From assembly GCF_001677475.2 (NCBI RefSeq), contig NZ_CP015229.1: a DNA stretch of 64,000 bases, one strand, 5' to 3'. Made by a program: the position numbers and the translations under genes. The notes under the pieces were generated by a model. It did not search any database. It saw nothing but the letters and a program-made list of their open reading frames with translations, and was not told the DNA's origin. Source of the stretch: Escherichia coli. Its GTDB lineage: Bacteria; Pseudomonadota; Gammaproteobacteria; Enterobacterales; Enterobacteriaceae. Below, in pieces: positions 1 to 64,000 of this stretch. Every line of letters begins with the position of its first letter. Position 1 is the stretch's first letter.

Positions 1-208
1 CAGTCGAAAAGCCCGCGCCGCCGCGCCCTTTCAGACCAGCGTCTTTTACCTGATTAACGATTTCGTCCGGAGACAGCCCGGTCAGCGCCTTACGCGCGCC
101 TTCGTAACCGTTTTTGCTGCGATATTCGTCCAGCCACACTGGCTGTTTGTCATCGCGCAGACGCCAGGTCAGCGGATGCGTTTCGGGAGTACGGATAATG
201 TTTTTCAT
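1..208 (-). CDS. nuoF: NADH:quinone oxidoreductase subunit F, N-terminal part only (continues past window start)
   Basis: Reverse complement of 1-208 reads ATG AAA AAC ATT ATC CGT ACT CCC GAA ACG... ([32 protein letters not shown]); start at 206-208 overlaps nuoE stop (ATGA); nuo operon context. Confidence 0.85.
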
Positions 209-705
209 TTATACCGCTCCAGCAGTTCAGGGATCGCTTCCGGGGTCAGATGTGCGTGAGTATCCTCATCGATCATCATGTTTGGCCCTTTATCACAGTT
301 CCCCAGGCAGCAAGTTGGCAGCAGCGTAAAGCGACCGTCAAATGTCGTTTGTCCTGGTTTGATGTTCAGCTTTTTCTCGAGCGCCGCCTGAATACCCTGG
401 TAACCGTTGATATGACAGACCACGCTGTCGCAATAACGGATCACATGGCGGCCTACTGGCTGACGGAAGATCTGGCTATAAAACGTTGCCACGCCTTCGA
501 CATCGCTCGCCGGAATACCCAGCACATCGGCGATCGCGTGGATCGCGCCATCCGGCACCCAGCCACGCTGCTTCTGAACGATTTTCAGCGCTTCAATGGA
601 CGCCGCACGCGGGTCTTCGTAGTGGTGCATCTCGTGCTCAATCGCTTCACGCTCTGCCGCACTCAGCTCAAAAGCCTCGGTTTGTGGTTGTTGATTATCG
701 TGCAT
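205..705 (-). CDS. nuoE: NADH:quinone oxidoreductase subunit E (2Fe-2S)
   Basis: 166-aa ORF with Cys motifs ([17 protein letters not shown]) typical of NuoE; operon position between nuoF and nuoCD. Confidence 0.96.
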
Positions 706-707
706 AA

Positions 708-2498
708 TTAGCGGTCCACATCTGACATAACAAAATCGATACTGCCCAGATAAACAATCAGGTCAGACACCAGGCTGCCGCGGATCGCCGCCGGAATTTG
801 CTGCAAATGCGCATAACTCGGCGTACGGATACGGGTGCGATAACTCATGGTGCTACCGTCGCTGGTCAGGTAGTAACTGTTGATCCCCTTGGTCGCCTCA
901 ATCATCTGGAAAGATTCATTGGCTGGCATCACCGGCCCCCACGACACTTGCAGGAAGTGGGTGATCAGGGTTTCGATATGTTGCAGCGTGCGCTCTTTCG
1001 GCGGCGGCGTAGTCAGCGGATGATCCGCTTTGAACGGGCCTTCCGGCATGTTGTTGAGGCACTGCTCAAGAATGCGCAGACTCTGGCGCAGCTCTTCCAC
1101 TTTCAGCATTACGCGGGTGTAGCAGTCAGAAACACCACCACCCACCGGGATTTCAAAGTCGAAGTTTTCATAGCCAGAATACGGACGCGCCTTACGCACG
1201 TCGAAGTCGATCCCGGTGGCTCGCAGGCCCGCGCCAGTGGTGCCCCACTCCAGTGCCTCTTTCGCGCCATAGGCGGCAACGCCCTGGGAACGACCTTTCA
1301 GAATGGTATTTTGCAGCGCCGCTTTCTCGTAAGACGCCAGACGTTTCGGCATCCAGTCGAGGAACTCACGCAGCAGGCGATCCCAGCCGCGCGGCAGGTC
1401 GTGCGCTACGCCGCCAATACGGAACCACGCCGGGTGCATACGAAAACCCGTGATTGCTTCCACCAGATCGTAAATTTTCTGACGATCGGTAAAGGCGAAG
1501 AACACTGGCGTCATCGCGCCGACGTCCTGAATAAAGGTGGAGATATACAGCAGATGGCTGTTGATGCGGAACAGCTCAGAAAGCATTACGCGAATGACGT
1601 TAACGCGATCCGGCACGGTGATCCCGGCCAGTTTCTCTACAGCCAGCACGTAAGGCATTTCGTTAACGCAGCCGCCGAGGTATTCGATACGGTCGGTATA
1701 CGGAATGTAGCTATGCCAGGACTGGCGCTCGCCCATTTTCTCCGCACCACGGTGGTGGTAGCCGATGTCTGGTACGCAGTCGACAATCTCTTCGCCATCG
1801 AGCTGCAAAACGATACGGAAAGCACCGTGCGCCGACGGGTGGTTCGGACCGAGGTTGAGGAACATGAAGTCCTCGTTTTCGGTGCCGCGCTTCATCCCCC
1901 ACTCTTCCGGTTTGAAGGTCAGGGCTTCCATTTCCAGATCCTGTTTGGCTTTGGTCAGCTCAAACGGCGAGAATTCGGTAGCGCGCGCCGGGTAATCTTT
2001 ACGCAGCGGATGACCTTTCCAGGTTTGCGGCATCATGATGCGGCGCAAATTAGGATGACCGTCGAAAGTAATGCCAAACAGATCCCAGGTTTCACGCTCA
2101 TACCAGTTAGCGTTCGGGAACAGTTTGGTGAAGGTCGGTACGTGCAGGTCGTTTTCTGCCAGCGCCACCTTCAGCATGATGTCGCGGTTACGATCGATAG
2201 AAATCAGATGGTAGAAAACGGAAAAATCCGCGGCAGGTAACCCTTCGCGGTGTGTGCGCAGACGTTCGTCCATGCCGTGTAAGTCAAACAGCATGACGTA
2301 AGGTTTCGGCAGTTTCTTTAAGAAATCGCCAACTTCCAGTAATTGTTCACGCTTGATCCACACAACGGGAACCCCGGTGCGAGTCGCCTGAACAGTAAAG
2401 GCATCCGGCCCAAAACGGTTGCGCAGTTCGCCAATCACCGGATCATCAAGATGATCGCGGGTCTGCCAGGCGGGTTCTTGCGCGGTTAAGTCGGTCAT
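708..2498 (-). CDS. nuoC: NADH:quinone oxidoreductase fused subunit C/D
   Basis: 600-aa ORF (708-2510) matching fused NuoCD; likely start is the second ATG (MTDLTAQEP) at 2496-2498, preceded by a GGTGA Shine-Dalgarno-like sequence. Confidence 0.93.
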
Positions 2499-2603
2499 AT
2501 TGTTCACCATTGCAAATGGTCCGTGGTGACTGTCGGCGCAGTAAGCTTCGCGAAATAGATTTAGGAATAAGCGAAGAAAAATCCCTTTGCCGACAGGCGC
2601 AAA

Positions 2604-3266
2604 TTAAATCTCGTCAGGTGTACGCAGGTTGGTTACGGCAATGCGTTCACCGCGCTTGCGTTCGCGCTCTGATTGCATATTGGCGCGATAAACGCCCTGA
2701 TCGCCAACCACCCAGGAGAGCGGACGACGTTCTTTGCCGATAGATTCCTGCAACAGCATCAGTGCCTGCATGTACGCTTCAGGACGCGGCGGGCAGCCCG
2801 GGATATACACATCAACCGGGATGAATTTATCGACGCCCTGCACAACGGAATAAATATCGTACATACCACCAGAGTTGGCACAGGCACCCATTGAGATAAC
2901 CCATTTTGGTTCCAGCATCTGGTCATACAGACGCTGAATAACCGGTGCCATTTTGGTAAAGCAGGTTCCTGCAACCACCATCAGGTCAGCCTGACGCGGC
3001 GAAGCACGCAATACTTCTGCGCCAAAACGCGCCACGTCATGCACCGCGGTAAACGAAGTCACCATCTCAACGTAACAGCAGGAAAGACCGAAGTTATACG
3101 GCCAAATTGAGTTTTTACGACCCCAGTTAACCATGTCATTGAGCTTGCCCATAAACACGTTTTTGTTAACTTCTTGCTCCAGAGGGTCGGTTACGATCTC
3201 CTGCTTTTGCAGGGGGTAACGGTCGTTCTCACCGTTGGGATCTATGCGGGTGAGCGTATAATCCAT
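2604..3266 (-). CDS. nuoB: NADH:quinone oxidoreductase subunit B (4Fe-4S N2)
   Basis: 220-aa ORF with CCxxE...GxCxxxGG...GCPP motif pattern of NuoB. Confidence 0.96.
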
Positions 3267-3281
3267 CTTAATGCCTCGCGG

Positions 3282-3725
3282 TTAGCGTTGACGATTAGCG
3301 ATACTGTTCGTTTCCGGGTTCATACGCTCGCGGCGTGAACGCGCGGGCGTCCAGTCCAGCGCGCCAATACGCACCAGATAAACCAGACCTGCCAGTAACA
3401 CAAAAATAAAAATTGCAGCTTCCACAAAGCCTACCCAGCCGCTTTCGCGGATAGAGGTTGACCATGCGAACAGATACAGTGCTTCAACGTCGAAGATAAC
3501 GAAGAACATGGCCACCAGATAAAACTTGGCGGACAGGCGTAAGCGGGCGGAGCCGACCGAGTCGATACCGGATTCAAACGGCACGTTTTTCGACCTCGCG
3601 CGTGCGCGACCGCCTAAAAACCAACCGCCTACCAGCATCAGGCAACACAGGCCAATGGCAACGATAAGAAAGATAGCGAATGCCCAGTGATGAGCGATGA
3701 CTTCAGTGGATGTTGACATACTCAT
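3282..3725 (-). CDS. nuoA: NADH:quinone oxidoreductase subunit A (membrane)
   Basis: 147-aa hydrophobic ORF, first gene of the nuo operon. Confidence 0.95.
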
Positions 3726-4355
3726 TGCTTACTCATCAAAAGTAGCGCCAGATTCACTGCTCTTCACGGCAGATGGACGCCACATCGATTCATGGGGAGG
3801 AATAAAAAAAACCTTACAATCACTGTAGAAATTCTTTTATACAGCTAATTGATGTGGTCTTTTACTCCTTTCTATAACCTTTTGTCAACTTTAACAAAAG
3901 TTTCTTCACATTAGTTTACATAATATCAACACCATTAGCATTTAATGCCCTTTCACCCCAGATCCTTGACGACTCCAGGATAATTAGATGTTGTTGAATC
4001 GTGTCCGTTGTGAAGCAATGGAAAAAATACGGGTCTATTTTGACAGGAATTTGTGTCGATTCCTCCCCCCAAAAGAGAGTATTTTCTTGATCTGTGACAC
4101 GCTTTTGTCATTCCATAACAAAAACGCAGCAACAAATTTACGTATTTTTTAACATCATTGTAGCAGGTGATTTTTTTCAGGCGATTATTTGTGCGTTCGG
4201 GACGTGAATCTCTGGCGATTGAAAAATGAACAGTTTTGTGCGTTCTGCACGATACGAGGAAGGCTTTTTACTAAAAAAAAAGCCGCTGGGGTTTAAAATC
4301 CCGCCAGCGGCTCGTTTTTACACTATTGTTCCAGGAATTATCTATCGTCCGTCGA
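3726..4355 (-). promoter_or_regulatory. nuo operon promoter/regulatory region (630-bp AT-rich spacer between nuoA and lrhA)
   Basis: Long AT-rich non-coding spacer immediately upstream of nuoA; the nuo promoter region is known to integrate several global regulators; individual sites not resolved by eye. Confidence 0.45.
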
Positions 4356-5297
<942 letters not shown>

Positions 5298-5727
5298 TTA
5301 TCACTTACTGGCGGCTCATACTGAGCTGGTTAATGCTGTGCACACACAAACAAGCAATTCCATTTGTAATGTGCCTCCCTGGCAGTTTCATCCGGAACCC
5401 GGACGAAAGTAAAAATGCATATGAGTTGCACTAAAAAAGCGACTCACATTGTTCCGTTATAATGCCTGAAGTAGATCACAGAATATATCTTCAGGGATCG
5501 CATATCTATTAAGTTACTCACTCTTTTCTATTTATGACATGCGCGTGTTTGTATAAATGTAAATGTGAGTCCTTGTTCCACTCTCGTGCAGCATCGCTGG
5601 TCATACGCGAACACGTACAAACAGCAATGGTGAGGCGGCATCAAGAGCAGGGATCCGTCATTTATCCAAGCATTTTACCCCAAAAACCTTTTATTTATAA
5701 GGGTCATTGCGAATTATCTGATGCAAA

Positions 5728-5756
5728 GTTATGTTATGTTATGTTATGTTATGTTA
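5728..5756. repeat. Pentanucleotide tandem repeat (ATGTT)x5 with flanking partial units
   Basis: gtt atgtt atgtt atgtt atgtt atgtt a read directly at 5728-5756, inside the 934-bp lrhA-alaA intergenic region. Confidence 0.9.
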
Positions 5757-6228
5757 GGCAAAGTAATCTCCTATTATTAATAAGCACAACAAAACCTTTT
5801 TGAATATTAAATAATAATTAATTAGCACCATCCTCATTCATTAATACTGCTTAACAATAGTTTCACACCTTCCCCCCATTGCGACACCTCGGAAATCATC
5901 ACGCTGTTAAACTCTCCGTAATGAGTAAATATCATCATCGCGATTCATTAGTGAATTCTTAAACGAGGCATTTTCACACAATTATCTCACAGATAAAAAA
6001 ACCACACTTACAATAAATAATCAGAATAATTCACTATATAACATTACTTATTAAGCATATACACCTCATTATTTTACCATTATTAAGTTATTAACAGCAC
6101 AATCGAGCCTTCCCCTCTGGCAAAATCTTATTCTGCAGACCTTCAAAACACCGTCCTGGGGGAGTACATTGTTCTAAGCTGACTTCCACGGCAGGGAGTG
6201 GCGATAACAGCAAAAAAGGTCAAGATTC

Positions 6229-7446
6229 ATGTCCCCCATTGAAAAATCCAGCAAATTAGAGAATGTCTGTTATGACATCCGTGGTCCGGTGCTGAAAGAA
6301 GCAAAACGCCTGGAAGAAGAAGGTAACAAGGTACTGAAACTGAACATCGGCAACCCAGCCCCGTTCGGTTTTGACGCGCCAGATGAAATCCTCGTTGACG
6401 TGATACGCAACCTGCCTACCGCTCAAGGGTATTGCGATTCCAAAGGTCTTTACTCCGCGCGTAAAGCCATCATGCAGCACTACCAGGCTCGTGGCATGCG
6501 TGATGTTACCGTGGAAGATATTTACATCGGCAATGGTGTATCGGAGCTTATCGTTCAGGCAATGCAGGCATTGCTGAACAGCGGGGACGAAATGTTGGTT
6601 CCTGCACCAGATTACCCACTATGGACCGCGGCGGTTTCGCTTTCCAGCGGTAAAGCGGTGCATTATCTTTGCGATGAATCCTCTGACTGGTTCCCGGACC
6701 TCGATGATATTCGCGCTAAAATTACGCCTCGTACGCGTGGAATCGTTATTATCAACCCAAATAACCCAACCGGCGCGGTATATTCCAAAGAGCTTTTAAT
6801 GGAGATTGTGGAGATTGCACGTCAGCATAATCTCATTATCTTCGCCGATGAAATTTATGACAAAATTCTCTACGACGACGCTGAGCATCACTCAATTGCG
6901 CCGCTGGCACCTGACCTGCTGACCATTACCTTTAACGGACTGTCGAAAACGTACCGCGTTGCAGGCTTCCGTCAGGGGTGGATGGTGTTGAACGGGCCGA
7001 AAAAACACGCCAAAGGCTACATCGAAGGTCTGGAAATGCTGGCTTCAATGCGCCTGTGTGCTAACGTTCCTGCGCAACACGCCATTCAGACCGCGCTGGG
7101 TGGTTATCAGAGCATCAGTGAATTTATTACCCCTGGCGGTCGTCTTTATGAGCAGCGTAACCGCGCGTGGGAATTGATCAACGATATTCCGGGCGTTTCC
7201 TGCGTGAAACCTCGTGGTGCGCTGTATATGTTCCCGAAAATCGACGCCAAACGCTTTAACATTCACGACGATCAGAAAATGGTGCTGGATTTCCTGTTGC
7301 AGGAAAAAGTTCTGTTGGTGCAAGGGACGGCATTCAACTGGCCGTGGCCGGATCACTTCCGCATTGTCACGCTACCGCGTGTCGATGATATCGAGCTGTC
7401 TTTGAGCAAGTTCGCGCGTTTCCTTTCTGGTTATCATCAGCTGTAA
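6229..7446 (+). CDS. alaA: Glutamate-pyruvate aminotransferase (class I PLP aminotransferase)
   Basis: 405-aa ORF with aminotransferase class I motifs (NPNNPTGAVY, SKTYRVAGFRQGW); former yfbQ position. Confidence 0.93.
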   Translation: MSPIEKSSKLENVCYDIRGPVLKEAKRLEEEGNKVLKLNIGNPAPFGFDAPDEILVDVIRNLPTAQGYCDSKGLYSARKAIMQHYQARGMRDVTVEDIYIGNGVSELIVQAMQALLNSGDEMLVPAPDYPLWTAAVSLSSGKAVHYLCDESSDWFPDLDDIRAKITPRTRGIVIINPNNPTGAVYSKELLMEIVEIARQHNLIIFADEIYDKILYDDAEHHSIAPLAPDLLTITFNGLSKTYRVAGFRQGWMVLNGPKKHAKGYIEGLEMLASMRLCANVPAQHAIQTALGGYQSISEFITPGGRLYEQRNRAWELINDIPGVSCVKPRGALYMFPKIDAKRFNIHDDQKMVLDFLLQEKVLLVQGTAFNWPWPDHFRIVTLPRVDDIELSLSKFARFLSGYHQL

Positions 7447-7455
7447 TCTTAATTT

Positions 7456-7482
7456 CACTGCCGGAGATTGCATCCGGCAGTG
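7456..7482 (+). terminator. Perfect 10-bp stem hairpin downstream of alaA (cactgccgga-gattgca-tccggcagtg)
   Basis: Inverted repeat read directly; lies 10 bp after alaA stop; weak T-tract so terminator function is tentative. Confidence 0.45.
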
Positions 7483-7529
7483 TTATCCCGCCACAATGAC
7501 CTGATGATGTCATCATACGTAAGGTCACT

Positions 7530-8129
7530 ATGAAACAGAGCCATTTTTTTGCCCATCTCTCCCGCCTGAAACTCATTAACCGCTGGCCGCTAATGCGCAA
7601 CGTGCGGACGGAAAATGTGTCCGAACACAGTTTGCAAGTAGCGATGGTCGCCCATGCGCTGGCAGCTATCAAAAATCGTAAATTTGGCGGTAATGTCAAC
7701 GCCGAACGTATCGCTTTACTGGCGATGTACCACGATGCTTCAGAAGTGCTCACCGGCGATCTCCCTACTCCGGTGAAATACTTCAATTCGCAAATCGCTC
7801 AGGAATACAAGGCTATTGAAAAAATCGCTCAGCAAAAACTGGTCGATATGGTTCCGGAAGAGCTGCGGGATATCTTTGCGCCGTTAATTGACGAGCATGC
7901 ATATAGCGATGAAGAAAAATCGCTGGTGAAACAGGCAGATGCACTGTGTGCATATCTGAAATGTCTGGAAGAACTCGCGGCCGGAAATAATGAATTCTTG
8001 CTGGCAAAAACGCGACTGGAAGCGACGCTTGAAGCGCGTCGCAGCCAGGAGATGGACTACTTCATGGAAGTATTTGTTCCCAGCTTCCATCTTTCGCTCG
8101 ATGAGATTAGCCAGGATTCACCGCTGTAA
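7530..8129 (+). CDS. yfbR: HD-domain 5'-deoxynucleotidase
   Basis: 199-aa ORF with HD motif ([14 protein letters not shown]...[15 protein letters not shown]). Confidence 0.92.
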
Positions 8130-8138
8130 GCAGCTGGA

Positions 8139-8183
8139 GTCTGCGTCGCATCAGGCAATAAGCGCCGGATGCGACATCAGGCT
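8139..8183. repeat. REP-like palindromic element between convergent yfbR and yfbS
   Basis: tctgcgtcgcatcaggc...gccggatgcgacatcaggc shares the GCCGGATGCG / CGCATCAGGC cores of E. coli REP sequences. Confidence 0.6.
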
Positions 8184-8187
8184 CTTG

Positions 8188-10020
8188 TCAAAACGGAAAC
8201 AGCATCGGGATCATCACCACACAAACTGCCATCACGATAATGGTGAACGGTACCCCCAACTTCACAAAGTCACTGAAGCTGTAATTTCCCGGACCTAAAA
8301 CCAGTGTATTAACAGGTGAAGAAACCGGTGTCATAAAGGCGGCAGATGCTGCCATCGCCACGACCATCGCGAATGGATAAGGCGACACACCCATCGTTTT
8401 GGCAGCAGCCAGCGCAATCGGAGCCATCAACACCGCCGTCGCGGTATTAGAGATAAATAGCCCAATAACCGCCGACAAGACAAACAAACACCCCAGCATC
8501 ATATGTGGCCCATAACCGCCGCCAATGTCCATCAGCCCTTTCACCGCCAGCGCGACACCTCCCGTTTTCTGTAATGCCACAGCAAACGGCATCATCCCAA
8601 CGATCAAAATAATGCTCGGCCAGTGAATGGATTTATAGGCGCTTTCAGCATCTATACAGCGGAATTTCCCCATCAGCAGGCAGGCGATGATAGCGGCAAC
8701 AGGATTAGGAATTTCATCTGTCAGCATTAACGCCACCATTAGCACCAGACAGAAAATGGCATGGGGTGCCTGGCTGTGCGCGGGCGATGCTTCACTCACC
8801 TCTTCCGGTAAGTTCAGCGCTACGAAGTCGCGGCCCTGTTTGGCCAGCATACCGATCAGTTTCCAGTTACCAACAACCAGGATGATATCGCCCAGCAGCA
8901 GAGGCTCATCCGCCAGCGAACCTTCCAGCGCCACGCCATTGCGCTTTAGCCCCACCACATTCAGTCCGTAGCGGGTACGAAAACCAATTTCGCGCACCGA
9001 TTTACCAATAAGTTCTGACTCAGGAATTAATGAAATCTCTGCCATGCCCACATCAAGGGCCTGGTCAGAAAAATACTCGCCGCGCAGTACCATCGGCTCC
9101 AGCAATTGCTCACTACAAAATTGCCGGAGATCGACATCAGCCGCAGACATATCAATAAGCAAAACGTCACGCGCGCGAAATTCAGAAACCCCATTAACGT
9201 TCACGATAACGCGACGAAAACGCCGCCAGCGTTCAACACCGATGACGTTAGCGCCATAACGCTCACGTAATTTGAGATCGTCCAGCCGTTGACCAATCAT
9301 TGGCGATCCGGGGCGAATAGCCAGACGTCGCGCACGCCCGGTCAGTCGATATTCACGGATAAGATCGCGAAAGGTTCGACGCGTCCAGCCTTCGCGCTGC
9401 GGGGTCTGGGTATCCCCTTTCAGCATGAAACGCATCACTAACATATACAAAATACCCAGCACCAGCACGACCAGGCCAATAGGTGTTACGCTAAAGAAAC
9501 TGAAGCCGTGATAGCCTTCACGCAGCAATTCACTGTTGACTACCAGGTTCGGCGGCGTCGCCACCAGCGTCATCATGCCGCTAATCAGCCCGGCAAAACT
9601 TAACGGCATCATCAGACGCGACGGCGAAGTTTGCATACGCATGGCAACGCTTAACACCACGGGAATAAAGATAGCGACAACGCCGGTTGAACTCATAAAC
9701 GCGCCAAGCCCCGCAACGGTCAGCATCAACAAAACCAACATTTTGATTTCACTGTTGCCCGCCACTTTGACCAGCCATGTTCCCATTACGGTGGCAACAC
9801 CGGTACGGACCAAACCATCGCCAATAATAAACAAGGCGGCAATCAGGACAACGTTAGGATCAGAAAAGCCGGAAAATACTTCGGGGACCGTCAGCGTTCC
9901 GCTTAATGCAAACGCGACAATAACAAACAAAGCGACCGCATCCATACGCACTCTGCCCGTCGCAAACAAGACGATGGCAACGGCCAGTAATGAAAGAACC
10001 CAAATCAATTCACCGTTCAC
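8188..10020 (-). CDS. yfbS: Putative anion transporter with two cytoplasmic TrkA-C domains
   Basis: 610-aa ORF with hydrophobic N- and C-terminal halves flanking a soluble central region; matches YfbS. Confidence 0.88.
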
Positions 10021-10063
10021 AACTTATCCTTGTTAATTGAGGGGGATGGACTTGATTCTGCCA

Positions 10064-10089
10064 TAAAAAAGCCCCGACGAGACGGGGCT
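10064..10089 (-). terminator. Rho-independent terminator downstream of hxpA/yfbT
   Basis: agccccg-acgaga-cggggct hairpin; on the minus strand it is followed by a U-run (plus-strand aaaaaa at 10065-10070). Confidence 0.6.
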
Positions 10090-10107
10090 AAATCATGATC
10101 AGGTGTT

Positions 10108-10758
10108 TCACTGAATAATAACATCGCCATTTGGCTGTTTGGTCACAGTAATTTGCTCCAGACTGTGGAGGACCAAATCGACCTCATTCAGGCGCGGGGT
10201 ATCTGCCGGAGCGTTAACCGCAATGACATGGCAACCCGCCGCCAGGCCAGAAAGCACGCCAGCGGGAGCATCTTCCACCACCACACACTCCTGCGGCGCA
10301 AGCCCCAGCAGCTGCGCGCCTAACAGATACGCATCAGGTTCTGGTTTTCCGCGCTTCACTCGCTCAGCGGTCACAAACACCTCTGGCGCGGGAAGCCCCG
10401 CTATTTTATGGCGCGCTCGCGCTACCGGCATGGAGCCAGAAGTCACAATGGCCCACGGAATACCTGCTTTATTCAAATGATTGAGTAAGGCGATTGCCCC
10501 GGGAAGCGCGGTAATACCCTCGGTTTCCGTGGCCTCGATTTGCTCCAGACGCGTAAACTCGGCGGCAATATCAGCCTCGGATTTGCCCGCCATAAAATGG
10601 CGCAGAGAGGTGATCGCCTGTTTACCGTGAATGAAAGCCAGCACCTCTTCCGGCGCTAACCCATGACGTCTGGCCCAGTTGCTCCACGCCCGCTCTACCG
10701 CAGGCAGGGAATCCACCAGCGTTCCATCAAGATCAAACAGAAAACCTTTGCACCGCAC
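10108..10758 (-). CDS. hxpA: HAD-superfamily hexitol/sugar phosphatase
   Basis: 216-aa ORF with HAD motif I (FLFDLDGTLVDS) and later HAD motifs; former yfbT. Confidence 0.9.
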   Translation of the reverse strand: MRCKGFLFDLDGTLVDSLPAVERAWSNWARRHGLAPEEVLAFIHGKQAITSLRHFMAGKSEADIAAEFTRLEQIEATETEGITALPGAIALLNHLNKAGIPWAIVTSGSMPVARARHKIAGLPAPEVFVTAERVKRGKPEPDAYLLGAQLLGLAPQECVVVEDAPAGVLSGLAAGCHVIAVNAPADTPRLNEVDLVLHSLEQITVTKQPNGDVIIQ

Positions 10759-10768
10759 GCGGGCCTCC

Positions 10769-11344
<576 letters not shown>

Positions 11345-11800
11345 TTACAAATCATCAAGGAAAGTTTTATCCAGTTGTTTGAAGGCACGCTTAAGCGTGT
11401 CAGCTAATGCCTGGTAATCAGGCTTGCCTTCAACGGGTGCCAACACCTGTCCAGACTCCTGCAATTTACCGCGAACTTCATAAAACCAGTTGAGGATAGC
11501 AGGGGGTAATGGCGTTACAGAACGCTTGCCCAGCCACCACAATCCCTGCATGGGTAAACTTAAGGCGAACAGCGCTGTGGCAACTGCTGGCCCAAGCTGA
11601 CCGCCCAGGGCAATCTGCCAGCAGAGAGTAAATACGGCGATCGGCGGCATAAAACGGATCGCATAACGCGTCATCTTGATAACGCGATTTTCGACAAAGA
11701 CCGGGGCAAGGCGTTTTTCCAGCGGCCACGTCTTTGAGTAATGCTGTCCCCGGCGAAACAAGCTAAAAAAATTAACAGAACGATTATCCGGCGTTGACAT
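11345..11800 (-). CDS. yfbV: UPF0208 inner-membrane protein YfbV
   Basis: 151-aa ORF with two predicted TM helices; divergent from ackA. Confidence 0.9.
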
Positions 11801-12137
11801 GCTTCACCTCAACTTCACATATAAAGATTCAAAAATTTGTGCAAATTCACAACTCAGCGGGACAACGTTCAAAACATTTTGTCTTCCATACCCACTATCA
11901 GGTATCCTTTAGCAGCCTGAAGGCCTAAGTAGTACATATTCATTGAGTCGTCAAATTCATATACATTATGCCATTGGCTGAAAATTACGCAAAATGGCAT
12001 AGACTCAAGATATTTCTTCCATCATGCAAAAAAAATTTGCAGTGCATGATGTTAATCATAAATGTCGGTGTCATCATGCGCTACGCTCTATGGCTCCCTG
12101 ACGTTTTTTTAGCCACGTATCAATTATAGGTACTTCC

Positions 12138-13340
12138 ATGTCGAGTAAGTTAGTACTGGTTCTGAACTGCGGTAGTTCTTCACTGAAATTTGCCATCATC
12201 GATGCAGTAAATGGTGAAGAGTACCTTTCTGGTTTAGCCGAATGTTTCCACCTGCCCGAAGCACGTATCAAATGGAAAATGGACGGCAATAAACAGGAAG
12301 CGGCTTTAGGTGCAGGCGCCGCTCACAGCGAAGCGCTCAACTTTATCGTTAATACTATTCTGGCACAAAAACCAGAACTGTCTGCGCAGCTGACTGCTAT
12401 CGGTCACCGTATCGTACACGGCGGCGAAAAGTATACCAGCTCCGTAGTGATCGATGAGTCTGTTATTCAGGGTATCAAAGATGCAGCTTCTTTTGCACCG
12501 CTGCACAACCCGGCTCACCTGATCGGTATCGAAGAAGCTCTGAAATCTTTCCCACAGCTGAAAGACAAAAACGTTGCTGTATTTGACACCGCGTTCCACC
12601 AGACTATGCCGGAAGAGTCTTACCTCTACGCCCTGCCGTACAACCTGTACAAAGAGCACGGCATCCGTCGTTACGGCGCGCACGGCACCAGCCACTTCTA
12701 TGTAACCCAGGAAGCGGCAAAAATGCTGAACAAACCGGTAGAAGAACTGAACATCATCACCTGCCACCTGGGCAACGGTGGTTCCGTTTCTGCTATCCGC
12801 AACGGTAAATGCGTTGACACCTCTATGGGCCTGACCCCGCTGGAAGGTCTGGTCATGGGTACCCGTTCTGGTGATATCGATCCGGCGATCATCTTCCACC
12901 TGCACGACACCCTGGGCATGAGCGTTGACGCAATCAACAAACTGCTGACCAAAGAGTCTGGCCTGCTGGGTCTGACCGAAGTGACCAGCGACTGCCGCTA
13001 TGTTGAAGACAACTACGCGACGAAAGAAGACGCGAAGCGCGCAATGGACGTTTACTGCCACCGCCTGGCGAAATACATCGGTGCCTACACTGCGCTGATG
13101 GATGGTCGTCTGGACGCTGTTGTATTCACCGGTGGTATCGGTGAAAATGCCGCGATGGTTCGTGAACTGTCTCTGGGCAAACTGGGCGTGCTGGGCTTTG
13201 AAGTTGATCATGAACGCAACCTGGCTGCACGTTTCGGCAAATCTGGTTTCATCAACAAAGAAGGTACCCGTCCTGCGGTGGTTATCCCAACCAACGAAGA
13301 ACTGGTTATCGCGCAAGACGCGAGCCGCCTGACTGCCTGA
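12138..13340 (+). CDS. ackA: Acetate kinase
   Basis: 400-aa ORF, N-terminus [20 protein letters not shown], acetate/propionate kinase signature. Confidence 0.97.
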
Positions 13341-13344
13341 TTTC

Positions 13345-13368
13345 ACACCGCCAGCTCAGCTGGCGGTG
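13345..13368 (+). terminator. Perfect hairpin in ackA-pta spacer (caccgccagc-tca-gctggcggtg), probable partial terminator
   Basis: 10-bp perfect inverted repeat 5 nt after ackA stop, followed by ctgttttgt. Confidence 0.5.
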
Positions 13369-13414
13369 CTGTTTTGTAACCCGCCAAATCGGCGGTAACG
13401 AAAGAGGATAAACC

Positions 13415-15559
13415 GTGTCCCGTATTATTATGCTGATCCCTACCGGAACCAGCGTCGGTCTGACCAGCGTCAGCCTTGGCGTGATCCGTGCAATGGAACG
13501 CAAAGGCGTTCGTCTGAGCGTTTTCAAACCTATCGCTCAGCCGCGTACCGGTGGCGATGCGCCCGATCAGACTACGACTATCGTGCGTGCGAACTCTTCC
13601 ACCACGACGGCCGCTGAACCGCTGAAAATGAGCTACGTTGAAGGTCTGCTTTCCAGCAATCAGAAAGATGTGCTGATGGAAGAGATCGTCGCAAACTACC
13701 ACGCTAACACCAAAGACGCTGAAGTCGTTCTGGTTGAAGGTCTGGTCCCGACACGTAAGCACCAGTTTGCCCAGTCTCTGAACTACGAAATCGCTAAAAC
13801 GCTGAATGCGGAAATCGTCTTCGTTATGTCTCAGGGCACTGACACCCCGGAACAGCTGAAAGAGCGTATCGAACTGACCCGCAACAGCTTCGGCGGTGCC
13901 AAAAACACCAACATCACCGGCGTTATCGTTAACAAACTGAATGCACCGGTTGATGAACAGGGTCGTACTCGCCCGGATCTGTCCGAGATTTTCGACGACT
14001 CTTCCAAAGCTAAAGTAAACAATGTTGATCCGGCGAAGCTGCAAGAATCCAGCCCGCTGCCGGTTCTCGGCGCTGTGCCGTGGAGCTTTGACCTGATCGC
14101 GACTCGTGCGATCGATATGGCTCGCCACCTGAATGCGACCATCATCAACGAAGGCGACATCAATACTCGCCGCGTTAAATCCGTCACTTTCTGCGCACGC
14201 AGCATTCCGCACATGCTGGAGCACTTCCGTGCCGGTTCTCTGCTGGTGACTTCCGCAGACCGCCCTGACGTGCTGGTTGCCGCTTGCCTGGCTGCCATGA
14301 ACGGCGTAGAAATCGCTGCCCTGCTGCTGACTGGCGGCTACGAAATGGACGCGCGCATTTCTAAACTGTGCGAACGTGCTTTCGCTACCGGCCTGCCGGT
14401 ATTTATGGTGAACACCAATACCTGGCAGACTTCTCTGAGCCTGCAGAGCTTCAACCTGGAAGTTCCGGTTGACGATCACGAGCGTATCGAGAAAGTTCAG
14501 GAATACGTTGCTAACTACATCAACGCTGACTGGATCGATTCTCTGACTGCCACTTCTGAGCGCAGCCGTCGTCTGTCTCCGCCAGCGTTCCGTTATCAGC
14601 TGACTGAACTTGCGCGCAAAGCGGGCAAACGTATTGTTCTGCCGGAAGGTGACGAACCGCGTACCGTTAAAGCAGCCGCTATCTGTGCTGAACGTGGTAT
14701 CGCAACTTGCGTACTGCTGGGTAATCCGGCAGAGATCAACCGTGTTGCAGCGTCTCAGGGTGTAGAACTGGGTGCAGGCATTGAAATCGTTGATCCAGAA
14801 GTGGTTCGCGAAAGCTATGTTGGTCGTCTGGTCGAACTGCGTAAGAACAAAGGCATGACCGAAACCGTTGCCCGCGAACAGCTGGAAGATAACGTGGTTC
14901 TCGGTACGCTGATGCTGGAACAGGACGAAGTTGATGGTCTGGTTTCCGGTGCTGTTCACACCACCGCAAACACCATCCGTCCGCCGCTGCAGCTGATCAA
15001 AACGGCTCCGGGCAGCTCCCTGGTATCTTCCGTGTTCTTCATGCTGCTGCCAGAACAGGTTTACGTTTACGGTGACTGTGCGATCAACCCGGATCCGACC
15101 GCAGAACAGCTGGCAGAAATCGCGATTCAGTCCGCTGATTCCGCTGCGGCCTTCGGTATCGAACCGCGCGTTGCTATGCTCTCCTACTCCACCGGGACTT
15201 CTGGTGCTGGTAGCGACGTAGAAAAAGTTCGCGAAGCAACTCGTCTGGCGCAGGAAAAACGTCCTGACCTGATGATCGACGGTCCGCTGCAGTACGACGC
15301 TGCGGTAATGGCTGACGTTGCGAAATCCAAAGCGCCGAACTCTCCGGTTGCAGGTCGCGCTACCGTGTTCATCTTCCCGGATCTGAACACCGGTAACACC
15401 ACCTACAAAGCGGTACAGCGTTCTGCCGACCTGATCTCCATCGGGCCGATGCTGCAGGGTATGCGCAAGCCGGTTAACGACCTGTCCCGTGGCGCACTGG
15501 TTGACGATATCGTCTACACCATCGCGCTGACTGCGATTCAGTCTGCACAGCAGCAGTAA
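13415..15559 (+). CDS. pta: Phosphate acetyltransferase
   Basis: 714-aa ORF starting at GTG (translated M; N-terminus [26 protein letters not shown]), C-terminal PTA domain. Confidence 0.97.
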
Positions 15560-15599
15560 TCTCGTCATCATCCGCAGCTTTGCGCTGCGGATATCGGAA

Positions 15600-15628
15600 C
15601 CGGAAATAGTGACTATTTCCGGTTTTTT
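15600..15628 (+). terminator. Rho-independent terminator of the ackA-pta operon
   Basis: ccggaaatag-tga-ctatttccgg followed by tttttt; an upstream second hairpin ccgcagc-tttgc-gctgcgg at 15572-15590. Confidence 0.8.
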
Positions 15629-15748
15629 ATTCTCTTAATTTGCATTAATCCTTTCTGATTATCTTGCTTAACTGCGCTGCATCAATGAATTGCGCCATCT
15701 CACTTTGCATACTTACCACTTTGTTTTGTGCAAGGGAATATTTGCGCT

Positions 15749-17269
15749 ATGTCCGCAATCACTGAATCCAAACCAACCAGAAGATGGGCAATGCCCGATA
15801 CGTTGGTGATTATCTTTTTTGTTGCTATTTTAACCAGCCTTGCCACCTGGGTAGTTCCGGTGGGGATGTTTGACAGTCAGGAAGTGCAGTATCAGGTTGA
15901 TGGTCAAACAAAAACTCGCAAAGTCGTAGATCCACACTCTTTTCGCATTCTGACTAACGAAGCAGGCGAACCTGAGTATCACCGCGTACAGCTGTTTACG
16001 ACGGGCGATGAACGCCCGGGCCTGATGAACTTCCCGTTTGAAGGGTTAACCTCAGGATCGAAATACGGGACAGCCGTTGGCATCATCATGTTTATGCTGG
16101 TGATTGGCGGCGCGTTTGGCATTGTGATGCGTACAGGAACCATTGATAACGGTATCCTGGCGCTTATTCGCCATACCCGCGGGAATGAAATTCTCTTTAT
16201 TCCTGCGCTGTTTATTCTGTTTTCACTTGGCGGCGCGGTATTTGGTATGGGAGAAGAGGCCGTCGCCTTTGCCATTATCATCGCACCGCTAATGGTCCGG
16301 CTGGGCTATGACAGTATTACCACCGTCCTGGTGACTTATATTGCCACGCAAATCGGTTTTGCCAGTTCGTGGATGAACCCGTTTTGTGTGGTTGTTGCTC
16401 AGGGGATTGCCGGCGTTCCGGTGCTTTCTGGCTCCGGGTTGCGCATCGTGGTGTGGGTTATCGCCACTCTGATTGGCTTGATCTTTACCATGGTGTACGC
16501 CTCACGAGTGAAAAAGAATCCTCTTCTGTCACGCGTGCATGAGTCCGACCGCTTCTTTCGTGAAAAGCAGGCGGATGTTGAACAACGTCCGTTTACCTTT
16601 GGTGACTGGCTGGTATTGATTGTCCTGACCGCCGTAATGGTCTGGGTGATTTGGGGCGTGATCGTTAATGCCTGGTTTATTCCAGAAATTGCCAGCCAGT
16701 TCTTCACCATGGGTCTGGTGATTGGCATCATCGGCGTTGTTTTCCGCCTTAACGGCATGACGGTTAATACCATGGCTTCATCCTTTACCGAAGGGGCGCG
16801 AATGATGATCGCCCCTGCCCTGCTGGTGGGTTTCGCCAAAGGGATTTTGCTGCTGGTCGGTAATGGTGAAGCGGGTGAGGCCAGCGTGTTAAATACCATC
16901 CTCAACAGCATTGCCAATGCCATTAGCGGTCTGGACAATGCGGTCGCGGCCTGGTTTATGTTGCTCTTCCAGGCAGTATTTAATTTCTTCGTGACGTCCG
17001 GTTCTGGTCAGGCGGCGTTAACCATGCCGTTACTGGCACCGCTTGGCGATCTGGTCGGTGTTAACCGTCAGGTTACCGTGCTGGCGTTCCAGTTTGGTGA
17101 TGGCTTCAGCCACATCATTTACCCAACCTCAGCTTCGTTAATGGCGACGCTCGGTGTGTGCCGGGTGGACTTCCGTAACTGGCTGAAGGTGGGCGCGACC
17201 CTGCTTGGACTGCTGTTTATTATGTCCAGCGTCGTAGTGATCGGCGCTCAGTTGATGGGCTACCACTAA
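15749..17269 (+). CDS. yfcC: YfcC-family inner-membrane transporter (putative C4-dicarboxylate/anaerobic carrier-like)
   Basis: Polytopic membrane ORF; ORF track starts at 15728 (513 aa) but the ATG at 15749 (MSAITESKP, 506 aa) matches the known N-terminus. Confidence 0.86.
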   Translation: MSAITESKPTRRWAMPDTLVIIFFVAILTSLATWVVPVGMFDSQEVQYQVDGQTKTRKVVDPHSFRILTNEAGEPEYHRVQLFTTGDERPGLMNFPFEGLTSGSKYGTAVGIIMFMLVIGGAFGIVMRTGTIDNGILALIRHTRGNEILFIPALFILFSLGGAVFGMGEEAVAFAIIIAPLMVRLGYDSITTVLVTYIATQIGFASSWMNPFCVVVAQGIAGVPVLSGSGLRIVVWVIATLIGLIFTMVYASRVKKNPLLSRVHESDRFFREKQADVEQRPFTFGDWLVLIVLTAVMVWVIWGVIVNAWFIPEIASQFFTMGLVIGIIGVVFRLNGMTVNTMASSFTEGARMMIAPALLVGFAKGILLLVGNGEAGEASVLNTILNSIANAISGLDNAVAAWFMLLFQAVFNFFVTSGSGQAALTMPLLAPLGDLVGVNRQVTVLAFQFGDGFSHIIYPTSASLMATLGVCRVDFRNWLKVGATLLGLLFIMSSVVVIGAQLMGYH

Positions 17270-17276
17270 AAATGTT

Positions 17277-17302
17277 AAGAGCCGCAATTGCGGCTCTTTT
17301 TT
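17277..17302. terminator. Bidirectional rho-independent terminator between convergent yfcC and yfcD
   Basis: aagagccgc-aatt-gcggctctt with T-run on plus and A-run on the 5' side. Confidence 0.8.
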
Positions 17303-17844
17303 CATTCTGCCGTTTCAGTCTCTACGGCTTCATTTTTGGCATTGCGCTTCATCCACAACGCCAGCGCTTTCAGCGAGTCTGGAGTGAACTCATCGCAGCG
17401 TGCGGTGATTTCTTCCGGCGTCAGCCAGCAAACTTCACTGACTTCATCTTCCTGTAGGGCGAAGGGACCGTGAGAGACGCAGCTGAACAATGCGCCCCAG
17501 ACACGGCAATTTTTATCTTCGAAATAGAACTGCCCGTGCTCGGCAAAGGGGACACCGGCAATGCCCAACTCTTCTTCCGCTTCGCGGCGCGCGGATTCCA
17601 GCAGTTGCTCATCGGCCTGGACTACACCGCCTGCGGTCGCATCTAACATGCCGGGTAAAAAGTCTTTTGTCTCGGTACGACGCTGGACCAGAATTTTGCC
17701 CATGCCATCATGCACGACGATGTAAGTTGCACGATGACGCAGACACTGTGCCCGCATTTGTTCCCGGCTGGCTTGTGCAATGACTTCATTCTCTTCATTG
17801 ACAATATCCACCCATTCAGTACTTGCCAAACGACGCTGTTCCAT
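17302..17844 (-). CDS. yfcD: Nudix hydrolase
   Basis: 180-aa ORF containing a Nudix box ([23 protein letters not shown]). Confidence 0.9.
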
Positions 17845-17901
17845 TATCAGGAAACCTTCTTTTTCTGGCGCTCTTACGGCGCATTTTGAGTTGTGGGTAA
17901 A

Positions 17902-18456
17902 TTACGGATTAATCGCGACCTGCGCAATGATACTTTGATCATTGAGTGCGATTACACTAAGTACGTCATTATCCAGCATGCCATAACTCGCCGGATGACC
18001 GCCTTTAGGAATACTCACCGAGCCGGGGTTGAAGTGGAAAATCTCCCCCCGCTGTTCTGCCACTGGCAGATGGGTATGACCGTACACCAGCACATCGTTC
18101 TGGTTTAAAGCAGGTAGATTTTCCGGGCCAAAAAGATGACCATGCGTCAAAAACAGACGTTGTTTTTCCAGTAATACCTGTTGCCACGGCGCGGTTATCG
18201 GGAAATGCAGCAGCATTTGATCCACTTCGCTGTCGCAGTTGCCGCGCACAGCGATAACCTTATGTGCCACTTCATTAAGCCGTTCAGCGACTTTGGCTGG
18301 CGCGTAACCCTCCGGTAAAGCATTACGCGGGCCGTGATTCAACACGTCGCCAAGGATCACCAGCCACTGGGCACCGCTTTGGGCAAACAACTCCAGAACA
18401 CGTTCCGTCGCCGGTAACGACCCATGAATGTCCGATGCAAACATCAGTTTCATCAC
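17902..18456 (-). CDS. yfcE: Mn-dependent phosphodiesterase (calcineurin-like metallophosphatase)
   Basis: 184-aa ORF with DxH...GD...GNxD...GH metallophosphatase motifs (ASDIHGS, ILGDVLNHGPRN, VRGNCD, THGHLF). Confidence 0.9.
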   Translation of the reverse strand: MMKLMFASDIHGSLPATERVLELFAQSGAQWLVILGDVLNHGPRNALPEGYAPAKVAERLNEVAHKVIAVRGNCDSEVDQMLLHFPITAPWQQVLLEKQRLFLTHGHLFGPENLPALNQNDVLVYGHTHLPVAEQRGEIFHFNPGSVSIPKGGHPASYGMLDNDVLSVIALNDQSIIAQVAINP

Positions 18457-18459
18457 TCA

Positions 18460-19936
<1,477 letters not shown>

Positions 19937-19992
19937 CAGAAACAGGTTCTCGTGTATTATTTCATCCTAAGTAAAACAACGGAGAACCTGCA

Positions 19993-20355
19993 ATGGCACA
20001 ACCTGCCGCTATTATTCGTATAAAGAACCTTCGTTTACGTACGTTTATCGGAATTAAGGAAGAAGAAATTAACAACCGTCAGGATATTGTTATCAATGTG
20101 ACGATCCACTACCCCGCCGATAAAGCGCGCACTAGCGAAGATATCAACGATGCGCTGAATTATCGCACTGTAACGAAAAACATTATTCAGCATGTAGAGA
20201 ATAACCGTTTCTCTTTGCTGGAAAAATTAACTCAGGATGTGCTCGATATCGCACGTGAACATCACTGGGTGACGTATGCTGAAGTGGAGATCGATAAACT
20301 GCACGCGCTGCGCTACGCTGATTCGGTATCCATGACCTTAAGCTGGCAGCGTTAA
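19993..20355 (+). CDS. folX: Dihydroneopterin triphosphate 2'-epimerase
   Basis: 120-aa ORF of the FolB/FolX fold ([21 protein letters not shown]). Confidence 0.92.
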
Positions 20356-20375
20356 CCGCCATATCGGGAGGCTGC

Positions 20376-21269
20376 ATGAACATAGTGATCACCGGAGGGA
20401 CGGGATTAATTGGTCGCCATTTGATTCCACGTTTGCTGGAGCTGGGCCATCAAATCACGGTAGTGACGCGTAACCCGCAGAAAGCCAGTTCCGTTCTCGG
20501 CCCTCGGGTGACACTATGGCAAGGGCTTGCCGATCAAAGCAACCTCAACGGCGTTGATGCGGTAATCCACCTGGTCGGAGAACCGATTGCTGATAAACGC
20601 TGGACTCACGAGCAAAAAGAGCGTCTCTGCCAAAGCCGCTGGAATATCACGCAAAAACTGGTCGATTTGATTAATGCCAGCGACACGCCACCGTCGGTAC
20701 TCATTTCCGGCTCAGCAACGGGCTATTATGGCGACTTAGGTGAAGTGGTGGTTACCGAAGAGGAACCGCCGCATAACGAATTTACCCATAAACTCTGCGC
20801 CCGCTGGGAAGAAATTGCCTGCCGGGCGCAAAGTGACAAAACGCGAGTGTGCCTGCTGCGTACCGGCGTAGTGCTGGCACCGGATGGCGGTATTCTCCGT
20901 AAAATGCTGCCGCCGTTTCGTCTTGGCCTGGGCGGGCCGATTGGTTCCGGTCGGCAGTATCTGGCCTGGATTCATATCGATGATATGGTCAACGGCATTC
21001 TCTGGCTGCTCGATAACGAGCTGCGCGGGCCATTTAATATGGTTTCGCCCTACCCGATACGCAATGAACAATTTGCCCATGCGCTCGGTCATGCGCTGCA
21101 TCGCCCGGCCATTTTGCGCGTCCCCGCAACCGCCATTCGGCTGTTAATGGGCGAATCTTCAGTACTGGTATTAGGTGGACAACGCGCGCTGCCTAAACGG
21201 CTGGAAGAAGCGGGTTTTGCGTTTCGTTGGTACGATTTAGAAGAGGCGCTGGCGGATGTCGTTCGCTGA
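20376..21269 (+). CDS. yfcH: NAD-dependent epimerase-family protein (SDR, DUF1731)
   Basis: 297-aa ORF with N-terminal Rossmann motif ITGGTGLIG. Confidence 0.9.
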
Positions 21270-21316
21270 TGTGGTTTACTGCAAACATCCGCCAGTTAAC
21301 TCCCGGTGTTACAGGG

Positions 21317-22219
21317 TTAGTGGCTTTGCGCGATAAGATCGTCTGGTGAAAGTCGGGTCACCATCATAACTAACTCTCGGTCTAAACCTCTATCCAGCAT
21401 CTCCTGAGCAATACGCAGGGCTTCTTCGCGTTTGCCCAGAATTAATCCATCATTCCGCCCTTCTTCACGTAATCTGTCAGCAATAGTCATCAGTTTCTCC
21501 TTTTCTTGTGGTGCGCGTTCCGCTATCTCACCAATAAATGCACGGAAACGCTGGGCATCTCCCGTTTGTAATACGTAATTAAACAGGGCTTTTAGCTGTC
21601 TGTCATTAGTGTTTCCTGTAACTAGCAGCGAAACAATTTGGTCGACTAATCCCAACAGATCGCGCTGACGAATATGTTTCTGAATTAGCTCCAACAGCGC
21701 CATTTTGCGGTGTTGCATAATCTCGTCATCCGGCACCACGGTAATATCCACCAGCGGAAAAGCCGATGAATAAATTTTGCGGGCAATCGCAGGCTCGGCA
21801 AATTCATCAAGCCAGCAGAGTGAATATGGATAAGGGCTTCTGCAGCCATGATAAAACAGCATCGGGATCACCAATGGAAGCTCTTTATAGCCCGCATCAA
21901 GATGGTTTTGCATTGCCGCAATGGAATAACGCATCATGCGAAAAGCCATTAATTCTTCCAGCTTGCTTTGGTGCTCTATCACTACATAAATATAACCCGC
22001 TCCCTCCTGCGTTTTCACAGACCACAAGAGGTCGGAATAATATTGCCGCAGGTCTTCATCAATAAAACTGTTTGGTTCCAGTTTAAGCGTCGTTAAATCA
22101 CACAGTTTGCGCAGCGGCGCGGGAAGATGAATATCAATAAAATCCCGCGCGGTGTCTGGATGGCGTAAAAAAGATTTAAATACCGCATCATGCGGCGTGG
22201 AAGTTGTCGATATTGTCAT
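21317..22219 (-). CDS. rpnB: Rpn-family recombination-promoting nuclease (PD-(D/E)XK, transposase_31-like)
   Basis: 300-aa ORF with conserved Rpn N-terminus ([23 protein letters not shown]) and VIEHQS motif; former yfcI. Confidence 0.85.
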
Positions 22220-22415
22220 GGCGTTCCGTCACCCCTCAAATTTAAGATGACGCGACAATAACCACGATTAACACCCAATGCAGCAGGCAGTTTTTATCTT
22301 TGGACAGCGAATTCAGAAGTATTTTTAGCGGACTGCAACTTTTACATTTCAGCGGAAGCTGACTCGCAAATTCCCCTTGAAAATACTCCGGCAGCGTTAG
22401 CCACCGGAGAGGAAA

Positions 22416-23189
22416 TTATTTCAGCGATCCCTTAAGGAACTGTTGCAGACGAGGGCTTTGCGGGTTGCCAAATAACTGCTCCGGCGCGCCCTCTTCTTCT
22501 ATTTTCCCCTGATGGAGGAAAATGACGTGAGTAGAAACATGGCGAGCAAAGCCCATTTCGTGAGTCACTACCACCATGGTTTTCCCCTCTTCTGCCAGTT
22601 GCTGCATAATACGCAACACTTCGCCTACCAGTTCAGGATCGAGCGCCGAGGTAGGTTCATCAAACAGTAAAACTTCCGGTTCCATCGCCAGCGCCCGCGC
22701 GATAGAAACACGCTGTTGCTGACCGCCGGAAAGATGCACCGGATATTTCCCCTGCGCACGTTCGTCTATCCCGACTTTCGCCAGATACTTCACCGCCCGC
22801 TCGCGCGCTTCTTGCTTGCTCAGGCCCAACACCTGAATCGGCGCTTCCATGACGTTTTCCAGCACCGTCATATGGCTCCAGAGATTGAAGTGCTGGAATA
22901 CCATCGTCAGGCGTGTGCGCAGTAAGCGCAGCTGATTTTTATCGGCGACTTTGAGTTGACCGTCTTTGTCGCGCACCAGATTGATCGTCTGGCCATTGAC
23001 CACGATCGATCCTTCACTCGGTTTTTCGAGGAAGTTAATGCAGCGCAGAAAGGTACTTTTCCCCGATCCCGACGATCCGATGATGCTTATGACATCTCCG
23101 GCATTCGCTTGCAGTGACACCCCTTTCAGCACTTCATGTTCGCCGTAGCGTTTGTGCAAATCGATAACGTTTAATTTATTCTCGGACAT
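22416..23189 (-). CDS. hisP: Histidine/lysine/arginine/ornithine ABC transporter ATP-binding protein
   Basis: 257-aa ORF with Walker A (GSSGSGKST), ABC signature (LSGGQQQR) and Walker B ([11 protein letters not shown]). Confidence 0.95.
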
Positions 23190-23196
23190 CGTATTC

Positions 23197-23913
23197 TCAG
23201 TGCGTTGAAGAAGGTTTCACATGCTGCAACCAGCGTTTTTCCGCTCTGCGAAAGAGGCTGATCAGGACATAAGAGATGATTAAATAGAGCACCGCGGCAA
23301 TGCCGAAGGCGGTAAAAGGTTGATACGTGGCGGCGTTAATATCGCGGGCTATTTTCAGCAGATCCGGCACAGTGGCCGTAAACGCCAGCGCAGTAGAGTG
23401 CAGCATCAGGATCACTTCGTTGCTGTATGCCGGTAACGCAATACGCAGCGCAGAAGGCAAAATAATGCAGCGATACATTTTAAAGGTCGAGAAGCCATAG
23501 GCTCTGGCGGCTTCAATTTCTCCATGCGGCACTGAACGGATTGCCCCGGCAAAAATCTCGGTAGTGTAAGCGCAGGTGTTAAGCGTCAGCGCCAGCACGG
23601 TACAGTTCAGGCCACTGCGGAAAAAGGCGTTAAGGAACTCGGTTCCCTTAACAATCTCCAGCGTGTACATGCCGGAATAGAACACCAGCAACTGAACATA
23701 CAGCGGCGTACCGCGAAAAATATAGGTAAATAACCAGATTGGAAACTGGATGTATTTATTACTTGAGACGCGACCAATCGCCAGAAACAGCGCCAGGACT
23801 CCGCCTATCACTACCGACAAAATCAGCAGCCACAGGGTGATCGCCACACCAGTAAAGCGATAACCGTCGGTCCACAGCAGTGGTTTCCAGTATTCATGTA
23901 AGATTTCGATCAC
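23197..23913 (-). CDS. hisM: Histidine ABC transporter permease
   Basis: 238-aa membrane ORF; 4-bp overlap with hisQ stop. Confidence 0.94.
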
Positions 23914-24596
23914 AGGTCAGCCCTCTTCACACCCACGGAGTAGCGGCGCTCAAGGAACAGCAGCACACCATTGGAAACGGTGGTGAAAACCAGGTAAATC
24001 ACGCCACAAACGATGGCGAAATAGAACGGTTCCCAGGTACTTTTGCCTGCCAGCTGCGTGGCTTTGACCACATCTTCCAGGCCAAGTAACGAAACCAGTG
24101 CGGTAGATTTAAGGATCACCTGCCAGTTGTTGCCAATGCCTGGCAGGGCGTAACGCATCATCGCCGGAAACATGATCCGCCGAAACACTTGCCCACGAGT
24201 AAAACCGAACGCCGTCGCCGCTTCTATATGTCCTTTCGGCACTGCCATAAAAGCACCACGGAACGTTTCGGTAAAATAAGCACCGTAGATAAAACCGAGA
24301 GTGATAATACCAGCGACCATCGGATCGATATCAATCTGCCCGACGCCCATCGCCTCCGTCACCGTGTTTAGCGCAATCTGCAAACCGTAGAAAATCAGCA
24401 GCATCAACACTAAGTCCGGCACGCCACGAATCAGCGTGGTGTACCCTTCGAAAATCAGCCCCGAAAGCCGATTTTGCGAGAGCTTACCGCCAGCGCCAAT
24501 TAAACCGATGATTACAGCGAGCACTACAGAGCTGATAGCCAGCTCCAGCGTGACGAGCGCACCCTGTAAAATAACACCTGAAAACCCATACAACAT
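23910..24596 (-). CDS. hisQ: Histidine ABC transporter permease
   Basis: 228-aa membrane ORF of the polar amino-acid permease family. Confidence 0.94.
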   Translation of the reverse strand: MLYGFSGVILQGALVTLELAISSVVLAVIIGLIGAGGKLSQNRLSGLIFEGYTTLIRGVPDLVLMLLIFYGLQIALNTVTEAMGVGQIDIDPMVAGIITLGFIYGAYFTETFRGAFMAVPKGHIEAATAFGFTRGQVFRRIMFPAMMRYALPGIGNNWQVILKSTALVSLLGLEDVVKATQLAGKSTWEPFYFAIVCGVIYLVFTTVSNGVLLFLERRYSVGVKRADL

Positions 24597-24625
24597 GCTG
24601 CCTGTCCTGTCGTGTGTGGTGAATT

Positions 24626-24665
24626 CCCGCCTCTTGTCTCCCTCCGGTTACCCGAAGGGAGCGGG
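24626..24665 (-). promoter_or_regulatory. Intercistronic stem-loop between hisJ and hisQ (REP-like mRNA stabiliser)
   Basis: cccgc...ctccctccgg-ttac-ccgaagggag...gcggg inverted repeat read directly in the 89-bp hisJ-hisQ spacer. Confidence 0.6.
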
Positions 24666-24685
24666 CTTTCTTTCACCGATGGCGA

Positions 24686-25468
24686 TTAACCACCATAAAC
24701 ATCAAAATCGAAGTACTTTTTCGCTAATTTCTCGTAAGTACCGTCAGCGCGCATTTCGGCAAAGGCTTTGTTCAGTGCCTCGCGCAGTTCGTTATCTTCT
24801 TTACGCAGGCCCATGCCGGTCCCTACGCCAAACAGTTTTTCATCTTTAACAGACGGGCCACCGAATTTGTAATCTTTACCGACGGGTTGTTTGAGGAAAC
24901 CTTCACTGGCAGCGACCTCATCCTGGAACGCGGCATCAATACGTCCGGCAGTCAGGTCAGAATAAATGTTGTCCTGCCCCTGATAAGAAACGATTTCAAT
25001 GCCTTTTGGTGCCCAATGTTCGTTACCGAACGTCTCCTGGGTGGTGCCCTGCAATACGCCTACCCGTTTGCCTTTCAGCGACTCGACTGTCGGCTGAATA
25101 TCGGAATTTTTCGCCACCACCAGACGAGAATCGGCAGCGTACAGTTTGTCGGTGAAGGCTATTTCTTGCTGACGTTTTTCCGTAATGGAAAGCGATGACA
25201 TGATGGCGTCAATCTTCTTCGCTTTTAAGGACGGGATTAACGCATCCAGCGGGTTTTCGACAAACGTACATTGCGTATTGATGCGCTTGCACAACTCCTT
25301 CGCCAGATCGATATCGAAGCCAACCAGTTCGCCTTGTGAATTTTTTGATTCAAAGGGCGCATAGGTCGGGTCGGTACCGATGCGGATGTTTTGCGGAATC
25401 TCAGCAAATGCCGCAGTTGCGCTGGAGAAGGCCAGAACCAGAGAGAGCGATAGCACCAGTTTTTTCAT
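24686..25468 (-). CDS. hisJ: Histidine-binding periplasmic protein
   Basis: 260-aa ORF with signal peptide; paralogous to adjacent argT. Confidence 0.95.
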
Positions 25469-25688
25469 AATGTCCTCAACTGACAGTCTTTTTATAGGGA
25501 ATATTTACAGGTTTGTTACACTTATCGTGCCATAAAATTGACCATCAAGGCAAAATATCCCGCCCCGTTAGATGTATTATTTTTCATTAAAAATGCTTAA
25601 GTATGCATTTCAATGCACCACGATAGTGCAACAAACCTGGCGTGCACCATGATGATCATTCCATCAGGTACAGCTTCCCAGCGACGTA

Positions 25689-26471
25689 TCAGTCACCGTA
25701 GACATTAAAGTCGAAATACTTTTTCGCCATCTTGTCGTAGGTGCCATCCTGACGCAGCTCGCCAAGCGCCTTATTAAACGCAGCCGTCAGTTCAGCATCA
25801 TCTTTACGTAGCCCTACACCGGTGCCGTCACCGAAGTATTTTTTGTCTTTCACTGATGAGCCAGCAAAGGCGAACTCTTTACCGGCGGGTTGCTTGAGGA
25901 ATCCTTCGCTGGCAGCAACCTCATCTTGTAACGCAGCATCCAGACGTCCTGCAGCCAGATCGGAATAGACCAAATCCTGGTTGGCATAGGCCACCACATC
26001 CACGCCTTTGCTACGCCAGGTCTCGTTAGCGTAAGCTTCCTGGGTTGATCCCTGCAGCACACCCACATGTTTACCTTTCAGTGAATCCAGCGTTGGCTGA
26101 ATCGGTGAACCTTTGGCAGCAATCAAACGAGAATCTGCGGCGTACAGCTTGTCGGAGAAAGCAATCTCCTGCTGACGTTTATCGGTAATGGAAAGCGACG
26201 AAATAATAGCGTCGATTTTTTTCGCTTTCAGTGAGGGAATCAGCGCGTCAAAGTCACTGGCAACCCAGGTACATTTCACCTGCATCCGTTTGCACATCTC
26301 GTTACCGAGATCGATATCAAAGCCAACAAAATCACCTTTAGCATCTTTCGACGAGAACGGCGCATAGGTGGTATCGGTTCCGATACGTACCGTCTCCGGT
26401 AGCGCCGCATAGCTGGAAGCCGCTGCGGAGAGACCGACTAACAAAGACAGAGCGAGAATCGACTTCTTCAT
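25689..26471 (-). CDS. argT: Lysine/arginine/ornithine-binding periplasmic protein
   Basis: 260-aa ORF with signal peptide, about 70 percent identical to hisJ by eye. Confidence 0.95.
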
Positions 26472-26539
26472 ACATAACCCTCAAGTGAAAATGGCTTTTT
26501 TATGTTGTGTATTGTGTTGTGTGTTTGCAGGCTCTTTCA

Positions 26540-26555
26540 TGCAGGTCTTATGCCA
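26540..26555 (-). promoter_or_regulatory. Candidate sigma54 (-24/-12) promoter for argT
   Basis: Minus-strand reading TGGCATaagacCTGCA matches the TGGCAC-N5-TTGCA class with correct GG-to-GC spacing; about 70 bp upstream of argT start. Confidence 0.55.
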
Positions 26556-26736
26556 TCTTGACGACAACAGTAACATTCAACGTTAAATATGTTAATAAGA
26601 CGTTGCATTATTGTCCTGAAGTTGAAGATAGCAGGTATAGCGGTTGAATCGCAGCGTTTCGATTGAATGGCAGAAACAAAATGTCGAGGATTTGATCGCG
26701 GTTGCAAAATTGCCCTGAAACAGGGCAACAGCGGAG

Positions 26737-27306
26737 TTATGCGCCCTGCCAGCGGGCAAAGAGATCTTCAGGAAGCGTTATGGCGAATTGATCGAGTACA
26801 CGGTTAACCGTCTGATTTATCACATCATCAAGGGACTGCGGGCGATGATAAAACGCCGGAACGGGAGGCATAATCACCGCACCGATTTCTGCCGCCTGAG
26901 TCATTAAACGCAGATGGCCTAAGTGCAATGGTGTTTCACGCACGCAGAGCACCAACGGGCGACGCTCTTTCAGCACCACATCTGCCGCACGGGTCAGTAA
27001 ACCATCGGTATAGCTATGGACAATGCCGGAAAGGGTTTTGATTGAACAGGGTAAAATCACCATCCCCAGCGTCTGGAAAGAACCGGAAGAGATGCTGGCG
27101 GCAATATCGCGCGCATCGTGCGTCACATCGGCTAAAGCCTGCACTTCGCGCAGGGAAAAATCCGTTTCGAGGGATAAGGTCTGGCGCGCCGCCTGGCTCA
27201 TCACCAGATGCGTTTCGATATCTGTGACATCGCGCAGAACCTGTAATAAGCGCACGCCATAAATCGCGCCGCTGGCACCGCTGATGCCTACAATGAGTCG
27301 TTTCAT
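26737..27306 (-). CDS. ubiX: Flavin prenyltransferase UbiX
   Basis: 189-aa ORF, N-terminus MKRLIVGISGASGAIYGVRLLQVL. Confidence 0.95.
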   Translation of the reverse strand: MKRLIVGISGASGAIYGVRLLQVLRDVTDIETHLVMSQAARQTLSLETDFSLREVQALADVTHDARDIAASISSGSFQTLGMVILPCSIKTLSGIVHSYTDGLLTRAADVVLKERRPLVLCVRETPLHLGHLRLMTQAAEIGAVIMPPVPAFYHRPQSLDDVINQTVNRVLDQFAITLPEDLFARWQGA

Positions 27307-27400
27307 AAATAGTTGCCCTGTCAGACTTGCAGGCAGACTTTGCAGGATTTCGGCAGGAGTTGCAAGTCAGGGTGCCAGACCGGCACCCTGAGCGAAGGCA

Positions 27401-28918
27401 TCATCCTTCGTTATGCATTTCGAGATTTTCCACTTCGTTCTGACGTTGCACTGCTTTGGCGTCGTCATTACGTAAAGTATCGAGGAAATCGAGGTAGCCC
27501 TGATCAACATCTTTGGTGACGTAGACGCCGTTGAACACCGAGCATTCAAACTGCTGGATATCCGGGTTTTCAGCGCGAACGGCGTCGATCAGATCGTTCA
27601 GATCCTGGAAAATCAACCCGTCAGCACCGATGATCTGGCGAATTTCATCTACTTCGCGACCGTGAGCGATCAGTTCCGTAGCGCTCGGCATATCGATACC
27701 GTAAACGTTCGGGAAGCGAATTTCCGGTGCCGCAGAAGCGAGGTACACTTTCTTCGCTCCGGCTTCGCGTGCCATCTCGATAATCTGCTCAGAAGTGGTG
27801 CCACGGACGATGGAGTCGTCGACCAGCAGGACGTTTTTATCGCGGAACTCGGCGCGGTTGGCGTTCAGTTTACGGCGCACGGACTTACGACGCAGCTGCT
27901 GGCCCGGCATGATGAAGGTGCGGCCAACATAGCGGTTTTTAACGAAGCCCTGGCGGTACGGTTTGCCCAGAATACGAGCAATTTCCAGCGCGATATCACA
28001 CGAGGTTTCCGGGATCGGGATCACCACGTCGATATCCAGATCTTCCCATTCACGGGCAATTTTCTCGCCCAGTTTCGTGCCCATATTCACACGCGCGCTG
28101 TAAACGGAAATTTTGTCGATAAACGAGTCCGGACGGGCAAAGTATACATACTCAAACAGGCACGGATTGCTGACCGGATTGTCAGCACATTGACGGGTAA
28201 ACAACTGCCCTTCTTCAGTGATGTAAATCGCTTCGCCAGGCGCGACGTCACGCAGGAAATCAAAGCCTAGTGTATCGAGCGCAACGCTTTCGGAAGCGAC
28301 CATATATTCTGTGCGGTTCTCGTCAATATCACGTTTTCCCAGTACGAGCGGACGAATCCCGTTAGGATCGCGGAAAGCAACCATACCGTGGCCGATAATC
28401 ATCGCCACACAGGCATACGCGCCGCGGATTAAGCGGTTTGTAGCAGCGATGGCGGCGAAAATGTTGTCGGCTTCCAGCGGGTAGTGGCGGAAGTTGTCCA
28501 GTTCGCTGGCAAAGATATTAAGCAGAATTTCCGAGTCGGAAGTGGTGTTGATGTGGCGGCGTTTTTCTTCAAACAGTTTTTTACGCAACTCGTGAGCGTT
28601 GGTCAGATTGCCGTTGTGGGCAAGCGTAATGCCATACGGGGAGTTAACGTAAAACGGCTGCGCTTCAGAGGCGCTGGAGCTGCCAGCCGTAGGGTAACGC
28701 ACATGACCAATGCCCATATTGCCCTGCAAACGCTGCATATGGCGAGCTTCAAATACATCGCTCACCAGCCCGTTCGCTTTACGCAAACGGAAGCAGTTAT
28801 TGGCATCTATGGTGATGATGCCGGCGGCATCCTGACCGCGATGCTGAAGCACCGTTAAGGCATCATAAATCGACTGGTTAACCGGCATAACACCGGCGAT
28901 ACCGACAATACCGCACAT
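27401..28918 (-). CDS. purF: Amidophosphoribosyltransferase
   Basis: 505-aa ORF beginning MCGIVGI (N-terminal nucleophile Cys). Confidence 0.97.
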
Positions 28919-28954
28919 ACGTCTTTTTCCTCGTTAAGCCACATCTCAGAGCAC

Positions 28955-29443
28955 TTACGCTCTGGGCAAGAAACTTGACGAGCTTTGCAGATAATCAAAA
29001 AACCATCTGATGATAAAACTGAACTGCGGGATTAGCTGTGATTTGCTCCAGTCTTCGCTTTTCGACACCCCGGTAAAGGAGTCGAGAAAGAAGAGAATGG
29101 CGGCAACAATCAACACACCGCGCAACGCACCGAAACAGACGCCCAGCACCCGATCGGTGCCTGACAACCCCGTTTTCTCCACCAACTGGCCTATCACGAA
29201 GTTCACGATAGCACCAACAATCAGGGTAGCGATAAACAGTACCGCGATGGCAATCCCATTTCGAACCAGTTCGTCTTCAAAGCCCGTAAACCAGACTGAC
29301 AGGTAAGTGTAGTAATGACTGGCAACAAAGAAAGCACAACCCCATGTCACCAGCGATAACGCTTCACGAACAAAGCCGCGGATCAGGCTAACCAGAGAGG
29401 AAAAAGCAATCACCGCGATTATGGCGTAATCAATCCAGACCAT
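28955..29443 (-). CDS. cvpA: Colicin V production membrane protein
   Basis: 162-aa hydrophobic ORF, first gene of cvpA-purF-ubiX. Confidence 0.93.
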   Translation of the reverse strand: MVWIDYAIIAVIAFSSLVSLIRGFVREALSLVTWGCAFFVASHYYTYLSVWFTGFEDELVRNGIAIAVLFIATLIVGAIVNFVIGQLVEKTGLSGTDRVLGVCFGALRGVLIVAAILFFLDSFTGVSKSEDWSKSQLIPQFSFIIRWFFDYLQSSSSFLPRA

Positions 29444-29500
29444 ATGTGTCCCACGATTTTACGCCCTGTCATCCTGTTCGGGGCGCATTCTAACAGAAAA

Positions 29501-29516
29501 AGAAAACGTTTGCGTA
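29501..29516 (-). promoter_or_regulatory. PurR operator (PUR box) upstream of cvpA-purF
   Basis: Plus strand agaaaacgtttgcgta; reverse complement tACGCAAACGTTTTCT matches the 16-bp PurR consensus; about 60 bp upstream of cvpA start. Confidence 0.75.
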
Positions 29517-29604
29517 GGGATTTCCTTCCCGCGCATCAATAAAAATGGCGCTGAAAAAATATTCAACGCCATCGACTTTTTATGCCTTTGCGGCATCGTG
29601 CAAT

Positions 29605-29695
29605 GCGTGTCGGATGCGGCGTAAACGCCTTATCCGACCTACGGTTCTACCCCTGCGTAGGCCTGATAAGACGCGCCAGCATCGCATCAGGCAAG
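29605..29695. repeat. BIME: two inverted REP elements
   Basis: tgtcggatgcggcgtaaacgccttatccgacctac and gtaggcctgataagacgcgccagcatcgcatcaggc read directly between dedD stop and the cvpA promoter. Confidence 0.85.
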
Positions 29696-29701
29696 ACCGT
29701 A

Positions 29702-30364
29702 TTAATTCGGCGTATAGCCCATTACCACGCCACTTAAGCCAGAAAGTTGCTTCAACTCACCCAGCGAACCTTTCAGCTTATCTTTCGAGGCATCCGGCCC
29801 AACCAGAATACGGGTAATTTTACCCTGCACTGGCGTGGATGGCGACGTATAAACCCGATAACCGGCACCGCGCAGCTTACCGACAATCTCATTCACTTTA
29901 TCGGCATTTTTCAGCGCACCCAGTTGCACAACATAGGCTTTACCCGTCGGTGCAGCTTTTTCTTCCACGACCGGCTTCGGTTCTGGCTTCGGCGCAGGTG
30001 GTGCTTCAACCTTTGGTTTAGGCGGCTCCACCGGTTTCGGCTTCGGTGGGGCGACCGGTGCAGGTTCCGGTTCAAACTCGGTGTTATTGGCTGCAATAGT
30101 GGCCGGATCGAGCGACGGTGCTGCGGCATCACCTGCCCGCACCTCTTCCGCTGCGCCTTCCGGCGGCTGCGTCGGCAACGCCTGGGTGGCGGCTGGCATC
30201 ATATCAGGCTCATCGCGATCGCCCGCTTTTGGAACCAGCGGGATAGCCGCAAACTCATCCTGATAATGTTTTTTCTGCCCGTCCAGAAGCCCTGGAAGTA
30301 CAATCACCCCCAGCGCCACCAGCACGATCGTGCCCACTAACCGATTCTGAAACTTACTTGCCAC
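29702..30364 (-). CDS. dedD: Cell-division protein DedD (SPOR domain)
   Basis: ORF track 29702-30382 begins at a TTG; the in-frame GTG at 30362-30364 gives MASKFQNRLVGTIVLVALG (220 aa); proline-rich linker and C-terminal SPOR-like region; overlaps folC 3' end by 11 nt. Confidence 0.85.
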   Translation of the reverse strand: MASKFQNRLVGTIVLVALGVIVLPGLLDGQKKHYQDEFAAIPLVPKAGDRDEPDMMPAATQALPTQPPEGAAEEVRAGDAAAPSLDPATIAANNTEFEPEPAPVAPPKPKPVEPPKPKVEAPPAPKPEPKPVVEEKAAPTGKAYVVQLGALKNADKVNEIVGKLRGAGYRVYTSPSTPVQGKITRILVGPDASKDKLKGSLGELKQLSGLSGVVMGYTPN

Positions 30365-31655
30365 CGCTTCTCCTCGCGTCAATCACTTCCATGACATGTG
30401 CGACCGTGTGGAAAGAACCACACACCAGCACGGTGTCTTCCGCTTTAGCGTCCGCCATTGCGGCATCCCATGCCTGCGCAACGCTATCAAATGATTTGCC
30501 GTTACCCAAATGCTCAAGCAGTTGTTCTGCCGTGGCACCGCGCGGCCCTTCCAGTGGCGCACAATACCAGTCATCAACCACGCTTTTCAACCAGGCCAGA
30601 GTTCCGGCAATATCTTTATCATGTAGCATACCGATAACCGCCAGCACGCGCCCGTTTTTCGGTAGCGCTTTCATACGCCCGGTGAGATATTCCGCCGCAT
30701 GTGGATTATGCGCGACATCAAAAATAACGCGAGGCGACTCGCTCACAATCTGGAAACGTCCCGGCAAAATTGCGCTGGCAATCCCGTCGCGAATGGCAGT
30801 TTCACTGACCTCCAGCCCGCTGGCACGCAGTGCCGCCAGCGCCGTTGCGGCATTCGGTTGTGGGACAAGCGGCAACGGCAGGTTTTCCAGCGTGCCGTGA
30901 GCATCGCTAAACGCCCAGTCATGATCGGTGACGGAATAGTTCCACTCAACGCCCCGACGTTGTAACAGTGCACCTTTTTCCTGCGCCACATCAGCAATGG
31001 TAGAAGGCATTTCCGGCTCACCGACAATTGCCGGTTTTTCGCTGCGAAAGATGCCTGCTTTCTCGCGACCAATGCTTTCGCGATCTGGCCCCAGCCAGTC
31101 AGTATGATCCAGCGCAATGCTGGTCACCACAGCCACATCAGCATCGACAATATTGGTGGCATCCAGACGACCACCCAGCCCCACTTCCAGAATTACCACA
31201 TCAAGTTGCGCCTGTTTAAACAGCCACAGAGCCGACAACGTGCCGTATTCAAAATAGGTCAGGGAAATATCACCGCGTGCCGATTCAATCTCAGCAAAAG
31301 AGGCGGTGTGAGCCGATTCAATCTCAGCAAAAGAGGCGGTGTGAGCCGATTCCGGCAATTCCTGGCCCTGCACACGAACGCGCTCGGTATAACGCACCAG
31401 ATGAGGCGAACTGTAGACGCCCACTTTGTACCCTGCCACCATCAGAATCGACTCCAGCGTACGGCAGGTGGTGCCTTTGCCATTCGTACCCGCAACGGTA
31501 AACACAAATGGCGCTGGTTTCAGAACGCCAAGACGCGCCGCGACCTGGCTCACGCGCTCAAGGCCGAGATCGATAGTTTTACTGTGCAGGTTTTCCAGAT
31601 AAGAAAGCCACGAAGCCAAAGGCGACGCGGCTTGAGGTGTGCGTTTGATAATCAT
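30354..31655 (-). CDS. folC: Dihydrofolate synthase / folylpolyglutamate synthase, carrying an 11-codon in-frame tandem duplication
   Basis: 433-aa ORF with Mur-ligase P-loop (TVAGTNGKGTT); contains ..SAHTASFAEIESAHTASFAEIES.. from the 33-bp duplication. Confidence 0.92.
   Translation of the reverse strand: MIIKRTPQAASPLASWLSYLENLHSKTIDLGLERVSQVAARLGVLKPAPFVFTVAGTNGKGTTCRTLESILMVAGYKVGVYSSPHLVRYTERVRVQGQELPESAHTASFAEIESAHTASFAEIESARGDISLTYFEYGTLSALWLFKQAQLDVVILEVGLGGRLDATNIVDADVAVVTSIALDHTDWLGPDRESIGREKAGIFRSEKPAIVGEPEMPSTIADVAQEKGALLQRRGVEWNYSVTDHDWAFSDAHGTLENLPLPLVPQPNAATALAALRASGLEVSETAIRDGIASAILPGRFQIVSESPRVIFDVAHNPHAAEYLTGRMKALPKNGRVLAVIGMLHDKDIAGTLAWLKSVVDDWYCAPLEGPRGATAEQLLEHLGNGKSFDSVAQAWDAAMADAKAEDTVLVCGSFHTVAHVMEVIDARRSGGK
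31279..31344. repeat. Perfect 2 x 33-bp tandem duplication inside folC
   Basis: gccgattcaatctcagcaaaagaggcggtgtga at 31279-31311 and again at 31312-31344, followed by an 8-bp partial copy gccgattc at 31345-31352. Confidence 0.95.
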
Positions 31656-31682
31656 GGTATCCGCTGATTCATTACGGGGATA

Positions 31683-31711
31683 ATAGCAAAAGGGCAGAGC
31701 CAGTGGCCCTG
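31683..31711 (-). terminator. Hairpin in accD-folC spacer (possible attenuator)
   Basis: agggcag-agccagtggcc-ctgccct inverted repeat followed on the minus strand by ttttgct. Confidence 0.4.
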
Positions 31712-31724
31712 CCCTTATCAGTTA

Positions 31725-32639
31725 TCAGGCCTCAGGTTCCTGATCCGGTACCGGGGGTACCACTACGCCTTCACGCGGCGCTTCAGGATTCGGCGCTGGC
31801 AGATTCATCAACTTCGCCAGAATGCTCGCCAGTTTCAGGCGCATTTCCGGACGACGGACGATCATGTCGATCGCGCCTTTCTCGATCAGGAATTCACTGC
31901 GCTGGAATCCTGGCGGCAGTTTTTCGCGAACGGTCTGTTCGATAACACGCGGACCGGCAAAGCCGATTAACGCTTTCGGTTCAGCGATGTTGAGATCGCC
32001 CAGCATGGCGAAACTTGCAGAAACACCGCCCATCGTCGGGTCGGTCAGCACGGAGATGTACGGCAAGCCGCGCTCCTGCATTTTTGCCAGTGCCGCAGAG
32101 GTTTTCGCCATCTGCATCAGCGACATCAGTGCTTCCTGCATACGTGCGCCACCAGAGGCGGAGAAGCAGATCAGCGGGCAGTTATCTTCCAGCGCCTGCT
32201 CAACGGCACGCACGAAACGTGCACCCACAACAGACCCCATTGAACCGCCCATAAAGGCGAACTCGAATGCCGCAGCGACAACCGGCATTCCATACAGAGT
32301 GCCTTTCATCACCACCAGCGCATCTTTTTCGCCGGTTTCTTTCTGCGCAGATGCCAGACGGTCTTTATACTTCTTGGAGTCACGAAACTTCAGCACATCT
32401 TTCGGCTCAAGCTCGCTACCCAGCTCCACAAGGCTTCCTTCATCTAACAGGCTATGCAGGCGATTACGCGCTGTCATACGCATGTGATGGTCACACTTCG
32501 GACAGACCTCAAGATTACGTTCCAGCTCAGCGCGGTATAAAACCTGACCGCAGCTATCACACTTAGTCCACACCCCTTCAGGAATGCTCGCCTTGCGGGT
32601 GGGAGTAATGTTGCTTTTAATTCGTTCAATCCAGCTCAT
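31725..32639 (-). CDS. accD: Acetyl-CoA carboxylase carboxyltransferase beta subunit
   Basis: ORF track extends to 32723; the ATG at 32637-32639 gives [10 protein letters not shown] and the Zn-finger CDSCGQ...CPKCDHH; 304 aa. Confidence 0.95.
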
Positions 32640-32794
32640 TAGGGACCTTTCTGTCTGAACCTGGTTCGATGCCAGTTTTATCTTTGGGGACGCATAATGC
32701 CATTTTTGCCCCCAACAGACCATGAATGTTGCACATTAAAACATAACAGCCCGAAACTTTGGATAAAAAAGTGGTCGAACCGCGGAGTTACTTT

Positions 32795-33454
32795 TTATTT
32801 TGCGGCGCGTGCCGCAGCGCGTTTGTGACGGATTATTTCGATGACGCCCGGCAAAATAGAAACCACAATAATCCCGACGATCAGCAGCTTAAGGTTATCC
32901 TGAACCATCGGGATTGTACCGAAGAAATAGCCTGCGTAGGTAAAAAGCAGTACCCACAACAGTGCGCCGATCACGTTATAAGCAGCGAAATGACGGTACG
33001 ACATGTGGCCCATTCCCGCAACAAACGGGGCGAACGTTCTGACGATCGGCACAAAACGGGCGAGAATAATCGTTTTGCCGCCATGTTTCTCATAAAACTG
33101 ATGGGTTTTGTCGAGATAACTGCGACGGAAAATTTTCGAATTGGGATTACTGAATAACTTTTCACCGAACAACCGCCCGATAGTGTAATTGACCGCGTCA
33201 CCCACAATCGCGGCGATCAGCATCAGCACCACCATCATATGGACGTTGAGATCGTTGGTTTCCAGTGATGCCAACGCTCCGGCAACAAACAGCAATGAAT
33301 CACCCGGTAAAAACGGCGTTACCACCAGACCGGTTTCACAGAACAAAATTAAGAACAAAATGGCATAAACCCAGACGCCGTACTCCGCGACCAGCTCTGC
33401 CAGATGCACGTCAATGTGCAGGATAAAATCGATGAGGAAATAAATCAGGTCCAT
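32795..33454 (-). CDS. dedA: DedA-family inner-membrane protein
   Basis: 219-aa polytopic ORF with DedA/SNARE-associated motifs. Confidence 0.92.
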
Positions 33455-33536
33455 ATTTGCCTATGCCTTGTACTCGTCATCTTTCAGGCTGTAACTACGT
33501 TGGCTACAGCCTGAAATGTTCCGAGCATTATTCTTG

Positions 33537-34349
33537 TTAGTCCGCCAGAAATAGCGGGCCCATTGGCGGTTTTGGAAGATCATACCGGTCAGGGTAATCC
33601 ACCGCGACCAGATACAGCCCTTCCGCTTTTGCCGTTGCTGCCGCCAGCGTTCTGTCCTTTGCCGCCAGCAACTCTGCTATCCAGCTCTCCGGCTGGTTGT
33701 GGGCACCGACTTCCATCAGGCTGCCGACAATATTCCTGACCATATGATGTACAAAGGCATTCGCTTTGATATCTACCACCACATAAGGACCGTGACGCGA
33801 GACATTAATATGCATAACGTTGCGCCACGGGGTTCGGGACTGACACTGCACCGCACGGAACGAGGTGAAATCATTCTCGCCCAGCAAGCATTGCGCAGCC
33901 CGATGCATCCGTTCAGCGTCCAGCGGTTCGTAAAAATGGGTTACCCCTTTACTCAGTACCGCCGGGCGCAGCCGATGATTGTAGATGATGTAGCGATAAC
34001 GGCGAGCCGTGGCGCTAAATCGGGCATGAAAATCATCAGGTACAGCTTTAACCCAACGCACGGCGATGTCACCAGGTAAATTCGCATTTACGCCCAACGT
34101 CCACGCAGCGTCTTTGCGCTGCGCGGTCGTTTCGAAATGCACAACCTGCCCGGTGCCGTGTACACCTGCGTCAGTACGCCCGGCGCAGAAGACGGTGATC
34201 GGTTCGTTCGCCACCTGGGAGAGCGCCTTTTCCAGCTTCTCCTGCACACTGCGGACTTCGTTCTGCCGTTGCCAGCCGTAATACTTACTGCCGTCGTACT
34301 CAATGCCCAGCGCAATTTTATAAACTGGCGGTTGTTGCTGGTCGGACAT
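33537..34349 (-). CDS. truA: tRNA pseudouridine(38-40) synthase
   Basis: 270-aa ORF with catalytic RTDAGVHG motif. Confidence 0.95.
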
Positions 34350-35362
34350 TAGTACAGATACTCCTGCACCAGTTTCTCGGCGATTTTTACTGCCATCAGC
34401 GCGCCGCCAAAGCGAACGTTATCAGCCACCGACCAGAACTGGACTTGCTCCGGCATACCGTAGTCATTACGCACACAGCCCACAGAAAGATGCGGCGTAC
34501 CCGAAGCATCCCCTACCTGAGTCGGGAATTCGTTCTCTTCAGAGAGCACAATATCTTCGCCCTGAGAAAACGCATCACGCGCTTCTTCTGCCGCCAGCGG
34601 ACGCAGTGCTTCAAAGTTGACCATCTGGGCATGACCGTAGAATACCGGTGCCTGGACGACGCTTGCCGAAATCATCAGCCCTTCGTCCTGCAGGATTTTG
34701 CGTACTTCGTCAACGATACGACGTTCTTCACGCACGCTACCTTCGCTATCCGGCAGTAACGGCAGCATGTTGAACGCCAGCTGACGCCCGAAGAAATCTT
34801 CTTCGTCAATCGGAATGCCGTTGAGCAATTTAGCACTCTGCCCCGCTAACGCATCGACCGCTTTTTTGCCCTGGGCGGAGGCTGAAATCAGGCTGGTAAC
34901 GCTGATACGTGATAAACCGCCCTGATCGATTAACGGTTTCAGTGCCGCCAGCAACTGGCTGGTCAGACTGTCCGGTACGGCGATGACATTCCGGTTGCGG
35001 TAATCGGTCAGTACAAACGGGTTTACTTCCGGCACCACCAGCGGTACGTCGGGTTCGAGAGCAAACAGTCCGCTGCTGTCGATCACCAGGCAACCTGAGT
35101 TGGTCGCTTCTTCAACCCAGGCAGCGGTAGCTTCTTTGCCTGCGACAAAAAATGCCAGCTGCGCCTGCGTCCAGTCAAATTCAGCGGCATCCTGCACGGT
35201 GATTGTCTTACCACCAAAGCGCAATTGTTCGCCTGCGCTTTCGTTACGTGCCAGTGCATAAATTTCCCCAACCGGGAACTGACGTTCAGCCAGCGTTTCA
35301 AGCAGGGCTTCGCCCACAGCGCCAGTTGCGCCCAGGACGGCAATGTTCCAGCCTTCAGACAT
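34349..35362 (-). CDS. usg: USG-1 protein (aspartate-semialdehyde dehydrogenase paralogue)
   Basis: 337-aa ORF with N-terminal NAD-binding motif VLGATGAVG; stop overlaps truA start. Confidence 0.92.
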
Positions 35363-35427
35363 GGTGGTTTACTCCAGAAATAGCAAAGCTCCCTGCCAAT
35401 GTTACAGCAGAGAGCATGAAGAAGAGA

Positions 35428-36564
35428 TTAACGTGCCGGATGATGAACGGCGTTAAAACCCAGTTTACACAGCAATGATGCCGCACTGGCGTCATCACAA
35501 ATTACATACAGAGATGACCATTCACGGCGCTCAAGATAGTTTTTGCGCAGTTTATCGAACTCACCCGGTATCCCGGCGACTTTACGCAGCGGTGCGTCAT
35601 CGCGTCGCACATCATACACCAAATGCACCAGCCTTTTCAGCGTCGGTTGATCGAGCGGACCATGCAGCGTAATGCGGCCAAACTCTGGCGCGGGCAGCAA
35701 CGTATCCAGCGCAACGTGTTGTTCATGCCCAATAAACTTGCTATAGGCTTCAAACACTTGCGTCGTGCCACGCGCTTTACCTTCCAGGGTATAACCTGCG
35801 ATATGCGGCGTGCCGATATCCACTTTTTTCAGCAGCTCGACGTTGAGTTCTGGCTCGCCTTCCCAGACATCCAGCACTACGCTTAACTGCTGGCCTTCAT
35901 TCAGGCAGGTCAGCAGCGCAGTATTATCGACGACTGCGCCACGGCAGGCGTTAATCAGAATCGCTCCCGGCTTCAGGCTACGGATCAGTTTTTCATCCGC
36001 CAGATGCAGCGTTTTGTACGGCCCGTCTTTGAAGAGTGGCGTATGGAAAGTCAGAATATCCGCATGCTGAACTAATTCATCCAGCGAGCGGAAATCACCC
36101 TCATCCCCACGGTCAGCGCGAGGCGGATCGCAAAGCAAGGTTTTAATCCCTAACGCTTCCAGTCGCGCCTGCAATCGACGTCCAACGTTACCAACGCCCA
36201 CGATCCCCACCGTACGGTTGTGCAGTGAAAATCCATCGCGTTCGGCAAGCATCAGTAGTGAGGAGAGAACATATTCCACCACCGCAATCGCATTACAGCC
36301 TGGTGCCGCAGAAAAACCAATTCCCGCCTGCTTTAACCATGCTTCATCGACATGGTCGGTCCCCGCTGTGGCAGTACCAACAAATTTAATGGGTTTTCCT
36401 GCCAGCAAAGATTCATTCACTTTCGTGACCGAACGCACCATCAGTGCATCCGCGTCTGCCAGTTGAGCGACGGGGATTGGACGCCCGGGAACCGCGGTCA
36501 CCTCACCCAAACGGCTAAATAAGTCGCGGGCATAAGGCATATTTTCATCAACAAGGATTTTCAC
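35428..36564 (-). CDS. pdxB: Erythronate-4-phosphate dehydrogenase
   Basis: 378-aa D-2-hydroxyacid dehydrogenase-family ORF (GIVGVGNVG). Confidence 0.95.
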
Positions 36565-36662
36565 GTTTGTGTTACCTGTATGAGACGAGAGTTAACCGGA
36601 CAAGTGTGCCATAATCTCGCGGCCAGGCATACTTGCGAAGATTTCAGGTATAAGGATACGTA

Positions 36663-38836
<2,174 letters not shown>

Positions 38837-38995
38837 TTACTCCAGAATGCAGCGCAAGGCGAGGAATTTCCCCGTCTCATCTCTCTGGTTTCAGGGTTAC
38901 GGTGCGTTGGCAGGATTTAACGCGTACGTCTTTTCAGAAGGAAATCGACAAAGCGGGAAGTTTGCCTGGAACAGGCGGCGATTGTCAATGATGTG

Positions 38996-39018
38996 AAAAA
39001 GGGAACCATCGGGTTCCC
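38996..39018 (-). terminator. Rho-independent terminator downstream of fabB
   Basis: gggaacc-atcg-ggttccc hairpin with adjacent aaaaa (U-run on minus strand). Confidence 0.6.
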
Positions 39019-39030
39019 TTTGGCGTTAGT

Positions 39031-39101
39031 GCCGGAGGCCGCATTGGCGCGTAATGTCGGATGCGACGCTGGCGCGTCTTATCCGACCTACTCCGGCCTA
39101 C
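39031..39101. repeat. REP element(s) downstream of fabB
   Basis: gccggaggccgcattggcgc...gtcggatgcgacgctggcgcgtcttatccgacctac; produces a spurious ORF beginning MSDATLARLIRP. Confidence 0.8.
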
Positions 39102-39107
39102 TGCGAA

Positions 39108-40328
39108 TTAATCTTTCAGCTTGCGCATTACCAGCGTGGCGTTGGTGCCGCCGAAGCCGAAGCTGTTAGACATAACGGTGGTCAGTTCGCGATCGGTCGT
39201 TTCGGTCACGATGTTCAGACCCGCAGCCTGCTCGTCCAGCTCTTCAATGTTGATGCTCGGGGCGATAAAACCGTGTTCCAGCATCAGCAGAGAGTAGATA
39301 GCTTCCTGTACGCCAGCAGCGCCCAGTGAGTGACCGGTCATGGCTTTGGTTGCAGAAATCGCCGGGCTCTTATCGCCGAACACTTCACGGATAGCTGCCA
39401 GTTCTTTCACGTCGCCAACCGGAGTCGAAGTACCATGAGAGTTCAGGTAGTCGATTGGGGTATCAACACCGTGCATCGCCATCTTCATGCAGCGCACTGC
39501 ACCTTCGCCAGACGGAGCAACCATGTCTGCGCCATCAGAGGTTGCGCCGTAGCCAACGATTTCAGCATAGATGTGAGCACCACGCGCCAGCGCGTGTTCC
39601 AGCTCTTCAACCACTACCATACCGCCACCGCCAGCGATAACGAAACCGTCACGGTGAGCGTCGTAAGTACGGGAGGCTTTTTCCGGGGTGTCGTTGTATT
39701 TAGTAGACAGCGCACCCATCGCGTCGAATTCGCAAGCCATTTCCCAGCACAGCTCTTCACCGCCGCCAGCAAACACGATGTCCTGTTTGCCCAGTTGGAT
39801 CTGCTCTACTGCGTTACCGATACAGTGTGCGGAAGTCGCACACGCGGAGCTGATGGAATAGTTAACGCCATGAATTTTAAACGGCGTGGCGAGGCAGGCA
39901 GAAACGCCGGATGCCATCGCTTTGGTGACCACATACGGGCCAACCGCTTTCAGGCCGCGCGGGCCGCGCATTGCGTCAGCGCCGAATACCTGGAAACGCG
40001 GGGAACCGCCGCCGGAACCTGCAATCAGGCCAACGCGCGGGTTATTCTGGTAAGCTTCCGGAGAGAGGCCTGCATCTGCGATTGCCTGCTCCATAGAAAG
40101 GAATGCATAAATGGATGCGTCGCTCATAAAGCGCACAACTTTGCGGTCAATGAGGCCAGTGGTATCCAGTTTTACGTTGCCCCAGACGTGGCTACGCATG
40201 CCGGAATCCTTCAGCTCCTGAGAGAAAGTGATCCCTGAACGTCCTTCACGCAGAGATGCCAGGACTTCCTGCTGGTTATTACCGATGCTGGAAACAATGC
40301 CCAGGCCAGTAATCACTGCACGTTTCAT
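39108..40328 (-). CDS. fabB: 3-oxoacyl-ACP synthase I (KAS I)
   Basis: 406-aa ORF with KAS active-site region ([14 protein letters not shown]) and His-His motifs. Confidence 0.97.
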
Positions 40329-40375
40329 TCAATACCTCTGTAAGTCGCACATAGAGTAAGTTTCGAATGCACAAT

Positions 40376-40393
40376 AGCGTACACTTGTACGCC
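40376..40393. promoter_or_regulatory. Palindrome GCGTACA-ct-TGTACGC in the fabB promoter (FabR-type operator)
   Basis: Inverted repeat read directly about 50 bp upstream of fabB start; resembles the FabR/FadR-controlled region of fabB. Confidence 0.5.
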
Positions 40394-40420
40394 GAACAAG
40401 TCCGATCAGCCAATTAATAG

Positions 40421-42493
<2,073 letters not shown>

Positions 42494-42506
42494 TCAGCTT
42501 TGGCAT

Positions 42507-42606
<100 letters not shown>

Positions 42607-42613
42607 CAACAAC

Positions 42614-42892
42614 TTACTGCTGTGACGCCTGCTGAAACAGGTTTTCCCACATTTCGGTAACCAGCGCCTGGTCACGCGGCGACAATTCACCGGCGCCAAT
42701 GGCTTTTTCTAGACTCTGGCTAACGGTTGTATGCACCGCCTGGGCGGAGTGGTCATCACCACTTTCCAGTTCTGCGATGGCTAATGTCAGGTGGCCACGC
42801 AAATACCCACTGGCAAACAACTCATCATCACTGGCATGGTCAACCATACCGTCGATTAATGCCAGAATGCGTGATTCAAACTCCGCGATCAT
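42614..42892 (-). CDS. yfcL: Small protein YfcL
   Basis: 92-aa ORF at the 3' end of the aroC-containing operon. Confidence 0.85.
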
Positions 42893-42925
42893 CTTCTTTC
42901 CTCATTGTAAAACGTGGCGCTGGCT

Positions 42926-43474
42926 TTAGTTGAGCGCTTCCGGCCACGGGAACTGTTCCGCCGTAAGTTCCGGCGTGTGATAATAATTTTGTAATGCTTT
43001 AATGAAGCGTGCCGGGCGTTCAGGAATGCCGTTTTCCAGATAATCCATCACCTGCGCATATACCCGCCGTTGAAACACCACGCGATCCGGTTCGAAATCC
43101 CCTTCCAGATTGTCGCAACTGACGTTAAACGGATATCCCGCCGCCACGCAGAACAACCAGTCCAGCGCCTGCGGCTTCACTTCAACATCTTCAAACTGGC
43201 TTTGCGTTTGGGCATCGCGTCCGTCCGGGCAATACCAGTAGCCGAAATCAACCAGTTCACGGCGCGCTTTCCCGGCAATACACCAGTGCGAAATCTCATG
43301 AATTGCGCTGGCATAAAAACCATGAGCAAAGACGATTCGGTTATACGGTACTTCCGCATCAGCAGGAAGATAGATCGGTTCGTCGTCGCCTTTAATCAGA
43401 CGGGTATTAAATTCATCGGCAAAGCAGCTATTAAAAATTTCAATCAACTGCTCATAGTGGTGTGTACTGTTCAT
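42926..43474 (-). CDS. epmC: Elongation factor P hydroxylase
   Basis: 182-aa ORF (former yfcM); HxxxE-like metal-binding region. Confidence 0.87.
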   Translation of the reverse strand: MNSTHHYEQLIEIFNSCFADEFNTRLIKGDDEPIYLPADAEVPYNRIVFAHGFYASAIHEISHWCIAGKARRELVDFGYWYCPDGRDAQTQSQFEDVEVKPQALDWLFCVAAGYPFNVSCDNLEGDFEPDRVVFQRRVYAQVMDYLENGIPERPARFIKALQNYYHTPELTAEQFPWPEALN

Positions 43475-44283
43475 TAGTTCATCCCCAACCAGTGGAGGAT
43501 CTCCTGTCCGTGGCTATCATAAAGTAATTTGGCACTCATCACCGCCGATACAATAACGATCATCGGGCGGATCAGCTTTTGTCCTTTGCTCAACACCAGT
43601 CTTGAACCCATGCGCGCGCCGAGGAACTGCCCCACCAGCATGACAAAGCCCGTCGCCCAAATCACTTTACCGCCGAGAATAAACAGCAGCAGACCGCCAA
43701 TGTTTGACGTTGCGTTGAGTAATTTGGCGTGAGCCGTGGCTTTGGCGAGGTTGAATCCGCACAGCGTAACGAAGGCCAGCGCGTAAAACGATCCGGCAGC
43801 CGGGCCAAAGAATCCGTCATAAAAACCGACGCAGCCACCGGCAATTAACGCGAAGGGTAAACCGTACATCCGGCGCTGGCGATCTTCTTCACCCAGCTTT
43901 GGCATCAGCAAGAAATAGAGGCCGATACAAATCACCAGAATGGGCAAAATCTGCCGTAAGACATCAGCCTGAACATACTGCACCAGCAATGCGCCGCTCA
44001 TTGAGCCGACAAAGGTCATGGCGATATTGAGTTTCTGATCGCTTAAACTAACCACTTTGCGGCGAATAAAGTAGATAGTGGCGGAAATAGAGCCGCCGCA
44101 GGCTTGCAGTTTATTGGTTGCCAGCGCGTTAGCGGGAGACATCCCCGCCGCCATCAATGCCGGAATAGTGAGTAACCCACCGCCACCGGCAATCGAGTCG
44201 ATAAATCCCGCCAGCATGGCGACAAAAAAGAGAACTCCCAGCAACAGCGGGGAAACCATAAACAGGCTATTAAACGTTTCCAT
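43474..44283 (-). CDS. yfcA: TauE/SafE-family membrane transporter
   Basis: 269-aa polytopic ORF; start/stop overlaps with both neighbours. Confidence 0.9.
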   Translation of the reverse strand: METFNSLFMVSPLLLGVLFFVAMLAGFIDSIAGGGGLLTIPALMAAGMSPANALATNKLQACGGSISATIYFIRRKVVSLSDQKLNIAMTFVGSMSGALLVQYVQADVLRQILPILVICIGLYFLLMPKLGEEDRQRRMYGLPFALIAGGCVGFYDGFFGPAAGSFYALAFVTLCGFNLAKATAHAKLLNATSNIGGLLLFILGGKVIWATGFVMLVGQFLGARMGSRLVLSKGQKLIRPMIVIVSAVMSAKLLYDSHGQEILHWLGMN

Positions 44284-45107
44284 TAGATCACGTGCTCATC
44301 CAGTAGCGCCTGGCAGGAAGGCGGCAACGGAGGCGGTGTCTTCTTCTCAGGCTTTGTTGTTCCCGGTTTTGGAGGTTCAAACCAGCTTTGCAGTTCTGCC
44401 CCGCAACCATCGCCCGGTGGCGGTAAAGGTTGATCTTCACACTCCAGACTATCGGCAGGGCAACGTAATCGTACATGCATATGCGCGCGATGCTGGAACC
44501 AGGGTCGCACTTTGCGCAACCAGTCGCGATCGGTACCCGCATCAAGGCAAAGTTGTTGTTTAATCGCCGGATTAACAAAAATGCGCGTGACGTCTTTGTC
44601 CTGGGCGGCGAGTTTGATCAAGCTGAAAATTTCTGGCTTCCACAGCGTGGAGACAACGTGTTTACCGTCGCGGGAAACTAAGTCCAGTGCTTGCGGGCGC
44701 AAAAGTTGCGCGGAGGTCCAGCGTGTTTTCGGCAGTTGCAGAAAGATATCGACATCCAGTCCGGTCTGGTGGCTGGCGTGACCGCCGTTGAAACGACCAC
44801 CAGCAGGCATCCCCATATCGCCAATCAGCACCGTGCCCAAGCCCAGATTGCTCACCTGGCTACTCAGACGCTGGATAAACATCACCAGATCCGGGTGACC
44901 GAAATAGCGACGCTGATCGGTACGCATGACCTGATAATGTTCGGACTGTATCGGCAGCGTGTCAGCACCGACGATACAACCATTAGAAAAACTGCCTATC
45001 GATTGTGCGCTACCCGGCACAGGTTGGGTTATTTTTTGCCACGGCGTCGCTGCCAGGCTGGCGCTACTGGCAAGCAGGGCCAGCAGCGCAATCGCGGTTT
45101 TGTTCAT
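44283..45107 (-). CDS. mepA: Penicillin-insensitive murein DD-endopeptidase
   Basis: 274-aa ORF with signal peptide and zinc-peptidase motifs ([17 protein letters not shown]). Confidence 0.93.
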
Positions 45108-45110
45108 TTT

Positions 45111-46196
45111 TTACCAGCGTGGAATATCAGTCTTCACATCGGCATTTTGCGCCCGCTGCCGTAGCAGGTGATCCATTAAAACGATCGCCAGCATCGCTTC
45201 AGCGATCGGCACCGCGCGGATCCCGACACAGGGATCGTGACGGCCTTTGGTGATCATCTCAACTTCTTCGCCAAAGCGGTTAATGGTACGCCCCGGCACG
45301 GTTATGCTAGAGGTCGGTTTCAGCGCCATATGGGCAATGATTTGCTGCCCGCTGCTGATACCGCCGAGAATGCCGCCCGCATGGTTGCTCTGGAAACCGT
45401 CTTTGGTGATTTCGTCGCGGTTCTGGCTGCCGCGCAGCGCCACCACGTCAAAACCGTCGCCAATTTCCACGCCTTTCACCGCGTTGATGCTCATCAGCGC
45501 ATGGGCGATGTCGGCATCCAGGCGGTCAAAGACCGGCTCGCCAAGTCCGGCAGGAACGCCACTGGCAACAACGGTGACTTTCGCGCCGATGGAGTCGCCC
45601 TCTTTTTTCAGCGCACGCATCAACTCGTCTAACGCGTCGATTTTGTCCGGGTCCGGGCAGAAGAACGGATTTTGCTCGACCAGCGACCAGTCTTTGATTT
45701 CCAGCGGAATGTCGCCCATCTGGGTCAGGCAACCGCGAATCTCAATGCCAAATTTCTCGGCGAGATATTTTTTGGCAATCGCCCCTGCTGCAACGCGCAT
45801 AGCGGTTTCACGGGCGGAAGAACGTCCACCGCCGCGATAATCGCGCAGACCGTATTTTTGTTCGTAGGTGTAATCGGCATGGCCTGGACGGAAAACGTCC
45901 TTAATCGCACTATAATCCTGAGAACGCTGGTCGGTATTTTCGATCAACAAGCCAATGCTGGTGCCAGTAGTAATGCCTTCAAAAACACCGGAGAGGATTT
46001 TGACCTGATCCGGCTCACGACGCTGGGTGGTATAGCGCGATGTCCCAGGGCGACGACGATCAAGGTCATGTTGCAGGTCCGCTTCCGTCAGCGGAATGCC
46101 TGGCGGAACACCATCGACGATGCAGCCGAGCGCCAGCCCGTGCGATTCGCCGAAAGTGGTTACGCGAAAGAGTTGTCCAATTGTGTTTCCAGCCAT
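45111..46196 (-). CDS. aroC: Chorismate synthase
   Basis: 361-aa ORF from the second ATG ([20 protein letters not shown]). Confidence 0.96.
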
Positions 46197-46230
46197 CACG
46201 GCTCCGTTATTGTTGTGTTTGCGTGTTTAC

Positions 46231-47163
46231 TTAATCTTTATAAATCGCGAAATGTTCTCGTGCGGCAATAAGCTGCTCTTTGGTGAGCATAAACACACCA
46301 TCGCCGCCGTTATCAAACTCCAGCCAGGTGAACGGAACATCCGGATATTGTTCCATAAGATGTACCATGCTGTTGCCGACTTCACAAATCAACACGCCAT
46401 CATCAGCAAGGTAATCTGCCGCGTTACCGAGAATGCGACGCGTCAGTTTCAGGCCGTCGGTGCCAGATGCCAGGCCCAGTTCCGGCTCGTGACGGTACTC
46501 ATTTGGCAGGTCGGACATATCTTCCGCATCGACATACGGCGGGTTAGTGACAATCAGGTCGTACTGCACTTTCGGCAAGTCGCGGAACAGATCGGATCGA
46601 ATCGGAATGACGTTATGGATCAAACCGTGTTCTTCGATGTTCTGTTCGGCAACCGCCAGCGCGTCGGGAGAGATATCCACCGCGTCGACTTCCGCTTCCG
46701 GGAAGGCATAAGCGCAGGCAATGGCAATGCAGCCGCTGCCAGTGCACATATCCAGAATATGCTGCGGTTGTTTGCTGATGAGTCCTGCAAATTTATTGTT
46801 GATCAGTTCACCAATCGGCGAGCGCGGAACCAGTACGCGTTCATCGACGAAAAATTCGTGACCGCAGAACCAGGCTTTGTTAGTCAAATAGGCCACCGGA
46901 ATGCGTTCGTTGACGCGGCGGATCACGCGCTCAACAATACGGTGTTTTTCGCTGGAGGTCAGGCGGGCGTTACGCATATCTTCCGGAATATCCAGCGGCA
47001 GATAGAGCGATGGCAATACCAGTTGCACTGCTTCGTCCCACGGGTTGTCTGTGCCGTGACCGTACCAGATATTTGCCGCGCTGAAGCGGCTAACCGACCA
47101 GCGCAACATGTCCTGAATGGTTTGCAGCTCATTTACTGCTTCATCGACGAAAATTTTATCCAC
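46231..47163 (-). CDS. prmB: Ribosomal protein L3 glutamine N5-methyltransferase
   Basis: 310-aa ORF with SAM-binding DMCTGSG and the NPPY motif. Confidence 0.93.
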
Positions 47164-47328
47164 GTATTCCTCCAGGGCATGGTCGCATTAATTTCGGCGG
47201 CTAGTTTGCCATGAAGATGACGATAAATCAGCATTCACGCGGCGATGACGCAGGAAAATTATGTTTTGACCGATCGATTGTGCTGCGAGTCGGGTAAACT
47301 GTAGGAAAATTAAAACAGAGATACATAA

Positions 47329-47880
47329 ATGAAAAAGAAAACAACACTCAGCGAGGAGGATCAGGCACTGTTTCGCCAGTTGATGGCGGGTACTCGCAAA
47401 ATTAAGCAGGACACGATTGTCCATCGTCCACAACGAAAGAAAGTCAGCGAAGTGCCGGTCAAGCGGTTGATTCAGGAGCAGGCGGATGCCAGCCATTATT
47501 TTTCCGATGAGTTTCAGCCGTTATTAAATACCGAAGGTCCGGTGAAATATGTTCGCCCGGATGTGAGTCATTTTGAGGCGAAGAAACTGCGCCGTGGCGA
47601 TTATTCGCCGGAGCTGTTTTTGGATCTGCATGGTCTGACGCAACTTCAGGCCAAACAAGAGCTAGGCGCGTTGATTGCCGCCTGCCGCCGTGAACATGTA
47701 TTTTGCGCCTGTGTGATGCATGGTCACGGGAAGCATATTTTGAAGCAGCAAACGCCGCTGTGGCTGGCGCAACATCCGCATGTCATGGCGTTTCACCAGG
47801 CACCGAAAGAGTATGGTGGCGACGCGGCGTTGCTGGTGTTGATTGAAGTGGAAGAGTGGCTGCCGCCAGAATTGCCCTGA
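47329..47880 (+). CDS. smrB: Smr-domain ribosome-rescue endonuclease
   Basis: 183-aa ORF with C-terminal Smr domain (LDLHGLT...HGHGKHIL). Confidence 0.9.
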
Positions 47881-48100
47881 ATGACAACAACCGGATATAG
47901 AATTTGCAGGTCGGATAAGATGCGCCAGCATTGCATCCGACAAGAAATGCCGGATGCGGCGTGAACACCTTATCCAGCCTACGCAAGACTGAATGACAAC
48001 AACCGGATATGGAATTTGTAGGTCGGATAAGATGCGTCAGCATCGCATCCGACAAAAAGTGCCGGATGCGGCGTAAACGCCATATCCTGCCTGGGCGCTA
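47881..48100. repeat. Tandemly duplicated BIME block (2 x about 112 bp, each with an inverted REP pair)
   Basis: Units starting atgacaacaaccggatat at 47881 and 47993 align end to end with a few substitutions; each contains ggtcggataagatgcg...gcatccgac and gccggatgcggcgt... Confidence 0.85.
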
Positions 48101-48964
48101 CAGCATATTCAATACATACTGGAATCGGCAGGTGGAGTCTATGGGCTGCCTGCTACTGGTATCAACACGTACTAACATATCGTGCAGTTGTCGATCGGTA
48201 ATAGGGTGCTGCGTTGGCGCCACAGTCACTTTAGCGTCATCACATCCTTCAGCAGTAAAGGTAATCAACTGATTTACAAAGCGACAATACGCGCCGCGTT
48301 CATCCATTTTACTGCCATCGCAGAGCTGACCATCTTTCATCAGGTAGGTCGATAAGTTTTGTTCAATCACTGACCCTGTTGATTTCAGATTCAAAACCTT
48401 ACTGTGTTCAACACGGCTGTCACTCCAGGAGATATCATAATTTGTTAATGGCTCACCTGGGCAGGTTGTTGTATAGGTTGTAGGCCCCCTATAATATTCA
48501 ACTCTCGGTTGATAATTATAATATACAGTATCAGTACTGTTCGCCGTCATCCCCACCATCCACGGACACGTCTCTGCCGAACCGTTGACCTCTATGGTCA
48601 TGACAACATCGGAGCATCTCCAGTTGAAATTGGGATCAATCTCTTTAACACCCGGACAATGGGAATCTTGTGTATAATCGCTCGAGCGGACTGTGATTTT
48701 GGGGGCTGGAATATTTCCCGGCCCGGTCCATGAATGATTAGGAAGATCCCCATACTTGACGCCATGGTCGGTATTTTGATAGTACACCCCATGATAAACC
48801 CCATTGGTAGTGAGTAAATCAAGGTAGAATTGAAGCGTTGCATTTCCGGCAATCGTACCATAGTAGACTGTCACATTATTATAGACTGCCCCCAGTTTCG
48901 CCTGAGCTCCCTGGCTAAAGAACAGCACCAGCATGGCGCAAAGCAGTAATCGTATTTTTTTCAT
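48098..48964 (-). CDS. yfcO: Fimbrial-operon-associated exported protein (DUF2544)
   Basis: ORF with signal peptide MKKIRLLLCAMLVLFFSQGAQA; start chosen at 48962-48964 (ORF track allows 48979). Confidence 0.78.
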   Translation of the reverse strand: MKKIRLLLCAMLVLFFSQGAQAKLGAVYNNVTVYYGTIAGNATLQFYLDLLTTNGVYHGVYYQNTDHGVKYGDLPNHSWTGPGNIPAPKITVRSSDYTQDSHCPGVKEIDPNFNWRCSDVVMTIEVNGSAETCPWMVGMTANSTDTVYYNYQPRVEYYRGPTTYTTTCPGEPLTNYDISWSDSRVEHSKVLNLKSTGSVIEQNLSTYLMKDGQLCDGSKMDERGAYCRFVNQLITFTAEGCDDAKVTVAPTQHPITDRQLHDMLVRVDTSSRQPIDSTCRFQYVLNML

Positions 48965-48965
48965 C

Positions 48966-49505
48966 TTATATATACTCAAAGGTTGCCGTCAGGTTGGCGG
49001 TAAAATCACCGAGCGTGACATCGCGACCGCTTTTCGCCTGCAGCCAGGCCCTGAAATGAATATCATTACTTCCATCGCTGAGCGTAAATTTCGCCCCTGT
49101 CGGGTTGTTAATTGCCACCCGCACACCATCGATCGTTTCCATCCCAATTCCGACGCCCTGAGCGGTTGAAGTGGTATCCAGCGCGAGGAAACCCGGCTGT
49201 TCGCTGTCTTCCGTACCGGTAAGGGTCACCTGCACCTGGTAACTCGCCGGCCCCTTGCAATCTTTTAGCTTAAACACCACCGGAACGTGCGGGGATTCCC
49301 CTGCGACCATAAGATCCTGACGACTGATGGCAGGAAAATGCACTTCTGCCAGATTTCCGCCATCAACCACCAGCGTGCAGGAACGGCTTAATAAGTTGCC
49401 TGAAAAATGCAGGTTGTTATCCACGGCCAGGGCACAAGTGCCACCGGTCAACAGCAGCCCCGCTAACAGCGCGTAGCCGAACGAATAAATGCGTCCTGTC
49501 TTCAT
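48966..49505 (-). CDS. yfcP: Fimbrial-like subunit
   Basis: 179-aa ORF with signal peptide and fimbrial subunit Cys pair. Confidence 0.85.
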   Translation of the reverse strand: MKTGRIYSFGYALLAGLLLTGGTCALAVDNNLHFSGNLLSRSCTLVVDGGNLAEVHFPAISRQDLMVAGESPHVPVVFKLKDCKGPASYQVQVTLTGTEDSEQPGFLALDTTSTAQGVGIGMETIDGVRVAINNPTGAKFTLSDGSNDIHFRAWLQAKSGRDVTLGDFTANLTATFEYI

Positions 49506-49990
49506 TGATAATCCACCCGTAATGTTGCATAGGCCGAAAACGTGGTATCACTCAACACCGCATCAGCCGATTTCACCGGCACAGCTTCCAGCTTCGGCTT
49601 TTGCGTAAAATCGGTGGCGTTAATGGCAAGCGGCGTATTCAGCTTAAAACGCTGACCATCGTGCCGAAGCTCAATACCAAAACCGGGAACATCTGTTTCG
49701 ATAGCCGAGTCGTTATACGTGGTCTGCGTACCCGTCCATGTGAGCGTCATAATCCAGTCGGGCTCGCGTACTGCGGAGTCACAGCTCAGGTCATAGTTCA
49801 CTTCCCTGCGACCATAATCCCCGTTGATGCTGTCGATGATAAGATCGCGAAATTCCACTTCAATGGTCTTTCCCTCGCTAATGGTACAGGCTGGAGGTGA
49901 CACCAGCGTACCGTGAAAGGTGATGTCTTCATTTGCTGCCAGAGCCACGCCGCCACAGATGCAGAGTAAAAGTAATGAGAGTTTTTTCAC
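49502..49990 (-). CDS. yfcQ: Fimbrial-like subunit
   Basis: 162-aa ORF with signal peptide; 4-bp overlap with yfcP. Confidence 0.85.
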   Translation of the reverse strand: MKKLSLLLLCICGGVALAANEDITFHGTLVSPPACTISEGKTIEVEFRDLIIDSINGDYGRREVNYDLSCDSAVREPDWIMTLTWTGTQTTYNDSAIETDVPGFGIELRHDGQRFKLNTPLAINATDFTQKPKLEAVPVKSADAVLSDTTFSAYATLRVDYQ

Positions 49991-50502
49991 TGGTAATCCA
50001 CCACCATCGTCATACTGGCGTTAAATTCCGCTGGCGTAAGCTGCACTCCGCTCTGTTTTACCGGCACCGCTTTGAGACTGGGCAACTGGTTAACATTGAA
50101 ATCAGACCAGTTACCTTCACCCACTTTAAACAGGGTGTTATCGGCACCGTTTTCAATGCGGATACCCAGGCCTGAAATTTGCGTCGCAATGACCGTTTCC
50201 CCGTTAATCACGGTGGTGGAGCCTTTAAGCTGCATCCGCAGATCATCAACACCTGATGCCTTGTTACCGCAGTTCAGGGTATAAAGCGCCCCCGTCGTAC
50301 GGTAATTTGTGCCATTGATTTTGCTAATGTACACATTGCCAAATTCAACATTGCTCCCCTTCACGGAACAGGGCGGTGGCCCATCCACCAGAACGCGCAA
50401 CGTTAATAACACCGGTTTACTTTCTCCCGCGACGGCCATGTTGCCCGTCAGCCAGCCGCTCAGGAGAAAAATGCCCGTTCCCACCAGAAACGTGTATTTC
50501 AT
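49987..50502 (-). CDS. yfcR: Fimbrial-like subunit
   Basis: 171-aa ORF with signal peptide; 4-bp overlap with yfcQ. Confidence 0.85.
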   Translation of the reverse strand: MKYTFLVGTGIFLLSGWLTGNMAVAGESKPVLLTLRVLVDGPPPCSVKGSNVEFGNVYISKINGTNYRTTGALYTLNCGNKASGVDDLRMQLKGSTTVINGETVIATQISGLGIRIENGADNTLFKVGEGNWSDFNVNQLPSLKAVPVKQSGVQLTPAEFNASMTMVVDYQ

Positions 50503-50517
50503 AAGACTCTCCCGGCA

Positions 50518-51270
50518 TCAGCCTTTGCGGCTCTGCTCTGCATCCACCTGGCAACTATTGCCGTTGCATTTAAAGATCAGCGAAAGTCGCGCGCCGTAGT
50601 CGTTGACGTAAGTCAGCACCGGCACACTGTCCATCTTCACATTCAGCGGTGCGGATGTTTTCGGCGGCATTACCAGCGGCGTAAATCCGGCTGCCGGATT
50701 ACCATTTTTCTGGGTACTGGCGTTGCTGAGGATCACGTAATACGGCGTTGGGTTATTAACGGTGAAGGCCTGCCCATTGCGGGTTAAAGTCACCTTGTGC
50801 TGCCACGGATCTCTCATGTTGATTTCTGCCAGCGCCTTCGGTCGCCAGAACAGTTTGATACGCGTTTGCAGAGCAATTTGCAGGGTGTTCGGTTTGTTCG
50901 ATTTTGGCGGGATTTCACGCACGTTAAAGTAGAACATGCTCTCACGATCGGCAGGTAACTTGCTGATATCCGGCATTCCCTGGACTTTTACCTGACCATT
51001 CATCATCGCATCAATGCGCTGTACCGGCGGCAGAACCGTCAATGGCGAACTGATTTTGTTGCCCTTTTCGTCTTCTATCCAGCTTTGCGCCAGATATGGC
51101 AGCTTAGGGTCGTTATTGCGCAACGTGACGCTGATGGATTTGTCACTTTCTTTGAAGATCAGGCGGGTGCGGTCGGGCGTTACCGATGCGTGGGTTGTAA
51201 AACTGGCGGCGGTCACCAGCAGCGCCAGCGCCGGGGCAACCATTTTTGCGGTATTAGTCTGTGTATACAT
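50518..51270 (-). CDS. yfcS: Periplasmic fimbrial chaperone (PapD-like)
   Basis: 250-aa ORF with signal peptide and PapD-family core. Confidence 0.9.
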   Translation of the reverse strand: MYTQTNTAKMVAPALALLVTAASFTTHASVTPDRTRLIFKESDKSISVTLRNNDPKLPYLAQSWIEDEKGNKISSPLTVLPPVQRIDAMMNGQVKVQGMPDISKLPADRESMFYFNVREIPPKSNKPNTLQIALQTRIKLFWRPKALAEINMRDPWQHKVTLTRNGQAFTVNNPTPYYVILSNASTQKNGNPAAGFTPLVMPPKTSAPLNVKMDSVPVLTYVNDYGARLSLIFKCNGNSCQVDAEQSRKG

Positions 51271-51289
51271 GGATCATTCCTTAATCACG

Positions 51290-64000: not shown

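What the first reader, a model, noticed from the sequence alone, without database searches (positions are those of the whole stretch)
47881..48100. Tandem duplication of a complete BIME block between smrB and yfcO
Two units of about 112 bp, each starting atgacaacaaccggatat and each containing an inverted REP pair, follow one another with only a few substitutions. REP/BIME arrays are known recombination hot-spots and bind DNA gyrase and IHF, and copy number at a given locus varies between strains. The array produces two spurious overlapping ORFs beginning MSDAML(A/T)HLIRP.
Basis: partly seen in the sequence, partly recalled or inferred. Interest (0 to 1): 0.35.

Follow-up and report, generated by a model that had tools for sequence, protein, structure and literature searches.

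The report
Two-unit REP/BIME array after smrB
The gap between the converging genes smrB and yfcO holds an ordinary E. coli repeated-palindrome (REP/BIME) cluster whose 112-base unit has been duplicated in tandem; the copy number differs between related strains, as is already well known for this kind of repeat.

Summary
Window 47877-48092 is a 112-bp tandem repeat of 1.9 copies, 90% identical with no indels. Each unit is a spacer, a Z-type REP, a 5-nt linker and an inverted Y-type REP. It fills the 217-bp gap between smrB (+) and a yfcO-like adhesin gene (-).

This is the textbook layout of BIME-2 or atypical BIME arrays. K-12 REP325 has it with period 100, and an E. coli ybhC-ybhJ array has it with period 92. 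Rfam places both REP doublets just above the naRNA4 cut-off, but that model also hits unrelated BIMEs.

The 22-35-nt spacer is unique to this locus: it occurs at one locus among 100,044 species-representative genomes. The array therefore grew by local duplication, not by a second insertion.

Seven unit-1/unit-2 differences are shared by three sublineages, so the duplication is old. Related strains carry one unit, and mosaic units point to unequal crossover.

The host is E. coli (97.8% to K-12) with a rare, highly divergent yfc operon. None of 5,426 complete E. coli genomes has this array, and K-12 has a plain hairpin here. No IHF site is present.

The likely role, which is inferred, is a two-way 3'-end hairpin block or terminator. 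The ORFs are spurious. This is an ordinary finding of low interest.

The parts
47329..47880 (+). smrB (183 aa, Smr domain). Its stop codon TGA lies at 47878-47880, inside the first four bases (CTGA) of repeat unit 1.
47877..47988 (.). Repeat unit 1 (112 bp): CTGA, a 25-nt spacer, a Z REP, a 5-nt linker, a Y iREP, then GCAAGA.
47881..47905 (+). Unit 1 spacer ATGACAACAACCGGATATAGAATTT. It is unique to this locus. The trailing AATTT is the usual lead-in to Z REPs.
47906..47942 (+). Z-type REP of unit 1 (37 nt). Its GTAG has degenerated to GCAG. In the window lineage the T at 47932 breaks one stem pair.
47943..47947 (.). Short linker AGAAA between the Z and Y REPs of unit 1.
47948..47982 (-). Y-type REP of unit 1 (35 nt), read as GTAGGCTGGATAAGG... 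on the minus strand with an intact GTAG. Its end plus flank is 22/23 identical to the yafJ-gmhA BIME boundary.
47983..48017 (.). 35-nt long linker between the Y REP of unit 1 and the Z REP of unit 2. It sits where REP325 has its 17-nt spacer.
47989..48100 (.). Repeat unit 2 (112-bp register; similarity to unit 1 is detectable up to 48092).
48018..48054 (+). Z-type REP of unit 2 (37 nt) with an intact GTAG.
48055..48059 (.). Short linker AAAAG of unit 2.
48060..48094 (-). Y-type REP of unit 2 (35 nt). Its GTAG has degenerated (CCAG on the minus strand). The hairpin starts about 6 nt after the yfcO stop codon.
47909..47979 (-). Rfam naRNA4 (RF02564) match to the unit 1 doublet: 62.4 bits against a gathering score of 59.5, model positions 1-77.
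48021..48091 (-). Rfam naRNA4 (RF02564) match to the unit 2 doublet: 66.5 bits against a gathering score of 59.5, model positions 1-77.
48098..48964 (-). yfcO-like fimbrial adhesin gene (288 aa from MKKIRLLL; DUF2544). Its stop codon is at 48098-48100. It is the last gene of a divergent yfc chaperone-usher operon.
47662..47943 (-). Spurious 93-aa ORF. It starts at TTG inside the Z REP of unit 1 and runs antisense through the 3' end of smrB.
47783..48055 (-). Spurious 90-aa ORF. It starts at TTG inside the Z REP of unit 2 and crosses unit 1 into smrB on the antisense strand.

Best explanation
This is a two-unit array of a bacterial interspersed mosaic element (BIME) of the BIME-2/atypical class. 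Four REP hairpins alternate in orientation (Z> <Y Z> <Y). Each Z-Y pair is joined by a 5-nt linker, and the two pairs are separated by a 35-nt spacer. The array fills the whole gap between the converging genes smrB and a yfcO-like adhesin gene. The host is an E. coli lineage with a rare, very divergent allele of the yfc fimbrial operon.

Shown: the array arose by local tandem duplication of a 112-bp block (spacer plus REP doublet), not by a second insertion. The duplication predates the split of at least three sublineages. Unit number and unit sequence have since been reshuffled, giving 1-unit alleles and mosaic units.

Inferred: the reshuffling occurred by unequal crossover or gene conversion between units, possibly helped by the REP-associated transposase. 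On either transcript the hairpins probably act as a 3'-UTR element that blocks 3'-5' exonucleases and partly terminates transcription. If so, they take the place of the plain terminator hairpin that K-12 has at this position.
For: The repeat is real.

The anatomy is two hairpins per unit, with covariance-model matches over the full naRNA4 model for both doublets. Both strands fold strongly, with z-scores of -4.5 and -5.1.

Known E. coli arrays have the same layout. REP325 has period 100, 5.8 copies and 96% matches. The ybhC-ybhJ array has period 92 and 2.1 copies, with a nearly identical Z REP and a 5-nt short linker.

The literature states that BIME-2 and atypical BIMEs occur as tandem copies, that copies at one locus are well conserved, that copy number varies between strains, and that linkers vary between loci (PMC3333891).

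The spacer is unique. It occurs twice in the window and at a single locus among 100,044 species-representative genomes. The only metagenome hits are at this same locus.

The duplication is old. Seven unit-1/unit-2 differences are shared by the window, L017 and E69, whereas orthologous units differ by only 0-3.

Copy number varies: ten contigs have 2 units and eight have an identical 1-unit allele. A second 1-unit allele has a different unit-1/unit-2 junction, and one contig begins in a hybrid unit.

The setting is a convergent gene pair, with no T-run terminator found in the gap. K-12 has a plain GC hairpin there.

For function, REP325 acts as a partly Rho-dependent terminator and as a stabiliser of the upstream mRNA. 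REPs between convergent genes go with higher expression of both genes (bioRxiv 10.64898/2026.03.23.713779).
Against: No expression data exist for this strain, so the 3'-UTR role is inference only. The same preprint found no genome-wide lengthening of mRNA half-life by terminal REPs.

The Z REP is a variant with a TCGGAT...GATGCG stem, and the 35-nt spacer is not one of the canonical BIME linkers I could verify. Assignment to BIME-2 proper rather than 'atypical BIME' is therefore open.

The last 8-9 nt of unit 1 (ACGCAAGA) do not match the end of unit 2, so the exact breakpoints of the duplication are unresolved.

Whether the 1-unit alleles are secondary losses or relics of the ancestral state cannot be settled. 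The pattern at the 7 diagnostic sites would arise by chance with p of about 0.34 (my calculation).

Only 2 of the 4 REPs keep an intact GTAG.
Confidence: 0.85

Rival explanations
1. The two doublets are genes for naRNA4-like small RNAs that bind the nucleoid protein HU and help condense the chromosome, as was proposed for REP325.
For: Both doublets reach Rfam's gathering score for naRNA4 over the whole model on the minus strand, at 66.5 and 62.4 bits against 59.5. They are the only such hits in the 64-kb window. Qian et al. 2015 reported that REP325 units are transcribed and bind HU (PMC4550694).
Against: The model recognises any Y+Z doublet. True REP325 units score 95-111 bits, unrelated BIMEs score 69-80, and the window units are marginal. 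The short linker here is 6 nt shorter than in the model. A 2026 study found that deleting or overexpressing REP325 does not change nucleoid volume or contacts, and it reassigns REP325 to local 3'-UTR regulation.
Confidence: 0.05
2. The two units are two independent insertions of a mobile REP doublet (REPIN), moved by the REP-associated transposase into the same gap, and not a local duplication.
For: The gap is a repeated target for REPs. Other E. coli alleles carry different BIMEs here (L005, L006, L009, L011). Each doublet can fold into one long hairpin like a REPIN. The 7-10% difference between the units is large.
Against: The non-REP spacer, 25 nt plus the preceding CTGA, is repeated along with the doublet with a single mismatch. 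That spacer occurs nowhere else in 100,044 species-representative genomes. Independent insertions would not carry the same unique flank.
Confidence: 0.05
3. The repeat encodes protein: either the 27-aa ORFs that start at the ATG right after the smrB stop codon (MTTTGY...), or the 90-93-aa minus-strand ORFs (MSDAML...).
For: The ORFs exist in both units. The TGAATG stop-start arrangement could in principle couple translation to smrB.
Against: None of them matches a Pfam family. The 1-bp deletion in the single-unit alleles shifts the frame of the 27-aa ORF. The long ORFs begin at TTG inside a REP stem and run antisense through smrB. Their sequence simply follows the REP consensus.
Confidence: 0.02
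4. The duplication is an assembly artefact.
For: Short-read contigs sometimes break inside the array (L035-L037; L041).
Against: The same 217-bp two-unit gap is present in ten independent assemblies, including a complete chromosome (CP089930.1). These carry five sequence variants and stable unit-specific differences.
Confidence: 0.01

Closest known systems
REP325 of E. coli K-12 (BIME-2 array between yjdM and yjdN; source of naRNA1-6, Rfam RF02564)
   Same: It is a head-to-tail array of units, each a Y REP and a Z REP in opposite orientation joined by a short linker, with units separated by a constant spacer that begins AAATTCC. It lies at the 3' end of a gene. Both arrays match the same Rfam model over its full length.
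   Different: REP325 has 5.8 copies of 100 bp at 96% identity, a 17-nt spacer, an 11-13-nt short linker and a CCTGAT-type Z2 stem. The window array has 1.9 copies of 112 bp at 90%, a 35-nt locus-specific spacer, a 5-nt short linker and a TCGGAT/GATGCG Z variant. Its Rfam scores are 62-66 bits against 95-111. REP325 lies between tandem genes; this array lies between convergent genes.
BIME array between ybhC and ybhJ in E. coli 1919D3 (NZ_CP046006.1, L038)
   Same: It has a nearly identical Z REP (GTAGGTCGGATAAGATGCGCCAGCATCGCATCCGACA, one base different from the window's unit 2 copy), a 5-nt short linker, a Y REP, tandem repetition (period 92, 2.1 copies) and a convergent gene pair.
   Different: Its long linker is 15 nt (GGTTCGATGCGATTT) against 35 nt here. 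Its copies are 99% identical against 90% here. It is at a different locus.
BIME-1 / RIP / RIB elements (Y - L - Z1 with an IHF site)
   Same: It is an inverted pair of Y and Z REPs in an intergenic 3' region. BIME-1-like elements occupy this very gap in other E. coli alleles (L005, L011).
   Different: BIME-1 is single-copy, and its GTAG ends face each other across a ~34-nt L motif that carries an IHF site. Here no IHF consensus is present within 1 mismatch, while the L011 L motif matches. This element is also tandemly repeated.
REPINs (REP doublets forming hairpins, mobilised by RAYT transposases)
   Same: Each doublet can fold as one long hairpin with Z paired to Y.
   Different: No RAYT gene was seen or sought in the window, and no evidence of mobility exists. 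The unit that was copied includes unique non-REP sequence.

Membership tests
REP / palindromic unit (E. coli Y and Z types) | An extragenic imperfect palindrome of 30-40 nt able to form a stem-loop with an internal mismatch | tested here: met
   There are four elements of 35-37 nt, all within the 217-bp intergenic gap. The covariance-model alignment shows both stems in each doublet. BLAST to the Y and Z consensus taken from REP325 gives 91-94%.
REP / palindromic unit (E. coli Y and Z types) | A conserved GTAG tetranucleotide 5' of the foot of the hairpin | tested here: inconclusive
   GTAG is intact in the Z REP of unit 2 (48018-48021) and in the Y REP of unit 1 (CTAC at 47979-47982 on the + strand). 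It has degenerated in the Z REP of unit 1 (GCAG) and the Y REP of unit 2 (CCAG on the minus strand). The feature is taken from PMC3333891.
BIME | [quoted passage not shown] | tested here: met
   Z (+) and Y (-) are separated by 5 nt in each unit.
BIME-2 / atypical BIME | Occurs as multiple tandem copies that are well conserved within a locus, with copy number variable between strains | tested here: met
   There are 1.9 copies at 90% identity. Related strains carry 2 units or 1 unit. The definition is from PMC3333891.
BIME-2 / atypical BIME | Made of Y and Z2 REPs with the canonical S linker and s, l or r flanking motifs | tested here: inconclusive
   The Y REP is canonical. The Z REP is a variant with three compensated stem changes relative to the REP325 Z2, but the same variant occurs in the ybhC-ybhJ array. 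The 35-nt spacer is locus-specific. I had no held consensus for the s, l and r motifs. 'Atypical BIME' is the safer label.
BIME-2 / atypical BIME | Binding and cleavage by DNA gyrase | not testable with these tools
   This is known for BIME-2 from the literature (Espeli and Boccard 1997, listed). It needs an experiment.
BIME-1 (RIP/RIB) | A single Y-L-Z1 element whose L linker carries an IHF binding site | tested here: not met
   No WATCAANNNNTTR match within 1 mismatch on either strand of 47861-48120, while the L motif of the L011 allele matches. The element is also tandemly repeated.
naRNA4 (Rfam RF02564) | A score at or above the family's gathering threshold over the full model | tested here: met
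   The scores are 66.5 and 62.4 bits against 59.5, over model positions 1-77 on the minus strand. The model also accepts unrelated BIMEs at 69-80 bits.
naRNA4 (Rfam RF02564) | Expressed as a discrete RNA that binds HU | not testable with these tools
   No expression data exist for this strain. The function itself is disputed.
REPIN / RAYT system | A REP doublet that folds into a long hairpin | tested here: met
   In the minimum-free-energy folds, Z pairs with Y in unit 1 on both strands. This is a prediction only.
REPIN / RAYT system | A cognate RAYT (tnpA-REP) gene in the genome and evidence of mobility | not tested
   The E. coli RAYT locus lies outside this window.

The most novel reading that the evidence does not exclude
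The number of units (1, 2, perhaps 3) at this gap could act as a heritable dial. It would set how much smrB (ribosome-rescue nuclease) and yfcO (fimbrial tip adhesin) mRNA survives, or how far the two converging transcriptions run into each other. If so, the old two-unit state would be kept by selection and would not be neutral. A weaker variant is that the doublets are released as naRNA4-like RNAs that bind HU.
Probability: 0.1. Interest if true: 0.35.

Novelty: new member of a known kind. Interest (0 to 1): 0.15.

Why it matters
It matters little beyond annotation. It is a clean example of how BIME arrays grow by copying a REP doublet together with its local flank, and of how they shrink or become mosaic through exchange between units.

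It also shows that the smrB-yfcO gap is highly polymorphic in E. coli. At least seven unrelated versions exist, and the six allele types surveyed in complete genomes account for only about 2,170 of the 5,426. Each version travels with a different allele of the hypervariable yfc fimbrial operon.

There are three practical points:
- Gene callers should not report the REP-derived ORFs.
- Rfam's naRNA4 hits should be read as 'generic BIME doublet', not as an orthologue of REP325.
- Short-read assemblies can break inside the array.

Tried and rejected
1. IHF binding. No consensus site is present in the array, while a BIME-1 control matches, so a BIME-1/RIP identity is rejected.

2. Coding potential. 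Pfam finds nothing for the REP-born ORFs, and the small ORF is frameshifted in the 1-unit alleles.

3. Selective constraint on unit 2. Unit 2 is identical in three sublineages that differ by 3-4% overall. Local divergence within 400-500 nt of the gap is only about 1%, so the identity is expected and I dropped the idea.

4. A non-E. coli origin. The first megablast gave only 91-93% on smrB, which suggested another species. The window is 97.8% identical to K-12 over 47.9 kb, so the low value is local to the smrB/yfc region.

5. K-12 REP annotation. The held copy of NC_000913.3 lists no REP features in the regions fetched, so it could not be used for typing.

6. Naming the source assemblies from the literature. 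There were no hits for the accession numbers.

7. A full census of alleles of this gap. Six allele-specific searches account for only about 2,170 of 5,426 complete genomes, so the census is incomplete.

8. Exact breakpoints of the duplication. The last 8-9 nt of unit 1 do not align with unit 2. They resemble the boundary of another BIME at 22/23 positions, so gene conversion may have overwritten the junction. This is unresolved.

9. REPs close to stop codons. I could not retrieve the paper by Liang, Rudd and Deutscher (2015) on this. The point rests on my own knowledge.

Full report
**Observation.**
The sequence at 47877-48092 is a head-to-tail repeat with period 112, 1.9 copies, 90% matches and no indels, TRF score 362. 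The repeat finder gives the same two copies, 47877-47980 and 47989-48092. The repeat actually begins four bases earlier, at CTGA. Those four bases contain the smrB stop codon (47878-47880). Both start at TTG inside a REP.

**Flanking genes.**
The + strand ORF 47329-47880 has an Smr domain. Its protein is identical to an SmrB sequence recorded in 25,751 blocks of the assembly collection. The minus-strand ORF ending at 48098 is a DUF2544 protein of the YfcO/StfH adhesin family. It is the last gene of a chaperone-usher operon. The two genes converge, and the repeat fills the whole 217-bp gap between them.

**Anatomy.**
Read on the + strand, each unit has four parts:
- a spacer, which is 25 nt after the smrB stop codon in unit 1 and 35 nt between the units;
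- a 37-nt Z-type REP (47906-47942 and 48018-48054);
- a 5-nt linker;
- a 35-nt Y-type REP in the opposite orientation (47948-47982 and 48060-48094).

The conserved GTAG is intact in the Z REP of unit 2 and the Y REP of unit 1, and has decayed in the other two. Both strands fold far better than shuffled sequence, with z-scores of -4.5 and -5.1. A doublet can fold either as two hairpins or as one long Z:Y hairpin.

Rfam places both doublets, on the minus strand, just above the gathering score of naRNA4. The scores are 66.5 and 62.4 bits against 59.5, over the full model. These are the only such hits in the window.

**Comparison with known arrays.**
naRNA4 is one unit of REP325 of E. coli K-12. 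REP325 has six 77-bp Y-linker-Z2 units separated by identical spacers (PMC4550694). In the K-12 sequence REP325 has period 100, 5.8 copies and 96% matches. Its 17-nt spacer begins AAATTCC, as the window's spacer does on the minus strand.

An array between ybhC and ybhJ in E. coli 1919D3 has a nearly identical Z REP and a 5-nt short linker. Its long linker is 15 nt, with period 92 and 2.1 copies.

Ton-Hoang et al. state four relevant points (PMC3333891):
- BIME-2 and atypical BIMEs occur as tandem copies.
- Copies at one locus are well conserved.
- Their number varies between strains.
- Linkers vary between loci.

The window element fits this description exactly.

As a control, the Rfam model scores true REP325 units at 95-111 bits and unrelated BIMEs at 69-80 bits. 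The Rfam hit therefore means 'generic Y+Z doublet', not orthology to REP325.

No IHF consensus is present within 1 mismatch anywhere in the array, whereas the L motif of a BIME-1 in another allele matches. The element is therefore not a BIME-1/RIP.

**Local duplication or second insertion.**
The spacer is not part of any dispersed family. A degenerate pattern for it matched one locus among 100,044 species-representative genomes. That locus is the same smrB-yfcO gap in 'E. coli strain E69', CP089930.1, with two matches. In the metagenome collection the pattern matched three contigs, all at this same gap. Because unique flanking sequence was copied together with the doublet, the array grew by local tandem duplication.

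**Age and dynamics.**
Contigs that encode exactly the same YfcO or YfcP protein, or close variants, fall into four sublineages. They are 3-4% apart over 6-9 kb but only about 1% apart within 500 nt of the gap.

Three sublineages have two units: the window group, L017 and E69. Unit 2 is identical in all three, and unit 1 differs by 1-3 bases. Seven unit-1/unit-2 differences are shared by all. The duplication therefore predates their split. The window's unit 1 has since gained three more changes, one of which breaks a stem pair.

The fourth sublineage (L020) has a single unit in eight independent contigs with identical sequence. That unit is unit-1-like at sites 27-67 and unit-2-like from site 83 onward.

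A metagenome contig (L042) has another single unit. It shares three private changes with L020 but stays unit-1-like up to site 96.

Contig L041 begins inside a hybrid unit that is unit-2-like at sites 64-83 and unit-1-like at its end. A normal unit 2 follows it.

These mosaics are what unequal crossover or gene conversion between units would produce. L041 could be a three-unit allele, but the contig is truncated. Whether the one-unit alleles are losses or relics cannot be settled from seven sites. Loss is simpler, because L020 nests among the two-unit lineages.

**Host and locus.**
The window is E. coli. It is 97.8% identical to K-12 over positions 1-47880, with many 1-kb bins at 98-99.9%. No complete RefSeq genome is closer than 97.8% over 20000-44000.

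The yfc operon is only 73-82% identical to K-12, and YfcO is 42% identical in protein. The last kilobase before the gap, which holds smrB, drops to 91%.

K-12 has a 70-bp REP-free gap with a plain GC hairpin. None of the 5,426 complete genomes has the window's array.

The gap is highly polymorphic. Counts of complete genomes carrying each other allele type are:

| Allele type | Content of the gap | Complete genomes |
|---|---|---|
| K-12 type | plain hairpin, no REP | 1,118 |
| L004 type | REP-free | 168 |
| L009 type | Y REP plus a partial Z REP | 823 |
| L011 type | BIME-1 | 31 |
| L005 type | BIME-1 with an extra L-Z1 | 18 |
| L006 type | not characterised | 15 |

More than half of the genomes carry alleles I did not sample.

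**Function (inferred).**
No T-run terminator is predicted in the gap. REP325 has recently been shown to act as a partly Rho-dependent terminator and as a stabiliser of the upstream mRNA, with no measurable effect on the nucleoid. In the same study, REPs between convergent genes went with higher expression of both genes, although genome-wide mRNA half-lives were not longer (bioRxiv 10.64898/2026.03.23.713779).

The most likely role here is therefore a two-way 3'-UTR hairpin block or terminator for smrB and yfcO. From my own knowledge (Liang, Rudd and Deutscher 2015, not retrieved), REPs within about 15 nt of a stop codon can lower translation. The Y hairpin of unit 2 starts about 6 nt after the yfcO stop codon, so this could apply to yfcO. 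Gyrase binding, HU binding and processing by the REP-associated transposase cannot be tested here.

**ORFs.**
The REP-born ORFs have no Pfam family. The long ones run antisense to smrB. The 27-aa ORF that follows the smrB stop codon is frameshifted in the one-unit alleles. They are spurious.

**Verdict.**
- the element is not an IHF-type BIME;
- it is not a general feature of E. coli;
- 'yfcO' here is a very divergent allele.

It is a new instance of a well-known kind of repeat, and its behaviour (tandem copies, strain-to-strain copy-number change) is already described. Interest is low.

Noticed in passing
window 48098-54565 (minus strand): The yfc chaperone-usher fimbrial operon is a very divergent allele. 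It is 73-82% identical in DNA to K-12, and YfcO is 42% identical in protein. The usher ORF is intact (51290-53938, 882 aa), whereas K-12 yfcU is a pseudogene.
   Followed up: partly
window 47001-47880: The last kilobase before the gap, containing smrB, is only 91% identical to K-12 against 97.8% for the window as a whole. The SmrB protein is nevertheless identical to a very common E. coli sequence. This looks like old allelic divergence hitch-hiking next to the fimbrial operon.
   Followed up: partly
smrB-yfcO gap in other E. coli (L001-L012): There are at least seven unrelated versions of this gap in E. coli. Three are REP-free with different hairpins (including L002, seen but not counted). 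Three others carry REPs of different kinds, and the L006 type was not characterised. One pair (L011 against L005) differs by an extra L-Z1 block. The six allele types surveyed in complete genomes cover only about 2,170 of the 5,426.
   Followed up: partly
window 29611-29693, 42514-42591, 39055-39088: The window holds other REP elements: two Y+Z pairs and one lone Z REP. None is tandemly repeated and none reaches the naRNA4 gathering score.
   Followed up: partly
window 47967-47989 and L039 1571-1593: The end of the unit 1 Y REP plus its flank (ccttatccagcctacgcaagact) is 22/23 identical to the Y REP end and flank of the yafJ-gmhA BIME of E. coli E2865. This suggests a shared BIME boundary motif, or gene conversion that overwrote the duplication junction.
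   Followed up: no
L041 1-110; L035-L037 ends: Short-read contigs end inside the array. L041 starts in a hybrid unit-2/unit-1 unit that may mark a three-unit allele. L035-L037 stop 72 nt after the yfcO stop codon.
   Followed up: no
window 20000-44000; L021 (CP089930.1): No complete RefSeq E. coli genome is closer than 97.8% to this stretch. The only species-representative genome with the array is titled E. coli strain E69 but stands as its own species representative in the genome collection. The window may come from a lineage at the edge of E. coli.
   Followed up: no
window 31001-32000, 41001-43000, 57236-58235: Other 1-kb bins are unusually divergent from K-12, at 92.9%, 92.5-93.7% and 88.8%. 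The neighbouring bins are at 97-99.9%.
   Followed up: no
L040 1250-1330 (K-12, phnE-phnD gap): A further BIME doublet in K-12 reaches the naRNA4 gathering score at 69.1 bits. This shows that the Rfam family collects generic BIME doublets.
   Followed up: no
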